This document shows, piece after piece, positions 1 to 64,000 of a DNA stretch of 64,000 nt. Numbering within the stretch: position 1 is the stretch's first letter; each line of letters opens with the position of its first letter. The position numbers and the translations under genes were made by a program. Below the pieces are notes generated by a model. The model had not been told where the DNA came from, did not search any database, and was given only the letters and a program-made list of their open reading frames with translations. This DNA comes from Candidatus Poribacteria bacterium (lineage in GTDB: Bacteria > Poribacteria > WGA-4E > WGA-3G): NCBI GenBank assembly GCA_965215265.1, contig OZ244048.1, forward strand, positions 2,752,001-2,816,000, in the 5' to 3' direction.

Positions 1-43
1 TTCCCCAATCAAAAGGTATATACTATGACTAAGGAAGAAAATC

Positions 44-958
44 ATGGCAAAAAAATTGTCAATTGGAAGTTGGGCTTACACTTTCGGCCCTTATGAAGAT
101 AACCCTGTCCCGTTTGACACCGTTGTCAAACGGCTCAGCGAACTTGAATTTGATGGCGTGGAAATCGGGGCGTTTAAACCGCATATAGATATTAACGACT
201 ACCCGATGAAAAGCGACCGTGATGCGGTTAAGGGCTTGATTGCTTACTACGGACTGGAAGTCTCAGGACTCGCTGCCGACTTCTGGTCTCACCCTGGGCC
301 GGCTACCGATGAGGCACAAGAGGACGATCGATACTACAAACTTTTTAAGCAGAACCTACAACTCGCTTTGGATCTTGGCTCACCGGCTATCCGCGTTGAC
401 ACTGTCACAGACGCTGAGGCGGAGGTTCCCGGGGTCGACCGCAAAACTGCTTGGAATCGCATCGTCTCGCTCTGGAAGCGCTGTGCAGAGGTAGCCCAAG
501 ACCACGGCATCCTAATGTTGTGGGAATTTGAACCGGGGTTCATGTTCAATAAACCGAGCGATATTATCGCTATGCCACAAGAAGTCGATCATCCTAATTT
601 TAAAGTGATGTTCGACACATGCCATGCGCAAATGTGTGCGGTTGTCGGGGCACGGCAGGTCGGGGCGCAGGAGACACTAGGCGATAACGGAGTCATCGAC
701 CTGGCACGGCAGCTCACAGGACAGATTGGACACTTCCACCTCATCGATTCGGATAATACGCTACACCACGACGAAACCAGTACACACGCACCTTTTGGAC
801 AAGGTGTACTTAACTTTGACGAAATTATACCGGTGATTATGGAAGAGACAGGCTACGACGGCGAGTGGTTCTCAATAGACCTCTGCTTCTGGCCAGAGGC
901 CTGGGATGTGACCGAAAACGCGAAGAAGTTTCTCACGCCCTATCTGGAAAGGTATTAG
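44..958 (+). CDS. Sugar phosphate isomerase/epimerase family TIM-barrel protein
   Basis: 304-aa ORF with FDGVEI, WEFEP, FDTCH, HFHLID and HAPFGQG motifs typical of the xylose-isomerase-like/AP endonuclease 2 fold. Confidence 0.85.
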   Translation: MAKKLSIGSWAYTFGPYEDNPVPFDTVVKRLSELEFDGVEIGAFKPHIDINDYPMKSDRDAVKGLIAYYGLEVSGLAADFWSHPGPATDEAQEDDRYYKLFKQNLQLALDLGSPAIRVDTVTDAEAEVPGVDRKTAWNRIVSLWKRCAEVAQDHGILMLWEFEPGFMFNKPSDIIAMPQEVDHPNFKVMFDTCHAQMCAVVGARQVGAQETLGDNGVIDLARQLTGQIGHFHLIDSDNTLHHDETSTHAPFGQGVLNFDEIIPVIMEETGYDGEWFSIDLCFWPEAWDVTENAKKFLTPYLERY

Positions 959-993
959 ACCCGATACCTGAGCTGCTACTGTAAGTTGGAAAC

Positions 994-1830
994 ATGCTAA
1001 ATTTGCGTTCAATAGACGGCTTGGTTGAGCTGGCTTTAGCGGAAGACATCGGCATCGGGGATATAACCACTGAGGCGACGGTCCCGATTGAGCAGCAAGG
1101 TACCGGCGTTATTACCGCTAAGAGCGGTGGCATCATTGCTGGGCTCCCCGTTGCTGCACGCGTCTTTGAGAAATTAGATCCAGACCTCAGTTTCCGGGCA
1201 CTAGTTAACGATGGGGCTTCCGTTACAACCGGAACCCGAATCGTGGAGGTGCAAGGCAGTGCTAGAACGATTCTCAGCGGCGAGCGAACCGCGCTTAACT
1301 TCCTCCAGCGGCTCTCTGGTGTCGCTACCCTAACCGCCGCATTTGTTAACGCCGTTGCAGACTATGATGTCAAAATTGTGGATACCCGTAAGACAGCCCC
1401 GGGATGGCGTGCAGTTCAGAAATACGCAGTCCATGTTGGAGGCGGGCATAACCATCGATTCGGGCTTTACGACGGTGTGCTCATCAAGGATAATCATATT
1501 GTTGCCGCCGGTGGGCTCGCTCAGGCTGTGCAACGTGCAAAGGCACGTACACCACACACCGCGAAAATTGAAGTCGAAGTCGAAACGCTTGAACAAGCCG
1601 AAGAAGCTTTGGAGGCCGAAGCGGATATCTTACTCCTTGATAATATGTCAATTACGCTTATGAAGGCAGTTGTTCAACTGGTAGGCAACCGTACTGTCAC
1701 GGAAGCTTCCGGTGGAATTACACTAGAGCAGGTCAGGGCTGTTGCTGAAACCGGGGTCAAGTTTATTTCTGTCGGTGCACTCACGCATTCCGCGATGCCC
1801 CTGGACATCAGTTTGACACTTTTTTTGTAA
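994..1830 (+). CDS. nadC: Nicotinate-nucleotide diphosphorylase (quinolinate phosphoribosyltransferase)
   Basis: Motifs EDIGxGDIT, ERTALNFLQRLSG, DTRKT, HRFGLYD, IKDNH, LLDNM, EASGGI, SVGALTHS. Confidence 0.97.
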   Translation: MLNLRSIDGLVELALAEDIGIGDITTEATVPIEQQGTGVITAKSGGIIAGLPVAARVFEKLDPDLSFRALVNDGASVTTGTRIVEVQGSARTILSGERTALNFLQRLSGVATLTAAFVNAVADYDVKIVDTRKTAPGWRAVQKYAVHVGGGHNHRFGLYDGVLIKDNHIVAAGGLAQAVQRAKARTPHTAKIEVEVETLEQAEEALEAEADILLLDNMSITLMKAVVQLVGNRTVTEASGGITLEQVRAVAETGVKFISVGALTHSAMPLDISLTLFL

Positions 1831-1890
1831 GGATGCCCTTCAAACGTCTTGGGCTTCAGTCTAAACTAAACAGAAAGGAAGTTAGTTGCT

Positions 1891-2796
1891 ATGCAGAACA
1901 TTCAACCTACCACAACCAAAATCGGTTGGATCGGGACGGGTGTGATGGGGCGCTGGATGTGCCAACACCTCTTGGACTTGGGATACGAGATGTCCGTTTA
2001 CAACCGCACCAAAGCGAAAGCTGAGCCGCTCCTTGAGGCAGGTGCTGTCTGGGCTGAATCCCCAGCTGCTGTGGCTCAGAATGCAAGCGTCATCTTCACG
2101 ATTGTGGGCTTACCGCCAGATGTGCGCGAGGTCTATCTGGGCGATAAGGGCATTTTAGAGGGCGCTAAACCTGGCACCATCATCGTTGACATGACGACAA
2201 CGGAGCCGTCTCTCGCACAAGAGATTTACGCAGCGGCAAAACCACACGGCATCTCTGCTGTAGATGCGCCGGTCTCCGGGGGCGATGTCGGCGCACGCGA
2301 GGCACGTCTCTCCATCATGGTCGGCGGCGATACCGAGGCTGTCCAAGCCGTTATGCCCCTCTTCTCAGCCATGGGAAAAAACATTGTGCACCAGGGAGGT
2401 GCCGGTGCTGGACAACATACCAAAATGTGCAACCAGATTACTATCTCCGGAACGATGATCGGCGTTTGTGAAGGTTTGCTCTATGGATACAAAGCCGGTT
2501 TGGATCTGGAAACGATGTTATCCTCAATTAGTGGCGGGGCAGCTGCATGCTGGTCCTTGGATAATTTAGCACCACGCGTCCTCCAACGAGACTTCGACCC
2601 AGGCTTCTTTGTGGAGCATTTCATCAAAGATATGAGCATCGCCCTCGACGAAGCACGAAAGATGGATCTCAGCCTGCCTGGGCTCGCTTTGGTGCATCAA
2701 CTCTACACCGCTGTACAAGCACAGGGACACGGCAGACTGGGCACCCAAGCACTTGTCTTGGCATTGGAGCAGATGTCCGGAACGGAAGTGAACTAA
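1891..2796 (+). CDS. NAD(P)-dependent beta-hydroxyacid dehydrogenase (3-hydroxyisobutyrate/tartronate semialdehyde reductase family)
   Basis: GWIGTGVMG Rossmann motif, [11 protein letters not shown], catalytic K in HTKMCNQ, FIKDM. Confidence 0.92.
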
Positions 2797-2814
2797 CAGC
2801 CGTTTTTTCTCAAT

Positions 2815-2868
2815 GAATGAAGTCCCAGGGCTGTTTTTGTCATCACCACAGCACTCTGGGACTTCATT
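2815..2868. terminator. Inverted repeat between convergent genes (probable terminator or REP-like hairpin)
   Basis: AATGAAGTCCCAG ... CTGGGACTTCATT, 13-bp perfect arms just after the dehydrogenase stop. Confidence 0.55.
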
Positions 2869-3010
2869 GTATTGCAAAATATCGCAAAGTATCGCAAATC
2901 TATTTCCGGACGAGCATTTTACGCGATGTCAACGTATAGAAATAGATAGCATTCGCCACGGGTTTTTACGCCTAAAAATTTGCACTTGGTTGCGTGCATT
3001 GCCCAAACTA

Positions 3011-3613
3011 TCAAACTTCCGGCAAACTTTGGTGCATCAGGTAGCCAATTGCACCGAAGACCTTTTTCAAATCGCTAATTGCAAGAACCGTCACGTTCCG
3101 TGTAAACAAATCCTCAACTAATTTCCCGAATTGCCAGAGTTCTCCATCCGTTACAATGCCATAGCTCGGTTTGAGTGTATCGTTGTTGATTTTTTGCACG
3201 GCAACTAACTCAGCCAGGCACTGTCCCCATCCCTTGACGAAATCGTTGCGTTTCGCCCCTACGACGATAATAATTGGTGCCCCTGGCACCGTTTTTCCCA
3301 ACGCCGATTTTGTAGAGATGAGGTAGTCCGGCGTGCCACTGAGTTCCGAATCGTAAGAAATTGATTGATGGCTCCACAATGCAAACCATTCTACATAATT
3401 TTTGTATACGTCCCTAAGAATCGGATAAATCACATTTTCGCAACGTGCTGCTTCAGATGAAAACACGTCGATGTGCTGCTGACTGAATTCAAACTCCTCC
3501 AAAAATGCCGGTGAGGGTTCGACATCCTCGTATTCAATATAGTCGGATTCCGTATATCTAATTTTGAAGGCTTGCTGAACTTGTGCGATTGAATTGAAAT
3601 CAGTAAATGCCAT
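3011..3613 (-). CDS. PD-(D/E)XK fold protein, HsdR-N-like family; catalytic Glu apparently replaced by Gly
   Basis: GTPDY...IVV(G)AKRNDF..GWGQCLAEL...YGIVTDGELWQFG pattern; probable start ATG 3613 (MAFTDF). Confidence 0.65.
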   Translation of the reverse strand: MAFTDFNSIAQVQQAFKIRYTESDYIEYEDVEPSPAFLEEFEFSQQHIDVFSSEAARCENVIYPILRDVYKNYVEWFALWSHQSISYDSELSGTPDYLISTKSALGKTVPGAPIIIVVGAKRNDFVKGWGQCLAELVAVQKINNDTLKPSYGIVTDGELWQFGKLVEDLFTRNVTVLAISDLKKVFGAIGYLMHQSLPEV

Positions 3614-3721
3614 CTGATTCGCCTTATCCGCTTTCAACTTGAAATCACGCAATTTCTGTTGTAACCGGTTATGAAGCCGTCATATAACTCGCAAACCGTT
3701 ACACACCCTGGACGTGTCCCT

Positions 3722-3750
3722 ATAGGGACAGGTTTATAACCTGCCCCTAT
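3722..3750. repeat. REP-like hairpin overlapping the stop of the LRR gene
   Basis: ATAGGGACAGGTT-TAT-AACCTGCCCCTAT imperfect palindrome. Confidence 0.5.
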
Positions 3751-6700
3751 TTGACTATCAACATTTTACGCGTCGAGGTGAAATCACCCGCCGTCAAGGT
3801 ATAGAAATAGGTACCGCTCGCTGCAGCTTCACCTACCTGGTTTTTACCGTCCCAATACGCAGCGCGGCTCCGCGTCTGATAGTGTCCTGCAGCCTGATGC
3901 CCCAATGCTAACGTTCGAACCAACGCACCACTTGACGCATAAATACGAATCTGCACATCGGCACCCGTTGCCAGGTGATACGGTATCCACGTCTCCGGAT
4001 TGAACGGATTCGGATAATTCGCCAGCAGGGCGGTTCTCTCCGGCAGCATCGCCCCTAAAAGTTGTTCGAGATTCGCAATCGCACGTTCAAAACCAACAGA
4101 ACCGTCATCCGCATCTCGTAAAAACCGCAGTACCTGTATCACCTGTTCCGCAGTGAGATGCGTGGGTACGGCAGCGCTTGATGCCGCGGCCGGCACCGCC
4201 CTTTCCCCAATTTGAACACGCCGTGCCGTCACACCCAGATGCAGCAGGATTTTAGGCGGACTTGTCGGGATCCACGCCCCGTTACGGCTACCGAACTCGA
4301 GGTTACTCACCACCAATTCGGTCTCACCCAGGGCTCTGACAACGAATCTGATGGACATCAGCTTCCCACTCCCCGTCACACCCCCAGGGTCGAGCCGCGT
4401 CACACTTAGCCCGCTAATTTTACCGACACCGTTGTCAATCGTGCCGCTCTCAAAAGACGTCTTCGCGGTGTACGTCTTCGCGGTGTCTGCTTTCAGGAAA
4501 GGGCCCTCGTTCACTCGCGTCGCCCTTAGCACCGCCGGATCGAAGCCAATATCGAACTGCCACCCCGCTAAACGCTTCACCTCCTCAACCCTGAGATGCA
4601 GCGTGAAGGAATCGCCAACCGAAAGCCCTGAAGTGTTCGCAGAAGCGGAGAGCCGTGCACCAGGTGGTAACACCGTATACTCCGCGTCAGGAGCAAACCC
4701 GAAAAAGCCGCTAAAGCCGCCATGGCCGCGGTTGTCAACCGCCACCAACAACACGTTTTTCCCTTGTTTCAACGTCACGGGGAAAAAGTCTTGATAATCG
4801 CCAGCCCCGCGATGAACGAGTGCCTGGTGAACCAACTTTCCGTTCAGCCATACCTTGACGGCATCATCGCTACCGACGAACATCGTTGTCTCCTGACGCC
4901 GCGGCGACTCCAACGACACCGAACCGTAGACGATATGCTCATAGATCTCTTCCCTAGTGCCCCAGCCCAGCGCAGCCGTCATCTCGTTGATATTATCCCA
5001 ACCCGTGGCAGAGAGTGTGTGCACACGCCACTTGCCCTCGCCAACCGGATTGCCCTCCGTCGCACCGTTCGTCGCAACTTTCCGCTCCGTCACAGTGCCA
5101 TCGCTCGCTAGGGATAGAAAATCGGTGCTGCTGTTCAGGCGCGTTCCCGGCACCAGCACCCATAACCACGGACCCGTGATTTTCGGACCGCCGGACGGGA
5201 AACCCGGATTACCGTTCATCGTAACCTCCGTGTTCTCGCGTAAACTGTCTAACGGTGAAAAGTCCGATATGTTATTGTCTCGAAGATTCAGCTCCGTCAA
5301 GCGGCTTAACCCGGCTAGCGCGGATATGTCCGATATGTTGTTGTCGTAAATATACAGCTCCGTCAAGTGGCGTAATCCGGCCAGCGCGGATACGTCTGAT
5401 ATCCTATTGTGCGCGAGGTGTAGATACGTTAGATTCGGTAATCGGGTGAGGGGCGTTAGGTCCGATATTTCATTTCCGTAAGCGTGCAATTGTCGCAGAC
5501 TAATTAATCCGGCGAGGGGCGACAAGTCAGATAACCGGTTGCCGGAGATCTTTAATCCGCCCAACTTGACTAACCCCGAGAGCGGAGATAAGTCGGATAT
5601 GAGGTTTTCATGAAGATCGATCCAATCTAAGCTGCGTAGGTTTGCCAGCGCCGAAATATCCGAGATAAAGTTCTTCCTAATAGTTAGGTTTCTGAGTCTG
5701 ATTAAGCCACTGAGCGGCGAGATATCCGAGATGCGATTATCCGACAGATGGAGCTCTTCCAGATTGATAGCCGCCTCCAATCCTGTCAATTCGCGGATCC
5801 CCTTTCTCTCGGGATCCAGCCGCGTTAAGGTCGCCATCTCTTCTGCGGTAATCGGCGCGGTTTGCGCAGTGCCCGCTGCTTTACCCAGCGCCGATGCAAT
5901 TGCTGCCCGCAAACGTGCATCGGGGATGTGAACAGTGCCCGTCGGTATCGGGCGGGTCGATGTCACAACCACAGTAGGATTTGGGTGCGGGGAATTCAGC
6001 GCTCTCACTATCTCCTGAAAACGCGACGCCCACACATCACGCTTCACATTCCCCGTCTCATCCACTAGCGATAGCAAACCCAAACTTTGTAAACTCGGAT
6101 TCACATGAATCTGTTCCCGGAACTCCCTAGTTTCTAAGCCTACCGATGCCGCAGCATACGCCGCATCAACTGGACCTTGATACACCTCAAAGAAACGGTG
6201 CACAGGCTCAATCCCACCAAATATACCACCCGTCTTCTTCAGCGCCTCACGGTAGCGATCCGTATCGGCTGCCACCAGCTCATTCATATCGCCCTGCTCA
6301 ACATACAGACGCAACGCCTGTTCTTTGTCAAACGGTGGGTTCACCGTCCGGTCTACTACAGAACGCACACTATCTTCAAACGTCTTCATCCCTTCCGTAT
6401 GACACCCTATGCACGACAAACCGTTGTGCACTGCGGGATCGCTCGCCGCAGGATTAGAAACTATCGTTGTCGGCGCTACATCTATCCGATTCCCCTGCGC
6501 ATCCGAGATATAGTATGCCTGCAAGCCGTTCGGCAAGTTGAAGATAACTTCCCCACCATCAGCCCTGAAAGACAAGGGGTGCGTGAAGATATTCTGCGCC
6601 CCCACACTCCCAGCAAAGTCGTAGCTTTTCCAATATGCGCCATACCGAGACGTGTGTCGTTCAACCACGCGGTTGTGATTTGACACCCCGGAATCATTAA

Positions 6701-7631
6701 ACCCGGCACGCCACACACGCACGCCCGGTGCCGCCTGAAGATTCCTTGCCACATCTACCTCAAGCCTTCGCTCCAACTCCCGGTCGGTTTGGGGCAGATC
6801 CAGGATATCGTGATAGAGCGGCGGCAAGGCAGCCGTCGCGAGGAACCAATCGACATACACATACGGCACCTCACAAGCCATTTCTTCACGGAGGTGCATT
6901 AGTTTGTCACGCAGCGGCGCTTGCGTTTGAACATCGAACTCAATCGCATACGGATAGACATCCTCTATCGATGTCCATGCGTCGTTCGTATCCCATTCAT
7001 AGTTCCGCAGATCTATGTAGAATATCGTCCCTGCCGGGCCCATGGCCAGCGGCTCCTCAATATCAAACCCCCACGAGAGGCTGTTTATCAGTTTAGAGAG
7101 GGCTATCTGGTAGGCGCTCAGCGCCTCAGGCAGCTCGCCGGCGTTATAGAGATGGGTCAGCGTAAAGTAACGCGCGAAGGGGCGGTTGAAGGGGGAAAGC
7201 GTCTCCAGATGTTCTTGGATGGCGTTCAGCATTTCAGCCGTGCTAATGAAGTCAACATCGTGTTGAATCTCCCAGCTCGGCGCACCAGCTTTAATCCAGT
7301 TTCTTATGGTGACAATCAATGGAGTAGGAAGCGGCGGTTGGTTCAGCGGCATCCGGTGCCCGTCCTCCTTATTCGGAAGCAAGCGTTGATAGAATTCCGA
7401 ACCGATAGCATTGCCCGGCACCACCACGCCTGAATCAATCAAGCCTTGCGCGGATTCAATCACGAGCTCCTCCGTAAAGGGGCCATCCGGGCCGTGGCAG
7501 TTCAGGCAGTTTTGTTGAAAGATAGCATACGCCTGTCGCGCGAGGTTCTCTTGTGCATCAGCGGTGCCAACCCCTAGCGCGATAACTGTTAAAACTACAA
7601 GAAGGTAGAAGTCTCTCATCTGTTTCATCAT
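3747..7631 (-). CDS. Secreted multidomain protein: c-type cytochrome region (two CxxCH), LRRs, beta-sandwich module, cohesin, FlgD-Ig/secretion-signal-like C-terminus
   Basis: Signal peptide after MMKQMR; CLNCH and CIGCH; internalin-like LRRs (LxxLxLxxNxISDLSPL); cohesin-like VGDSFTL..LAGWQFDIGFDP..G.G.L..F; LLANYPNPFNPETWIPY tail. Start placed at the ATGATG ending 7631 rather than 7718. Confidence 0.85.
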   Translation of the reverse strand: MMKQMRDFYLLVVLTVIALGVGTADAQENLARQAYAIFQQNCLNCHGPDGPFTEELVIESAQGLIDSGVVVPGNAIGSEFYQRLLPNKEDGHRMPLNQPPLPTPLIVTIRNWIKAGAPSWEIQHDVDFISTAEMLNAIQEHLETLSPFNRPFARYFTLTHLYNAGELPEALSAYQIALSKLINSLSWGFDIEEPLAMGPAGTIFYIDLRNYEWDTNDAWTSIEDVYPYAIEFDVQTQAPLRDKLMHLREEMACEVPYVYVDWFLATAALPPLYHDILDLPQTDRELERRLEVDVARNLQAAPGVRVWRAGFNDSGVSNHNRVVERHTSRYGAYWKSYDFAGSVGAQNIFTHPLSFRADGGEVIFNLPNGLQAYYISDAQGNRIDVAPTTIVSNPAASDPAVHNGLSCIGCHTEGMKTFEDSVRSVVDRTVNPPFDKEQALRLYVEQGDMNELVAADTDRYREALKKTGGIFGGIEPVHRFFEVYQGPVDAAYAAASVGLETREFREQIHVNPSLQSLGLLSLVDETGNVKRDVWASRFQEIVRALNSPHPNPTVVVTSTRPIPTGTVHIPDARLRAAIASALGKAAGTAQTAPITAEEMATLTRLDPERKGIRELTGLEAAINLEELHLSDNRISDISPLSGLIRLRNLTIRKNFISDISALANLRSLDWIDLHENLISDLSPLSGLVKLGGLKISGNRLSDLSPLAGLISLRQLHAYGNEISDLTPLTRLPNLTYLHLAHNRISDVSALAGLRHLTELYIYDNNISDISALAGLSRLTELNLRDNNISDFSPLDSLRENTEVTMNGNPGFPSGGPKITGPWLWVLVPGTRLNSSTDFLSLASDGTVTERKVATNGATEGNPVGEGKWRVHTLSATGWDNINEMTAALGWGTREEIYEHIVYGSVSLESPRRQETTMFVGSDDAVKVWLNGKLVHQALVHRGAGDYQDFFPVTLKQGKNVLLVAVDNRGHGGFSGFFGFAPDAEYTVLPPGARLSASANTSGLSVGDSFTLHLRVEEVKRLAGWQFDIGFDPAVLRATRVNEGPFLKADTAKTYTAKTSFESGTIDNGVGKISGLSVTRLDPGGVTGSGKLMSIRFVVRALGETELVVSNLEFGSRNGAWIPTSPPKILLHLGVTARRVQIGERAVPAAASSAAVPTHLTAEQVIQVLRFLRDADDGSVGFERAIANLEQLLGAMLPERTALLANYPNPFNPETWIPYHLATGADVQIRIYASSGALVRTLALGHQAAGHYQTRSRAAYWDGKNQVGEAAASGTYFYTLTAGDFTSTRKMLIVK

Positions 7632-7634
7632 TTT

Positions 7635-7805
7635 TTCGTATCTCTCCGTACCTAAAAGGTTTATGTTTTGTGAAGTCCTGTGTAAATGTCGTCTGAGGTT
7701 ATCTATGCTATGAATCATCTTTTCGTATCTCTCCTTTTTTCGTTTTTTTCTCTACAGGAGCCCAACAGTGATTGATGTTATGATAACCCTTCCATAAATC
7801 TCGTC
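7635..7805 (-). repeat. Two copies of the bipartite GACGAGATTT...ACGAA element upstream of LRR gene 1
   Basis: Boxes at 7681-7693 and 7635-7647 (33-nt spacer) and at 7793-7805 and 7722-7734 (58-nt spacer). Confidence 0.7.
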
Positions 7806-7869
7806 CGAGGCTTTCTATGTTATGAATAAAGAACATCAAAAGGCTCCCAGTGGGTTGGTAAGTTCGGTT

Positions 7870-7900
7870 GACTCCCGCCCGGTTCCGGGCGGGATGTCAA
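7870..7900. terminator. Strong GC-rich hairpin between the two LRR genes
   Basis: TTGAC-TCCCGCCCGG-TT-CCGGGCGGGA-T-GTCAA. Confidence 0.55.
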
Positions 7901-7948
7901 TCTACGATATTCTGCCACATCAGGGGGTAACGTGCTGATATATACAAA

Positions 7949-10342
7949 TTACTTTCTGATGAGCATTTTGCCGGTACCCGTGAAATCGGCTGTAGATAAC
8001 GTGTAAAAATAGACACCACTTGCTACAGCTTCACCGAGTTGATTGCGGCCGTCCCAATAGGCGGCACGGCTTTTCTGCTGATAGTGTCCTGCAGCCCGAT
8101 GTCCTAAATCCAAGGTGCGCACTAACTTGCCACTTGACGCATAGATACGAATCTGCACACGGGTTGCTTGTGCAAGTTGATACGGTATCCAGGTTTCAGG
8201 GTTAAACGGATTCGGATAGTTCGCCAGAAGCCGTGTCTTTTCGGGCAGTATTTCTGCTAAGAGTTGCCGCAGGTTCGCTATGCCTTGCTCAAAGAGAAGC
8301 GAGCCGTCATGCACGGCTTGTGCCTCCGCTATCCAAGACCTTATCAACGCTGCCGAAACTGTGTCCTCTCTTCTCACACCCATCGGCGCGGCTGCGCCCG
8401 GTAGCGTCTCTCTATGTTGTGCAACTAGCTGCAGGTCCAAGATGTTAATCGTCCCATCGCCGTTTACGTCCGCCCTCGAATTACGACTGTTCTTAGGTTG
8501 TCCCAGGGCTTGTGCCACCACGATCATATCCAGAACGCTGACCTTGGCATCTTTGTTCACATCCCATGCAGGCACGCTTACGAAAATTCGCCTATCTGTT
8601 GCGTTCACCGTATAGTCCGTGCCGGCTTCAAACCCAAAAAAGCCGCTAAAATGGCCATGGCCGCGGTTGTCAACCGCCACCAACAACACATTTGTCCCCA
8701 ATTTCAACGTTACGGGGAAAAAGTCTTGATAATCGTCAGCCCCACGCCCAACGAGTGCCCGGTGAACCAACTCTCCGTTGAGCCACACTTTGACAGCATC
8801 ATCACTACCCACCAGCATCGTTGTCTCCTGCCGCCGTGGTGACTGCAACGAGAGAGAACCGTAGACGACATGATCGTATATCTCCCAGCCGCTGCCCCAG
8901 CCGAGTGCATCCGTCATCTCGTTGATATTGTTATCACTTGTGGCGGAGAGCGTGTGTGCACGCCATTTGCCCCCTCCGACTGCCTTCCCCTCTGTTGCGC
9001 CGAATGTCGCCACCTTCCGTTCCGTCACAGCGCCGCGACTCACTTCGGCGAGCAGGTCTTTGTCCCCAAGCCAGTCCCCCGGCACCAGCAACCACAACCA
9101 TGGACCCGTGATTTTCGGGCCTCCCGGTGGGGAACCGTCGTAGTTGTGCACAGCGTCCCCTGCCGAGAACCCAGGATTCTCTTCTTTTCGGATACGGGTC
9201 GTTTCGGGTAACGCCTCCAAGGATGAGAAGTCGGATATGTCGTTGTGGTGAAGGTCTAAGTATGTCAAATTGCGTAACCCTGCCAGGGGCGATACGTCCG
9301 AGATGCCGTTATTAACCAAATATAGCTCCGTTAAACCGGTTAAACCTGCCAAGGATGAGAGGTCCGGTAGCGAACCGCCGCAAATATTAAGATATCTTAG
9401 TTGTGTTAATCCTGAAAAGGGCGAGAGGTCCGATATCGGGTTGCCCCAAGAGCCAAAACCCTGCAGCTTGCTTAATGACGCAAGCGGGGACAGGTCGGAT
9501 ACCGCGTTCTCGGTGATCGACAAATGTGCCAATTCACTGAGGTTCGCAAGCGGGGATAAGTCGGATATCAAATTATGGGAAATCTCTAACTCGACCAAGT
9601 TCGGTAAGCCCGCCAGAGGGGAGAGGTCGTCTATCAAGTTATGTCTGAAGTCTAAACGTCTCAATCCGGTTAATCCTGCGAGCGGGGATAAGTCGGATAT
9701 CAAACTATGCCGGATCTCTAACCATCTCAAGTTTGTTAAGCCCCTCAGGGGCGACAGGTCTTGTACGGTGGTGTCGTTCACTCTCAATCCTACCAGGTTG
9801 GTTAACCTGCTCAAGGATGCCAAACTGGAGACAGGATTGCCCGAAATCCCTAACTCATCCAATCGTGGTATCCGTGCCAACGGGGAGAAGTTGGTTATCC
9901 GGTTCTCCTCAAGCCCCATCCAATGGACTCGCATTAAGTCTGCGAGCGGGGTAACACTAGAGATAGCGTTACCTCTCAGCTTTAGGTTGTGTAGTCTAAT
10001 CAGACCTGCGAGCGGGGTTAAGTCGGTTATCTCATTGTTGCGAAGCTCAATCCGTTCGAGATTTATCGCCGTCTCAAGCCCTCTCAGATCGCGAATGCCC
10101 TGATTATCTGCACGGAACTCTCTCAACGTCTCCATCTCCGTGTGCGTAATCGCTGCGCCCGGTGCTTTTTCTAGGTGGTTCGCAATCGCAGCGCGCAGGT
10201 TCGGGTCCGGTATATTCACCGCTTGTGTGCTGGCGGCTATCGGCAGCAAAAGAAATATCGCGGAAAACAGGAGCGTGCAAACAGACGCGTAATAGGTGCT
10301 TGCAAGCCGGGACCGTAAATGTTGTCTTCTTAAATGTTGCAT
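7949..10342 (-). CDS. Secreted LRR protein with beta-sandwich module, dockerin and FlgD-Ig/secretion-signal-like C-terminus
   Basis: Hydrophobic signal; IPDPNLRAAI cap; about 14 internalin-like LRRs; duplicated dockerin DVNKDAKVSVLD / DVNGDGTINILD; LLANYPNPFNPETWIPY tail. Confidence 0.87.
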   Translation of the reverse strand: MQHLRRQHLRSRLASTYYASVCTLLFSAIFLLLPIAASTQAVNIPDPNLRAAIANHLEKAPGAAITHTEMETLREFRADNQGIRDLRGLETAINLERIELRNNEITDLTPLAGLIRLHNLKLRGNAISSVTPLADLMRVHWMGLEENRITNFSPLARIPRLDELGISGNPVSSLASLSRLTNLVGLRVNDTTVQDLSPLRGLTNLRWLEIRHSLISDLSPLAGLTGLRRLDFRHNLIDDLSPLAGLPNLVELEISHNLISDLSPLANLSELAHLSITENAVSDLSPLASLSKLQGFGSWGNPISDLSPFSGLTQLRYLNICGGSLPDLSSLAGLTGLTELYLVNNGISDVSPLAGLRNLTYLDLHHNDISDFSSLEALPETTRIRKEENPGFSAGDAVHNYDGSPPGGPKITGPWLWLLVPGDWLGDKDLLAEVSRGAVTERKVATFGATEGKAVGGGKWRAHTLSATSDNNINEMTDALGWGSGWEIYDHVVYGSLSLQSPRRQETTMLVGSDDAVKVWLNGELVHRALVGRGADDYQDFFPVTLKLGTNVLLVAVDNRGHGHFSGFFGFEAGTDYTVNATDRRIFVSVPAWDVNKDAKVSVLDMIVVAQALGQPKNSRNSRADVNGDGTINILDLQLVAQHRETLPGAAAPMGVRREDTVSAALIRSWIAEAQAVHDGSLLFEQGIANLRQLLAEILPEKTRLLANYPNPFNPETWIPYQLAQATRVQIRIYASSGKLVRTLDLGHRAAGHYQQKSRAAYWDGRNQLGEAVASGVYFYTLSTADFTGTGKMLIRK

Positions 10343-10520
10343 TTCGTATATTTCACCCCTACAACGCTCTATGCGTTGTCAATTGTGTACATCTCGTCTT
10401 TTTGTATATTTCAGTACCGTCAACGCGTATGTAATGAGTACTCATGTGTAAATCTCGTCTATTCGTATATCTCAGTACTATCACCGCGTATGTAATGATA
10501 ACTCGTGTGTAAATCTCGTC
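10343..10520 (-). repeat. Three tandem units (period about 58-61 bp) of the bipartite element upstream of LRR gene 2
   Basis: Units 10343-10398 (30-nt spacer), 10401-10459 (33) and 10462-10520 (33); the proximal unit abuts the ATG. Confidence 0.8.
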
Positions 10521-10686
10521 GGAGCCGCTCTAGGTAATGTCTTTAAAAATCAAAACATCAAAAGGCTCTGACGAAGTTTGACCGTTAAGTGTACCTTAAA
10601 ATGGCAATCTGTATCAACTTTTTCCTTGTCCCGATGACGTGTTGACATCTCTGATTTTAATGATTGAGACTGAAACGGATAAGCGG

Positions 10687-11790
10687 CTAAGATTGTAAAC
10701 GCATCGGCATGATGACGCAGATATGTTCGTCATCATCGGCCGGTTTAATCGCAACAGGTGTCGTCTCATCAGAGAATTCTAGTACCACTCTCTCTGCCTC
10801 GATGTGTGCCAAGACATCCATCAGGAAGCGTGCGTCGAAACCGATTCGTACCGTTCCGGTTGATGATTCGACGGGCAAGTTCTCATGTGCCTCACCGAGT
10901 TCGGGTGTCTTGGTGGAAATGCGCAGCGTTTGAGTGTCGATTTCTAATGAGATGGCATAGTTCTTGGGGTTCGACAATAATGAGACGCGTCTCGCTGCGC
11001 GGAGTGCTGCTTCTCTATCTAAGATGGTGCGTCCTTCTGTGGATTCGGGAATTATCTTCTGATAAGGTGGATAGTCGCCCTCTATCAAGCGTGTCGTCAA
11101 AGTCGAGGTGCCGTCTGAGAAGAGGATCTGGTTTTCAAAGACGGCGATGCTGACGGCAGGGGAATCGGCGAAGGTTTTGGCGATTTCGCGAACTGCCTTG
11201 AGCGGCAGGATAAAATCTGTCGCTTTCCCGGATGCGACGACGGGTGCGCAATAGGCAATAGCGAGTTGATGGCCGTCGGTTGCGACAATTTCTGTGCGTT
11301 CTTCACCCAAGTTAAAATAGAGTCCGTTTAGAGAATAGCGCACTTCCTCCGTAGATGCTGCAAATTGGGTTTTGCGTAGCAACCCACGCAGCACCTCACC
11401 GTCTATACTCAACGCCTCACTGTCAACAGTGGGAAGCTGAGGGAATTCTTCATCCGGAAGCCCGATAATGATATAGACACCGTCACCACAAGTGAGCTCG
11501 ACCCGGTCGTTCGCCATCGTAGTCAGCGTTATCGTTTTGTCGCCGGGCAATTCTTTGACGATGTCTGTCAACTTTTTGGCAGAGACGGTAATTGCCCCCT
11601 CTTCCTGAATCGTTCCTTCCACGTGCAGGCGGATGCCGACTTCCAAGTCCGTGGCGATGCATTCTATGTTGCCCGCGCTGGCGTTAATCAGCACGTTTGA
11701 AAGAATGGGTAAGGTAGCCCGACCACTTGCCACGCCTTGTAGCACTTGTAAGGACTGCAAAAATTCATCTTTATCAAAAACTAATTCCAT
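10687..11790 (-). CDS. dnaN: DNA polymerase III beta sliding clamp, copy 2
   Basis: 367 aa; TLPILSNVL, ATDLE, ATDGHQL, EGDYPPY, VIMPMR. Confidence 0.95.
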   Translation of the reverse strand: MELVFDKDEFLQSLQVLQGVASGRATLPILSNVLINASAGNIECIATDLEVGIRLHVEGTIQEEGAITVSAKKLTDIVKELPGDKTITLTTMANDRVELTCGDGVYIIIGLPDEEFPQLPTVDSEALSIDGEVLRGLLRKTQFAASTEEVRYSLNGLYFNLGEERTEIVATDGHQLAIAYCAPVVASGKATDFILPLKAVREIAKTFADSPAVSIAVFENQILFSDGTSTLTTRLIEGDYPPYQKIIPESTEGRTILDREAALRAARRVSLLSNPKNYAISLEIDTQTLRISTKTPELGEAHENLPVESSTGTVRIGFDARFLMDVLAHIEAERVVLEFSDETTPVAIKPADDDEHICVIMPMRLQS

Positions 11791-11827
11791 GTTCTAAGTC
11801 TCCTATGCATGTTCTAAGTCTCCTATG
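11788..11827 (-). repeat. 20-bp perfect tandem duplication of the RBS and start codon of dnaN copy 2
   Basis: CATGTTCTAAGTCTCCTATG at 11788-11807 and 11808-11827. Confidence 0.9.
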
Positions 11828-11866
11828 AATGGAACGTTAAACCCCAAACGCTGTCAAACGCTCTTA

Positions 11867-12970
11867 CTAGGATTGTAAACGCATCGGCATGATGACACAG
11901 ATATGTTCGTCATCATCAGTCGGTTTCACAACGACAGGATTATGTTCGCCGGTGAATTCCAGTACAATTTCGTTCGTCTCAATGTAAGACAATGCATCTA
12001 TGAGCAGGCGTGCGTCGAAACCGATTCGTACCGTTCCAGTTGATGATTCGACGGGCAAGTTCTCATGTGCCTCACCGAGTTCGGGTGTCTTGGTGGAAAT
12101 GCGCAGCGTTTGAGTATCTATTTCTAATGAGATGGAATAGTTCTTCGGGTTCGACAATAAGGAGACGCGCTTCGTCGCACGGAGCATCGCATCCCGGTTT
12201 ACAACCGTCCGTCCTTCAGAGGACTCAGGAATTATTTTCTGATATGGCGGATAGTCGCCTTCTACCAAGCGCGTGGTCAAAGTCGACGTACCATCTGAAA
12301 ACAGGATCTGGTTCTCAAAGACGGCGACGCTGACAGACGGGGAATCCGCGAAGGTCTTCGCGATTTCGCGAACTGCCTTGAGCGGAACAATAAAACCCGC
12401 CGTGTTTTCGGACGCGACGAGGGGTGCGCAATAGGCCAGAGCCAATTGGCGGCCATCCGTAGCAACCACTTCTGTGCGTTCTTCACCCAAGTTAAAATAG
12501 AGTCCGTTTAGAAAATAGCGCACTTCCTCCGTAGATGCTGCAAATTGGGTTTTGCGTAGCAACCCACGCAGCACCTCACCGTCTATACTCAACGCCTCAC
12601 TCTCAACAGTGGGAAGCTGAGGGAATTCTTCATCCGGAAGCCCAATAATCGTATAGACACCGTCACCACAAGTGAGCTCGACCCGGTCGTTCGCCATCGT
12701 AGTCAGCGTTATCGCTTTGTCGTCGGGCAATTCTTTGACGATGTCTGCCAGTTTTTTTGCAGAAACGGTCATCGCCCCCTCTTCCTGAATAGTGCCTTCT
12801 ACCTTCATCCGGATGCCGACTTCCAAGTCCGTGGCGATGCATTCTATATTGCCTGCGCTGGCGTTAATCAGCACGTTTGAAAGAATGGGTAAGGTATTCC
12901 GACCACTCGCCACACCTTGTAGCACCTGTAAGGACTGCAAAAGTTCATCCTTATCAAAAACTAATTCCAT
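11867..12970 (-). CDS. dnaN: DNA polymerase III beta sliding clamp, copy 1
   Basis: 367 aa; same motifs with ATDGRQL; about 87% identical to copy 2 by hand count. Confidence 0.96.
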   Translation of the reverse strand: MELVFDKDELLQSLQVLQGVASGRNTLPILSNVLINASAGNIECIATDLEVGIRMKVEGTIQEEGAMTVSAKKLADIVKELPDDKAITLTTMANDRVELTCGDGVYTIIGLPDEEFPQLPTVESEALSIDGEVLRGLLRKTQFAASTEEVRYFLNGLYFNLGEERTEVVATDGRQLALAYCAPLVASENTAGFIVPLKAVREIAKTFADSPSVSVAVFENQILFSDGTSTLTTRLVEGDYPPYQKIIPESSEGRTVVNRDAMLRATKRVSLLSNPKNYSISLEIDTQTLRISTKTPELGEAHENLPVESSTGTVRIGFDARLLIDALSYIETNEIVLEFTGEHNPVVVKPTDDDEHICVIMPMRLQS

Positions 12971-12999
12971 GCTCTAATTCTCCTATCAATGATTATCAA

Positions 13000-13028
13000 A
13001 TTATAACTAAAAAATGTGTAGATGTCAA
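13000..13028 (-). promoter_or_regulatory. Consensus sigma70 promoter for the dnaN pair
   Basis: Minus strand TTGACA (13028-13023), 17 nt, TATAAT (13005-13000). Confidence 0.85.
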
Positions 13029-13137
13029 ATCTTTTTAGCGTTTTGTATCGGTTCTCAAAAATGTTTGGACTAGCGTGAACCCCGGAATGTCGAGCTCACT
13101 CCGTGCATCTTAGGCAGTTAACCCAGACGGTTCGCTT

Positions 13138-13166
13138 TTGACATACTTTTATTTATATGATACCAT
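13138..13166 (+). promoter_or_regulatory. Probable sigma70 promoter for the divergent membrane-protein gene
   Basis: TTGACA-17-TACCAT with extended TG. Confidence 0.55.
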
Positions 13167-13453
13167 ATTTATAAGAATATTACCAGAAATTAGCAAGAAC
13201 GATTTATTTGTTATAGATAGAAGCTTCTATGCGAATCCAGGTCGAATTCCTGCCAAGATGTCTCCAACGATAGGGGCCCCGGCCAAAACGCGAAATCAGA
13301 ACTTAGGTTCACGCGAGCAAAAACCTGCGGCATACCATCGACGAATTGACACATTGACACATTGACAAATAGAGCACTCGGTGTGCGTCGCAATCGCGGC
13401 GTGACTTGTCCTAATGCGAAATTCCTGCTAAGTGAACAGTTTTTTTAAGTGCA

Positions 13454-15391
13454 ATGCAAAAATACGTCACCAACGTTCAGACCGAACAAACCATTGCAAA
13501 ACGGGCTGTGTTAATTGGCTCGGTGCTCATTATTGCAAATAGCTACTGGATAGCTTACGTAGAGATGATCTGGCACACTGCGCATCTCACCACGGTTGCG
13601 ATGTCTGTCAATGTGATGTTCGGCATTCTGGCAATTACGGTGCTGAATATGTGCGTGAAAAGCATCTTCCCGGGTGCCGCGCTTAAGCAACGCGACTTAC
13701 TCGTCGTTTACGCCATGCTTGCCGTCGGGAGTGCGTTCTCAGGGCACGACTGCATTCCGCGCCTGATGGGACTTATACCGTATGCGTTTCGGTTCGCTAC
13801 CCCAGAAAACGATTGGGAAGCACTGCTCTTCCATCACCTACCAGAATGGCTCATCGTAAAACATACGAAAACTGTTAACGATTTCTACGAAGGCGAGGTG
13901 AACTTCTTTACGGATGGATACGTTCAGTATTGGATTGTCCCTATTTTGTCCTGGTCTGCGGTGATCTTCCTATTGATGCTCATCTTCTTATGTATTACTT
14001 CACTTATCCGCAAACAGTGGATAGAAAACGAGAAACTGGCGTATCCAATTATCCAAATTCCGTTGGAGATAACAGCAGGGCGTACGGTCTTCAAGAATCG
14101 CTTGCTTTGGCTGGGCTTCGGCATAGCCGCCGGGATAAACCTGCTCAACGGTTTGCAGTTCTTTTTTCCGGTGCTGCCTGAAATCCCAGTCCGGAAATAC
14201 AATCTCAATATGTACTTCACCCAAAAACCGTGGAATGCGATGGGGAGCATGCCGCTCCGGTTTCACCCGTACCTGATAGGCTTTTCGTTTATTTTGCCGT
14301 TGGACTTGGCGTTTTCGTGTACGTTTTTCTATTTCATGAAAAAGGCGCAGCTGCTATTTGGTAGCATGGTAGGTGTGGCGACACTGCAGGGCTACCCGTT
14401 TTTGGGGGAACAGGGGGCGGGGGCACTACTCGCTCTACTTGCCATGGCATGTTGGCACGCGCGAAAGCATTTCGCATCGGTCCTCTCTCAGCTCATCCGT
14501 CCTGGGCGCGCGGCATCACAAACCGAGGCCATTTCTCACCGCAGTGCCGTGATAATTTTAGGGCTCAGTTTACTTTTGCTCGCGATATTCTCTATACGTG
14601 GTGGGATGTCTCTGTGGGCGTTCGCGATTTACATAGGCATCTATCTGGCCATTGTCGTCGGGCTCACCCGGATGCGTGCTGAGCTCGGACCGCCGATACA
14701 TGCGATAGGTTATCTCACGCCACAATATATGATGATCTCTCTACTCGGTACCCAGCGGCTGCGCCCCGGGAACCTCACGATGCTCTCGCTGATGAATTGG
14801 CTCAGCGGTGCTAGTTACGCCTCCTTCCGGACACACCCGATGCCGGACCAACTGGAGGCTTTCAAGCTGGGTGAAAGGACGGGCATCCGCAATAGAACTA
14901 TGTTCATCGTCCTCGTGATTGCGAGCGTGGTGGGCATCTTATCCAGTCTGATTCTCTATCCGTATGCAATTTACAAGGAGGGCGTTGCTGCCGGTTCAGA
15001 GCAAATTCATGCGGGTGGTGCTGATACCTATAACTTCCTCTCGTCGTGGCTTGTGAGTCCAAAACCGACGGATTGGTTAGCGACCTCGGTTTTGGGTGTA
15101 ACATTTGCCGCGAATTTAGGGATTATATTTCTGCGTTCGCGGTTTGTGTGGTGTCCGCTGCACCCGGCGGGGTACGTTATCGGCGTTGCCCCCGGTACCA
15201 CAGATGTGATATGGTTCCCGCTCTTTCTCGCGATGATAACAAAATGGCTTATCCTCCGGCATGGCGGTGTTAACGCCTATCGCCGAGCAATACCCTTTTT
15301 CATCGGTCTGGTACTCGGAGAGGCATCCGTCGGATGTTTCTGGCCGTTGTTAAGCTTAGTCTTACGCTCTGCTGTCTACAGTTGGATCTGA
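13454..15391 (+). CDS. Multi-pass membrane protein, DUF6785/DUF6784-like (putative transporter)
   Basis: 645 aa with many TM segments; RKQWIENEKLAYPI, RMRAELG, PLHPAGY and PFFIGLVLGE motifs recalled for this family. Confidence 0.6.
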   Translation: MQKYVTNVQTEQTIAKRAVLIGSVLIIANSYWIAYVEMIWHTAHLTTVAMSVNVMFGILAITVLNMCVKSIFPGAALKQRDLLVVYAMLAVGSAFSGHDCIPRLMGLIPYAFRFATPENDWEALLFHHLPEWLIVKHTKTVNDFYEGEVNFFTDGYVQYWIVPILSWSAVIFLLMLIFLCITSLIRKQWIENEKLAYPIIQIPLEITAGRTVFKNRLLWLGFGIAAGINLLNGLQFFFPVLPEIPVRKYNLNMYFTQKPWNAMGSMPLRFHPYLIGFSFILPLDLAFSCTFFYFMKKAQLLFGSMVGVATLQGYPFLGEQGAGALLALLAMACWHARKHFASVLSQLIRPGRAASQTEAISHRSAVIILGLSLLLLAIFSIRGGMSLWAFAIYIGIYLAIVVGLTRMRAELGPPIHAIGYLTPQYMMISLLGTQRLRPGNLTMLSLMNWLSGASYASFRTHPMPDQLEAFKLGERTGIRNRTMFIVLVIASVVGILSSLILYPYAIYKEGVAAGSEQIHAGGADTYNFLSSWLVSPKPTDWLATSVLGVTFAANLGIIFLRSRFVWCPLHPAGYVIGVAPGTTDVIWFPLFLAMITKWLILRHGGVNAYRRAIPFFIGLVLGEASVGCFWPLLSLVLRSAVYSWI

Positions 15392-15439
15392 GGGACCACC
15401 GCATTCTCATTTACCGCCTCATTTTTTTCGTGAACTGAA

Positions 15440-15690
15440 CGGCTCTGGCGAGATTTGTGCTAGGACAAACATAGCAGCAGTTATTCTTGGGCTGCAGTAG
15501 ACGAAAAAAAATGGAATTCTATATTGTCAAAAAAGAGCGAAAATGATAATATGGAATTCTATATTATCAAAAAAGAGCAAAAATGATAATATGTATAATT
15601 TTTATAGATAAAGAGAGCAGGCGGCTCTGGCGAGATTTTTGCTAAGGCAAACATAGCAGCAGTTATTCTTGGGCTGCAGTAGACGAAAAA
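15440..15690 (+). repeat. Two ~70-bp direct repeats (bipartite element) enclosing a ~40-bp tandem repeat, upstream of fic
   Basis: CGGCTCTGGCGAGATTT...GCAGTAGACGAAAAA at 15440-15508 and 15622-15690; ATGGAATTCTATATTRTCAAAAAAGAGCRAAAATGATAAT twice at 15511-15590. Confidence 0.85.
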
Positions 15691-15700
15691 GACGAAAAAG

Positions 15701-16828
15701 ATGAAAAAATTTATAGCCGGCACCTACAAACAGCAACGGGAATATAAAAACTTCACACCCGTCTTCATAAACCGTCATTTTTCTTGGGAAAACCCGCAGA
15801 TAGATGTCTGCTTGGAAAAGGCAGGGCGGCTTTTAGGCGAACTCAACGCTTACGCGACACTGATACCGGATATAGACTTCTTCATCAGAATGAATGTGGT
15901 GAAAGAGGCCACGAAATCTAATCTAATTGAAGGCACGAAAACCGAGCTCGATGAAGTCATTCTACCGGAAGCGGAGATTAACCCAGAGAGGCGAGATGAT
16001 TGGCACGAAGTACAAAATTATATTCAAGCGCTCCATTTCGCCATCGGTAAACTCACTGAGCTCCCTATTTCTACACGCCTCCTCAAGGAAGCCCATAAAA
16101 TACTCCTTTCAGGTGTGCGTGGAGAACATAGAGCCCCCGGCGAGATTCGTAAAAGTCAGAATTGGATCGGTGGCACCTCCCTATCTGATGCGGTGTTTAT
16201 TCCGCCCTCTCCAGAGGCACTCCCGGAACTACTCAGTGATCTCGAAAAATTCTGGCACAACGAAACACTGCAGCTGCCAATCCTTATCAAAATTGCTATC
16301 ACACACTATCAATTTGAAACCATACACCCGTTTCTGGACGGAAACGGACGGTGCGGCCGACTCTTGCTTATCTTGCAACTCATCGAGGCACAGTTACTCA
16401 ACAAGCCAGTACTTTATATGTCCACCTTCTTCGAGAAACATCGTGAATCCTATTATAACTCTCTCACCACGGTCCGTAAGTCAAATGACATCGAACAGTG
16501 GCTCGTATTTTTTTTTAACGGAATCATCGAAACAGCCGAGCACGGCATTGAGACAATCAGATCGGTTACTGAACTCCAGACGGAGTACAACCGAAAAATC
16601 CTAACACTGCGTGCTAGAGCAGAGAACGCACGAAAACTGATTCACTTCATGTACTCCAACCCAATAGTTAATGTCCGATCGGTTGAACAAGAATTGAAGA
16701 TGAACTATGCAAGTGCGAATCGCCTCCTAAAATCCTTGACAGCCCTCGGCATCCTAAACGAAATTACCGGCTTCTCACGCAACCGGCTCTTTGTGCTAGA
16801 GAAATACCTAAATCTCTTTAGAGATTAG
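15701..16828 (+). CDS. Fic family protein with N-terminal inhibitory motif and C-terminal HTH
   Basis: HPFLDGNGRCGR Fic motif; SNLIEG matches (S/T)xxxE(G/N). Confidence 0.93.
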   Translation: MKKFIAGTYKQQREYKNFTPVFINRHFSWENPQIDVCLEKAGRLLGELNAYATLIPDIDFFIRMNVVKEATKSNLIEGTKTELDEVILPEAEINPERRDDWHEVQNYIQALHFAIGKLTELPISTRLLKEAHKILLSGVRGEHRAPGEIRKSQNWIGGTSLSDAVFIPPSPEALPELLSDLEKFWHNETLQLPILIKIAITHYQFETIHPFLDGNGRCGRLLLILQLIEAQLLNKPVLYMSTFFEKHRESYYNSLTTVRKSNDIEQWLVFFFNGIIETAEHGIETIRSVTELQTEYNRKILTLRARAENARKLIHFMYSNPIVNVRSVEQELKMNYASANRLLKSLTALGILNEITGFSRNRLFVLEKYLNLFRD

Positions 16829-17061
16829 CGATGCGGTTTGTAGTATGCTATGCATTGCGTGCCTCTATTGTCTTTTCCTGCAAACTTGTAAAGCCTGATT
16901 CTGAGAGCGAAACGACCTGTTTCCCGGAAGCCTGCTAAAAAAAATAGGTGTCCATGAGACCGCAGAATTTGCTTGTGAAAATGCGGTCAATCTTGTAAAC
17001 TCCTCTACAGTTATAAGCGGGCTTGATGTTGATGTAACTGCGATCTCTTATCGAGAAAAAG

Positions 17062-18708
17062 ATGAAAGTTAAACCTATTCTGATTATATCGATGCTGGGT
17101 GTGCTGCTATCCGTTCTGCTGAGCGGCATCTATTTCCAGTTTTCCTACTTTGAGCCGGATACCGTCTCGTATCTATTTCAGGCGAAGCTTTTCGCTGAGG
17201 GCAAGCTCTCCGTACCGGCCCCACCGGAACATGGATTTTCTTCCTCACCGCATATCAACATCCTTAACGGCAAATGGTACTCAAAATACCCGTTCGGCAA
17301 CGCCTTGATGCTGATGTTGGGGGTGTTTATCAACGCGCCGTGGTTAATTCCTGCGCTGGCGACAGGTGGTGCGCTCTATTTGCTATACGTTCTCGTCAAG
17401 GAGATGCACGGGAAATCGGCTGCACTTATTGCCGCCGTGATTGGACTGATCTCGCCTGCCACGCTTGGTATGGGTTCGACCTGGTTCAGTGAGCCGGTCA
17501 GCCGTTTTTACCTCGCCCTCTATCTGTTGTCGCTTATCAGAACGTTGAACGGGAGGGGCGGTTTCGGCTACGCGCTTCTCTCCGGTTTTGCTTTGGGATA
17601 CGTGTTTAACACGCGGCCGCTTTCTGCGTTCGTGTTCGGTGTTGTCGGTGCCGGGCTGACGTTATACTGCCTTGGCATCGCAGTTCGTGAGGATAAAAAT
17701 CGTGTTCCGGATGGCACGCCTCTAACGCCAAAACTCGCAGCTCGATTGGCGTTTTTCTTCATACCGTTTGTTATGATGTTGGGTGTATGCATGGCGTGGA
17801 ATACCTACTTCACCGATGACCCATTTACATTTACGCATACCGCCGCGCAGCCTTACGACAAAATCGGGTTCGGGAAACGCATGGAAGGTTACGCACCGGA
17901 AATTGAGAACGGGGTTCTTTTTACGCCTGCTTGGGCAATAGAGCGGACGTGGCGACACATTTTGCCCTGCATTAGTTTCAATGCGCTCGGCTGGGGGAGT
18001 TACGCGCCTAACCTACTCAGAGAGGTTAACCTATCGCTCAGTTGGTTTATGGCCTTTGTCCCGTTGCTGATACCCTGGGTTCTCGCATTTATCCCGCTTT
18101 TCCATCGTTCACGCAACAGATACGATGTGCTCTGTCTTGCAGCCTTGGTAGGCAATCTGTTGCTCTATGCGTTTTTCTACTTTGAAGGTTCGACGTGGGG
18201 GTTTACACCGGTAAATGCACGCTACTACACAGAATCCACGCTGTTGGGGTTCATTCCGTTAGTGGCGCGCGGAATCCTTATCATCTACGAGCATCTGAAA
18301 CATAGACTGCAGCGGCTTGAGAGCAACCGCTTACACCCGTTCATTGTTGCAAGCAGCCTATTAATTTTACTCCTCAGCGTTAATACGGTATGGAGTTATG
18401 TACGCATCGGCAAAGTTTATCAAAATTGGGGCCCTGTCTATCAAAAACTCCCCCCAACCGTCGCGGCACAAAATATTCACAACGCTGTCATATTTGTTGC
18501 GGAGCACCGTGGCGCACCCATTGGCGACTATCCATTTCAGAATCTGGATGAAGCCGATATCGTCTATTTTAAATTAGGACCCTCAAAACAGTGGAAACTT
18601 ACCAATAGCGATTGGAAAACCGTATATAAGCAGTATTTCACCGGGCGTGAGGCTTATCTATATCTACCGCGCGAGAACAGGCTCACTCCGTTAACTGTTC
18701 CAGAATGA
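17062..18708 (+). CDS. GT-C fold (ArnT/PMT-like) membrane glycosyltransferase
   Basis: PDTVSYLFQA after the first TM, SKYPFG, FNTRP, ARYY; multiple TM helices. Confidence 0.7.
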   Translation: MKVKPILIISMLGVLLSVLLSGIYFQFSYFEPDTVSYLFQAKLFAEGKLSVPAPPEHGFSSSPHINILNGKWYSKYPFGNALMLMLGVFINAPWLIPALATGGALYLLYVLVKEMHGKSAALIAAVIGLISPATLGMGSTWFSEPVSRFYLALYLLSLIRTLNGRGGFGYALLSGFALGYVFNTRPLSAFVFGVVGAGLTLYCLGIAVREDKNRVPDGTPLTPKLAARLAFFFIPFVMMLGVCMAWNTYFTDDPFTFTHTAAQPYDKIGFGKRMEGYAPEIENGVLFTPAWAIERTWRHILPCISFNALGWGSYAPNLLREVNLSLSWFMAFVPLLIPWVLAFIPLFHRSRNRYDVLCLAALVGNLLLYAFFYFEGSTWGFTPVNARYYTESTLLGFIPLVARGILIIYEHLKHRLQRLESNRLHPFIVASSLLILLLSVNTVWSYVRIGKVYQNWGPVYQKLPPTVAAQNIHNAVIFVAEHRGAPIGDYPFQNLDEADIVYFKLGPSKQWKLTNSDWKTVYKQYFTGREAYLYLPRENRLTPLTVPE

Positions 18709-19789
18709 CGATATCGCCAGGATTCCAGGATTGCGTGATGATATAAAACTTGCCAGCAATCTTACGGATTACAGCTCCGTGCAGATGCTGGAACGTCTCC
18801 ACGTCGAGTTCTTCCTTCGGCATCACGGTTGACACCAAATTGTTCCCTTCCAAGATGTAGAGCGGTGCGCCTTTCCCTCTATCAGGCCCATAGAGGCAAG
18901 CAACCACTGCGTAGCCTGCTTCGTAGTCAATGCTACACGGGAAAGAACCCTTAATGAGCGGTAATGTCTCTAAGTATGTGCCATCGGGTGAATAACGTTC
19001 TACTTCTGCATTCGCCCGGTCGGCAATGTCTAATCGTTCTGTGCCGTAAGGTATTGTGATATGATGCCCAGTGCCGAATTGCCCCGGCTCCGGCCCTTTG
19101 CCTCCGAAGGCTAACGGATACCAACTCGCTTCAAAGGGCGTTAGGTTCGAGATCTTTGCACCTAAGATATAATCTAACTCAGAGTAGCCTGTCGTGACAT
19201 AGAGCATTCCGTTCAGATGCGTTACCCCGGTCGGTACGAATTTGCCGCCTTCACTAAAATAGAGATTGACTGCCTGATGCTGAAAATCTGTCATCGCATC
19301 GGGTGCTTCTAACGTATGCACCAGTTTTCCGTCCAAGGTTGTCGTGAACACTTTTCCGGCATCATTGGCTGGAAAAGAGAGATACGGGGTTCCATCTGTC
19401 GCAGACCAGGCAGTTGTATAATGCGCGTTGACTTTCTTCAAGGCAGCGGGTGTCTGTATCAACCTCGTTGTTTGGAGGTCAGCACTGATTTGGATGATGC
19501 CGACCCCCGGCAGAGCAAAATAGGTTTCACCTTTCCCGGGCCGCCGGTCTACATCAAACCCACCGTGCGCTTTGCCAATCGCAGCAACGACCTCTTCCGG
19601 AAAGTGGGCTCGCGTATATAACACTTTGAACTTAAGTGAACCTTGCCCGCTCACCTTCATTGCTGGTTTTTCGTGATGCGCCACGAATTCAAACTGCTCT
19701 GTAGGTGGCTGTTGTTCAAGATGTGCATAACTGCTTCCAATTGATAGGGCAATGACGAAAGTTAAATACCGTAAAATCTGATGTCTCAT
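18683..19789 (-). CDS. Secreted NHL-repeat-like beta-propeller protein
   Basis: Signal peptide; AHGGF, FGGKGPEPGQFGTGH, IADRAN, HLHG motifs. Confidence 0.6.
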   Translation of the reverse strand: MRHQILRYLTFVIALSIGSSYAHLEQQPPTEQFEFVAHHEKPAMKVSGQGSLKFKVLYTRAHFPEEVVAAIGKAHGGFDVDRRPGKGETYFALPGVGIIQISADLQTTRLIQTPAALKKVNAHYTTAWSATDGTPYLSFPANDAGKVFTTTLDGKLVHTLEAPDAMTDFQHQAVNLYFSEGGKFVPTGVTHLNGMLYVTTGYSELDYILGAKISNLTPFEASWYPLAFGGKGPEPGQFGTGHHITIPYGTERLDIADRANAEVERYSPDGTYLETLPLIKGSFPCSIDYEAGYAVVACLYGPDRGKGAPLYILEGNNLVSTVMPKEELDVETFQHLHGAVIRKIAGKFYIITQSWNPGDIVILEQLTE

Positions 19790-19814
19790 CTATAACGTCC
19801 CCCATTTTTGTGAA

Positions 19815-20585
19815 TTACTGGATGCTTTCGCGAAAGCGCTTGGTAAACTTGCAGCTCCGTGCGATGCTCGCGACATCTTCCATCTTATACTGCACAACAA
19901 GGGGGCCTGCAAACCCGATCTCTTTTAATCCGCGCCCAAACGTTTCAAAATCGAAAACCCCGCCCCCGGGCTCACCCCGGTGGCTACCGGACATGTGTAC
20001 ATCGCCTAAGCACGTTTTCATGGCCCGAGCTGCTGTATCTGGGTCTGCGCCATCGTTGAAAAGATGATACGTATCGCATGTCAAATAGACAGGTAACCCT
20101 GTGTCTTCAACGAAAGTCACGCCGTCGCGATAATTATCAAGTGGACATCCCTTCTCGAACTCAAGCGCGATTTTGATGTCGTGCTCCTCGCACGGTGCTA
20201 CCATGTGAGAGAGGTTATCAGCGAGTGTTTGCAGCGCCTCCTCTTGAGAAGCATTCTGTGGCGGATTTACCCAGACACCAATGATGTCTGCATCAAACCG
20301 GCGGGCGACCTCCAGCACAGTCTCAAAGTGCTGCAGTGCCTCGGCTTTTCTCGAAGGCGTTGTCAAGATGTGATTGCCAAAGCCTATTGTCGGCGCGCTC
20401 AGTCTGTGTTTATCTGCCAGATTCATCGCATCTTCGATTTCATCGGTTGAGAGTTTTCCTAAAAACCCAGAATTCACAGGGATATTGATGCCTTCATATC
20501 CGGCCTCGGCAACGAGCGCAAAAATCTCAGCACGTGTAAATCTGCCTAAGGTACCAGCATAAGGGTCGTAACAGATAGGTAACAT
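19815..20585 (-). CDS. Sugar phosphate isomerase/epimerase family TIM-barrel protein
   Basis: AGYEGI, IALEFE, DTYH, VHMSGSHRGEPG. Confidence 0.85.
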   Translation of the reverse strand: MLPICYDPYAGTLGRFTRAEIFALVAEAGYEGINIPVNSGFLGKLSTDEIEDAMNLADKHRLSAPTIGFGNHILTTPSRKAEALQHFETVLEVARRFDADIIGVWVNPPQNASQEEALQTLADNLSHMVAPCEEHDIKIALEFEKGCPLDNYRDGVTFVEDTGLPVYLTCDTYHLFNDGADPDTAARAMKTCLGDVHMSGSHRGEPGGGVFDFETFGRGLKEIGFAGPLVVQYKMEDVASIARSCKFTKRFRESIQ

Positions 20586-20804
20586 TTTTTCTCCTCAAGC
20601 GTTTTTCAGATATATTAGCACGCGGGCAATTTTCTGTCAAAAGATTTTCCAAATATTTTTCAAACGTTGCACATAAAGCGTGTGCCTTGCTACCGCACCA
20701 AATGTTCACTTACCCCCATTTTTTTGAAGGTTTGTCGTAAAAGGTTTTTGTTTTGATCTTTCGTATATCTCGCATCAGTCCCTCTCCCGACAAGGCTAGC
20801 GTTC

Positions 20805-21704
20805 CTATCGGTTTAGGCTTTGCGTGAAGGCATCAAGGCTCTCCGCTTGAACAGCGGCGAGCAGCAGCAGCTCAAGGTGTTGTAAATCGGTAATACGGTG
20901 CAAGGCAGGGGCTAAGGCGTTGACAGTATCCGGTGAAAACTTAGCGCTCAGCACGGCCAATGTATTTTTGATGGTGCTCTCTTTCGCACCTCGTTCTATG
21001 CCTTGTTCTATACCTTGTGCGATAAATTCATCGCGTAACAGTTGGAAATATTTAGATTCTCGCATCAGTCCCTCCGGTATCAGACGTTTGAAAAGCGACG
21101 CGTCATGCACAACACTCCCGAAAACCGACAGCGCACACAGTAAATCTCCTTGCGTCCCCTCATCCAAATCCGTCCCTGTCGTCGCGGTTATACATCTTTG
21201 AATCCAAGCCGCTGAGTCCAAACCCCCGGGCGGTTTCATCAACGGCGTGAACGGCAACAGCCCAGGCGCAGCTAACGCCAAAATAGATTCACCTTCTACT
21301 TCTATCAGACGGATAACCTTATACCGCAACCGATAGGCGTAGCCACACATACTATATTCATACACACCCCCATCCCTTCGCCCCGCTGACGGATGAAAGT
21401 ACAGCACATTCGAATACACCGGCAGCTGGTATTCCCCAAGCAGATACCCGTGATACGCTGCGTTTCGCGCCCACATCGGTTTGGGTGTGCTATCTCGCAC
21501 CTGCAACTCTATGTGTAGGATAGCCTCCTCGTTATCAACGCGGATACGCTTGGTGCTATCGACACGCTGCCCGATAACCACCTGTTGTTCGGTGTCAAGG
21601 TTTTCAAGCACCTGAACATTGTCCACCCCGAGTATAAACCGTGAGATGTCGTGGGCATGCTCCGTCAACAACTCTTTTGCCATATTATCATAGTCCTGTG
21701 CCAT
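20805..21704 (-). CDS. Rpn family recombination-promoting nuclease / putative transposase (PD-(D/E)XK)
   Basis: RVD...ILHIELQ nuclease core, LPVYSNVLY, LLPFTPLM, QGIEQGIERG repeat tail; ATG 21704 just downstream of the -10 box. Confidence 0.8.
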   Translation of the reverse strand: MAQDYDNMAKELLTEHAHDISRFILGVDNVQVLENLDTEQQVVIGQRVDSTKRIRVDNEEAILHIELQVRDSTPKPMWARNAAYHGYLLGEYQLPVYSNVLYFHPSAGRRDGGVYEYSMCGYAYRLRYKVIRLIEVEGESILALAAPGLLPFTPLMKPPGGLDSAAWIQRCITATTGTDLDEGTQGDLLCALSVFGSVVHDASLFKRLIPEGLMRESKYFQLLRDEFIAQGIEQGIERGAKESTIKNTLAVLSAKFSPDTVNALAPALHRITDLQHLELLLLAAVQAESLDAFTQSLNR

Positions 21705-21710
21705 AAAGTT

Positions 21711-21740
21711 ATTATACACCAATGTGTTGAAAAAAGTCAA
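21711..21740 (-). promoter_or_regulatory. sigma70 promoter giving a probably leaderless rpn mRNA
   Basis: TTGACT-18-TATAAT; ATG follows 6 nt after the -10 box with no Shine-Dalgarno. Confidence 0.65.
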
Positions 21741-21743
21741 GTT

Positions 21744-21888
21744 TTCGTATATTTCAGCGCTATAAAGGCTGCTGCTCTATTAAAACCTTTGCAAACCTCG
21801 TCAGAGCCATTTGGTGTTTAGATTCTAAACATCGGAATCCTCCGACGAGATTTTTAGTATCTTCTCTGTCCTTCAGGACAGAGAAGAT
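21744..21888. repeat. Bipartite element copy, inner inverted repeat and a perfect 14-bp hairpin
   Basis: Boxes 21744-21756 and 21790-21802 (33-nt spacer); AAACCTCGTCAGAG...CTCCGACGAGATTT; ATCTTCTCTGTCCT-TC-AGGACAGAGAAGAT at 21859-21888. Confidence 0.75.
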
Positions 21889-22071
21889 TACCTTATACCT
21901 GCCATCTATAGACTATCTTTTATTCGCCACCCACTGGGAATACCTATCCTGCCACTTTTCTCACAGATAAACCTAACAATATCACACACAGACGACTCTC
22001 AGAAAAAAAATGGGGGTAAGTGAGCCCCAAATGCTCTTGACATTTTTTGACTGAATATGGTATTATTTTAC

Positions 22072-22366
22072 GGGTAGGCGGGTTGCCCTGTTACCTCCGT
22101 TCACGTCTGGGAGCAGAGTTGGAGCTGGCTATTGGGACACTAGCTGCGCCTGTGGCAAAAGGATGTGGGCATGGGTGTATTAGCATCTATAAAATCAGAA
22201 GTTAATGGTTTTATAGATGCCAACCTCATAGTGAAATTGCGTATAGCCCTTTAGCCACTTGAGAAAGAATTTAAGCGACACGGCGACAGATGGCGCAGCC
22301 ATTCGCGCTTGTGCATCTCCTATTTTGTCTTATCAGATTCGTTCGTGAACGAGTGACGAATGAATC
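22072..22366 (+). ncRNA. Candidate structured RNA or long 5' leader of unknown class
   Basis: Follows TTGACA-18-TATTAT (22037-22066); nested complementary segments GCTGCGCC/GGCGCAGC, GTGGC/GCCAC, GCATCTATAAAA/TTTTATAGATGC, with 5' and 3' hairpins. Confidence 0.35.
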
Positions 22367-22397
22367 GATTACCAAACACGAAGATTTAGGTAAGAAC

Positions 22398-23798
22398 ATG
22401 CCAGCCAAACAATATCCTAACTTGCTCATTATCATGTCCGACGAACATGCCCCGATGTTCAGTGGTCCTTACGGACATCCGCTTGTGCAAACGCCGAACC
22501 TGGATCGACTCGCTGCGAACGGTGTCACCTTCACGAATGCTTACTGCAATTCGCCACTCTGTATGCCTTCACGGATGTCCTTCATGACTGGCAAGTACAT
22601 CCACCGCATCGGTGCCTGGGATAATGCAGCGCCTTTGCGTCCGGATGCTGTCACATGGGCGCATCGTCTCCGTTCAGTCAACTACGATGTTGTCCTCTCT
22701 GGAAAACAGCACTTCGGCGGCATGGATCAGCTGCACGGATTTCGTGCACAACTCGCCCGCGACTTACACGCCGAGCGACAGCATGCGCTCAGTGACTGGG
22801 CGGACGGTACCCCCGCTGCACGCCGCCCATGGCAAGGCCTTGCCCAGGCAGCCCCCGGTACAACGGAGGAGATTGAGGTGGATGATCTTGTAGAAACCGC
22901 AGCGTTGGTGTATCTCCGGGACGCAGCACGACACGAACAGCCCTGGGCACTGAATGTGTCATTCATCGCACCACATTTTCCGCTCGTGGTACCCCAACGT
23001 TTCTGGGAGCTCTATCCGCTTGATGAAATAGATTTACCTGAAATTCCAGACGGACATCTCGAAAACCAGCATCCTGTCTATCAACGGATGCGACGCATGT
23101 TCGGCTGTGTCAACTTTCCGGAAGAGCTCGTCCGACGCGGTAGGGCAGGCTATTACGGATTGATTACCTACCTTGATGAAAAGATCGGACGGTTGCTCCA
23201 GACACTGGAGGCGACAGGTCAAGCAGAAAATACCGTAATCATCTATACCAGCGACCATGGCGAGATGAATGGCGAACACGGTATGTGGCGTAAGTCAAAC
23301 TTCTATGAGGCATCCGTGCGTGTCCCGCTACAGATTGCCTGGCCCGGACACTTACCGAGTGCCAAACGGATTGATGATGTCGTTTCATTGGTAGATGTCA
23401 CCGCAACCCTCATTGAGTTAGCCGATGCACCGAAAACGGGACAACTTGATGGCGACAGTTTACTCTCTTTGATGCGGGGCACCGATAGTGAATGGAAAGA
23501 TTTTGCCTTCGCCGAATACTTGGCGCACGGCATCCAACGGCCAATGGCAATGCTACGGAAAGGACGATATAAATTCAATTATAGCCTCGGGGATGCTCCG
23601 GAACTTTATGACATCATAGAAGACCCAGGTGAATTTCACGACTTGGCAGATGCCGCGGCGTACGAAGAAATTCTGGAGGAACTTCAGGCACAATTGTTAG
23701 CAGAATGGAATCCAATTGAACTTGAAAAGAAGGTACGCGAGAGCCAGAAGGCACGGATACTGATTGATAAGGTTACTGATGGAGAGTGGAGGAAGTAA
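22398..23798 (+). CDS. Sulfatase, choline-sulfatase (BetC)-like
   Basis: NLLIIMSDEH, CMPSR formylglycine motif, GKQHF, SDHGEM, FYEASVRVP; start ATG 22398. Confidence 0.88.
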   Translation: MPAKQYPNLLIIMSDEHAPMFSGPYGHPLVQTPNLDRLAANGVTFTNAYCNSPLCMPSRMSFMTGKYIHRIGAWDNAAPLRPDAVTWAHRLRSVNYDVVLSGKQHFGGMDQLHGFRAQLARDLHAERQHALSDWADGTPAARRPWQGLAQAAPGTTEEIEVDDLVETAALVYLRDAARHEQPWALNVSFIAPHFPLVVPQRFWELYPLDEIDLPEIPDGHLENQHPVYQRMRRMFGCVNFPEELVRRGRAGYYGLITYLDEKIGRLLQTLEATGQAENTVIIYTSDHGEMNGEHGMWRKSNFYEASVRVPLQIAWPGHLPSAKRIDDVVSLVDVTATLIELADAPKTGQLDGDSLLSLMRGTDSEWKDFAFAEYLAHGIQRPMAMLRKGRYKFNYSLGDAPELYDIIEDPGEFHDLADAAAYEEILEELQAQLLAEWNPIELEKKVRESQKARILIDKVTDGEWRK

Positions 23799-23802
23799 GG
23801 GC

Positions 23803-23831
23803 TTGACAATTCGGCAAAAATTTTCTATACT
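23803..23831 (+). promoter_or_regulatory. sigma70 promoter upstream of the toxin pseudogene and mod
   Basis: TTGACA-17-TATACT; ATG at 23838. Confidence 0.75.
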
Positions 23832-23837
23832 TGAGAT

Positions 23838-24018
23838 ATGCAAATTCGCCACAGCGAGATACTCGTCTATACTACACCAAACGGACGTAATCCTTATCGG
23901 CAACGGTACACGCGGATTAAAGATGAAAAGCGAAGATAAATATCTCTCATAGAATTGGACTTTACGAGCAGGTAACTTCGGCGATTTCAAGCAACTGAGC
24001 GCGGATTTATATGAATAG
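23838..24018 (+). pseudogene. RelE/HigB-like (HI1419-type addiction killer) toxin pseudogene
   Basis: Hand translation across two frameshifts: MQIRHSEILVYTTPNGRNPYRQRYTRIKDE / KINISHRIG / LRAGNFGDFKQLSADLYE*, matching the Y.T..G..PF..W...LRD.......RL.R...GN.GD.K......EL pattern. Confidence 0.7.
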
Positions 24019-24123
24019 AAGAGGTAGCAGAAGCACAAGGCGGAATTGCTTTCCTTGTTGCATAGACACAACTCAGTTATCAGAATCTTACTTATCTTCA
24101 AAATTCTGGACATTCGGAGGAAC

Positions 24124-25870
24124 ATGATGAAAATCAGCCCTGTTAAAGGGAGAGCGATGCTTCATTGGGTGGGCAAACGCCCCCTCGAGACGGTAAGCAA
24201 TTATCCCGCCCAATTGGTGGAAACTTATAACGTTGAAAACCCGGAGAAAGAGCCGCTATATGATAGATTTTTGGAGGGACCGAATCTCCTCTTTCACGGG
24301 GATAACAAGGATATTCTCTCCACCTTACTTGTCAACGGCTTCCGTGGCAAGGTAGATCTCATCTACATTGACCCGCCTTTTGCCAGCGGTGCAGACTATG
24401 TTCGAAAGGTGAAACTCCGCGGCATTAGAGGGACTACCCTGAGTGAAGGTGCTGGGAACCCAGGTGGGAGTAGGGGGGGGTAAACCCGCTTCTTTAACAG
24501 GCGAAGGTCACTCCATTATTGAACAGACACAATACACCGACATCTGGGCAAACGATAACTATCTCCAGTTCATGTTTGAGCGGCTTATCTTGATGCGCGA
24601 ACTGCTGTCGGATGCTGGTTCTATTTACCTGCACTGTGACCCGACAATGAGTCATTATCTGAAATTGATTATGGATGAGATCTTCGGCATACAACAATTT
24701 CGCAATGAGATTGTGTGGGGATATGAAAAACCGCGTTCAGCAACACGTATATGGAAGAGAAATCACGATATTGTATTATTTTATACAAGGACTGATGACT
24801 ACACTTTTAATATTCAGCGCGTTCCTACACTTGATGGTAAATTCGAAATGAAAAAACCCTTCAAACGGCCCGACGGTAGCGTATGGGAAGCGAAAGAACC
24901 AGGCAAGCAAGCTGGATCATGGTGGTCTGATATAGCTTCATTTGCAACGAGAATGACAGCAAGAGAGCGTACAAATTTTCCTACTCAAAAGCCGGAGAAA
25001 CTGATAGAACGCATCATCAAAGCGTCAAGCAACGAAGACTCCATCGTGCTTGATTGCTTCGTGGGCAGTGGCACCACCGCAGTCGTCGCTGAAAAACTCC
25101 GCAGACGCTGGATCGCCGCAGATCTGAACAGAGGGGCCATACAGACGACAATGAAACGCATCCAGACAACTATTGCCGAACACCGCGGAATCGCTCATTA
25201 TCGCATCAATAACTATCACTTTAGCGAACAACAGGAACTTCGCAGGCTCCTCATCGAAAAGTATGGTGTCGAAACCGACAAGAAGGACCGCTTCTTTGAC
25301 GGCACCGTAGACGGAACCCTCGTCAAAATCGTTGAACTGACGAAACCGCTCACCCGATTAGATATTCAGCTTATCAAAGACGAACTTCAGCACCGCCCTG
25401 ATGAGACGCGCTCGGTGACGGTGCTCTGCAACGGCAGCGAGCTGGGAATACAAGCCGAACTTGACGCAGAAAACAAGCATCACCCGATTAATAAACTCAT
25501 CGTGCGGGACATCCAACGCGACGGTGTCACAACCTTCGCCTCTGCTGAAGCAGAAGTTGCCTTCAAAAGAGACGGGCAGCACGTTACCATCACCCTCGTA
25601 GATTATATCAGTCCGACCATCTTAGGGCGTTTGGAGATAGCCCGCACCCTCTTTGACGAACAAGTTGATGATTTCCGTGCCCAGGTTGATTGCGTGCTGA
25701 TAGATACGGACTACAACGGCAGGCATTTCAGAATCGTTGCGAGTGATGTGCCGGAGAAGCAGCGCGATTTTATCAAGGGCCAATACACGGTAGTGCTGCC
25801 GCACCCTGATGCCCGCGTTGCCGTCAAGATTATTGATATGCTGGGTGAGGAAACCGTGGTAACAGAATAA
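24124..25870 (+). pseudogene. Type III Mod-like adenine DNA methyltransferase split by a frameshift at a G8 tract
   Basis: 5' frame has KGRAMLHWVGK and LIYIDPPF; 3' frame has QYTDIW, FPTQKPE and [10 protein letters not shown]; G7 at 24473-24480 would fuse them. No res gene adjacent. Confidence 0.85.
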
Positions 25871-25963
25871 ACAGTTCTGGGGCTATAAACGTCCTACGCC
25901 TTGGCTAAGACATGTTATTGCCTGAGTAGATGTCGCAAAAACTATTGGGAAAGCGGTAACAAT

Positions 25964-27382
25964 ATGGCTTTATCACAAAAGCATCCGAACCTCATCTACG
26001 TTTTCGCAGATCAGCTCCGGTATCAGTCGTGTGGGTATGCGGGTGATGTGAGAGCGTACACGCCCAACATAGACCTGCTTGCTACAGAAGGCGCGAATTT
26101 CTGCAGTGCTGTCTCCGGGAGTCCGATGTGCGCGCCGTATCGTGCCTCGCTCTTTACCGGCAAATACGCCAGCAGTACCGGCATGGCGATTAATGAACTC
26201 CGGATGAACCCGAACCACGACTGCTTCGGACATGTCTTGCACCGGAACGGTTATCAGACAAGTTACATCGGAAAATGGCATCTCTGGGCAAATCAATTGG
26301 GAAATCATCATGAGTCTCAGAATTCTTATATTCCGCCGGGCCCGTATAGACTCGGTTTTGATGGGGATTGGGCAGCGTACAATTTCCATCACCGTTATTT
26401 TGATGCCTATTATCATAGAGACACGCGTGAAAAAATTCCAATTCCGGGCTATGAACCTGATGGTCAGACAGATTTGGCGATTCAGTCCGTTCGACAGATG
26501 GCATCCGCAGATAAACCGTTCGCTTTGTTCCTTTCAATCGGCACCCCACATGACCCATGGACACAGGATAACGTCCCGTCTGCTGATTATCAGAGGTTCA
26601 AGGAAGTTGAGTTTGCACTCCCGCCCAATTATCGTGCTCAAAACGACCGTTATGGTGATAGCTGGGCACAGATGTCGGCTAGGGAGCGTGCTAATCTGCC
26701 GGAATGGATGCGCGTCTATTACGCCATGACAACGAATTTGGATCGAAATATAGGAAGGTTACTTCGGACGGTTGATGAGCTCAGGCTGCGCAACAATACA
26801 ATTTTTGTTTTCACGTCTGACCACGGGGAAATGTTCGGTGCCCAAGGCCGCCGCGCGAAAAACATTTTTTATGAGGAAGCCGTCCGCATCCCATTTCTCA
26901 TCCGGTGGCAAGGTAATATCCCGGAATCACACGTGTCCACCGCCTGTCTCAATACGCCGGACATCATGCCCACGCTCTTGTCACTGATGAGCCTGCCGAT
27001 TCCGAATGCTGTTGAGGGCACAGATCTGAGCGGTGCCGCTTTGAATCAGCCGTCTGAGCAACCAGATGCCGCGTTCATGCAAGGAATGGGATGCACTGCG
27101 AAATGGGAAGATGGCTTCGAGTGGCGTGCGCTACGGACAGGGCAGCATACCTACGCCGTTCATCGCGCAGATGGAACCGAGAAACTCTTCGATAACGCAT
27201 CGGACCCCTTTCAAACGCACAATCTCATTGATGACAGCACATCTGTATCACTTCGAGACGAATTCCGGGAAATGTTAAAGTGCCGTATGGACGCACTTAA
27301 TGATACTTTTGAGGCGTGTACGTGGTACCGGGACAATTGGACTGAGAATCGAGTTATTCTGCGCACAGCAACGTTAACATAA
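25964..27382 (+). CDS. Sulfatase family protein
   Basis: PNLIYVFADQ, CAPYRASLFTG, GKWHL, SDHGEM; start ATG 25964. Confidence 0.9.
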   Translation: MALSQKHPNLIYVFADQLRYQSCGYAGDVRAYTPNIDLLATEGANFCSAVSGSPMCAPYRASLFTGKYASSTGMAINELRMNPNHDCFGHVLHRNGYQTSYIGKWHLWANQLGNHHESQNSYIPPGPYRLGFDGDWAAYNFHHRYFDAYYHRDTREKIPIPGYEPDGQTDLAIQSVRQMASADKPFALFLSIGTPHDPWTQDNVPSADYQRFKEVEFALPPNYRAQNDRYGDSWAQMSARERANLPEWMRVYYAMTTNLDRNIGRLLRTVDELRLRNNTIFVFTSDHGEMFGAQGRRAKNIFYEEAVRIPFLIRWQGNIPESHVSTACLNTPDIMPTLLSLMSLPIPNAVEGTDLSGAALNQPSEQPDAAFMQGMGCTAKWEDGFEWRALRTGQHTYAVHRADGTEKLFDNASDPFQTHNLIDDSTSVSLRDEFREMLKCRMDALNDTFEACTWYRDNWTENRVILRTATLT

Positions 27383-27494
27383 AATCGATTTGGCATCGTC
27401 TCGGTAAAGGGGTGCTATGCTAAAGATTGCACCTACGACGGTTGCATCTCTCCAATTCGTTTCACGGTAAATCAACTAGAATTTGAAAAAAAAC

Positions 27495-28298
27495 ATGGTA
27501 CGACAAGAAAACAGCAGCGACAAAGATATTGGTGGTGAATATCCATCAAGTCCCTCACGGCAAGCGCTAGAGTTTACGGATATCTTGGACGTAGCATTCA
27601 GCCTCTATCGGAACCACTCCTCCCTATTTTTAGGTCCCATCATTGTCCATCTGGTTGGGACGGCTATCTTAATAGAAGTGATTCCAACTCCCCTTGGATT
27701 TGGTATAGCATTACCATTTTTCCTAATAGGATCCGGGGGGCTTGTTTTCGCAAGCGCCCAAACCTACCTCGGGAGAGACATCACAATACGAGCCGCCTTG
27801 AGGCAAACTGTACGCCAATTTTGGCTGCTCTTAGGCACTTTTCTAGTCTGGGTTTTAGTTGTATGCGGATTGGCTTTAACACTCATTGGTATCCCGGTCG
27901 CAATTTATTTTGCAATTCGATGTTTTTTTTTCTTTCAAGTTGTTTTAATAGAGGAGACCTCAATACGGAATGCGCTAAGGCGGAGTCGCGATTTGGTTTC
28001 CCAAACGTGGTGGCGTATCTTTGGAATGATGCTAGGGATTCTATTCTTCATCTGGGCGATTCACTCTATCCTTGAGTTCTCTATAGGATTTATCCTGAGT
28101 TTGACAGGACTTCTTAAGGATATAGACTTTGTAGAACTGATCAGATGGGCGATTTGGGAATTACCTGATGATGGAATAGAATTGCGCTCTGATGTGATAC
28201 TGTCTTTGATTCGCCTAGCAGTTTGCACGCTCTCGGATTCTATTATGATTATTGGGCTGACGGTTCTTTACTTCGATCAGCGCCACCGGAAAGAGTAA
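27495..28298 (+). CDS. Integral membrane protein (GPDPase-membrane-domain-like)
   Basis: About 6 TM segments; ALRRSRDLV..TWWRIFG and LYFDQR motifs. Confidence 0.6.
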   Translation: MVRQENSSDKDIGGEYPSSPSRQALEFTDILDVAFSLYRNHSSLFLGPIIVHLVGTAILIEVIPTPLGFGIALPFFLIGSGGLVFASAQTYLGRDITIRAALRQTVRQFWLLLGTFLVWVLVVCGLALTLIGIPVAIYFAIRCFFFFQVVLIEETSIRNALRRSRDLVSQTWWRIFGMMLGILFFIWAIHSILEFSIGFILSLTGLLKDIDFVELIRWAIWELPDDGIELRSDVILSLIRLAVCTLSDSIMIIGLTVLYFDQRHRKE

Positions 28299-28350
28299 GT
28301 AGCGTTGCACCAGACGAAGCCTCAGTTTTACGCCCTACGCACCGAATTTA

Positions 28351-30261
28351 CTACAGTTCTCTTTCAGTAATTCCGAAGAATTTATCGGTTACGCGGCGTT
28401 TATGATATAGATTCAGCACATCGCGTTCAATCCGGGCGTTCACCCTTCTGCCATCCGTGAAGGTTACCTGAAATTGCGTGTCTGATTCCTGTGCGACGTT
28501 CTCTATTTTTGGCAAGGGTATCTGTTTTTGAGTTGCCCATTCCTGAATCAATTTTGCAATCGTCTGCTCGTCATTTGGGGGCGGAACAGATTCCTGCAAT
28601 TCGATACTGAAGGCTGGCACGTTCTTATTGACGTAGTTAAACCAGCGGCTAGTTCTCAGGAAGGGGACGAGTGCTCGCAGCGCTTCGGTGCCCCCAATTC
28701 GACTTAACGCCTCTGCAGAAAATCCGCGGACGTACGCCGATTCGCTCCTGAGTGCATCTCGTAGGGCCGGGATTGCTGCGGCTGCCTCGGGCCCAATGCG
28801 CGTCAACGCTTGCGCTGCAAAGAATCCTAAATCTGTATTTTCGCTGTTTTCTAACACTTTAATCAAAGCAGGTACTGTCTTGGTAGTAGGAATTTTAATC
28901 ATCCCCAATGCCGAGGTGGCATGTCGGCGTACTGCGTCGGACGCATCAGTTAACAATGTGGTGAGCGTATCGACTGCGTCGGCTGCTGCCGGTCCGATTT
29001 CGCCTAAGGCGTAGGCGGCGGATGCGCGCACGTTTTCTCGGCTATCGTTCAGAGCCGTTTTGAGTGCAGGCACTGCGGAGGCCCCGCTGGCTGCGAGCCC
29101 GTGTGCCGCATCACAGATATGGAGAATCGGCTCCATCTCAAACGCCTCTTCTTCTGAAGCGAGTTCCTCAACGAGAGGTTCAACCGCTGCTTCCCCGATT
29201 GCCCCGAGCGCATAGATAGCATTTCTGCGCACCGGTTCGTAGTTATCTTTAAGCGCATCGATTAAGGCAGGTGTGACATCCGCTGCCCTTTGCCGCATGA
29301 ATCCTAATACGTTCGCGGCTTTCATGCGAATTGCCGGCTCCGGGTGCTTCAAATTCGCTACACATGATGCCATGTCACCAATCCCATTCGCATTTGGGCG
29401 ATTCGTCTCGTATAAATCAGTTTTCCCATACATCCAATTCCACATATAAGTCCACAGAATCTCTGCATCATAAGGAACGTGGTTGATTTCAGGGGGCTGC
29501 CAATGAACAGTGTCGCTGTTCCAAGAAGGCGCGGTCGGCTGTTCAGTTCGCATAAAGACGAATTTCATGCCGTAACGATTCATGGAAAGATAGTTCTGAA
29601 GGAACGAATGCACCATATCAAAGTGCATAATCCACACGGTGCCGAGCTGGCCGGACATCGGGACCACGGTCGGATTGACGTAATTATCGGCCGGCAATAA
29701 GGTACGGCAATCTTTACCTTTAGCGTGCGCAGTGTGTCTTTCAAGCTGGCCATTCTGAAATTCCCGAATGTATTGTGTCCCCGGAATGATGCATGTCGGG
29801 CCTTGTTCTGCGAAGCAGGGCTGCGGATAATAGAAAAGAATCGCCCAACGCGGTGTCCGGTGCCGAGGACGTTTGCCTCCAGCGTGCCCATCTTTATGGA
29901 GCGGCATCATCAAACGTTCTTCGCCTGCCTCTTTTGCCCCCGGTGTACTACCCGCAAAGTTCGGATGGCAATGCCGATGCGGATGCATCACATATCCATT
30001 TCCCAAAATGCTCGTCAGGGCCCCGCGTACCTCCGGAGACTCCAAAACAACCTCAAGTTCCGGCACCAATGGTAGAATGTTATTGAGCGGATTATGTTGC
30101 CTATCGCCGCGGAAATCCACAGCTCCAGCAAAGAGCTCATCAGTTTTCTGATAGATGGTGTCATGAATTGTTGTTGGCACGTCAGCGGTGACGTTCACAT
30201 ACCCGTTTACAATAAAATGGCGGATCTGTTCATCATTTAAAAGTTTCTGCGTATCTTTCAT
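28351..30261 (-). CDS. PhyH-like Fe(II)/2OG dioxygenase domain fused to HEAT repeats
   Basis: QIRHFIVNGY, HKD, QGPTCIIPGT, distal H, then repeated VRxxAAxALGxIG units. Confidence 0.8.
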   Translation of the reverse strand: MKDTQKLLNDEQIRHFIVNGYVNVTADVPTTIHDTIYQKTDELFAGAVDFRGDRQHNPLNNILPLVPELEVVLESPEVRGALTSILGNGYVMHPHRHCHPNFAGSTPGAKEAGEERLMMPLHKDGHAGGKRPRHRTPRWAILFYYPQPCFAEQGPTCIIPGTQYIREFQNGQLERHTAHAKGKDCRTLLPADNYVNPTVVPMSGQLGTVWIMHFDMVHSFLQNYLSMNRYGMKFVFMRTEQPTAPSWNSDTVHWQPPEINHVPYDAEILWTYMWNWMYGKTDLYETNRPNANGIGDMASCVANLKHPEPAIRMKAANVLGFMRQRAADVTPALIDALKDNYEPVRRNAIYALGAIGEAAVEPLVEELASEEEAFEMEPILHICDAAHGLAASGASAVPALKTALNDSRENVRASAAYALGEIGPAAADAVDTLTTLLTDASDAVRRHATSALGMIKIPTTKTVPALIKVLENSENTDLGFFAAQALTRIGPEAAAAIPALRDALRSESAYVRGFSAEALSRIGGTEALRALVPFLRTSRWFNYVNKNVPAFSIELQESVPPPNDEQTIAKLIQEWATQKQIPLPKIENVAQESDTQFQVTFTDGRRVNARIERDVLNLYHKRRVTDKFFGITEREL

Positions 30262-30388
30262 AATGTCTCTTTCTATTTTTGGCGTGTTCAGGCTTATCGT
30301 TTAAAACGAGAGATACTAAGAATCCGTTCGGCTCGATAAGGGAGCGGCTATCACGCTTTTGTCGTTCCGTATTCGTCGTCTACAAAAA

Positions 30389-31354
30389 TCAATACCATGC
30401 TGCCTTGTTCACCACATTTTGCAACGGCTCACCTGCAGCAAACCGACGTGCATTTTCTAAGAGAATCTTGAACCTACGTTCCGGAATATTTTCGGCATCT
30501 TTAACAGCAATATGGGGTGTGAGCAGCACGTTCGGCAACTTCCACAGTGGACTCTCCGCGGGTAACGGCTCGACTTCAAACACGTCCAAACCACCCCCTG
30601 CAATGATGCCCTGCTCCAGTGCTTCAACCAGTTCGTTCAGTTTTGTCGTCTTGCCACGGCCGATATTGATGAAATAGGCGCTGCGTTTCATCCGGGCAAA
30701 GCGATTTTTGCTCCACATCCCTTCCGTTTCCGGCGTGTGCGGTGTCGTCGTGATGACAAAGTCTGCACGCGGTAGGAGCGCATCAAGCGCCTCCGGTTCA
30801 TGTTGTTCAACAAATGGGACATCGTATTCCCATCTCGCATCGACACCTATAACCGTCATGCCAAATTCCGTGCAAAGACGGGCTGTTTCATGCCCGATAC
30901 CGCCAACACCCACAATCAACGCAGTTGCCTCTGCTAGGTCTATATAGTCTTTTTTACGTGCATTTTTGTCCCAGATGCCTCGACGTTGTGCATCCATATA
31001 ATACGGCAGTCCACGAGCAAGTGCAAGCACGAACATCATAATATGTTGTGCAATATGATCGTTGTAGATACCGCGCGGATTACAGACTATCAGAGGATGT
31101 TCGATTAACGCTTGATAATAATAGCCCGGGAAAGGGCCCGCTGCCGGGTTCTGTAACCAGCGTAAGTTGTTGGCAAATTTGAGTTGTTCTGGCGAAACCC
31201 AACCGTAGACAGCATCCGTATCAGGGAGGTGCTCCAAAACTTCTGCATCTGTTTTTGGTAAGACGACAGTATACGCCGGCAGCTCGCTGTGGAGACGCTC
31301 TGCCCATTCTTGTGACTCGGTATTTTGCGGGGGCATCATTATTAATTTTGGCAC
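30389..31354 (-). CDS. D-2-hydroxyacid dehydrogenase
   Basis: GVGGIG, INIGRG, LDVFEVEPLP, TPH; probable GTG start at 31354 after GAGGA. Confidence 0.9.
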   Translation of the reverse strand: MPKLIMMPPQNTESQEWAERLHSELPAYTVVLPKTDAEVLEHLPDTDAVYGWVSPEQLKFANNLRWLQNPAAGPFPGYYYQALIEHPLIVCNPRGIYNDHIAQHIMMFVLALARGLPYYMDAQRRGIWDKNARKKDYIDLAEATALIVGVGGIGHETARLCTEFGMTVIGVDARWEYDVPFVEQHEPEALDALLPRADFVITTTPHTPETEGMWSKNRFARMKRSAYFINIGRGKTTKLNELVEALEQGIIAGGGLDVFEVEPLPAESPLWKLPNVLLTPHIAVKDAENIPERRFKILLENARRFAAGEPLQNVVNKAAWY

Positions 31355-31710
31355 AATTCTGTTCCTCTTTTTTCGGATGCAATATGTTCGAAGATATAAG
31401 CCAAACAGACAGCGGCGAAACACATCAGAGCCTCTCCTTATTTTTCAGACGTGTTCGAGGCCCTCTGCACTGCTCTTATATGTATAGTATACCGCTTTTT
31501 GAATTCTTTTTCAACTGAGAACGATTTTGCTGTTGGCCTTTCAACGTAGGTGCAAGAATTGAGCGAACCTTATCTGTCCTTGACTTTAAATGGAAAGATA
31601 TAGTATACTTTGGGCAAAGGTTAACATCTCATTGAATTCAGAATCTGCAGGAAAACCTATGACACTTGAAGGAGAGTGGTTGCAGAAGTAGTTTGATATT
31701 TCTTCAAACT

Positions 31711-32053
31711 CAAAGGAGCCTTGTGCACTTTGATAGCGAAGGCTATCTCCTTACCCTTGACGCTTGCAAGTAGAATATTGAGATGTTTGAGGACTTGTTA
31801 TGGGTTATGTCTACATTTTGGAAAATGATTTAATGCCGGGGCTGATAAAAATTGGCCACACATCCAAAACGCCAGAGGAACGAGTTAAGGAACTTTCAGC
31901 CCCAACAGGCGTGCCAACTCCATTTAAGGTTGCTTTTAAGTTACCGTCCGAGAAATATAAAGAACTTGAAAAGGAGATGCACCGCAAACTTTCTGACTAC
32001 CGTGTCAATTCTAATCGAGAGTTTTTTAAATATCCGGTAGATCAGGCAATCAG
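31711..32053 (+). repeat. 343-bp near-identical duplication, copy 1 (upstream region plus T5orf172 domain)
   Basis: Matches 35255-35597 at a constant offset of 3544 with few substitutions. Confidence 0.95.
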
Positions 32054-33083
32054 GCAGATGGCACTCGCCTATTTTGAGTTGAACGAATTTGAAGTTGAAC
32101 TGAACGAATTTGAAAAGGCTGCAAACGCAGCGAAGAAGGCTGTCAGGCTTGATAGTAACTATCAGCCCGTGTTCAGATTCCTTGAGAATCTAAAACAGGA
32201 GCATTACGACCGGGGACTTGCCTCGCTTGCGGGCGAGGAGTACGCACAGGCAATTCTGGAGCTTACACCCACAATAAAAATAGACCCTAAGTTTATAGAA
32301 GCAATCCATGCACTTGGACTCGCTTACTTGGGAACACAGAATTTTGACGAAGCGAAAAACGCTGCTCAAGAAGCATTAAAGATCGATTCTAATTATCAAC
32401 CAGCAAAAGCACTTTTGGATGCTATAAACCCAGCGAAAAAAAGCAAGGTAGCCAGACAAACTCCACACGAGGCTGTTACTCAGAGCAATCTGAAGCGACC
32501 TCCCCGGCCTCCAGCAACTTCCCTAAATCCAGAGGTAACACTCACATCATCGGAACCCGCTCATCAACTCTTAGATGATATCTCTGCACAAGATGCAAAA
32601 GTCGGAAAGCGGACATTGTGGCTAAAAATTGGATTAGTTACCGTCGTATTGGCAGGAGTTATCGCGAGTTTCGGAATATATAGGATCCTAAATTTTTTAA
32701 TGCCTACACCGCCTGAATTATCCATAACTCAAATCGTTTTTCACGAGCCATCTGGTAACAAATTCCTCGATGGGGGTGAAAAAGGGTCTATTAAAGCTAA
32801 AATTGAAAACATGGGAGGGCGTGCAACGGACTTTCGTCTGGAACTTACGCCCTCTTCACACCGTAATTTACGCTATAACCCCATCACCACAATGCAAGAA
32901 TTAGATGCAAATAGCGAAAGAATTATCACAATTCCTATTTCAGCCAATCGGAACGTTCAGGCACAGGCCGTTCGTCTGAAAATCCAATTGGTTGACAAAA
33001 ACGGGAATCAACTTACTGTAAAAAAAACACTCTCTTTTAAGGCGCTCCCTAATAATGTACCGGGTCCTTTTCTGTCACCGTGA
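31800..33083 (+). CDS. T5orf172/GIY-YIG domain + TPR + TM + Ig-like C-terminal domain protein
   Basis: GYVYIL..MPGLIKIGHT..PEERVKEL..TGVPTPF..NREFF; TPR-like helices; one TM; beta-rich tail. Confidence 0.8.
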   Translation: MGYVYILENDLMPGLIKIGHTSKTPEERVKELSAPTGVPTPFKVAFKLPSEKYKELEKEMHRKLSDYRVNSNREFFKYPVDQAIRQMALAYFELNEFEVELNEFEKAANAAKKAVRLDSNYQPVFRFLENLKQEHYDRGLASLAGEEYAQAILELTPTIKIDPKFIEAIHALGLAYLGTQNFDEAKNAAQEALKIDSNYQPAKALLDAINPAKKSKVARQTPHEAVTQSNLKRPPRPPATSLNPEVTLTSSEPAHQLLDDISAQDAKVGKRTLWLKIGLVTVVLAGVIASFGIYRILNFLMPTPPELSITQIVFHEPSGNKFLDGGEKGSIKAKIENMGGRATDFRLELTPSSHRNLRYNPITTMQELDANSERIITIPISANRNVQAQAVRLKIQLVDKNGNQLTVKKTLSFKALPNNVPGPFLSP

Positions 33084-33187
33084 TAGCACAACACCTCGCG
33101 CGCTACATAATCTGATTCCGTGACAAAGTGGTTCCATGCCAAAAAAAAGTCGGGGTGCAGCAGGAACCGCACCCCGATACACGCCTC

Positions 33188-33883
33188 TTAATGTTTTTCC
33201 GGCTGTTCTGACGTTTTTCTCTGTGTCGCCTCGACTGCCCGAAGTTCTTCGACGATCTTGTCATTGGCGGGATCTGGGAACAGAGTCGCAACGGCCTCGA
33301 CATACTCAAGTGCCGTCTCCAAAGAGACTGAGCTTCTCTGCATGCGTCTGCCTGTGTCCATAAAGATATGGACTTCTCGAATATCACCAAAACGCTTTAT
33401 CAGGTCTTGGCGTCTGTACTCATGGAGCTCATCCGCTGAAAGCGAACGCCAATCTTGACGGGAGGCGGAACAATTCTCACAAAGTTTTTCAAACGCTGGG
33501 GACGGTTCCGCATCCCCATCGCTCGCCGATGCTTTGATCTCGACTTCATCGTCACGAGGAATCTCATCAATGCCTGTCGATTCGGCGGCTGTCTGTGGTA
33601 AAACAAGCGAATCCTCAGTGAGCATCTCCTGGAGATCCTCGGTCGCAGCAGGTGTTTGCAAGGCACCTGGCGAAACGGATGGAACAACGTCCGCATCGGT
33701 ATCTGTCGGTGCCGGTGTCGGTTCTTCAGCGGTGTTAGTGGCATCGGCGATCTCAACCGATTCCTGCTGAGGTGGAACCTCCGGGAGGCTCATCAGAAAA
33801 CGTTGTGTATCATACTTGAGGGCGGACATCCACGCCAAGACCAGCAACGTCACAGCGAGGATTGGAAAAAAAATTCTCTTCAT
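33188..33883 (-). CDS. Hypothetical exported or membrane-anchored protein with acidic low-complexity linker
   Basis: Start MKRIFF at 33883 after AAGGAG; N-terminal hydrophobic helix. Confidence 0.6.
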   Translation of the reverse strand: MKRIFFPILAVTLLVLAWMSALKYDTQRFLMSLPEVPPQQESVEIADATNTAEEPTPAPTDTDADVVPSVSPGALQTPAATEDLQEMLTEDSLVLPQTAAESTGIDEIPRDDEVEIKASASDGDAEPSPAFEKLCENCSASRQDWRSLSADELHEYRRQDLIKRFGDIREVHIFMDTGRRMQRSSVSLETALEYVEAVATLFPDPANDKIVEELRAVEATQRKTSEQPEKH

Positions 33884-34740
33884 TTGTCTTCTCCTTATTT
33901 CCGGTACATACAAACGATATTGATATCCGACGCAGCGACCTGCGTCAACATCAATCCTGACTCGTTAAAAGTGAAGTGCATTCACAAGCTATAAATTGGC
34001 ACGTCACGTTCACTCTTTAACTTTCAAAGAACACTTTCTACCTTTTTTGCAAAAGGTTATTTTAATTACACCCGCTGAAAAGGGTAAAGTTGCAGAAAAA
34101 AAATCGAAATTTTTAAGAAAAAAGTGCTTTTTCTGGCAAATGTTTCACTTTTTTTGAAAAAAAATGTGTATATGAGGCGGCCTTTTGGGATGTGCGTGCA
34201 TTTTGCACGCGTTTTGCACGACAAATTCGCGCGTTTTCAGATGCATGCGTCACCATCTGCATCGCGGATTGAGTGTCTTTTTATTAAATTCTGAGAAGAA
34301 GTGGGGCTGCGTCTTTTACGCTTTCTATTTTAGGCGGGTGTTGTGCTGTGGTTCTTGAATAAAAAAGCGACTTGCATAATTTTCACCCCTCTGATACACT
34401 CTTTAAACCAGTATTGGGTGGCATTGCTACAAGACTGCCCCCAACGCCGTTCTCTGCCACTCTACCACTTTAGCAATCGGATAAAACTGACTGGTGATTG
34501 GAAAATCCAAACAGGTACCTTAACCAGTCCTGATGCACGCAACGAAAAATTCAAAATGGAACTAAAAGCAGAAGATAATTCTGTTATGAAAAAGGTACTC
34601 GAAAAAATGAGTCCACGTATATTTAAATATATATATCGTTTATTTATTTCAAATTAGGAATCGCCTTAAAATAGGCTGATAAATACCGATTGACACACAA
34701 GCATAAATATGATTTAATATCTCCAAAAGGAGACACACCT

Positions 34741-35199
34741 ATGAAAACCATACTCGCCCTCTCAATACTCTTTTCTGCAATCGCTCTACCGGCTCTTGGT
34801 GAGTTGACAGACGCGGATCTCAACCAGATACGCTTGATTGTTCAAGAAGAGATCACGCCTATAAAAGCCGACATCGTCACGCTAAAAGTCGACATCGTCA
34901 CGTTAAAAGCCGACATCGTCACGCTAAAAACAGATATGGCAGTCGTAAAAACAGAAGTTGCAAATCTAAAAGGAACAGTCAATAATGACTTTAACACCAT
35001 TCAAAAGAATTTTGACAGACAAAATAACATCATCATTGCCTGCATTGGTATCCCTTTGGCAATTCTCGCCATCGGCGCAACGGTATTGAGCATATTAGCA
35101 AACAAGCGCATCAGAAAAGCCCAGGCACTCGAAAAGCAGATTGAAACCCTCACGCAGGAAATTGAGACGCTGAAGCAACAGCGGATCGTAAACCCCTAA
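34741..35199 (+). CDS. Small coiled-coil membrane protein with signal peptide and heptad repeats
   Basis: AAGGAG RBS and ATG 34741; 21-bp unit (KADIVTL) three times at about 34863-34930; C-terminal TM. Confidence 0.7.
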   Translation: MKTILALSILFSAIALPALGELTDADLNQIRLIVQEEITPIKADIVTLKVDIVTLKADIVTLKTDMAVVKTEVANLKGTVNNDFNTIQKNFDRQNNIIIACIGIPLAILAIGATVLSILANKRIRKAQALEKQIETLTQEIETLKQQRIVNP

Positions 35200-35254
35200 C
35201 GAACCTCAGACGGTGACAATTTTTTTTCTGAAATGGTATCAGATGCAGTGGGCA

Positions 35255-35597
35255 CAAAGGGGCCTTGTGCACTTTGATAGCAAAGGCTATCTCCTTACCC
35301 TTGACGCTTGCAAGTAGAATATTGAGATGTTTGAGGACTTGTTATGGGTTATGTCTACATTTTGGAAAATGATTTAATGCCGGGGCTGATAAAAATTGGC
35401 CACACATCCAAAACGCCAGAGGAACGAGTTAAGGAACTTTCAGCCCCAACAGGCGTGCCAACTCCATTTAAGGTTGCTTTTAAGTTACCGTCCGAGAAAT
35501 ATAAAGAGCTTGAAAAGGAGATGCACCGCAAACTTTCTGACTACCGTGTGAATTCTAATCGAGAATTTTTTGAGTATCCGGTGGATGAGGCAATCAG
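35255..35597 (+). repeat. 343-bp near-identical duplication, copy 2
   Basis: See 31711-32053. Confidence 0.95.
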
Positions 35598-37530
35598 ATT
35601 GCTAAAAAAACTTGGCACTGCAAAACAAAACCAAATTGAACAGGAAATTGTTAAGGGAAAAAAGAAGTTTATCGTTAATATTCTAGATTCATTCAAGAGC
35701 TTTTTCCGCCAGCCGACTAGTAATTCGCAAGAACCTGATTCTGAGGGCGAAAACGAATCTGAATCTGATACGGAAACTGAGTATAGTGAGAGGTCTATTA
35801 TGCCTCCTCCATCTACTCTCTATACAAGAGGATACCAACCTTTGCAAAACGATAAGAAAATAGATTTCGATCCAAGTTTGAATGGTAAGCCTTACTATAG
35901 CGAACAAAACGGTTTTTATTGGGCAGCGAACCACCATGGAATCGCTGAGTGTATCCCGCCACATATTAAGCGCATCATCCATAACGAGGAGTTAGAGATT
36001 GCCTCTACCCGTGAACAACTTGAAGAAGAAATCAACCAAGTGCTTGAACGGCAAGAAGAACTCGAAGTGCAGAAGCACGAATGCGAACAAGAAATTCGGC
36101 ATCGGGCCCAGCAACTTGCCGAAAAGAGAGAAGAATTAGCTGGACTAAAAATCCGAGTACAAGCCCTAATAGAAACTAAACCAACTCCCTCTCCTGTTGA
36201 AGAAATACCTGGCGATTCCGCTAAACAGCCGGTTGAAACAGAAATTGACAAGTTACGACATGGTAAAGATAAATTAGAGGCGGAAATTAGTCGGAAGAAC
36301 CAAGAATTAACGAGCAAGAAAGAAGAATTGGCCGGGCTTGAAGTCCAATTGGAAGCACCTACGGAGATTGAATTAAATTCATCTTCTGCTGAAGTTACGT
36401 CTCAGGATGCTACATCTGCCAAATATAGGTTCTCACGGATTAACTTTATAGCCGCGATAATCGCTACTATTCTCTTCGTTTTTCTTGCGTGTTATCTCTT
36501 CGTATTCTACGCCTCCGCTGTCGATAAAGCCTTCTTTCTAAACAAGGAGCAAATCGGAGCACAATTATTTCAAGGGCAAGGTATTGATGCTTCAGTCAAT
36601 AATATTGTTAACCCAAGTGCATTAACCAAAGCTTTCCAAGGTGAATGGAATCTAATCGTTTTGATGTTTCCATTTGTCTTCTTAGCTTTTGCAATTGCTC
36701 TTGAGTATTTCTTGGAAGACAGAAAATGGGGCTGGGTAATTTGCTTGGCGTCCTTTACATTCATCTTTGATGCTATACTTGCAATTCAGATTTCACGAAA
36801 GATACATGAAGCTAACAGTATCAGGATTTTCATGGAGAATCTCATCAACCCGGAGACCCAGCAGCAGCAGACCGAGCAGCAGACCTTTAGAATAGTCGAT
36901 CTTGACATGTGGACAGTTATTTTTTGTGGATTTGTGGTTTCAATGTTAGTAAGCATTATATATTACGTGATGAAAAAACGCTGGGAAAAGGTGTCACTTA
37001 TTCCGGAAAAGTCTAAAGCATCGGAAATACGTGAGTCACAGATAAAAAATGAAAGAACGCAACGCGAGGCACGAATCGCTATATTGAAAACTCAAATCAA
37101 TAACTTGCAAAATGAAGTAGATCAGCTCAATGAAAAAATTAAAAGTGCTCAACAAGAAATTAACGAGCGTTCAAGAAAACAACTGGAGGCTCCGATTCAA
37201 ACGCGAATCGCTGTATTGAAAACCGAAATGAAAAATTTACAAAACGAACTGAACTCATTCAATGAGAGTGCCGCAATTATTCAACAAAGAATTGATGCCA
37301 ATCAAGCAAAAATTGAGGAACTTTCGAAGCAACTAAGTAGGCGGGTGGTTAATCGCAATAAAATGGAGTCGCAGGTTAACTCATTCTTAAATGGATGGTG
37401 CCGCTTTATTGTTCATAACTCGGACGGAACACCTGACGTGTCTGTCCAAATCGAAAGAATTAAGGAAACCGCAGCAGATACAATTAACGAATACTATTCA
37501 GGTGCCCCCGATTATTCCTCTCAATCTTAA
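35344..37530 (+). CDS. T5orf172/GIY-YIG domain + coiled coil + 4 TM + coiled coil protein
   Basis: Same N-terminal ~85 aa as the 31800 ORF; long heptad regions flanking four hydrophobic helices. Confidence 0.8.
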   Translation: MGYVYILENDLMPGLIKIGHTSKTPEERVKELSAPTGVPTPFKVAFKLPSEKYKELEKEMHRKLSDYRVNSNREFFEYPVDEAIRLLKKLGTAKQNQIEQEIVKGKKKFIVNILDSFKSFFRQPTSNSQEPDSEGENESESDTETEYSERSIMPPPSTLYTRGYQPLQNDKKIDFDPSLNGKPYYSEQNGFYWAANHHGIAECIPPHIKRIIHNEELEIASTREQLEEEINQVLERQEELEVQKHECEQEIRHRAQQLAEKREELAGLKIRVQALIETKPTPSPVEEIPGDSAKQPVETEIDKLRHGKDKLEAEISRKNQELTSKKEELAGLEVQLEAPTEIELNSSSAEVTSQDATSAKYRFSRINFIAAIIATILFVFLACYLFVFYASAVDKAFFLNKEQIGAQLFQGQGIDASVNNIVNPSALTKAFQGEWNLIVLMFPFVFLAFAIALEYFLEDRKWGWVICLASFTFIFDAILAIQISRKIHEANSIRIFMENLINPETQQQQTEQQTFRIVDLDMWTVIFCGFVVSMLVSIIYYVMKKRWEKVSLIPEKSKASEIRESQIKNERTQREARIAILKTQINNLQNEVDQLNEKIKSAQQEINERSRKQLEAPIQTRIAVLKTEMKNLQNELNSFNESAAIIQQRIDANQAKIEELSKQLSRRVVNRNKMESQVNSFLNGWCRFIVHNSDGTPDVSVQIERIKETAADTINEYYSGAPDYSSQS

Positions 37531-37581
37531 TACGTTGTCACGATTCAGATATGCCTTGTGTTCTCTATAAAGGAGCCGTAT

Positions 37582-38517
37582 ATGGATAAAAAAATTGAGG
37601 TTTTAACCTTATTCACTGTTTTGCTTTTGGGGCTAATTGCTGGATGCAGTGGGTGCAGAAGTGAAAAATCAGATGCCAAGAATTTTTCATCAAAACCAGC
37701 CCACCCTAAGCCAGTAAATATTATTGTTATCATTGACACCTCCGACCGGATTTCTAAGGAAAAACAACCCGGCCAAGCTGAAAAGGACATTGAAATTACG
37801 AAGGAGATCGTTAAGATTTTCGAGGAAAAATTTGTACGCCCAAATTTCTATATTTCTAAAGACACGCTCGCTTTCGTTGTCCCCGATCAACCCGGTGCTC
37901 CTCCAATTCCACAAAGTACTGTGAATGACCTAAAAATCTGGCTTTCGCCTACAGATCAAGCAAGACTGGGTGGCGCACCAAAAGTTCAGGAAATGAAAAG
38001 AGCGCTGCTTCGAGCACAGAAAATGAAAAGAACGCTGCTTCAAGCAATTGATCAATTGTACGAATTTATCAACAAGCAAAATCAATTCCCCGGATCGGAT
38101 ATTTGGAGTTGGTTTAAGCATAGCGCCGAAGTTTATTTAAAGCGAGATACTCTTAACTACATTATCTGTCTTTCCGATGGCTATCTTGATTTTAACAACG
38201 ATATTCAAATGAACCGTCCCAAGCGGACTTATATGTCCGACCAACAACTCAAAAAATTTCGCGAGACCGAGAACTGGAAACAGGAATTTCACACTGGTGG
38301 GCACGGTCTGTTGGAAATTGGAAAAGATTTCAGTAAGTACAATGTGAAATTCTTAATGGTTGAAATGAAAAAGCGGGAGATGCTTGAGTTGGAAATTATT
38401 GAAGAATATTGGCGAGTCTGGTTGGAATCCATGGGGATTGTAGAGACTGAATTTTTGTCTTCACAAGGTGCAGCGAAAACTGTTATAAATCATATTAAGG
38501 CGTTTATGTCGCCTTGA
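37582..38517 (+). CDS. Lipoprotein with vWA-like fold
   Basis: Lipobox LIAGC; VNIIVIIDTSDRI (partial DxS MIDAS), GSDIW, IICLSDGY; 30-bp tandem duplication at 37987-38046. Confidence 0.6.
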   Translation: MDKKIEVLTLFTVLLLGLIAGCSGCRSEKSDAKNFSSKPAHPKPVNIIVIIDTSDRISKEKQPGQAEKDIEITKEIVKIFEEKFVRPNFYISKDTLAFVVPDQPGAPPIPQSTVNDLKIWLSPTDQARLGGAPKVQEMKRALLRAQKMKRTLLQAIDQLYEFINKQNQFPGSDIWSWFKHSAEVYLKRDTLNYIICLSDGYLDFNNDIQMNRPKRTYMSDQQLKKFRETENWKQEFHTGGHGLLEIGKDFSKYNVKFLMVEMKKREMLELEIIEEYWRVWLESMGIVETEFLSSQGAAKTVINHIKAFMSP

Positions 38518-38562
38518 TACTCATTAAGGGTTCCAAATGCTCTATACACCAGCGACATACTT

Positions 38563-39960
38563 ATGGAAACGCCTCTAAAAATCAATTTTGACAAAGGCAC
38601 ACTCATCCTACAGAACGTCCCAGAGAAGTTTCATGCGCAATTGATAGATGTCCGTTGGGATGAACGCACGCTAACGTTCCGCGCGCCTGCCTATCGATAT
38701 AGACAGATTATATCGCAACTGCTGGCACACGATACTCCTTATCAGGACGCAGCACGGCAATTCACAGTAGAACCGTTCAAACTTCAAAAGAGCCTACCGC
38801 CATATCCGTATCAGACGGAGGCGATTGACGCATGGCATGCTAACGGTAAGCGCGGGGTTATCAGTCTACCGACAGGTGCAGGCAAAACGTTCATCGCTAT
38901 TCTACTCATCGTAGATACACAACGCCCGACGCTCGTACATGTGCCGACGCTCGATTTAATGCACCAATGGTACACTGTTCTTACGGAATACTTCGGGCAG
39001 GAGGTGGGGCTCTATGGCGGCGGGTATCACGAATTGAAACCCCTCACTGTGACAACATATCAATCCGCTGTCATGCATGCCCCCTATTACGGGGACCGAT
39101 TCGGCTTTACCATTTTTGACGAGTGCCATCATCTGCCCGGGGAGCAATATCAATATGCCGCAATCAGCAGCATCGCTCCATTTCGTTTAGGTTTGACTGC
39201 CACCCCTGAACGCGTCGATGGAAAAGAGCAGCGACTCTATGCTCTGCTCGGAGAATGTTGCTACGAAGCAAAAATCCAGGAACTTTCTGGAAAGACACTC
39301 TCTCCATATCGCGTGCACACGATTCCGGTTGAGATGGAAGACACCGAACGCGTCCGTTACGAAGAAGCACGCCGTACCTATTTAGGCTTCCTTAAAAAAG
39401 CAGGCATTAATATGGGAACACCACGCGGCTGGAAGCACTTCCTCTGGAAATCGTCTCAAACTCCCGACGGACGCGCAGCCTTCAAGGCGTACCTGACACA
39501 AAAGCAGCTCAGCTTCGCATCTACCACCAAGCAGGAGTGGGTGTGGAAATTGATTCAGCGACACCGCAGTGACAGAATCCTTATCTTTACGCAGGATAAC
39601 AACACAGCGTACGAATTGGGGATGCGTTTCTTTTTGCCCGTACTCACGCACCAGACGAAACTCAAAGAACGCGAATCCTTTTTGAACCACTTTCGCGACG
39701 GTACTTATTCTATCCTTGTTACCTCTAAGGTCTTAAATGAGGGCGTAGATGTGCCCGAGGCGAATGTCGCTATCATCGTTTCAGGGAGTGGAAGTGTCCG
39801 CGAGCACGTTCAACGACTCGGGCGCATCTTGCGGAAGCGCGAAGGGAAACAGGCTGTGCTTTACGAACTCATCTCCAAGCAGACGGGCGAACACTTTGTC
39901 AACAAACGCCGAAGGCAACACCATGCTTACCAAAAACCTGCTCCGATATCGCATCCGTAA
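38563..39960 (+). CDS. XPB/Rad25-like superfamily 2 helicase
   Basis: LPTGAGKT, DECHH, LGLTATPER, LNEGVDVP, QRLGRILR. Confidence 0.9.
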   Translation: METPLKINFDKGTLILQNVPEKFHAQLIDVRWDERTLTFRAPAYRYRQIISQLLAHDTPYQDAARQFTVEPFKLQKSLPPYPYQTEAIDAWHANGKRGVISLPTGAGKTFIAILLIVDTQRPTLVHVPTLDLMHQWYTVLTEYFGQEVGLYGGGYHELKPLTVTTYQSAVMHAPYYGDRFGFTIFDECHHLPGEQYQYAAISSIAPFRLGLTATPERVDGKEQRLYALLGECCYEAKIQELSGKTLSPYRVHTIPVEMEDTERVRYEEARRTYLGFLKKAGINMGTPRGWKHFLWKSSQTPDGRAAFKAYLTQKQLSFASTTKQEWVWKLIQRHRSDRILIFTQDNNTAYELGMRFFLPVLTHQTKLKERESFLNHFRDGTYSILVTSKVLNEGVDVPEANVAIIVSGSGSVREHVQRLGRILRKREGKQAVLYELISKQTGEHFVNKRRRQHHAYQKPAPISHP

Positions 39961-41350
39961 TGGACACATCCATCCGGAATTTGTAGAACCAGAGGATGCC
40001 ACCTTATTAACAGTCGCAGAGCAGCTCATTGAAGTATTTGAAGCTGCACCTGGGCAGCCCCGCAACGCCCTGCTAGAATCCAGTAAGCACGTCCTCGATA
40101 GCACACCCGGGCAAATTATTGTTAAACGTGGACTTGAAAAACTCCTATTAGATCGAACAGAATTTGATACCGCCCCGAACGAAGAGCTCATAGCGTTTCG
40201 CCAAAAACTTTTTAGGCGAGCGAGTCAAATCCTCACGACCCAACCCTTTCCTAATCTGGAAGACTATCAGAGACAACTTACCGCAGCGTTTGACGAACAA
40301 GAACCTCATCCAGGAAACGGCAACACTGTTTCTCGTGAGATGAACGTCCGCGATTCCCTCCAAAACAACGATGTCGTGTACCAGCAGCAAAAAAGACTCT
40401 ACGCGGATCTGCCGAGTTGCCAACCTGCGCTGTCATTCAACACACTCTCTGCCGAACGGCTGCTTCACCGTTACAACTGCGCCCAAGTGCAGGGTCTGCT
40501 TCTCCATTGCAACACACTCACGCTCACGCTTGCCGATTCCATGACAGCCGAGTTACGGCAATTGTTCAAATACCTCAGATTCAACCAGCTCCTCTGCACC
40601 ATTCAAAAAGAGAAAAGGGAAAATGAGGGAAAAGGGACTGAACTATGTGATAAAGAAAAAAACGGGTCGACAAAAACGTCTCTGAGCAGTCATGCTAAGC
40701 AACATTCATGCAAAACAAGTCCAGAAGAACTATATCGGATTCGGGTGGACGGACCGCTGAACCTATTTTACCAAACGAAACGGTACGGCATGAATCTGGC
40801 GAATTTCTTCGTTGCCGTATTGCATCAACCCAAATGGACGCTCATCGCCGATATCCAGTTCCGGAATCAACCAACTTACCGGTTATGCTTAGAGGAATCA
40901 TGCGGCATCAAACCGATTTCACAGCAATTCCTCGCTTACATTCCGGAAGATATCCAACTCTTTCAGGAGATGCTGCGCCATAAAACGGATGCATGGCACA
41001 TCAGCCCCGGAAGCCACTTCCTCGCTTTAGCAGGTGATTTCTACTGCTTCCCAGATTATGAACTGGTTCACAACAGCGGTGTGAAAACCGCAATTGAACT
41101 GTTCCATCCGTGGCATCAAGGGCACCTCATCGCACGCCTCAACACGCTTGATGAAACCGACAACGCCGCATCCGCCGCTCTATCCCGAACAGATGTGCCT
41201 CTCATTCTGGGTGTCTCAAACGAGTTGGCAAAAAGAACGGGCATCGCGGAGGTATTGGAGGCATCTGCGTATTTCTCACAATTCGGTTTTACTTTCAGGA
41301 CGGTGCCGACAATGAGTACGTTGCTTCCGATTCTGAATTCGCTCGTGTAA
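39923..41350 (+). CDS. DUF790 family (Bax1-like) endonuclease
   Basis: Overlaps the helicase end; LYADL, RYNCAQVQGLL, VDGPLNLF..T.RYG, FPDY...IELF nuclease motif; start ATG 39923. Confidence 0.8.
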   Translation: MLTKNLLRYRIRNGHIHPEFVEPEDATLLTVAEQLIEVFEAAPGQPRNALLESSKHVLDSTPGQIIVKRGLEKLLLDRTEFDTAPNEELIAFRQKLFRRASQILTTQPFPNLEDYQRQLTAAFDEQEPHPGNGNTVSREMNVRDSLQNNDVVYQQQKRLYADLPSCQPALSFNTLSAERLLHRYNCAQVQGLLLHCNTLTLTLADSMTAELRQLFKYLRFNQLLCTIQKEKRENEGKGTELCDKEKNGSTKTSLSSHAKQHSCKTSPEELYRIRVDGPLNLFYQTKRYGMNLANFFVAVLHQPKWTLIADIQFRNQPTYRLCLEESCGIKPISQQFLAYIPEDIQLFQEMLRHKTDAWHISPGSHFLALAGDFYCFPDYELVHNSGVKTAIELFHPWHQGHLIARLNTLDETDNAASAALSRTDVPLILGVSNELAKRTGIAEVLEASAYFSQFGFTFRTVPTMSTLLPILNSLV

Positions 41351-41493
41351 AGTGGTGCGAAAAACTTGAAGATTCATAATTTTTGTGATATTCTTAAAAA
41401 AAAGAGGTATACCGTTTACGTGAAAAAAGCAGCGGAACCTTGATTTCAATCCTATCTTCTGCTACAATATAGCGGAGCAACGGAGGGAACCTT

Positions 41494-42045
41494 ATGACTT
41501 TTCTATACGGCCTGGACCAGCTGTGCCTCGGCGCGTTACTGTTAATCGTCGGGTTGACGCTTTGCTTTACCGGATGCGGCACAAAAAGTATTCCGTATTC
41601 ACAAAGCATGGATGCGCCAGAGCCCAGCGATGTCGCAAAATCGCATTACAATTGGGCTCTCGTTTCTGCAGAGAGAGGCAACTTTGAACAAGCTATCATT
41701 GAACTCAATTTAGCAATCCAGAATGAGCCAGGGTGGACAATGCCGTATTTCACGCTCGGTGTGGTATATGGGAATCAGGGCGAGCTGAACCTGGCTATCC
41801 CGGCCTGGGAGCGGGCTACCCAGCTCGACGCTAACTTTGCGAAGGCACATTACAACCTCGCTATTGCCTATTCACTGACAGCAGAAAAAAACAAATCTAT
41901 TGCCTCACTGCGCGAAGCGACACGGTTAGATAAGGCGGCACTCGCTTCAGCAAAGACAGAACCCGGTTTTGATAACATTCGAAGCACACCCGAATATCAG
42001 AGATTGGTGAAAGAGAATCCTGAACTGAAGCAGAACGGCGAATAG
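41494..42045 (+). CDS. TPR lipoprotein
   Basis: FTGC lipobox-like motif; three TPR units (AHYNLAIAY). Confidence 0.8.
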   Translation: MTFLYGLDQLCLGALLLIVGLTLCFTGCGTKSIPYSQSMDAPEPSDVAKSHYNWALVSAERGNFEQAIIELNLAIQNEPGWTMPYFTLGVVYGNQGELNLAIPAWERATQLDANFAKAHYNLAIAYSLTAEKNKSIASLREATRLDKAALASAKTEPGFDNIRSTPEYQRLVKENPELKQNGE

Positions 42046-42148
42046 TTCAAATGTCGCCCGAAGGAAAATGGCCATAAAGGCACTGCCGAGCTGGGCACAC
42101 GAACCTTCACGCCAAAGAAACCTTATAGATTGATTCTGTATAGAAAAA

Positions 42149-43177
42149 ATGGCTAACTACACAACCGTTTCACCGACGGAGCTTGATGAAATCGTCTCAC
42201 ATTACGCTATCGGCAAGCCGCAACGGCTTGAAGAAATTCCCGGTGGGCTTGGAAACAGTAACTTTAAGCTAACGACGACGGATGGCGTATTCCTGCTGAA
42301 AATTTGCAATGAAAAAAACCGGGCGGAACTCCAGATGCAAATTGAACTCCTTGAGCATCTCCGCCAACATAATTATCCAACACCGTATCCAATTGATAAG
42401 ACAAACGGCGAGTCTGTTCACCTTACCACAATTCAAACAAGCGGCACGGCTTCTACCTGCTACGTTATGCTCTATCCGTTTCTGCCTGGTGGTCCTCTTA
42501 CCCCGTCACCAGAGACATTGGCACAGATTGGGGCGGTCTTGGGTAAGCTGCATTGCATCCCACCACCTGACATCCACAACGGCCGATGCGTGAGAAGCCC
42601 GATGCGAAAAGGACTCCCGCGCTTTCCGATGGGGGTTTCACAAATGGTGCCGTTTTTGCAGGAAGTAGAAGGGACACAATTCGCTGCACATCCATTTGTC
42701 AAATACTTGAATTCGCAACTTAAACGTCTGGAACCGCGACTCAGCGAATCGCTGCCTACCGGGCTCCTACACGGAGATCTTTTTGGTGATAATACGCTTT
42801 TCCAAGATGACAAACTCATTGCAATTCTTGACTTCGAGGAAGGTGCACATGATACCTTACTGATTGATGTTGGAATGGCCGTGGTAGGTTGCTGTTACAC
42901 TGCACAACATCAACTAAATATAGCGGCGGTGCATCGTTTTTTAGAAGTTTACGACACCGTTCGTCCTTTAACCCGGCGCGAATGGGAGTGCTTAGATGAC
43001 TTCGTCCATTACGCAGCGCTCTCCATCGCGTTCTGGCGGTTCCGGCAGTTTAACATCCGCCGTCCAAACAAACAGCGTGCAAATACGTATCAGGAGATGA
43101 TAACCCGTATTACCCACTGGTCGCGTTTCGTGCCGCTCGTCAAGAAGTCTAGGGCACGCTCGACAGAACAACTTTGA
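42149..43177 (+). CDS. Homoserine kinase type II / aminoglycoside-phosphotransferase-fold kinase
   Basis: MANYT, G..NSNF, GLLHGDLFGDN, ILDFE; ThrB assignment plausible but not certain. Confidence 0.75.
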   Translation: MANYTTVSPTELDEIVSHYAIGKPQRLEEIPGGLGNSNFKLTTTDGVFLLKICNEKNRAELQMQIELLEHLRQHNYPTPYPIDKTNGESVHLTTIQTSGTASTCYVMLYPFLPGGPLTPSPETLAQIGAVLGKLHCIPPPDIHNGRCVRSPMRKGLPRFPMGVSQMVPFLQEVEGTQFAAHPFVKYLNSQLKRLEPRLSESLPTGLLHGDLFGDNTLFQDDKLIAILDFEEGAHDTLLIDVGMAVVGCCYTAQHQLNIAAVHRFLEVYDTVRPLTRREWECLDDFVHYAALSIAFWRFRQFNIRRPNKQRANTYQEMITRITHWSRFVPLVKKSRARSTEQL

Positions 43178-43193
43178 GAGCAAATAGAAAAAA

Positions 43194-45008
43194 ATGTCTT
43201 TAATCCGTTTAGCAAACGTCACAAAACTATACGACCCGGACCTAATTCTGGATGATATTTCGCTCTCAATTGAGCATGGTGACAGAATCGGGTTAATTGG
43301 CCGTAACGGAACCGGAAAAACAACGTTAATTAAAATTATAGCGGGGCTGCTGACCAATTTTAAGGGGAGTGTTACCTCCGCAAAAGGATTACGTATCGGC
43401 TATTTGAGTCAAGAGCCTGAGTTTATGCCTGACTGTACGTTGCGTCAGGAAATGCTCAAAGTTTTTGAGGAGCGCCGTGCTCTTGAGGATAGGATGCTCC
43501 TTCTGGCGGAACGCATGGAGGCACAAGCGGACTCGCAGCTGCTAACACAATATGCCCGGATTCAGGAACAGCATGAGCAGCTTGGCGGGTATGAATATGA
43601 ACATCAGATAAACCGTTATCTCGGCGGCTTGGGATTCAGCGAATTAGACTTCAATCTTCCTATGCGTGTGCTCAGCGGCGGTCAGAAGAGCCGGGCGATG
43701 CTCGCGAAGTTGCTTCTTGAAAAACCTGATTTGTTGCTTTTTGACGAACCCACCAATCATCTTGACATTAACGGCATTGAGTGGCTGGAGAATTACCTCA
43801 ATTCCGAATATAACGGGGCAGTACTCGTTGTTTCCCACGACCGGTATTTTTTAGATAAGGTTATCCGAAAGGTTTGGGAGCTAGAGGCACAACGCGTGAA
43901 AACATATCGCGGGAATTACTCTAAGTACATTGAAACACGAGGCGTTGAACGCTTGGTAACAGAACGTGAATTCAAAAAGCAGCAAGCGTTTATCGCGCAC
44001 GAGGAGGACTTTATCCAGCGAAATATCGCAGGGCAGCGAACGCGCGAAGCACAAGGGAGACGCAAAAAACTTGCACGGTTAGAGAAAATTGAAAAGCCAA
44101 AACGTGACGCACCCACACTCAAACTCCGTTTTAGTTCAGAAACCCGTGGTGGAAACGACATTCTCCGGTGCAAAAATCTCGGCAAACGATTCGGAGACAA
44201 GACGGTTTTCACCGGGATGAGTTGTGAGGTTTACCGTGGGGATGTCATCGGAATCATTGGTGCGAACGGGACCGGAAAAACTACGCTTTTCCGAATGATT
44301 TTAGGACAAGAACAACCCACGCAGGGCGAAATCTGGGTAGGGCCAACTCTGAAGCTAGCGTATTATACCCAGGAATTAGAAGGACTCAACCCGAATAATA
44401 AAATTATTGACGAAATCTCAAGCAGCGTACAGCCCGCTCATATCGACAAAAAGACGATTTCTAACCAAGCAGGTACTGACGAATTGGATAGACAATCTCT
44501 CGCTCCAAGTAAAGCAACTGTAAATGCCATGCTACCCGGGGAAATCCGCAGTTTTTTAGCACGGTTTCTCTTTACCGGGGATGAAGTGTTCAAACGCATC
44601 GGTAACCTCAGTGGTGGGGAGCAGAGCCGTGTGGCGCTCGCCAAGCTGCTATTAGAGAAAGCAAACGTTCTGCTGCTTGATGAGCCGACGAACCACCTGG
44701 ATATTCCGGCGCGTGAAGCGCTTGAAGCAGCACTCGCGGAGTATCCTGCGACCGTTTTTATTATTTCTCACGATAGGTACTTGCTGAACAGTTTAGCAAC
44801 AAAACTCCTTATTTTTAAGAATGGAACCGCCAGTTTGTTTAAAGGACGTTATAATGAATATGAAGCCCAACAATCGCAACAAGTTAGGACGGTTAAACAA
44901 AACCCGGAGCCACCTGAGCTGGATACAAACACTCCTGCTGTCAAACGGAAGTCAAAATCAAAGCGAAAACGTCAAATAAAAGCACAACGGTTGATAGGTA
45001 GCAATTGA
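43194..45008 (+). CDS. ABC-F family ATPase
   Basis: Two ABC domains (GRNGTGKT/LSGGQ/DEPTNHLD and GANGTGKT/LSGGE/DEPTNHLD), no TM segments. Confidence 0.95.
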   Translation: MSLIRLANVTKLYDPDLILDDISLSIEHGDRIGLIGRNGTGKTTLIKIIAGLLTNFKGSVTSAKGLRIGYLSQEPEFMPDCTLRQEMLKVFEERRALEDRMLLLAERMEAQADSQLLTQYARIQEQHEQLGGYEYEHQINRYLGGLGFSELDFNLPMRVLSGGQKSRAMLAKLLLEKPDLLLFDEPTNHLDINGIEWLENYLNSEYNGAVLVVSHDRYFLDKVIRKVWELEAQRVKTYRGNYSKYIETRGVERLVTEREFKKQQAFIAHEEDFIQRNIAGQRTREAQGRRKKLARLEKIEKPKRDAPTLKLRFSSETRGGNDILRCKNLGKRFGDKTVFTGMSCEVYRGDVIGIIGANGTGKTTLFRMILGQEQPTQGEIWVGPTLKLAYYTQELEGLNPNNKIIDEISSSVQPAHIDKKTISNQAGTDELDRQSLAPSKATVNAMLPGEIRSFLARFLFTGDEVFKRIGNLSGGEQSRVALAKLLLEKANVLLLDEPTNHLDIPAREALEAALAEYPATVFIISHDRYLLNSLATKLLIFKNGTASLFKGRYNEYEAQQSQQVRTVKQNPEPPELDTNTPAVKRKSKSKRKRQIKAQRLIGSN

Positions 45009-45061
45009 AAAATCACTACACTTAAAAAAACACGTTTTTTTACTGTTTTTTGCATTTTAAT

Positions 45062-45090
45062 TTGACATTCGCAAAAAATTAGTGTATAAT
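45062..45090 (+). promoter_or_regulatory. Consensus sigma70 promoter
   Basis: TTGACA-17-TATAAT. Confidence 0.85.
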
Positions 45091-45138
45091 TATATCGTAT
45101 ACGACGGAATTTACCTCTGATATAGGACGTATGTAGAA

Positions 45139-46023
45139 ATGTCTAAGAAGCATAAGGAATTTAACCGTGGGATTGATGTTGTGATGCGTGTGATGCGTCA
45201 GGCGCAGGCAGCTGTCAAGTCGCGTTTCATTCAGGAAGTCGTCCCCAATCGGCTGACGATTGTGCAGTTTAACGCTTTGCAGCACCTTCATTGGTATGGA
45301 CGTGAAGCCGGCATGTCTATCAGTGAATTAGGTGAGCATTTAGGGCTTGCACATAATACAGTATCTGGGTTAGTAAAACGATTGGAACAGCACGGCTGGG
45401 TTGTCCGTCGTAAATGCACGGTTGACCGGCGGCGTAGCAACATTGAGTTGACCTCGCAGGCCACGGAACTTTTCCGAGAACGCGTAGCCCATGCTACAAA
45501 CTTTTGGCAATGCACCTTTGGACAGTTATCTGCTGAGGAGCAGGAGAACCTCATTCAAAGCCTAAAGCGGTTGCAACAAGTTATGGCAAAGCCCGTGTGG
45601 CCAAGCTATGCGCAGCTACATCCGCGCGATAACGACCATTTACATCAGCGGTTTCAAGACGAGCTTGGCGAACTCGCCCAAGCAAAACTCAAACTCATCG
45701 GGATGCGGTTTATTTTAGCGCAAATTGCCGAAAAGCGCAATGAATATGAGCTCGCGGCGTACCTCAATCAGGCAGCCACGGAGGAAATTCGCCATATAAA
45801 CCAGTTGTTCGCGAAGCTTGGACATGGCGAAAATTTTGAATTGCTCCTGTCTGAACTCGCTCAGGAAGACCGGGGAGTTTATGAGGAATTGCTCTCACTA
45901 CTTGATACCGCGCCAGATGCTCAAAACGGTGAAGAGTTAACGCTTCTACAACGGATGGCGCAAGATAGCCGAAGATATAGCCGTTGGTTTCGCCCGAGTC
46001 GTATTGTAGAGTTGAAGAAATAA
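45139..46023 (+). CDS. MarR family regulator with C-terminal ferritin-like helical domain
   Basis: LTIVQF..L, SISELGEHLGL, VKRLEQHGWV.R..DRR; C-terminal A.EEIRH motif. Confidence 0.75.
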   Translation: MSKKHKEFNRGIDVVMRVMRQAQAAVKSRFIQEVVPNRLTIVQFNALQHLHWYGREAGMSISELGEHLGLAHNTVSGLVKRLEQHGWVVRRKCTVDRRRSNIELTSQATELFRERVAHATNFWQCTFGQLSAEEQENLIQSLKRLQQVMAKPVWPSYAQLHPRDNDHLHQRFQDELGELAQAKLKLIGMRFILAQIAEKRNEYELAAYLNQAATEEIRHINQLFAKLGHGENFELLLSELAQEDRGVYEELLSLLDTAPDAQNGEELTLLQRMAQDSRRYSRWFRPSRIVELKK

Positions 46024-46106
46024 CGGGCGTTCACGGTTGTACACAACACGCTTTCTAGCAACGACTAGAAAAAATAATTCCGGCAGAAACAAACAAAGAG
46101 GAAAAC

Positions 46107-46724
46107 ATGCACTCCCAAGACCCAGAAAGTCTCCCCCCAGAGTGTCCAGACGATATAGAACTGATTGAGCGTTTCCGGCACGGTGAGACTGACGTGTTTG
46201 ATACGCTTTTTATCCGTTACCAGAAACGCGTCTATCAACTCGTGCAGCGGTTCGTCTCAAACCATGAAGATGCGCGCGATATTACCCAAGACGCATTCAT
46301 CCGCGCCTACCAAGGCTTAGCGAAGTTCAAAAACCAGTGCCAATTTTATAGCTGGCTTTACCGCATTACGGTAAATCTCTGCATCGATTTCTTGAGGAAG
46401 CAGGCGCGCTCGGAAGTCCTGATATATGAATCCGACGATGAGGACACATTGCCTATGGCAAGCATACCTGATTTACGCTCAGAATCACCTTCAAAAGTTG
46501 TTGAGAATAAGGAATTAAGGGAACACATCCGCAAAGCTATTAGGAAGCTGCCGCCGAAGCAAAGGCAAATTTTCATCTTACGACATTGGGATGGATTGTC
46601 ACTCAAAGATATTGCCGCCACGGTAGGCAGGTCAGATGGAACGGTAAAAGCACACTTGTTCCACGCGCACCGCAACCTCCGGAAACATCTGCGTCCTTAC
46701 GCGCAAGAAGCAGGGATTCTTTGA
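46107..46724 (+). CDS. ECF sigma-70 factor
   Basis: DITQDAFIRAY, FYSWLYRITVN, region 4 LSLKDIA..GTVKAHL. Confidence 0.93.
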   Translation: MHSQDPESLPPECPDDIELIERFRHGETDVFDTLFIRYQKRVYQLVQRFVSNHEDARDITQDAFIRAYQGLAKFKNQCQFYSWLYRITVNLCIDFLRKQARSEVLIYESDDEDTLPMASIPDLRSESPSKVVENKELREHIRKAIRKLPPKQRQIFILRHWDGLSLKDIAATVGRSDGTVKAHLFHAHRNLRKHLRPYAQEAGIL

Positions 46725-46911
46725 TTCTCGCTAAAGCTAAAAAGACACTGACAACTGACAGCTGTCACACATATTCCACAATAAGGCTAAAGTTTTATCA
46801 TCTCTATTGCCTGCCGCACCTAAGGGGCATTTTGGTAAGTTTGCCGCAAGCATTTTGGGCGAGGTAAACAGACAAGTGTTAAGGCACCTCGCCCTGCCCT
46901 ATTAACGAAAA

Positions 46912-47958
46912 TTAGGCTTTTGCTTCTTCAGAGATGAACAGTGCATCAACGAAATCTGCTGCTGCGAAATCCTGTAAATCATCTAGCCGTTCGCCAACGC
47001 CGATGAGTTTGACAGGTGCCCCAATTTCTGACTTGACTGCCAAGACGATACCGCCTTTGGCTGTCCCATCTAATTTTGTCACAACGACACCTGTAATCGG
47101 GACAGCATCGTTGAAAACCTTTGCCTGCATCAACGCGTTTTGTCCAACCGTACCGTCAATGACAAGTAGTACTTCGTGGGGTGCCTCGGCGTGCAGGCGT
47201 GTCATGACGCGTCCAATTTTCGCCAATTCATCCATCAACGGTTTTTTGGTGTGGAGCCTACCTGCAGTGTCTACAATCAGCACGTCTGCCTCACGATTTT
47301 TCGCAGCATGAACCGCATCAAACACGACAGATGCGGGCTCTGCATCTGCTCCACCGCGGATCAGTTCTGCATTTGCACGTTCGCACCAAATCGCCAACTG
47401 TTCTTCTGCAGCGGCGCGGAACGTATCGCCTGCAGCGACGACAACACGTAGGCCTTCGGACCGGAAACGGCTCGCCAATTTACCTATCGTTGTGGTTTTT
47501 CCTGCACCATTTACACCCAGTACCAAAATTGTGTAAGGTTTTTCGGCTACTCGGGACGGAATTTGTGCTGCATCAGTTCCAACGCCTTCGCGCGAAATCT
47601 CCCCTATCTTCAACGGGATGTTATCGCCTAACAGTTTGAGAATCTCTTCTTTGAGGACTGACTCCAATTCCGAAGAATCATGCAAGCCTTTTGCTTTGAC
47701 AGCAGCTCTGACATTATCCATCAACGTCAGCGTTGTATCAACGCCGACATCCGCTCGAATTAAAATTTCTTCAATCTCTTCCATCAACTCTTCGTCAATT
47801 TGCCTGCCGACGCGGAGTAACCCAGAGAGTTGACTCAGGAACTCCTTTCGAGTTTTCGCTAAACCGGACTTAAGACGATCCAACCAATTCTGTTTTTTAT
47901 CACTTACCTCTGAATCAGCGCGGTTTTTATTGGGACTTCTCAATAATTTTTTAAGCAT
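46912..47958 (-). CDS. ftsY: Signal recognition particle receptor
   Basis: GVNGAGKTTT, DTFRAAA, DTAGR, TKLDGTAKGG, GVGE; start ATG 47958 after AAGGAG. Confidence 0.97.
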   Translation of the reverse strand: MLKKLLRSPNKNRADSEVSDKKQNWLDRLKSGLAKTRKEFLSQLSGLLRVGRQIDEELMEEIEEILIRADVGVDTTLTLMDNVRAAVKAKGLHDSSELESVLKEEILKLLGDNIPLKIGEISREGVGTDAAQIPSRVAEKPYTILVLGVNGAGKTTTIGKLASRFRSEGLRVVVAAGDTFRAAAEEQLAIWCERANAELIRGGADAEPASVVFDAVHAAKNREADVLIVDTAGRLHTKKPLMDELAKIGRVMTRLHAEAPHEVLLVIDGTVGQNALMQAKVFNDAVPITGVVVTKLDGTAKGGIVLAVKSEIGAPVKLIGVGERLDDLQDFAAADFVDALFISEEAKA

Positions 47959-48259
47959 CCATTCTCCTTTATACATTGCTGAATTGACATATTAATTGTT
48001 GCTGTAGAACCTCTAACGAGATAATACGAAACGTGTCGGGTTCTTGCCTCTCTTCTACTTTGACGGGTGCCCAGAAATATTTCCTCCTTTCAAAACAGTT
48101 TATCACAGAACACGAAATTAGCGAAGTTAATTCTTAATTTTGATACAAACGCGTATCTGCAGCCCGTGGCAAGAGATAGCGCGATGAATGACCTGACTAC
48201 GAATAGCACAGTCTGACATTGCACCATCCACCACGGCAGGCTTTTCTGAAAAAAAAGCA

Positions 48260-49963
48260 TTAATACAAAATATGCACCCGATTCTTACCGCGAACCGTCT
48301 CATCCGGCATGACAAGCGGCATCTCAACCACGGCGATGAAACTACCATCTGGACTGATAGCCAACGTATCGTAAGGGAGCTGCCCCGCCACGCGGTAAGT
48401 ATCAATGTATTTGGACAAACCGCTTCCCTCTGCCATCAGATCGAATACTGAAACACCGTGAAGACTTTCATTTGGGCCCTGGCTCCGCTTTGAGACAGCT
48501 AGTGCAGCATAACGCCCGGGCGCATCAATCCGTAAACCTTGCGGCATATTTTCAAGCTGCCACTGCCACCGTTTTTCACCTGTCCACGAGTAAGCAAACA
48601 ACGTCAAGCCATTCGGATGCGCAGCCGCCGGACGTTGCGCACCCTTCTGTAAATGATACGGAATATAGGTATCTCCAGTGACAAAGAGTGCTGCAGCATC
48701 CGTTGCACCGATAGTCCCCGCGGTAGCGATAATCGGAACACCGCTTACCTCCAGCGGTGCTGCCAAATGGTGCTGCCAGATTGGATGCGATGTGTTCACA
48801 TCAAAGATGAAGGCGCGCCCATCGTCCGTTGTAACGTTGATAAAGCTACCATCAGGCGATATACCGACACCACGCCAAAATGTTACACCTGCAAAGTAGG
48901 GCTTGAGCGGTTCAATACTCGATTGCCACCGTTGCTTCCCTGTTTGCAGGTCAATGACACTCAGCCTGCCTTTACCCTTGCCGCTTTCATCGCTTAACAG
49001 TGCGAACGTTTTTCCGTCCGCACTAACATCAAACCAACGTAGTATCTGTGGTAGAGCACCATCAGCAGGCCACTTCCATGTGACAGTGCCTGTCTTTCCA
49101 TCAAAACGGTAAAGCTGCGATTTCAGCATCCGCACACCGTTTTCTTGCCACGAATGCATACTGGAAACGAGCAAGCCATCATCCGGCAGCGTGAACATCC
49201 GAGAAGGCCCAGGGTATTGTATCCATGCATAGACACTCCCTGGGTCCGACGGGATAGAAGTTTCAATGTCGTCAGCTGTACGATATTTCCATAGTAATTG
49301 TTTCGAATTTATATCATACGCATAGATAAATCCATCCGCTGCTTGTTCACCAATATAGAGTCGATTTCCATTATCACCAAACGCGACATGCCTGACATAG
49401 CCCTCCGAAATCCGCGTCTTCCAAACTGTGCGCCCCGTGAGCAGCTCAATTACTCCGATGTATCCAGCATCCGTTGCAATCGCTAATAAACGGTTTTGTA
49501 AACTACCGCCTAACGCCACCGTAGTAGGTTTCGCCGGCCGTCGCAAATTTTCTATTAACGCCAACAAACCATCCAATTCAATCGTCTGAATTGGGTAGAG
49601 GGCAGGTTTTAGCGGTGCCCGGGCATCCGCAATATGCACTCCTGCATCAGACGTGACTTTCAAACGATAGCTCTGATTCGGAACCCATGCAAACTGAATC
49701 AGCGCGCGCTCGGACGTGAGCTGCAGCATGGATACAGGAACATCCGCAGCCTCCTTTTCTGTTATTGACGCAACATCGATTTTGAGTGCGTGCGGTGTTT
49801 CAATCACCGCTCCAACGCGTGTCCACACGACATTGATGCCAGCATTCTTTGTTAGTTGTTCATCTCCATAAGCAGTCCGTACAGCACTGATAAGGACGAT
49901 AACCAATAAACAAAGCCAGGTAACAGTACAATTTTCTCCTAAACAGATTTGATTTTTCTTCAT
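48260..49963 (-). CDS. Exported PQQ-like/WD40 beta-propeller protein (third gene of the B12 riboswitch operon)
   Basis: Signal peptide; repeated TG...W and SPDG blades. Confidence 0.7.
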   Translation of the reverse strand: MKKNQICLGENCTVTWLCLLVIVLISAVRTAYGDEQLTKNAGINVVWTRVGAVIETPHALKIDVASITEKEAADVPVSMLQLTSERALIQFAWVPNQSYRLKVTSDAGVHIADARAPLKPALYPIQTIELDGLLALIENLRRPAKPTTVALGGSLQNRLLAIATDAGYIGVIELLTGRTVWKTRISEGYVRHVAFGDNGNRLYIGEQAADGFIYAYDINSKQLLWKYRTADDIETSIPSDPGSVYAWIQYPGPSRMFTLPDDGLLVSSMHSWQENGVRMLKSQLYRFDGKTGTVTWKWPADGALPQILRWFDVSADGKTFALLSDESGKGKGRLSVIDLQTGKQRWQSSIEPLKPYFAGVTFWRGVGISPDGSFINVTTDDGRAFIFDVNTSHPIWQHHLAAPLEVSGVPIIATAGTIGATDAAALFVTGDTYIPYHLQKGAQRPAAAHPNGLTLFAYSWTGEKRWQWQLENMPQGLRIDAPGRYAALAVSKRSQGPNESLHGVSVFDLMAEGSGLSKYIDTYRVAGQLPYDTLAISPDGSFIAVVEMPLVMPDETVRGKNRVHILY

Positions 49964-49989
49964 TTTTATAATCCTCTATTTATCACGTT

Positions 49990-51861
49990 TTAATCCGAAA
50001 CCCGCCAAAGTCCCCTACCCAAACGGGCCCCTAAAAGTACGCCGATAAAGGTATAGGCGAAACCTTCAACAAAAATACGTAGAAACATATACCATTCCGC
50101 ATAGAACAATCGATAGAAGACGATTGAGAGTTGGAAATCAACATAAACAGCGAGCGCATCGCAAATTCCCAACGCGACTGCCCACGCCAATAAACCACGG
50201 TGCTGCACAAACCAGAATCCTGTTTCAAGCAACAGCACGCTTGTACTCGTATAGATAATCATCATCGGGGTAAAAAGCCCAAACGTGATACCCCCGAGTA
50301 GCAACCCAACAGCAGAAACCAGGAGGATTACCCCCGGTTTACCGCCGCCGGTGCCCCTCTTCCCTCTCGGTTCCCCACCGATATAGAATAACAGCGCAGT
50401 CAATAGGGCATAGTAGAACGTCTCGTTAACCAGACCCGTCAGCAGCACAGAGACAGGACCCAGTACAGAACGGATCAGATTCATGAAGAGCGTTGACGGA
50501 ATAATAACGCATACAAACACAGTCGCACCGAAAAGCGCGATGACAATCAGCTGTTTTGTTGAGAACAGCGAAAAAAAACGGGTGTGAAATCGGAGCACCA
50601 CTCCTAATCCGATAATGCTCACCATCACTGCTGCCCCAGTCACAAACAATGCATGGCGATTGGGTATAATAATCTGAAGCGGACGTTCTGCGCGCAGCAC
50701 CGTAGTCCGACTGCCCCAGATCTTCACCTCAATCTCACGTTTGTAGTCGCCTGCCTGCGCGGCCACCATATCCAAATAAATCGGTAAGGGAATAGAGCTT
50801 AGCATTTGCGGTGGTAGGCTCGCAAAAGCGACGCTCCTGTCCGTCCCTGCGTTAACCGCATCGGGGGGCGTGAGAAACGGCACCGTCTCTCCGCTGTTTG
50901 CATCACGGTTAATAGCAGAAATAACAACATGGATAGTCTCCTGCCCATGATTGTGGAGTTTCACCGTTTGGTATGCCACCGGCTCATAAGCATCAATTGA
51001 GAGATGCCGCCATCGGCCGAGAACCGGCTGGGCATGATAGAGGGTATCCGTGCGCTGCCGTGCATCCACAACGCCCACTGCATCCGTAGGCATCTGAACC
51101 GATTCAATTGAAAGCAATCCGCCAATCTCCTCCACCGTTGCTGAACGCACACGCAATTGCACCTGCTGCTCCCACGTCTCATCCCCTTCAAACCTAACCC
51201 TACCACGAATTGTGGTGTTGTTAGAATTATCCGAAACTTCATGGATTTTCAGCACCAATTCACTATACCAGACCTCGCCGGCGACAGTAAATGTCCCGGA
51301 AGTTGATAAGCAGATTTGCTCATCAAGCGTCTCTTCTATCCAACCTTTTGGAAGTGAAACCACTGTAATTGCTTGCGGTAGACAGAGCTGAACACGAAAG
51401 TCAGCATTCACGTCTGCGTTCCCATTTTTCAAAAGCACCGTCGCCGTCACGTCACTGTTGTGGAGTACAAGAGATGCAGGGGGCGTAGACTGTGAGTGTG
51501 TCACCGCCGCCCCGTACGGAATTGAGATTTCCAGACTGCCGCGCGTCTGCACCTGGGGCGCGGTAACTGTTCGAACGCTGATATCGGAATTCGCGAGCAC
51601 TATCTCAAACCGATAGCGCTCGCCTTCGCGCCACTCAAAATAAAGCGATTCCACCTGACGAGGCGGCACAGGAAAATCAAGCCGCGCCACCTTCATACCC
51701 TCACGATTAAAAGCTGCAACGCTTTTGACTGAGGATGGAATGTGAAGCTTTGCCCCCAGTGGAAAAAACTCTATTTTCCATACAAGAGGTGTCTCTTTTC
51801 CTTTTTCACCACAACCCAATAGGAGTAGAGGGAAAAAGAGACACAATACCGATTTTCCCAT
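49990..51861 (-). CDS. Lipoprotein-signal protein with large soluble region and C-terminal ECF S-component-like membrane domain
   Basis: LLLLGC lipobox; C-terminal 6-7 TM beginning FSTKQLIVIALFGA with a KPG motif. Confidence 0.55.
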   Translation of the reverse strand: MGKSVLCLFFPLLLLGCGEKGKETPLVWKIEFFPLGAKLHIPSSVKSVAAFNREGMKVARLDFPVPPRQVESLYFEWREGERYRFEIVLANSDISVRTVTAPQVQTRGSLEISIPYGAAVTHSQSTPPASLVLHNSDVTATVLLKNGNADVNADFRVQLCLPQAITVVSLPKGWIEETLDEQICLSTSGTFTVAGEVWYSELVLKIHEVSDNSNNTTIRGRVRFEGDETWEQQVQLRVRSATVEEIGGLLSIESVQMPTDAVGVVDARQRTDTLYHAQPVLGRWRHLSIDAYEPVAYQTVKLHNHGQETIHVVISAINRDANSGETVPFLTPPDAVNAGTDRSVAFASLPPQMLSSIPLPIYLDMVAAQAGDYKREIEVKIWGSRTTVLRAERPLQIIIPNRHALFVTGAAVMVSIIGLGVVLRFHTRFFSLFSTKQLIVIALFGATVFVCVIIPSTLFMNLIRSVLGPVSVLLTGLVNETFYYALLTALLFYIGGEPRGKRGTGGGKPGVILLVSAVGLLLGGITFGLFTPMMIIYTSTSVLLLETGFWFVQHRGLLAWAVALGICDALAVYVDFQLSIVFYRLFYAEWYMFLRIFVEGFAYTFIGVLLGARLGRGLWRVSD

Positions 51862-51871
51862 ATCGTTATAC

Positions 51872-53119
51872 CTACTTCGGGCTATCGAAGGAATTTGCCA
51901 CTAACACAAGATCGCGAATATCAACCACTTCATCCATGTTGATATCAGCGAGTATCGCCTGTCCCTGTTCGCCCAGATATCGGCTCACAATGAAAAGATC
52001 TGCAGTGTCAATAAAGCCATCGTCATTGACATCTTCAGCCCTCGGCACAATCTGTGCAATTCCTATAATAGAGGCCCCCGGACCGACTTGATACGTTTGA
52101 CGGAGCGTCTCATCGGCTCCCATAATGCGCACCATATCCTGGCCGCCGCCAGTCCAATCTGGATAGGTGATATAGAGGCTCCCATCTGCCGTGAAAGCCA
52201 TACCGGAGCCGCCACCGAAATCAACAAGCGCATCCGCTTTATCGCGAACCCATCTTTCTGTGACTAAATCATAGATGAGAAGCCCCGGTGCCGGCCAGCC
52301 ACCTTGGATAAACAGCTTCTCTTCCGAATTGAGAGCAAAACTACCCGGTGCCATCTTAAGCGGTACTGTTTTGCGAACCTCAGCCGTGGCTGCATCAATC
52401 AGCACCAGATTTCCTGGGATGAGATTGTAATCGCCTATTGTTTTGACAATCACGGTATTCTCTCCATCGTTGAGAATACCACCTGCATTTGTCGGCATGG
52501 CGATGGACTTGAGAACAGTGTCTGTCTCGGTATCAATTACCGTCAGACTGCTATCGTGATAGTTAACTTTACGTGCCTCTGCATCGTACTCCCACGCAGG
52601 ATTGGTAATGTACGCCTTACCGTCCAGAACAGTTATCCCTGTCGGTTTGTTGAAAGGTCCCGTAATGGTTTTGGTCACATTCCGATTAGCAATGTCTATG
52701 ACATGTACTTCATGCACAGCGTCACACGTCACGTACATCCTGTTAACATCTACAAAAGCGAGACTCTGCGGTTGTGCACCTGCACGAATCGGAATTTCGC
52801 CCACAATCTCTCGCCGCTGAAGATTGATAATTAAGATGTTATTGCTATAAACGTTAGGAATATATGCGAGATGTCCCCGAATGAGCAAATCGCTCGGGAC
52901 ATTGCCCAGGGGAATAATCTGATTGTCAACAGCACGTTTCTCATTCGGTTCCATTAAATCTATAATTGAGAGAGATGTGGTAATACCCAACTCAGGGTGA
53001 GTCAGTGCGTTTACAACAACACCAAGATGCTGAACCTCTGCCTGTCCCAAAGCAGCACCAGCAAGCAGAATGAACAGGATACTACACGCTATGCATGTTT
53101 TAAAAAAACTTGTTTTCAT
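51872..53119 (-). CDS. YncE/YVTN-type beta-propeller with C-terminal dockerin (BtuG-like candidate)
   Basis: Start MKTSFF at 53119 after GGAGG; blades such as VHVIDIA, KAYITN, LTVIDTETDTV; DVNDDGFID / DINMDEVVDIRD. Confidence 0.75.
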   Translation of the reverse strand: MKTSFFKTCIACSILFILLAGAALGQAEVQHLGVVVNALTHPELGITTSLSIIDLMEPNEKRAVDNQIIPLGNVPSDLLIRGHLAYIPNVYSNNILIINLQRREIVGEIPIRAGAQPQSLAFVDVNRMYVTCDAVHEVHVIDIANRNVTKTITGPFNKPTGITVLDGKAYITNPAWEYDAEARKVNYHDSSLTVIDTETDTVLKSIAMPTNAGGILNDGENTVIVKTIGDYNLIPGNLVLIDAATAEVRKTVPLKMAPGSFALNSEEKLFIQGGWPAPGLLIYDLVTERWVRDKADALVDFGGGSGMAFTADGSLYITYPDWTGGGQDMVRIMGADETLRQTYQVGPGASIIGIAQIVPRAEDVNDDGFIDTADLFIVSRYLGEQGQAILADINMDEVVDIRDLVLVANSFDSPK

Positions 53120-53135
53120 TAAAACCTCCGTAATG

Positions 53136-53163
53136 AAACAAAAATCCCTGCTTTCGTCAGGGA
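53136..53163 (-). terminator. Probable riboswitch expression-platform terminator
   Basis: Minus strand TCCCTG-ACGAAAG-CAGGGA followed by TTTTTGTTT, just before the RBS. Confidence 0.6.
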
Positions 53164-53269
53164 AAACAGGGGCAACTTGGAGGCACGAACGCTTTTGCAA
53201 AGCGAAATTGCACATATCAATAGCACGTGCTGTTCCACTGCTCTCCCGCGAAAGCAATAGTGTGAACAC

Positions 53270-53445
53270 GACTCAGGCAGGTCTCCTGACTTCCGATCTT
53301 TCCGCTCCACCTTCCCATCAAACTGATAGTGGTTTTGAAGCGGATACTTTGCCCTTTTGGCAAAAAATCGTTCACAGTGGCGGGGCCGTGGCGGTTTCTC
53401 ACCGCGCTTCCCTATTCTCCGTAAAACGGCACCTGAACCGTAATG
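53270..53445 (-). promoter_or_regulatory. Cobalamin riboswitch
   Basis: Minus strand CAGGTGCC...AATAGGGAA.CGCGGTGAGAAACCGC.ACGGCCCCGCCACTGTGA...GGGAAGG...AAGTCAGGAGACCTGCC (B12 box). Confidence 0.95.
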
Positions 53446-53466
53446 TATTCAATTGTTATCAGGTAT

Positions 53467-53495
53467 ATTATATCACATTATAGTCCTTTTTGCAA
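53467..53495 (-). promoter_or_regulatory. sigma70 promoter for the riboswitch transcript
   Basis: TTGCAA-17-TATAAT with extended TG. Confidence 0.75.
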
Positions 53496-53541
53496 TTCTT
53501 TTTTTCATATTCCCAAATTCAGGCACCGATAGTTAATCAAC

Positions 53542-54306
53542 TTAATCCTGTGGTACTACGTCGGCGTAGGTGATATAAGTGGGGTGCGTGTTTTTGGAGT
53601 GAATGCCGTCGTCAGCGGCAGGCGGAATTTCTCTTTGGACGATTTGTCCCGGGCGAGCGTGAATCGGCGAAGTGAACATGGGGCCATCTATAACGCATGT
53701 GTGAAACTCGCCGTTTTCACCAAGTGCATCCACGCCATCCGGTAGGTCCGCGAGGAATTGCCGGTCGAACCATCTCCCCACAAATTCACTTGCTAACTTG
53801 ACAGGATTCGCGCACGTTATCATGGCACGCATGCCAGCGGCAATCATCCTCTCTGCCAATTGGGTGGTGTCTGTGCCCCATATCGGGAAAAGCGGGGTAA
53901 AACCGGTCCCGCTGAGATTGTCTTCGCGGTAACGCCGGATGTCTTCTAAGAAAAGATCGCCGAACGCGAAATGCGATACGCCCAAATCTTCTGGCAATGC
54001 CTGAATTTGTGTCAGGAAATGGCGCATAGCGGCTTCATATTGAGCGTTGGAACACGGAAACGGAATCCGTATCTCATAGAGCGGAACACCCAATTTTTCG
54101 GATTGCTGTTTCAGTACCCAGCGCGGTGTAGCGTGGATGGAAACGCGTTCAAACGTCTCAGTCACGGTGGTAAAAATACCACGTACATCGTAGCGCTCAG
54201 ACTGTTGACGAAGGGTATGGAGTGCCCAGGCCGAGTCTTTGCCTGAAGACCAAGAAACTAAAACCGGGATAGGCTGTATAGCATTAGTGATAGTAGTTGT
54301 GCTCAT
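53542..54306 (-). CDS. Dph6-related PP-loop ATP pyrophosphatase
   Basis: SWSSGKDS, FGDLFLEDIR.YRE, GENGEFHT. Confidence 0.88.
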   Translation of the reverse strand: MSTTTITNAIQPIPVLVSWSSGKDSAWALHTLRQQSERYDVRGIFTTVTETFERVSIHATPRWVLKQQSEKLGVPLYEIRIPFPCSNAQYEAAMRHFLTQIQALPEDLGVSHFAFGDLFLEDIRRYREDNLSGTGFTPLFPIWGTDTTQLAERMIAAGMRAMITCANPVKLASEFVGRWFDRQFLADLPDGVDALGENGEFHTCVIDGPMFTSPIHARPGQIVQREIPPAADDGIHSKNTHPTYITYADVVPQD

Positions 54307-54448
54307 GACTGCATCTTTTTCTTTGTTGTTTTCGTCATCTTCAATTCCTATCCTTTTAGAAGCTCATATCCGATATGAACCTCACTTGTATGATACCGAA
54401 CTTCAGATTTGGATGTCAACTTTAAAATCTGTACATTGAGGAAAAAAT

Positions 54449-54477
54449 TTGACAACACGCACGAAATGTGGTATTAT
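54449..54477 (+). promoter_or_regulatory. sigma70 promoter of the leader-hisI-trpE-trpG operon
   Basis: TTGACA-17-TATTAT with extended TG. Confidence 0.8.
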
Positions 54478-54512
54478 AATTAAGAGTCATAAAAAGTAAA
54501 TAAGCAACAAAC

Positions 54513-54590
54513 ATGCTATTTTCAGATTTACACCTCAGTTTGCATAGCACCACTCACAATTGGCATTGGTGGCGTTTCCAATTCCGATAA
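54513..54590 (+). CDS. Attenuator leader peptide MLFSDLHLSLHSTTHNWHWWRFQFR (TrpL-like, His-rich)
   Basis: Hand-translated 25-aa ORF with WHWWR, between the promoter and a terminator upstream of hisI-trpE-trpG. Confidence 0.85.
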   Translation: MLFSDLHLSLHSTTHNWHWWRFQFR

Positions 54591-54644
54591 GGGGAGTGTG
54601 CGCGCAAACGAAACTGATACTGATTCTGGACTGCTTTTTTTTAC

Positions 54645-54688
54645 ACCTTATGCACACGAACCCTCGTGGTATAAGGTTTTTGTTTTTT
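54645..54688 (+). terminator. Attenuator terminator
   Basis: ACCTTATGCACACGA-ACCC-TCGTGGTATAAGGT followed by TTTTGTTTTTT. Confidence 0.85.
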
Positions 54689-54705
54689 AACATAGGAGGA
54701 TCCGC

Positions 54706-55086
54706 ATGAGAATTTTATCAGAACTCAAATTTGACCGTGATGGGTTAGTTGCCGCTATCATTCAGGATCACACCAATAATCAAGTCCTGATGCTCGGTTA
54801 TATGAACACAGACGCAATAAAAGAGACGTTAAGCACCGGGCGTGTCTGCTTCTGGAGCCGCTCACGCCAGAAACTCTGGATAAAGGGGGAGACCTCAGGG
54901 CACACCCAAACCGTAAAATCCATCGCTGTTGACTGTGATGGCGATGCCTTACTTATAAAGGTCGAGCAGAAGGTAGCAGCATGTCATGCCGGCTATCGTT
55001 CTTGCTTCTTTCGGGAAGTCTCCCCCAACGGTCAATCGACACAGATTATAGGAGAAAAGATTTTTGAAGCAGATAGCGTGTATTAA
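54706..55086 (+). CDS. hisI: Phosphoribosyl-AMP cyclohydrolase
   Basis: [40 protein letters not shown]. Confidence 0.96.
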
Positions 55087-55094
55087 CCAACGCA

Positions 55095-55121
55095 CTCCGG
55101 GCTGACGCAGAGAGCCCGGAG
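55095..55121. repeat. Intergenic hairpin between hisI and trpE
   Basis: CTCCGGGCT-GACGCAGAG-AGCCCGGAG with no U tract. Confidence 0.5.
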
Positions 55122-55141
55122 GCTACGTCAAAGGAACCACC

Positions 55142-56635
55142 ATGTATTATCCAACGCTTGAAGAATTTAGAGAAAAAGCCACAGCAGGAAACACCGTCCC
55201 AGTCTACCGGCCGATTCTGGCAGACATGGAGACCCCGGTTTCCGCGTTCTATAAATTGATGCCTAATGACTTTGCGTTCCTCCTTGAGAGCGTTGAGGGG
55301 GGCGAAAACGTCGCACGCTACTCTTTTTTGGGGAGCCAGCCGTCAGTGCTTTTCCACAGTAAGGGGCAACACGTCACGATCGAGCATCTCTCAAAAGGCG
55401 AGACCGTCTCACAAGAACATACAGACCCGTTAAAGGCGCTTGAAGATTTGATGCATCACTACCAACCCGTCAAAGTGGATGGGTTACCACAATTCCACGG
55501 TGGCGCTGTCGGCTATATCAGTTATGACATGGTACGTTTTGTTGAGGAACTCCCTGATGAGACAACTGATGAGTTAGAACTTCCAGATTGCTTCTTCATG
55601 ATCGCGGAGACGCTTCTCGTGTTTGACCATGTGAATCATCAAATTAAGGTTGTCGCGAATGCTCAGATTGACGGCGAAGTCGACGCAGCTTACACGGAGG
55701 CGATCGCTACGATTGAGGGAATAGTTGAGAGACTAAAATCGACACCCAATAGGAACGAGCCACAGCGCATCCTACCTGCTTCAGCAGAAACCCCACAAAG
55801 CACCGTCAAATCTAATTTTAGCAAGTCTGATTACAAAAGAGCAGTAGAACGCGCGAAGGAATACATAACCGCAGGCGACATCATACAGGTGGTGCCATCT
55901 CAGCGCCTCAGCCGTCAATTATCCGTTGAGCCCTTTGATGTCTATCGAGCGTTGCGAGTTGTGAACCCTTCGCCCTATATGTACTACCTCAAGTTTGACA
56001 GTTTTGACATCGTCGGTGCATCGCCAGAGATGATGGTGCGCGTAGAAGATCGCCTTGTCCAAACGCGCCCGATTGCAGGCACGCTTCCACGTGGCAAAAC
56101 CGCCGAAGAAGACAAAGAATTGGAGCGCCAACTCATCAACGACCCGAAGGAACGAGCAGAACACGTTATGCTCGTCGATCTTGGCAGAAACGACCTCGGC
56201 AGAGTGTGCGAATACCACACCGTCGAAGTCACAGATTTGATGATAGTCGAACGGTTCTCACATGTGATGCACATCGTCTCACACGTTATCGGACAACTCC
56301 GCGCAGAGCTCTCTGCTTTTGATGTCATCAGGGCGTGTCTCCCTGCGGGAACGCTGTCCGGTGCGCCTAAGATACGTGCAATGGAAATCATCGATGAACT
56401 TGAGCCAACGCGCCGGGGACCCTATGGCGGCGCTGTCGGATACTTCAGTTTCTCTGGGAGTGCAGATACCGCCATTACGATTCGAACCGCTGTGATAAAA
56501 GAACGTGTCGCTTACGTCCAGGCCGGCGGGGGAATCGTCGCCGATTCTGTCCCAGAAACGGAGTATTATGAGACTATGAACAAGGCACACGCCTTGCTCA
56601 GGGCCATTGATATTGCCGAAAAAGGGTTGCTATAA
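55142..56635 (+). CDS. trpE: Anthranilate synthase component I
   Basis: LLES feedback motif, NPSPYM, GASPE, PIAGT, EHVMLVDLGRND, PAGTLSGAPK. Confidence 0.96.
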   Translation: MYYPTLEEFREKATAGNTVPVYRPILADMETPVSAFYKLMPNDFAFLLESVEGGENVARYSFLGSQPSVLFHSKGQHVTIEHLSKGETVSQEHTDPLKALEDLMHHYQPVKVDGLPQFHGGAVGYISYDMVRFVEELPDETTDELELPDCFFMIAETLLVFDHVNHQIKVVANAQIDGEVDAAYTEAIATIEGIVERLKSTPNRNEPQRILPASAETPQSTVKSNFSKSDYKRAVERAKEYITAGDIIQVVPSQRLSRQLSVEPFDVYRALRVVNPSPYMYYLKFDSFDIVGASPEMMVRVEDRLVQTRPIAGTLPRGKTAEEDKELERQLINDPKERAEHVMLVDLGRNDLGRVCEYHTVEVTDLMIVERFSHVMHIVSHVIGQLRAELSAFDVIRACLPAGTLSGAPKIRAMEIIDELEPTRRGPYGGAVGYFSFSGSADTAITIRTAVIKERVAYVQAGGGIVADSVPETEYYETMNKAHALLRAIDIAEKGLL

Positions 56636-56716
56636 ATGCCCATTCTCCTCGACAACAGCAAGCACCCTGGTCCGAGCAGTGAGTAGAAATTGATTCCACG
56701 GAGGACATAACATAAA

Positions 56717-57280
56717 ATGGTCTTAATGATTGACAACTACGATTCATTCACCTATAACCTCGTGCAGTATCTTGGCGAGCTAGGCGCAGAACTACACGTC
56801 CACCGCAGTAAAAAAGTCACGCTGGACAAATTGGACGCACTCGCACCAGAACGAATTGTCATCTCACCAGGACCCTGCACACCCAAAGAAGCCGGCATCT
56901 CCAACGATGTCATACGACACTTCGCCGGACAAGTCCCGATTTTGGGCGTTTGCCTCGGGCACCAGTGCATCGGAGACGTTTTCGGCGGCGAGGTAGTACG
57001 GGCTGAGCGGTTAATGCACGGAAAAACTTCTATGATAGAACACGACGGGAACGAGTTATTCAAAAACTTGGATAACCCGTTTGAGGCAACACGTTATCAT
57101 TCACTAATTGTCAAAAAGGAGACGCTACCAGAATCCCTAAAGATTACTGCATGGACAGCCCTGGATGAAATTATGGGGTTACGACATAAGACGCTGCCGA
57201 TCTGGGGGGTGCAGTTTCATCCAGAGTCGATTTTAACAACTGCCGGGAAAGACCTCTTGCAGAATTTTTTGAGATTGTAA
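56717..57280 (+). CDS. trpG: Anthranilate/aminodeoxychorismate synthase component II (glutamine amidotransferase)
   Basis: [28 protein letters not shown]; adjacent to trpE. Confidence 0.92.
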
Positions 57281-57509
57281 ACACTATCCACGATAAGGAG
57301 ACAGACACAAAGCACAGGAGGAACGTTCACGTTGAGGCAATAGCGATACAGCGATACATTGAACTCACGCTCTTAAGCTTGGTGATGCTATGCCAGCAGC
57401 GATATAATCTGTGAGATAACGAACAAGAAAAATATTGCTCTGTTTTCTATAAGCTGCTATAATTGCCACAGATGTCAAATCCCCTCAAAAAAAACAAGGA
57501 GCATGAACA

Positions 57510-59146
57510 TTGCCAAAAAACACGACTTCACTCGCTGCAACCCAAACTACACTGCTATTTCCGCCTGCAGACGAGCAACATTTGAACATAGCCACGCTTG
57601 AGACGTGGCTGTGGGATGCCGCTTGTGTGATTCGCGGCGCGACTGATGCCCCGAAATTCAAGGATTTTATCCTGCCCCTGATCTTCTACAAGCGGCTTTC
57701 GATGTGTTCGACGATGAATTTGCCAAACAGGTTGAGGAGTTCGGTGATGAAGAATCCGCACGCGACATCATCGCAACCGACCATGGGGATGCACTCAGGA
57801 ACGATCGGGCACCGATTGTCCGTTTTTACATCCCGCAAAGTTATCATTGGGATGCGCTTCGCAGCCACCCTGCAGATGGGCACTTAGGCGAATTTCTCAC
57901 CGAAGCGATGCGGGAGGTGGCACGGCTGAATCCGCTGTTGCAAGGTGTGCTTGATGTGAAAGACTTCAACGAAACACAGAGCGGCCAGCGTACCCTTGGC
58001 GACGACCGGCTGGCGCAACTCATTGAAGTGATGAGCCGGTATCGACTTGGGCTGCAAGATACAGAGCCGGATATCCTCGGGCGTGCGTATGAATACTTGT
58101 TGCGGAAGTTTGCCGAAGGACAGGGGCAGAGCGCGGGCGAGTTCTATACCCCAAAAGAGGTCGGATGGCTGATGGCAAAACTGATTAACCCGGCCCCTTA
58201 TACGACGATTTACGACCCGGCGTGCGGTTCTGGCGGGCTGCTTATCAAACCGCGTTTGTTATTTGAGCAGGCACACCCGGATAAAAAGAGCCAAGCTCCT
58301 CAAATCTATGGGCAAGAGTCGAATGCTACTACCTACGCCATGGCGAAGATGAACGCCTTTCTGCACGATTTTATCGGCGCGGATTTTCGCATCGGCGATA
58401 CCTTCCGCAATCCGCGCTTTGTTACCGACGGCACCGCACTACAACGCTTCGATTATGTCCTCGCCAATCCGATGTGGAATCAAGATAGTATGACGAAAAC
58501 CTTTTACGCGAATGATAGCTGGCGGCGGTTTCAGGACGGAATACCGCCCAATTCCTCAGCAGATTGGGCATGGGTGCAGCACATGCTCAACTCACTGAAA
58601 GGGAACGGACGCGCCGCGATTGTGTTGGATACCGGGGCAGTCTCCCGAGGGTCCGGCGCTAAACAGAAGAATAAAGAGCGCGACATCCGCAAAGCGTTTG
58701 TGGAGAACGACCTGATCGAAGGCGTGCTCCTTTTACCCGACGACCTGTTTTACAATACGGGCTCGCCGGGTATCATCTTGCTGCTGAACCGCAACAAACC
58801 GCCAGAACGCAACGCGCAAATCCTGCTGATCAACCTTTCCAAATATTTCGTCAAGCAGGATCCTAAAAACGTGCTAACCGATGAAGGGATTGATGCGGCA
58901 ACGGAAGTCTATCGGGCGTGGGAGTCCCGTAACAAGTTGAGCCGTGTCATCACGTTAGAAGATGCGCGAAAAACTGATTACAACCTGAATCCTTCGCAGT
59001 TTGTAGACTTGAGCGATAGAGTCGAACACCGTCCTATCTCTGATATTCTGGCAGACTTCACGGAGACGCGTATGGCTCGCGAAAAGGCGGATAAGGCGTT
59101 GGAAGAGGTGTTGACACGCCTCGGACTCAATACGCGGAGGGGGTAA
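57510..59146 (+). pseudogene. hsdM: Type I R-M methyltransferase with a one-base-deletion frameshift near 57700
   Basis: 5' frame [22 protein letters not shown] continues as DVFDDEF in another frame; GEFYTP, DPACGSGG and ANPMW downstream. Confidence 0.88.
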
Positions 59147-60381
59147 TGCGTAAGATGAATTTGCCAGAATACTTAGAAATTGGGGAAATTCCTGAGAGTT
59201 GGAAGGCTGTTCGATTAGAAGAAATCGCTGACGTGCGGGCAGGTGCAGCTTTTCCTAAAAAATATCAAGGGAATACACAAGGAAAATACCCTTTTTACAA
59301 AGTTTCAGACATGAATCTTATAGGAAATGAAACTTTAATGAGCGGATCAAATAATTGGGTAGAGGAAAATACAGTTCAAACTCTCAGAGCAAAATTATTT
59401 CCAAAAAATACAGTCATTTTTCCAAAAGTGGGGCAGACTATTCATACGAATAAAAAGCGGATGCTATCTCGCGATAGTTTAGTGGATAACAACGTGATGG
59501 GGGTAACGATTCGAGATTACGATCAATGTTTTCCTTATTATATGTTGTATTGGTTTGAATTTATTGACTTAGTTGATCTTTCTAATCCTGGTCCTCTTCC
59601 GGCAATTACGGCTACGACAGTAAAAAATACGAAAATTCCCCTCCCCCCACTGCCCGAACAACGCGCCATTGCCCACGTCTTACAGACAATCCAAGACGCT
59701 AAAGCGACGCGGCAACGCGAGATTGCATTAGCACGGGAGCATAAAGCAGCGTTGATGGATTACCTCTTTTCACACGGCACGACGGGGGAACCCCGCAAAC
59801 AGACAGAGATTGGGGAAATTCCGAAGAGTTGGAAAATTTTGCCCTTTGAAGCGTGTTTGAAAAAGCTTAAACCTAAGAAAGTGTCATCTATTCCGAAAAA
59901 AGACTATCAGACAGCCGGCGATTTTCCAGTCATTGACCAAGGGGCATCATTTATTTCAGGTTGGACAAACTCCGTTGAGTGTATCATTTTTGAGAACTTG
60001 CCTGTGATTATCTTTGGAGACCATACTCGCATTTTCAAATATGTTGATTTTCCATTTGCGATTGGGGCTGATGGAACGAAACGCCTCTATGCAAACGATG
60101 ATTTTTTGGATGCCCGCTTTTTCTATTACGCACTTGTGAATCTAAAAGTGCCGAATAAGGGATATAATCGACACTATAGGTATTTGCGAGAGTTTTCAGT
60201 TCCGTGTCCACCATTGCCTGAACAACGTGCCATTGCACAGGTTTTTCAGGCAATTGATGAAAAAATCGCAGCCCTTGAACAAGAAGTGATATATTTAGAT
60301 GAGTTGTTCTACGCTATGCTTGACGAACTGATGACAGGGCAGAGGACTGCTGTACCGCTGATCGATGCGCAGATTGTCTGA
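59146..60381 (+). CDS. hsdS: Type I R-M specificity subunit
   Basis: Two TRDs, each with GEIP..W and PPLPEQRAIA. Confidence 0.93.
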   Translation: MRKMNLPEYLEIGEIPESWKAVRLEEIADVRAGAAFPKKYQGNTQGKYPFYKVSDMNLIGNETLMSGSNNWVEENTVQTLRAKLFPKNTVIFPKVGQTIHTNKKRMLSRDSLVDNNVMGVTIRDYDQCFPYYMLYWFEFIDLVDLSNPGPLPAITATTVKNTKIPLPPLPEQRAIAHVLQTIQDAKATRQREIALAREHKAALMDYLFSHGTTGEPRKQTEIGEIPKSWKILPFEACLKKLKPKKVSSIPKKDYQTAGDFPVIDQGASFISGWTNSVECIIFENLPVIIFGDHTRIFKYVDFPFAIGADGTKRLYANDDFLDARFFYYALVNLKVPNKGYNRHYRYLREFSVPCPPLPEQRAIAQVFQAIDEKIAALEQEVIYLDELFYAMLDELMTGQRTAVPLIDAQIV

Positions 60382-60474
60382 ACTGAACCTACATGCAAAA
60401 TTGATACCTATTTTTGCAATTTTGCATCTGATTAACGGCCGACAACGTGCCGCTAGTAAAATTCGAGGACAGTT

Positions 60475-63353
60475 ATGTCTGAACGTTCTGTAGTCCAGGA
60501 GCCGATGCTCAAATACGCTAATGAAATTGGGTGGGAGTCTATTTCTCTATCAGAAGCGATGTGCATGCGTGGCGGTGATAGCGCCGCGTTTTATTTTACT
60601 GATGTGCTGAAAGCACAACTGTTGAAACTCAACAGGGGCGTGGTAGACGACTCCAATTGCGCGGATGTTATGCGGCGGCTCGGTTTGCTTGATGCGACAC
60701 TTGAGGGAAATCAGCAGGCACTTTCCTGGCTGCGCGGGGAACAGTCAATTTTTGTTCAGAACGAAAACCGCGAGTGCAATGTCAGACTAATCGATTTTGA
60801 AAACCCGGACAATAACCTGTTTCATGTAACCGATGAATGGTTGCAGCAAGGCACCGTGCATCGTAACCGTGCCGATGTTGTGTTTCTGATTAACGGGATT
60901 CCGATGGTCGTTGTGGAAACCAAAAATGCTACGAAGGTAGATGGCTTGGCGACTGGTGTCGAACAAATTCGTCGTTACCACCGCGAAACGCCGGAGTTGT
61001 TTACCACAGCACAACTCTTCGGTGTCACGCAGCTGCTGGACTTTTTCTATAGCGTGACGTGGAACACGAGTCGTAAAAACCTGTTCAACTGGAAAACAGA
61101 CGAACCTACCAACTACGAGCAGAAGGTGAAGACGTTCTTTGAGCGAGAGCGCTTCCTGAAGGTATTGAAGGAGTCGATTATTTTCCAGAGCAAAGATGAT
61201 GCGTTGACAAAAGTAGTGTTGCGGCAGCACCAGACGCGTGCTGTAGAGAGGGTGATTGCGCGGGTTGCGGATGCGAACAAACGGCGTGGGCTTGTCTGGC
61301 ACACGCAGGGCAGCGGGAAAACCTTGACGATGATAACCATCGCGTCACAATTATTGCGCGGTGGACACCAAACCGAAAAACCGACTGTGCTCATGCTAAT
61401 TGACCGGAATGAATTGGAAAGCCAGCTCTTTAGAAACCTCACCGGTTACGGGATTACCACGTTTGAAGTCGCAGAAAGCAAGCGCGACCTGCGGGAGATT
61501 TTAGCGTCTGATTACCGGGGATTGGTTGTGTCCATGATTCATAAGTTTGATGGTATCCCGGCGAACATCAACCCGCGCGACGGTGTGACTGTGCTTGTTG
61601 ACGAAGCACACCGAACCACTAGCGGCGATTTGGGAAATTACCTGATGGCAGCCCTCCCGAATGCGACCTATATCGGTTTTACCGGCACCCCGATTGACAA
61701 CCTGTCACATGGCGACGGGACATTTAAGGTGTTCGGTGTGGATGACGAGCAGGGCTATCTGGATAAGTATGCGATCGCTGAATCGATTGAAGATGGGACA
61801 ACTGTTTCCTTGAATTACGCGCTCGCACCGTCTGATTTACAAGTGGATCGCGAAACATTGGAACAGGAATTTTTAAGTCTTGTGGTAAACGAAGGCATGA
61901 GTGATCTGGAAGAGCTCAACGCAATTCTTGACAGTGCTGTCCAGTTAAAAGCGATGATGAAGGCACCGGAGCGGGTAGATAGCATTGCTAAGTATGTTGC
62001 ACAACACTTCCAAAACACTGTAGAACCGATGGGCTTCAAGGCATTTCTGGTGGCTGTTGACCGGGAGGCGTGCGCGTTATATAAGCAGGCACTGGACAAA
62101 CATTTACCATCAGCGTATTCGGAGGTGGTCTATTCTCCATACCATCAAGATTCTGAGACGCTCAAGGCATATCACCACACCGCAGACGAAGAAAAGGAGA
62201 TGCGAAAACGATTCACAGACAAGAACGAGCATCCAAAAATTCTGATTGTAACCCAAAAGTTGTTGACCGGCTTCGACGCACCGATTCTTTACTGCATTTA
62301 TCTGGATAAACCGATGCGCGACCACGTACTGTTGCAGGCGATTGCCCGTGTCAACCGACCGTATGAGGACAAAGACGGCCTGGTTAAACCTGCCGGATTT
62401 GTCTTAGATTTTGTCGGCATCTTTGAAAACCTCGAAAGAGCACTTGCTTTTGATTCAGACATAGTGGAGAGCGTGATTCAGAATATTGAGGTCCTCAAAG
62501 AGGCTTTCGCCAAGCAGATGTGTGGAGATGCTGCGATATATTTACCGCTAGCCGCGGGTTGGGACGATAAAGCAAAAGAGCGAGCCATTACGCATTTTGA
62601 GGACAAGGACAGCCGAGAAACTTTTTTCAAATTCTTCAGGGGATTGCAAAACCTTTACAACATTCTTTCACCGGATGCTTTTTTACGTCCGTTTATAGAG
62701 GATTATCAGGCACTTGCATCCGTCTATGGCCTGATTCGTAACGCTTATGCCGACCGCATCTACACGTTGATAAGGAGTTAACCGCCAAAACACGTGAACT
62801 TTTACAAACGCATACAGAGAGCAATCTGTTTGAGTTACCAGATGCAGTTTATGAATTGAGCCCTGACACCTTGAGGGAAATTGATCAGAGCGATGCATCT
62901 GAGACGGTCAAGGTTTTGAATTTGCGGAAGGCCCTGCGGCAGACGGTAACGGACGAAAGTCAATCGAAGCCGTTTCTGACTTCGATTGGCGAACGTGCGG
63001 AGACAATTACGGCGGCTTATGAAAACCGTCAACTTTCGACACAAGATGTTTTGGCTAGGTTTATAGAGCTAGCCGAGAAGTATGCCCGTGCTGCAAGAGA
63101 ACGCGACCGGCTGGGCTTGGACGAGAACGCCTTTGCGGTTTATACGGTCCTCAAGGACGTTATGAAAGACGTTACCCCGGAACAAGCACGTGCCGTTAAT
63201 CAGGTGTTTACGCGATTTCCTGACTATCAGTGGAACAGCCACCAAGAAAGCGCGCTGCGGATGAGGCTCTATAGTACATTGAAACCTACAGTTGGAACAG
63301 AAAATCTGATCGAAACAACAAACAAATTGTTGAAGTTGGAACGAGTAAAGTAG
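60475..63353 (+). pseudogene. hsdR: Type I R-M restriction subunit with a frameshift near 62763
   Basis: RADVVFLINGIP..VETK, WHTQGSGKT, DEAHR, GFTGTP; after RIY the sequence VDKELTAKTRELL...ELSPDTL continues in another frame to 63353. Confidence 0.88.
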
Positions 63354-63368
63354 CAAGTACACGCAGTT

Positions 63369-63701
63369 ATGAACACCGGAAATGGCAACTTTAGGTGCGA
63401 GGTTATCGCGCCCGTCGATTTGAAAGGTGCAGCACGGGAGTGGGCAGAACGCCTCGGTGTGCCTGTACGGGAGATCCATTTCCGGGGTATGCAGCGGAAG
63501 TGGGCATCAATCTCTACGAATGGACGATTGACGCTCAACACGGACTTGCTCAATTTGCCGGCAACCTTATCAGAATTTGTGATTGTCCATGAATTGGTGC
63601 ATCTCCTTGTCCCGAACCACGGCAGGCTATTCAAGAGTTTCATGTGCGCTTACCTGCCCGATTGGGAAGAACGGCAGCGCTGTTTGGAATCTTTTGGTTG
63701 A
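63369..63701 (+). CDS. M48/YgjP-like zinc metallopeptidase domain protein associated with type I R-M
   Basis: MQRKWAS, VHELVHL..PNH...F. Confidence 0.85.
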   Translation: MNTGNGNFRCEVIAPVDLKGAAREWAERLGVPVREIHFRGMQRKWASISTNGRLTLNTDLLNLPATLSEFVIVHELVHLLVPNHGRLFKSFMCAYLPDWEERQRCLESFG

Positions 63702-63755
63702 AAAGTTGCTTGAACGCACGGCTCGTTAATCGTTTCCTTTCGGTGATTCTCGGAT

Positions 63756-64000
63756 TCAACTCAGGTGTTGAACCCACTCCTTGATAATCCTCGCCATCTC
63801 TACGAAAACGTCCTCCGTCGATTTACGCGAGCGTTTAAGTACTTTGAAACCGTGGTCGGCAGTATCTAAGAGATGTAAAGTCGCGTTGCTGCCGAGTCTG
63901 TCACAGACAGGCACCAACAAGTCTCGTTCCGCCAACTTATCACGTGTCCCGGATAAAAAGAGCATCGGAACTGTCAGGGCATCTAGGTGCTCCGCGCGTT
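63756..64000 (-). CDS. Alpha/beta hydrolase family protein, 3' part (runs off the window)
   Basis: LFLSGTRD and ADHGF motifs. Confidence 0.7.
   Translation of the reverse strand, partial: RAEHLDALTVPMLFLSGTRDKLAERDLLVPVCDRLGSNATLHLLDTADHGFKVLKRSRKSTEDVFVEMARIIKEWVQHLS

Follow-up and report, generated by a model that had tools for sequence, protein, structure and literature searches.

Canonical Gram-negative cobalamin uptake by BtuB-BtuFCD stands under riboswitch control and combines outside capture with a partner in the periplasm and an inner-membrane step driven by ATP. CbiMNQO and NikMNQO transporters, too, often stand under riboswitches and cluster with cobalamin genes. ECF-CbrT from Lactobacillus delbrueckii is an ECF-type vitamin B12 transporter (PDB 6FNP; PMC5997447), and BtuM is a solitary, S-component-like B12 binder (PDB 8OVV) in which B12 is held by a cysteine ligand (PMC6072759). 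On the capture side, BtuG1-3 are B12-binding surface lipoproteins of Bacteroides (PMC10404256; bioRxiv 10.1101/2024.02.16.580637).

We analyzed a 64,000-nucleotide stretch of DNA (the window) from a sponge-associated Candidatus Poribacteria bacterium, whose genome is a single contig of 4.83 Mb. Within it, a cobalamin riboswitch precedes three genes, A, B and C, which probably form a B12-repressed cobamide capture and ECF-type import system. At high cellular cobalamin, the riboswitch would bind its ligand and a terminator hairpin ahead of gene A would form, while at low cobalamin A, B and C would be transcribed. Secreted, BtuG-related A would then capture cobamides outside the cytoplasmic membrane, kept by its dockerin on a cohesin-bearing cell-envelope protein. 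B would be anchored by its N-terminal lipid with its Ig-like ectodomains outside; the extra helix TM0 would return the chain to the cytoplasmic side, followed by a six-helix, substrate-translocating core. B would dock on the genome's sole EcfAA'-EcfT module, which lies at a distance of 0.75 Mb and would drive import, and periplasmic C may serve as the extracytoplasmic partner of B, handing over substrate or helping assembly.

Such a system would share the above elements with BtuB-BtuFCD, but the BtuB-BtuFCD proteins are unrelated to A, B and C, and a BtuFCD-like cluster elsewhere in the genome is riboswitch-free. As with ECF-CbrT, a cobalamin ECF system would serve a B12 auxotroph, with the S-component gene apart from a shared or orphan module, and B and CbrT both have the six-helix S fold. 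However, profile searches detected no sequence similarity between the two; B differs by its lipid anchor, an Ig-like ectodomain of about 380 residues and an extra helix, and it is accompanied by two extracytoplasmic propellers and a riboswitch, whereas CbrT is a bare S-component about 190 aa long. With BtuM, B shares the S-component fold and an operon without nearby ECF genes, but it lacks a conserved membrane-domain Cys, carries an ectodomain and has relatives linked to ECF genes. CbiMNQO and NikMNQO (PDB 5X3X, 4M5C) again show the S fold; unlike CbiM and NikM, B has an S-core whose N-terminus is not free, and its genome lacks the corrin-synthesis genes searched. Finally, A resembles BtuG1 at the sequence level over about 225 residues (E 6e-14) and is, like BtuG, a YVTN/YncE-type extracytoplasmic propeller in a B12 regulon. 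It differs by a Sec signal without a lipobox, by a dockerin and, in some lineages, a T9SS sorting domain, and by having no adjacent BtuB or TonB-dependent receptor in the operon.

The riboswitch and the operon behind it

An Rfam search of the window matched the cobalamin family RF00174 at 99.5 bits (E 1.2e-23; gathering score, 31.5 bits), and the B12 riboswitch that an earlier note on this DNA had placed at 53270-53445 (-) falls within this match. Searching the whole genome returned no second RF00174 match. The aptamer lies on the strand of gene A, 140 nt ahead of its ATG. The terminator that had been described before the operon was recovered in a pattern scan as a hairpin at 53171-53146 (-) with a 10-pair stem followed by ATTTTTGTTT, 27 nt from hairpin end to the gene A ATG, and the leader (53110-53270) folds with a z of -3.87. 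Gene A as mechanically called begins at a GTG at 53269 and overlaps the aptamer, so translation most likely starts at the ATG at position 53119, 5' of which stands a GGAGG. A promoter-like site about 16 nt 5' of the aptamer is weak on its own, the region holding 10 such sites in total against 9.2 expected by chance.

All three genes lie on the minus strand, and the intergenic gaps of 10 and 26 nt given previously were reproduced (Table 1). In the same line, ORF and Pfam checks found no BtuB, BtuFCD, EcfT or ATPase among the operon genes. The Dph6-like gene reported upstream was recovered as well, but it is not conserved as a neighbor.

Table 1. Features of the operon and its surroundings, in window coordinates.
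Feature	Position	Strand	Basis or detail
Dph6-like gene upstream of the operon	53542-54306		Diphthami_syn_2 at 88.5 bits (Pfam)
Promoter-like site, TTGCAA-17 nt-TATAAT with upstream TG	53467..53495	-	consensus scan only
Cobalamin riboswitch aptamer, Rfam RF00174	53259..53451	-	model positions 1-189 of 189
Terminator-type expression platform	53136..53171	-	hairpin and T-run, pattern scan
Gene A, 415 aa	51872..53119	-	Pfam, NCBIfam
Gene A, Sec signal	53045-53119	-	
Gene A, YVTN/YncE-type beta-propeller	about 52055-53044	-	
Gene A, type I dockerin	51890-52036	-	
Gene B, 623 aa	49990..51861	-	AF2 model, fold searches, neighborhoods
Gene B, lipoprotein signal with Cys17	51811-51861	-	
Gene B, Ig-like beta-sandwich ectodomain	50659-51810	-	
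Gene B, extra helix TM0	50590-50658	-	
Gene B, six-helix ECF S-component-like core	49996-50559	-	
Gene C, 567 aa: PQQ_2/BamB-like beta-propeller behind a signal peptide	48260..49963	-	Pfam

Architecture and fold of protein B

Protein B matched no Pfam or NCBIfam family, those of S-components included, and searching B profiles against PDB sequences gave nothing significant. AF2 models (pLDDT of 87.9 for the whole protein and 90.9 for the membrane domain) agreed with the large extracytoplasmic domain proposed earlier, which was rendered as Ig-like. The proposed S-component likeness of the C-terminus was upheld by a fold check with the core modeled alone: VIA-align ranks 1-12 all went to ECF S-components, alone or as the S chain of an ECF complex, BtuM and CbiM included, with Z falling from 13.8 to 8.7, although by the program's own warning a Z below about 13 may, for helical bundles, mean a common arrangement. 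The best match (5edl_A, Z 13.8, rmsd 2.8, 170 aligned residues) recurred as the top Foldseek match of the membrane domain (5edl, E 8.3e-3, TM 0.49/0.55). YkoE and RibU are the structures nearest to the core, with BtuM (Z 8.7) and CbrT (6fnp_E, Z 6.1) lower; a NikM-type structure scored Z 10.3 and CbiM Z 8.7. The S-component fold by itself does not tell the substrate of B.

In S-components, a small-xxx-small (AxxxA) motif in helix 1 serves docking on EcfT. Helix 1 of B holds a possible counterpart, A442-L-F-G-A446, conserved as [AS]-L-F-[GA]-[ATS] across 44 sequences. Cys reaches 30% in no column of the membrane-domain alignment, so B is without a BtuM-like ligand residue. The S-core begins at about residue 435, behind the ectodomain and TM0. 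B would be a new kind of ECF S-component, a reading that we hold to be probable jointly with the explanation of the operon as a whole.

ECF linkage, cobalamin need and competing readings

Across 36 B sequence clusters, an EcfT gene adjoins B in 23 and an ABC ATPase in 29, mostly two ATPases fused in one protein of about 550 aa, and a C-like propeller lies near B on the same strand in 24. CobN adjoins B in seven clusters, where metal uptake would fit too, ChlI/D-like genes are near B in three, and the cobinamide-salvage enzyme CbiZ adjoins it in two; TonB-dependent receptors neighbor B in other lineages. The A-B-C type forms one clade of the B tree, without ECF genes nearby. Riboswitch association of B homologs was borne out by the neighborhood survey: among 113 B-carrying Poribacteria genomes, 109 have a riboswitch upstream of B on the same strand, which is the sole riboswitch of the genome in 105 of those 109, and the order riboswitch-A-B-C was seen in all four named Poribacteria loci. 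Outside the A-B-C clade, a riboswitch lies upstream in 3 of 31 B clusters (L021, L047 and L061), distant lineages scattered over the family tree, and it is missing from at least four B loci whose upstream boundary was visible (L013, L017, L039 and L060). Probable transporter subunits of the B type, which had no name before, are also found in human gut bacteria (Phascolarctobacterium).

We searched the Poribacteria genome itself for six corrin-synthesis and cobinamide-salvage genes. None of CbiC, CobS and CbiB, nor, by tblastn, of CobN, CbiD and CbiZ, was present, whereas MetH, further B12-binding-domain proteins and a PduO adenosyltransferase were, so the genome would need imported cobalamin. 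It also encodes three short MetE-type proteins, so B12 is maybe not essential for methionine synthesis. Exactly one EcfT was found, adjoining a fused EcfAA' in the orphan module, which comes after a B12-binding radical SAM gene here and in four of five other Poribacteria genomes examined; of the two S-component families searched, PF12822 and BioY, there was no member. Elsewhere, a TonB-dependent receptor, a BtuF/FecB-like binding protein, a BtuC/FecCD-like permease and an ATPase form the riboswitch-free cluster mentioned above, which could serve as another B12 route or be the actual one.

The earlier note had set B beside solitary S-components such as BtuM; the S-component fold of B stands, but B is probably not solitary. 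If B took up cobamide without ECF partners, as has been proposed for BtuM, the orphan EcfAA'T module would serve something else. An operon without an EcfT or ATPase gene, the A-B-C clade without nearby ECF genes and the presence of BtuM among the fold matches speak for this possibility. We nevertheless consider it unlikely: EcfAA' and EcfT adjoin most distant B homologs, the genome keeps one ECF module for which the searched S-component families gave no other partner, and the Cys of the BtuM kind is not conserved. EcfT is, moreover, present in all 113 B-carrying genomes and in none of five B-lacking genomes of the same class, a co-occurrence for which a single event of gain or loss in the tree would suffice.

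Cobalt transporters are often found under B12 riboswitches, and import of cobalt or another metal instead of a corrinoid, as by riboswitch-controlled CbiMNQO, would suit the CobN and ChlI/D-like neighbors of B as well as its NikM-type and CbiM fold matches. CbiM and NikM use a free N-terminal amine inserted in the metal site, which B cannot supply in that manner because the N-terminus of its S-core is fused to TM0. With the six searched corrin-ring and nucleotide-loop genes missing, B12-sensed cobalt import would be useless to this genome. The relation of A to B12-binding BtuG1 and the CbiZ and TonB-dependent receptor genes beside B in other lineages also argue against metal import, which we regard as very unlikely.

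Cobalamin riboswitches also repress B12-independent isozymes such as metE, and the operon might, rather than import anything, provide a B12-repressed envelope function that replaces B12 or is needed without it, the S-like domain acting as anchor or sensor. Neither B nor C falls in a named family, and the analysis identified no catalytic or binding site, as such a function would allow, but Pfam and NCBIfam gave no enzyme domain in A, B or C, the EcfAA'T linkage of B in distant lineages indicates transport and the BtuG relation of A indicates corrinoid binding, making this alternative highly improbable. We also regard it as very unlikely that haem, cobinamide or a lower ligand, as another tetrapyrrole or a precursor of B12, is taken up rather than a complete cobamide, even though distant homologs are flanked by TonB-dependent receptors and CobN-like genes, a context also known from haem loci, and CbiZ adjoins B in two clusters, because a cobalamin riboswitch is not expected to sense haem, and a genome missing CobS and CbiB could not turn cobinamide or a lower ligand into the complete molecule.

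Returning to B12-repressed, ECF-type import of cobamides, B may possibly found an unannotated, widespread ECF class whose S-component has its own extracytoplasmic receiving domain and a dedicated periplasmic propeller C, joined in Poribacteria by the tethered BtuG-like scavenger A; we advance this class tentatively. ECF transporters are not known to need extracytoplasmic capture proteins. If true, the B class would be an ECF importer that does use them, and it would count among the B12 importers still missing from many bacteria, human gut Phascolarctobacterium among them.

The propeller proteins C and A

The assignment of C as a PQQ-like propeller held (PQQ_2 at 53.6 bits; cut-off, 27.6). C did not match at the level of BamB itself, scoring 35.7 bits against the BamB equivalog TIGR03300, far under the cut-off of 285.2, and only the general PQQ_2 repeat family passed. 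Searches for characterized relatives gave no informative match; the BtuG link suggested for this operon applies to propeller A. C is a conserved partner of B across distant lineages.

For A, both parts of the proposed YncE-type propeller with dockerin passed their cut-offs (TIGR02276 YVTN repeat, 40.1 against 27.85 bits; Dockerin_1, PF00404, 30.2 against 22.9 bits, residues 362-410), with the Pfam family YNCE staying below its own. A profile of 10 A homologs matched BtuG1 (8PTD/8PTF) at E 6e-14 over query positions 73-297, 8BLW_B at 1.6e-13, and BtuG2 and BtuG3 at about 7e-8; BtuG1, BtuG2 or BtuG3 accounted for 12 of the 16 PDB sequences at E <= 0.01, their PDB codes being assigned with the help of two papers. 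The top match was an archaeal S-layer YVTN domain, and hydrazine synthase beta (1e-7) matched about as well as BtuG2 and BtuG3, so the BtuG signal is partly generic to the repeat. By profile similarity, BtuG1 is the best-matching characterized relative of A.

Protein A belongs to the B12 regulon separately, too: within one Poribacteria genus, A carries a second riboswitch of its own in four of four genomes, and in three of these four a cohesin-domain gene follows A.

Operon layout and distribution of the riboswitch link

A full-length match to the Rfam cobalamin riboswitch model (99.5 bits against a gathering score of 31.5; E 1.2e-23) was the only one in the window, and genes A, B and C all follow it on its strand with intergenic gaps of 10 and 26 nt, the same values as in the earlier note. 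That note had also placed a terminator between the riboswitch and the three genes, and this was recovered as a 10-pair hairpin with its trailing tract, which ends 27 nt before an ATG preceded by GGAGG. Because the mechanically called open reading frame of gene A begins within the aptamer, this ATG at 53119 was taken as its start. A promoter further upstream is only plausible, since the same scan of shuffled sequence gave about as many promoter-like sites. The domains named previously were borne out as well, with a dockerin above cut-off and YVTN/YncE-type repeats in A, PQQ_2 in C and a Dph6-like ATP pyrophosphatase gene (Diphthami_syn_2, 88.5 bits) upstream of the promoter-like site, while gene B received no family assignment in domain scans. 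The Dph6-like gene was ruled out as a member of the system: among the loci compared, it occurs only here and in locus L020, there on the opposite strand. An ordinary housekeeping gene, that for the signal-recognition-particle receptor FtsY (TIGR00064, 343.5 bits), is located 283 nt downstream of gene C.

Coordinates of features in the window, in the genome that contains it and in a compared locus
Feature	Location	Strand	Remark
FtsY gene	window 46912-47976	-	
Gene C	window 48260-49963	-	
Gene B	window 49990-51861	-	
Insertion in the B S-core loop	window 50332-50376		B residues 496-510
Gene A	window 51872-53119	-	
Hairpin and tract	window 53171-53146	-	followed by ATTTTTGTTT
Cobalamin riboswitch	window 53259-53451	-	
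Promoter-like site	window 53495-53467	-	
Dph6-like gene	window 53542-54306	-	
CbiQ/EcfT gene	genome 3548356-3549009		
ECF module with radical SAM gene	G000:C1:3548167-3552954		L087
Transport cluster region	G000:C1:4123024-4140742		L088; cluster at 4.132-4.140 Mb
WD40-repeat protein region	G000:C1:1509056-1512825		L091
Weak cobalamin riboswitch	L073 11484-11609		

B homologues with a named source in the homologue searches came from Candidatus Poribacteria, and the order riboswitch-A-B-C recurred in four of four named Poribacteria loci with differing flanks. Across a phylum sample of 121 Poribacteria genomes, the B membrane domain was present as one copy in 113, comprising all genomes from the window's order (four families), and in none of the eight from other families. 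A riboswitch lies upstream of B on the same strand in 109 of the 113 B-carrying genomes, at a distance of 1.5-9.7 kb (median 2.9 kb), and is the only one detected genome-wide in 105 of these 109. The four exceptions comprise one genome with no detected riboswitch and B close to the contig start, two with riboswitch and B on different contigs, and one, whose sequence contains withheld bases, with both on the same contig, unlinked. In the window's own genome, a single contig of 4.83 Mb that is 95% complete by marker genes, the one riboswitch is that of the operon.

The B family as a whole amounts to 361 representative clusters at 50% identity, which come from Poribacteria, the human-gut species Phascolarctobacterium succinatutens and an Actinomycetota lineage, and its members are named only 'hypothetical protein' in the sources. 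The link between riboswitch and B extends past Poribacteria: locus L021 has the order riboswitch - TonB-dependent receptor - B - ATPase, and loci L047 and L061 have the riboswitch directly before B, the three falling into separate parts of the family tree, with L061 sister to the Phascolarctobacterium type. The earlier expectation that B homologues are riboswitch-associated held in nearly all B-carrying Poribacteria genomes and at these three loci. Outside the clade of loci of the A-B-C type (the A-B-C clade), an upstream riboswitch was found in only 3 of 31 clusters, in a set where many loci begin within the gene string and have their upstream region out of view. No riboswitch was detected in at least four loci with the upstream boundary in view (L013, L017, L039 and L060). 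Two of these, L013 and L017, are sister to the A-B-C clade and encode a single ABC ATPase, with an unannotated gene of ~235 aa directly before B and neither a C-like gene nor a riboswitch in view. Locus L073, which belongs to an ECF-linked lineage, has a cobalamin riboswitch of weak score (39.2 bits) downstream of the C-like gene and directly before cbiD, not upstream of B.

Fold and gene context of protein B

At its N terminus, protein B has a lipoprotein-type signal (LLLGC, Cys17), and this signal is conserved family-wide. An AlphaFold model of the whole protein, built with 40 diverse homologues (pLDDT 87.9), consists of beta-strands at residues 29-398 and helices at 402-622. Foldseek searches with this model returned Ig-like repeat proteins only (for example, integrins and alpha-2-macroglobulin), which describes the make-up of the ectodomain, not its function. 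At the sequence level, neither a profile of the whole protein nor one of the membrane domain gave a significant match among PDB sequences (OspA; cohesin, E 1; IrtA, E 0.14). When residues 396-623 were folded alone with 44 homologues (pLDDT 90.9, pTM 0.88), Foldseek returned nothing at E <= 0.001, its top match being the ECF S-component 5edl (E 8.3e-3, TM 0.49/0.55).

A VIA-align search of the membrane domain against 48,161 representative chains gave the first twelve ranks to S-components or the S chain of ECF complexes, in agreement with the S-component-like C terminus claimed in the earlier note. These were 5edl (Z 13.8, rmsd 2.8, 170 residues), TmRibU (Z 12.2), 4huq_S (Z 11.5), 4hzu_S (Z 11.2), RibU (Z 10.9), a NikM-type protein (Z 10.3), BioY (Z 9.6), two ThiT entries (Z 9.2 and 9.1), FolT (Z 8.9), and BtuM and CbiM (Z 8.7 each), followed by CbrT at rank 35 (Z 6.1); because helical bundles with Z below about 13 may share only a common arrangement, the fold result needed independent support, which the gene context of B supplied. 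The S-component fold was thus assigned from VIA-align and gene context together. In the model, an extra helix (402-424) would make topological sense by returning the chain from the ectodomain to the cytoplasmic side, on which S-components start. A family of bare S-cores was not seen; a word-based search for shorter proteins yielded 24 short close relatives (42-79% identity), which look like fragments. Within the Poribacteria clade, one S-core loop carries a Gly/Lys/Arg-rich insertion of low model confidence that is absent from distant B homologues.

To describe the gene context, metagenome contigs were scanned with the B family alignment, giving 80 loci that, together with the four named loci, formed 36 clusters at 75% membrane-domain identity. 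Same-strand neighbours were annotated with Pfam in 13 loci and extended to all 36 clusters by sequence search; the resulting counts are lower bounds, several loci ending at contig ends. An ABC ATPase, in most cases a double one fused into ~550 aa (EcfAA'), is encoded on the strand of B in at least 29 of the 36 clusters, a C-like propeller in at least 24, CbiQ/EcfT (EcfT) in at least 23 and a TonB-dependent receptor in at least 14, followed by CobN (at least 7), an A-like propeller (at least 5), a ChlI/D-like protein (at least 3), and CbiZ and CbiD (at least 2 each). Typically, the genes are arranged as B - EcfAA' - EcfT - C. By the usual definition, a protein of S fold encoded beside EcfAA' and EcfT is the S-component of that transporter.

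The window's operon itself contains neither an EcfT nor an ATPase gene. Its genome has exactly one EcfT gene, immediately preceded by the gene for a fused double ATPase (522 aa), the two together occupying 3548167-3550756; this is the architecture of the B-linked modules. Over 518 residues, the ATPase shares 33% identity with the gut-type ATPase and is the latter's best match genome-wide. A search of this genome for S-components, confined to the general family PF12822 and the specific family BioY, found neither. Across the 121-genome sample, EcfT was present in 113 of 113 B-carrying genomes (single copy in all but one) and in none of five B-lacking genomes of the same class, while three B-lacking genomes of the remaining families had two or three copies. 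This co-occurrence matches what a partnership between B and the ECF module would predict, in a sample of related genomes where one gain or loss could account for it. In the window's genome and in four of five other Poribacteria genomes from other genera, the module is preceded by a radical SAM gene whose product contains a B12-binding domain. In the window's genome, the radical SAM protein has 660 aa and a DUF4070 domain and precedes EcfAA' and EcfT.

Propellers A and C

A profile built from ten A homologues matched 16 PDB sequences at E <= 0.01, of which 12 were BtuG1, BtuG2 or BtuG3, the identity of these PDB codes following PMC10404256 and bioRxiv 10.1101/2024.02.16.580637. Matches included an archaeal S-layer YVTN domain (1l0q, E 7e-19), BtuG1 (8PTD/8PTF, E 6e-14, in one stretch covering query residues 73-297), BtuG1 in the BtuB1G1 complex (8BLW_B, E 1.6e-13), BtuG3 and BtuG2 (E about 7e-8), and hydrazine synthase beta (E 1e-7). 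By sequence, BtuG1 is the closest characterised relative of A, with a signal partly generic to the repeat type, in line with the dockerin-tethered B12 scavenger proposed earlier. Strictly speaking, A is not a BtuG: its signal is of the Sec type, without a lipobox, and no BtuB gene adjoins it.

A split version of the operon occurs in one Poribacteria genus (loci L089, L092, L093 and L094; genomes G007, G003, G022 and G038). Here, one riboswitch precedes B-C and, in four of four genomes, a second stands before a homologue of A with 48-51% identity, which independently shows A to be part of the B12 regulon. This homologue combines a dockerin with a T9SS sorting domain; the sorting domain scores above cut-off in two versions of A and points to their probable exposure at the cell surface. 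Dockerins occur in most A homologues, not in all. As a gene for a 349-aa cohesin-domain protein follows the A homologue in three of the four split-operon genomes, the dockerin partner may not be B but a dedicated cohesin protein. Cohesin-like sequences are found elsewhere in the window's genome, near 1.511, 2.570 and 0.213 Mb. At L091, a WD40-repeat protein of 1023 aa, cohesin-like in its C-terminal part, is encoded beside the PduO-type cobalamin adenosyltransferase of this genome on the opposite strand, an adjacency that may be coincidental.

Protein C showed a general BamB-like repeat signature only and missed the BamB equivalog by a wide margin. Comparison with PDB sequences gave nothing informative, and the ESM Atlas returned only BamB/PQQ_2-like clusters with scores <= 0.86. 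The putative role of C is drawn only from its conserved position beside B.

Relation to known importers and candidate substrate

In a 2019 gut-genome survey, BtuBFCD and CbrT are the sole B12 importers named as known, and the B12 transporters of many genomes are described as still an open problem (PMC6593275). Like ECF-CbrT, which was assayed in an E. coli btuF metE btuC mutant (PMC5997447), the system encoded by the operon would work as an ECF vitamin transporter, with a BtuG-like scavenger in addition. It differs from such transporters in that its S-component family resembles no named one in sequence, in the lipid-anchored ectodomain and extra helix fused in B, in its conserved propeller partner and in the predicted dockerin tether. 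A literature search, with most subscription journals outside its coverage, found no description of such a system. If confirmed, it would be a third type of B12 import and an example of an ECF transporter that works with extracytoplasmic partners; B-carrying Poribacteria would then depend on cobamides made by others, which bears on cobamide sharing in sponge microbiomes.

The window's genome lacks all six markers of corrin synthesis and cobinamide salvage that were searched: CbiC, CobS and CbiB were absent, and CobN, CbiD and CbiZ gave no tblastn match. At the same time, it encodes MetH (a 1263-aa frame with both B12 domains), two or three further proteins with B12-binding domains, two of them above the family cut-off, and a PduO-type adenosyltransferase. 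With synthesis and salvage markers missing and B12-using genes present, the cell could presumably use only a complete cobamide, and B12-sensed cobalt import would be useless to it; this combination, read from gene content, is our main argument for cobamide over cobalt as the likely substrate. Evidence in the opposite direction comes from the few upstream riboswitches detected outside the A-B-C clade and from the CobN genes beside B homologues, which would also suit a metal transporter. Different branches of the family may have different substrates.

The proposed cobamide uptake through the operon may have company in the same genome. Region L088 encodes two TonB-dependent receptors, a BtuF/FecB-like binding protein, a BtuC/FecCD-like permease and a haem-type ATPase, all matching below equivalog cut-offs and without a riboswitch; a protein with a T9SS sorting domain comes next. 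As this cluster could carry iron complexes, haem or B12, the operon is not established as the sole B12 route. The genome further encodes three short MetE-type proteins, so methionine synthesis might proceed without B12.

Follow-up and report, generated by a model that had tools for sequence, protein, structure and literature searches.

In the trpL leaders of E. coli and other bacteria, actinobacteria included, a short open reading frame (ORF) with adjacent Trp codons precedes trpE, and the leader transcript can fold into mutually exclusive hairpins. The stop codon of this ORF lets a terminating ribosome mask segment 2 of the leader, while pairing of segments 1 and 2 terminates a leader that is not translated. 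Classical his leaders have a long uninterrupted run of His codons and no Trp. The thr leader has Thr and Ile codons, the ilv leaders have Ile, Leu and Val codons, and a shortage of any of these amino acids relieves termination. In leader-peptide attenuators, a shortage of a charged tRNA can relieve termination if its codon lies anywhere within the stall window. Here, we analysed a 64,000-nucleotide stretch of DNA, hereafter referred to as the window, from a member of Candidatus Poribacteria, which are uncultivated, mostly sponge-associated bacteria. In the window, a short ORF with interleaved His and Trp codons lies between a promoter and a predicted terminator, ahead of hisI, trpE and trpG. 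The sequence of this region and its relatives leads us to propose, with a probability of about 0.6, that it is a ribosome-mediated attenuator of hisI-trpE-trpG that responds to a shortage of His-tRNA or of Trp-tRNA.

The poribacterial leader shares with trpL the short ORF with adjacent Trp codons ahead of trpE, the mutually exclusive hairpins, and a stop codon placed so that a terminating ribosome could mask segment 2. In the window, a candidate 1:2 pairing may also terminate the untranslated leader. The leader differs from trpL in that its Trp codons alternate with His codons, hisI and not trpE comes first in the operon, and the host belongs to an uncultivated phylum. Furthermore, in the fold of the window leader, the hairpin that holds the Trp codons is enclosed by the 1:2 helix, and these codons are not part of segment 1. 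As in hisL of enterobacteria, His codons precede a histidine-biosynthesis gene and a terminator; a leader ahead of hisZ in the same genome likewise has His codons upstream of a histidine-biosynthesis gene. Unlike hisL, the leader has only 2-4 His codons interleaved with Trp, and anthranilate synthase is among the products of its operon. In logic, the thr and ilv leaders, in which codons for several amino acids are interspersed, come closest. However, the amino acids of those leaders belong to one connected pathway, whereas the poribacterial leader combines two biochemically separate pathways in front of a hybrid operon.

The first-pass annotation of this DNA was not aware of a described His+Trp leader, and the openly searchable literature yielded no description of one. 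The same searches found no attenuator from Poribacteria. No His+Trp leader is described in the accessible portions of PMC4833913, PMC1262725 and PMC1183508. A cmscan of positions 53000-58000 against the 4227 families of Rfam 15, with E values up to 10, gave no match on the leader, and its only matches were a cobalamin riboswitch on the other strand and one snoRNA match at chance level. The leader is thus no member of a curated Rfam leader family, and it shares its proposed mechanism with those families.

The leader region and the operon

The features of the region are the following:

54449-54477, + strand: sigma-70-type promoter, TTGACA-17-TATTAT, the -10 hexamer being preceded by TG; agrees with the consensus at 11 of 12 positions
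54513-54590, + strand: predicted leader ORF, 25 codons and TAA; product MLFSDLHLSLHSTTHNWHWWRFQFR
54535-54555, + strand: segment 1, 5' strand of the predicted anti-antiterminator; its partner in the minimum-free-energy fold is segment 2
54555-54572, + strand: putative regulatory codon block, codons 15-20, His-Asn-Trp-His-Trp-Trp
54559-54588, + strand: predicted local hairpin of the Trp codons (ATTGG) with downstream CCAAT/CCGAT (RNAfold)
54594-54617, + strand: segment 2, with the core GTGTGCG at 54596-54602; alternative partners are segment 1 or segment 3
about 54644-54688, + strand: predicted intrinsic terminator, segments 3 and 4 followed by a U-tract (RNAfold)
54651-54657, + strand: segment 3, TGCACAC, 3' strand of the predicted antiterminator inside the 5' arm of the terminator
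54706-55086, + strand: hisI, phosphoribosyl-AMP cyclohydrolase (PRA-CH), first structural gene (PF01502, 125 bits; NF000768, 172 bits, cut-off 126)
55142-56635, + strand: trpE, anthranilate synthase component I (TIGR00564, 600 bits, cut-off 518; Pfam Anth_synt_I_N and Chorismate_bind)
56717-57280, + strand: trpG (or pabA), glutamine amidotransferase component II, last gene of the unit (TIGR00566, 274 bits; GATase)

The promoter that the first-pass annotation had placed ahead of the leader ORF is present, and its position predicts a transcript start at approximately 54484-54486. The 25-codon ORF with four His and three Trp codons was recovered at the same coordinates and with the same translation; His is encoded by codons 7, 11, 15 and 18, and Trp by codons 17, 19 and 20. 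There is no clear Shine-Dalgarno sequence upstream of this ORF in the window, and GGAGG is found at 54695-54699, ahead of hisI. The region thus has a short ORF enriched in the putative regulating codons, which is characteristic of leader-peptide attenuators, and its translation is predicted. In the long ORFs of the genome, His and Trp make up 2.5% and 1.4% of codons, respectively. With this background, the probability of at least four His among 24 codons is 0.0027 and that of at least three Trp is 0.0045, each for one ORF taken alone. The decisive argument against chance is the recurrence of the predicted ORF, the His/Trp block and the putative RNA elements across the phylum.

The gene hisI is the sole PF01502 (PRA-CH) match in the 4.83-Mb genome, which is a single contig, and it should therefore be the working histidine gene; the possibility of a spare paralogue was ruled out on the same ground. 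The remaining trp and his genes are scattered in the genome as trpB-(HEAT protein)-trpA, trpD-trpC, trpF, hisA and hisF, and hisZ-hisG-hisS. A PriA-type isomerase shared by the histidine and tryptophan pathways was considered as a reason for the linkage and was ruled out, since trpF and both hisA- and hisF-type genes are present. HisI does not use PRPP. The suggestion in the first-pass annotation that the leader couples two PRPP-consuming pathways is not supported, because the PRPP users, HisG and TrpD, are encoded elsewhere in the genome. The spacer between hisI and trpE is 55 nt in the window and varies from 8 to 702 nt across species (e.g. L010, L004).

RNA structure of the leader

The predicted terminator hairpin at 54644-54677 has 14 pairs with one bulge and a folding energy of -16 to -19 kcal/mol (RNAfold), and it is directly followed by the U-tract at 54678-54688, which reads TTTTTGTTTTTT. 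A simple pattern-based terminator scan did not have the hairpin at 54645-54677 among its calls; nevertheless, the hairpin and the U-tract bear out the intrinsic terminator that had been assigned to 54645-54688. Folding of the leader with RNAfold, a check proposed along with that assignment, predicted both the terminator and the segment 1:2 helix. The latter, which had also been proposed, appears in the minimum-free-energy fold as the pairing of 54535-54555 with 54594-54617. The alternative pairing of GTGTGCG with TGCACAC was likewise recovered, 54596-54602 being complementary to 54651-54657 in the 5' arm of the terminator. The whole leader fold has a z-score of -3.09 relative to shuffled sequence (RNAfold). 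Segment 2 starts 4 nt past the stop codon of the leader ORF, so that a terminating ribosome would cover it. The region therefore has, as predicted elements, both a terminator before the first gene and an antiterminator that shares a strand with it.

Conservation of these elements was assessed in an alignment of 52 distinct leaders, A1. The Trp-His-Trp-Trp core is invariant or nearly so in A1, which mixes loci derived by homology with loci derived by pattern, so that the invariance of the pattern is partly built in. The antiterminator pairing GTGTGCG:TGCACAC is paired in 98.9% of the cells of the 52 leaders; when slid by 2 columns it is still paired in 74-81%, since its strands are GU repeats. 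One pair of this helix shows a compensatory change, from G-U to C-G, in 9 sequences of families f2 and f3. Without any hint given, RNAalifold picked out the antiterminator as the principal conserved helix and also placed a small hairpin over the Trp codons. The helices of the off state are together paired in 88.0% of cells in A1, against 33-48% in slid controls. Individually, the family-wide core of the segment 1:2 helix, TCACACTCC:GGAGTGTG (family f1), is paired in 87.4% of cells, the helix equivalent to the local hairpin over the Trp codons in 86.2%, and the outer stem of the terminator in 89.5%. Covariation is limited because the leader sequences are very similar, and kinship among them inflates the shuffle statistics of the alignment. 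In L182 and L183, which come from another class, the antiterminator strands are GTGTGTCC and GGAYACA; these are changed yet complementary, as judged by eye.

In one locus, L025 (genome G004), about 45 nt that include a perfect hairpin of their own are inserted between segment 2 and the terminator. Only Trp-His-Trp-Arg is left of the Trp cluster, and this attenuator may be decaying or repeat-modified.

When the leader was folded at equilibrium with a stalled ribosome, the terminator won in every state. Since the terminator is always favoured at equilibrium, the attenuator model must be kinetic, like that of the classical trp attenuator. A simulation of nascent RNA was therefore used, which folds only the RNA that is free between the stalled ribosome and the polymerase. 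In the printed structures of this simulation, A-site stalls at codons 17-23 of the window leader gave the antiterminator, stalls before about codon 9 gave the 1:2 helix, and at codons 25-26 segment 2 was masked. A second measure was the fraction of the 5' arm of the terminator that is sequestered by upstream RNA. For the window leader, this fraction was 0.15 without a ribosome, 0.44-0.47 for codons 9-24 (0.27 for codon 15) and 0.18 at the stop codon. With the ribosome near the stop codon, sequestration fell in all six simulated leaders, namely the window leader and five others. The geometry of an attenuator, with segment 2 covered by a ribosome that has reached the stop codon and exposed by a stalled one, is thus reproduced in silico. 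Without a ribosome, sequestration was as low as 0.08 in L027 and reached 0.52-0.84 in L010, L030, L182 and L183. A role of segment 1 is therefore predicted for the window and L027 only, and it is not general in this simple model.

Distribution of the leader

HisI homology identified loci in 30 relatives, from four families of one order, and hisI adjoins trpE in all of them; one locus is cut short. A leader with an ATG start and a Trp-His-Trp/Arg-Trp core is present in 27 of these 30 loci. The other three (L006, L011 and L013) belong to genus g2, in which the upstream region is different and the leader is absent despite the presence of hisI-trpE. In L013, a run of GC-rich palindromic repeats takes the place of the leader; in L006 and L011, another gene ends about 130 nt upstream. 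Genus g2 keeps the His leader of hisZ (L202, L220, L221).

A scan for the pattern in 185,579 genomes, one per species of bacteria and archaea, gave at least 119 matches, 80 of which are listed. Among the 80 listed, 32 are leader-like; 31 of these carry the label Candidatus Poribacteria, and the remaining one is an 'uncultured bacterium' by its label. In 31 of the 32, hisI lies 146-547 nt downstream, and the remaining one is at a contig end. The other 48 listed matches come from unrelated taxa, have neither hisI nor trpE nearby, and look like chance matches. The collection includes 176 species genomes of Poribacteria, and TrpE was found in 172 of them. Most genomes of genus g11 have two TrpE matches at E < 1e-100. 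In G067 and G059, the second TrpE match has an identity of 41-43% and could be a second chorismate-utilising paralogue.

Leader codons and operon gene content

For a uniform comparison, a table of leaders was made from 58 loci gathered purely by HisI or TrpE homology. The table comprises 51 loci in which hisI comes first and seven without hisI, the latter meaning that no hisI was found within 1500 nt upstream of trpE. A leader with a cluster of at least two Trp codons was found in 39 of the 51 hisI-first loci. The first-pass annotation had set beforehand the question of whether His codons, or the Trp pair alone, are conserved in orthologous leaders. The His codons are conserved: in 38 of these 39 leaders, one or more His codons fall in the range from 4 codons before the Trp cluster to 2 after it, and the 39 have a mean of 3.6 His each (summed by hand). 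The exception, L180, has Tyr between its Trp codons and no His near them, and three His codons farther upstream. In eight further hisI-first loci, the pick has just one Trp codon, with His next to it in L168, L175, L194 and L195 and no His in L181. Single-Trp picks in L165, L169, L187 and L189 are doubtful, and no leader was seen in the hisI-first loci L165 and L189. Four hisI-first loci had no leader call, three of which are those of genus g2 and one of which is cut short.

The loci without hisI have leaders of a different composition. The trpE-only leaders of L166, L182 and L183 have a Trp cluster, zero His codons and the same RNA layout. The trpE-only leaders of L167 and L174 are weaker cases, each with a single core Trp and a single His. 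L187 has no convincing leader, and L184 is too short for classification. These leaders come from two lineages, namely families f10 and f11, which belong to a different class, and genus g9 of family f4, the other genera of which are hisI-first; the comparison thus comprises five leaders in two lineages, and related genomes are not independent. In genus g9, hisI is a divergent stand-alone gene elsewhere in the genome. A search for a His leader upstream of this stand-alone hisI, and of the one in G045, found none.

The cores of the leaders vary and include HWHWW, HHWHWWW, HHHWCWWH, WRHWHW and WWWHW. The positions of His shift while His itself is kept, which speaks against explaining these codons by a fixed RNA sequence.

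A third type of leader is found ahead of hisZ-hisG-hisS in the same genome, at 2568260-2568316 on the minus strand. It has an HHH run and one more His, no Trp, and a near-consensus promoter. A comparable His-only hisZ leader is present in 19 of 23 genomes of the family (L199-L221), and this conservation indicates that the phylum uses predicted His-codon attenuation. By eye, there is no Trp leader ahead of trpD or trpB-trpA in the same genome. Genome-wide scans for Trp and His leaders were of limited use, as the strict version missed the known leader and the looser one gave 113 noisy matches, among which only the hisZ leader was usable. Together, the predicted leaders indicate that codon content tracks operon content, with His-only, Trp-only and His+Trp leaders.

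Proposed mechanism and alternative interpretations

We suggest the following mechanism for the window. Transcription would start from the promoter at 54449-54477, and a ribosome would translate the 25-codon leader. When His and Trp are plentiful, the ribosome would reach the stop codon at 54588-54590 and cover segment 2, so that the 3:4 terminator would form and transcription would end at the U-tract before hisI. When His-tRNA or Trp-tRNA is scarce, the ribosome would stall at codons 15-20, or possibly at His codon 11, and leave segment 2 free. The free segment 2 would then pair with segment 3 as it emerges, no terminator would form, and the polymerase would enter hisI, trpE and trpG. If the leader is not translated, segment 1 would pair with segment 2, leading to termination.

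As in multi-amino-acid attenuators, codons for both amino acids are interspersed in the predicted stall window and match the products of the operon. The leader would thus most likely behave as an OR gate with two inputs, charged tRNA-His and charged tRNA-Trp. The dual sensing put forward in the first-pass annotation is supported by the conservation of the His and Trp codons, by the trpE-only leaders without His and by the His-only hisZ leader; the sensing itself is what we infer, both that a shortage of either amino acid evokes a response and that translation and transcription are coupled in this phylum. The leader is probably a two-input leader for a hybrid his/trp operon, in which evolution would have rewritten the leader codons whenever the operon genes changed. 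Several observations count against the dual reading. The stall window has only 2-3 His codons, far below the number in classical his leaders, and the residue before the first Trp is not always His, since Asp, Thr, Arg, Ala, Tyr and Ser also occur there. Further points against it are the hisI-first exceptions L180, L181, L165, L189 and genus g2, the small trpE-only comparison group, the lack of a clear Shine-Dalgarno sequence in the window, and a segment 1 role that is not general.

The alternative that survives best is a plain tryptophan attenuator, in which Trp-tRNA would be sensed alone, the His codons would be incidental, owing to an RNA constraint or to ancestry, and hisI would be a passenger. 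The Trp cluster is the most invariant feature of A1, and HisI is not known to be flux-controlling in histidine synthesis. CAT encodes the central His in 51 of the 52 aligned leaders; this codon overlaps the predicted local hairpin and could be fixed at the nucleotide level, so that RNA constraints may account for part of its conservation. Candidate RNA constraints are the pairing of CATTGG with CCAATG and that of TCACACTCC with GGAGTGTG. The upstream Ser-His-Ser codons are segment 1 itself, where the pairing is kept via G-U when His is lost, and His-to-Asp changes before the first Trp retain the AT of the codon. Nevertheless, the His-free trpE-only leaders keep the layout of segment 2 and terminator, so the RNA design needs no His codons. 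The position of His also differs among families while its presence is kept, as in HHHWCWWH, WRHWHW and WWWHW, and in genus g9, where hisI is gone from the operon, His is down to 0, 1 and 1. Moreover, starvation for His at a codon flanked by Trp codons would halt the ribosome in the same place as starvation for Trp, which would make some response to His hard to avoid. On this evidence we consider sensing of Trp alone unlikely.

A leader that senses no charged tRNA, acting through an arrest peptide or small protein for a free metabolite or through a protein- or RNA-controlled terminator, would fit the highly conserved peptide core and the lack of a match to any known RNA family, but it is very improbable, because the peptide changes freely outside the His/Trp block while the terminator and antiterminator strands are preserved, as is the placement of the stop codon with respect to segment 2, and because the codons of the leader match the genes of the operon in each of three operon types, which is the hallmark of codon-based attenuation.

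With the attenuator responsive to both His-tRNA and Trp-tRNA as the preferred reading, a single leader for two unrelated amino acids that is matched to a hybrid operon would be new to the searchable literature; leaders for several amino acids of a single pathway are already known. It would be the first cis-regulatory prediction of this kind for Poribacteria and would extend enterobacteria-like attenuation to the his and trp genes of this phylum. The biology is unsurprising in principle, and the finding is so far confined to one phylum. The Trp-only, His+Trp and His-only leaders offer a natural comparison, within one phylum, of regulatory codons with gene content. The leader is also a test case for how few regulatory codons suffice for sensing, and it could serve as a compact template for a two-input amino-acid sensor. 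If the reading is true, the leader codons would be a readable and evolvable record of the regulation of an operon in a phylum that has no cultured member.

Neighbouring genes

Several other features were observed around the operon. The gene at 53542-54306 on the minus strand encodes a diphthine-ammonia-ligase-like ATP pyrophosphatase (PF01902) and is divergent from the leader promoter. It has a promoter-like site of its own, TTGACA-18-TATCAT, at 54390-54419 on the minus strand, and this site and the leader promoter stand back to back in a span of about 60 nt. On the other side, a complete type I restriction-modification system (hsdM, hsdS and hsdR; 57704-62781, plus strand) starts 424 nt past trpG. 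Another methylase and endonuclease pair is found upstream of trpD-trpC, and restriction systems thus flank two of the scattered trp units.

The cobalamin riboswitch is located at 53259-53451 on the minus strand (99.5 bits, E = 9e-25). It lies directly upstream of a gene for a 465-amino-acid dockerin-domain protein with weak beta-propeller matches (51872-53269, minus strand), which is followed by a gene for a 623-amino-acid protein without a Pfam family (49990-51861, minus strand). These two riboswitch-led genes may have a B12-regulated function at the cell surface or in uptake.
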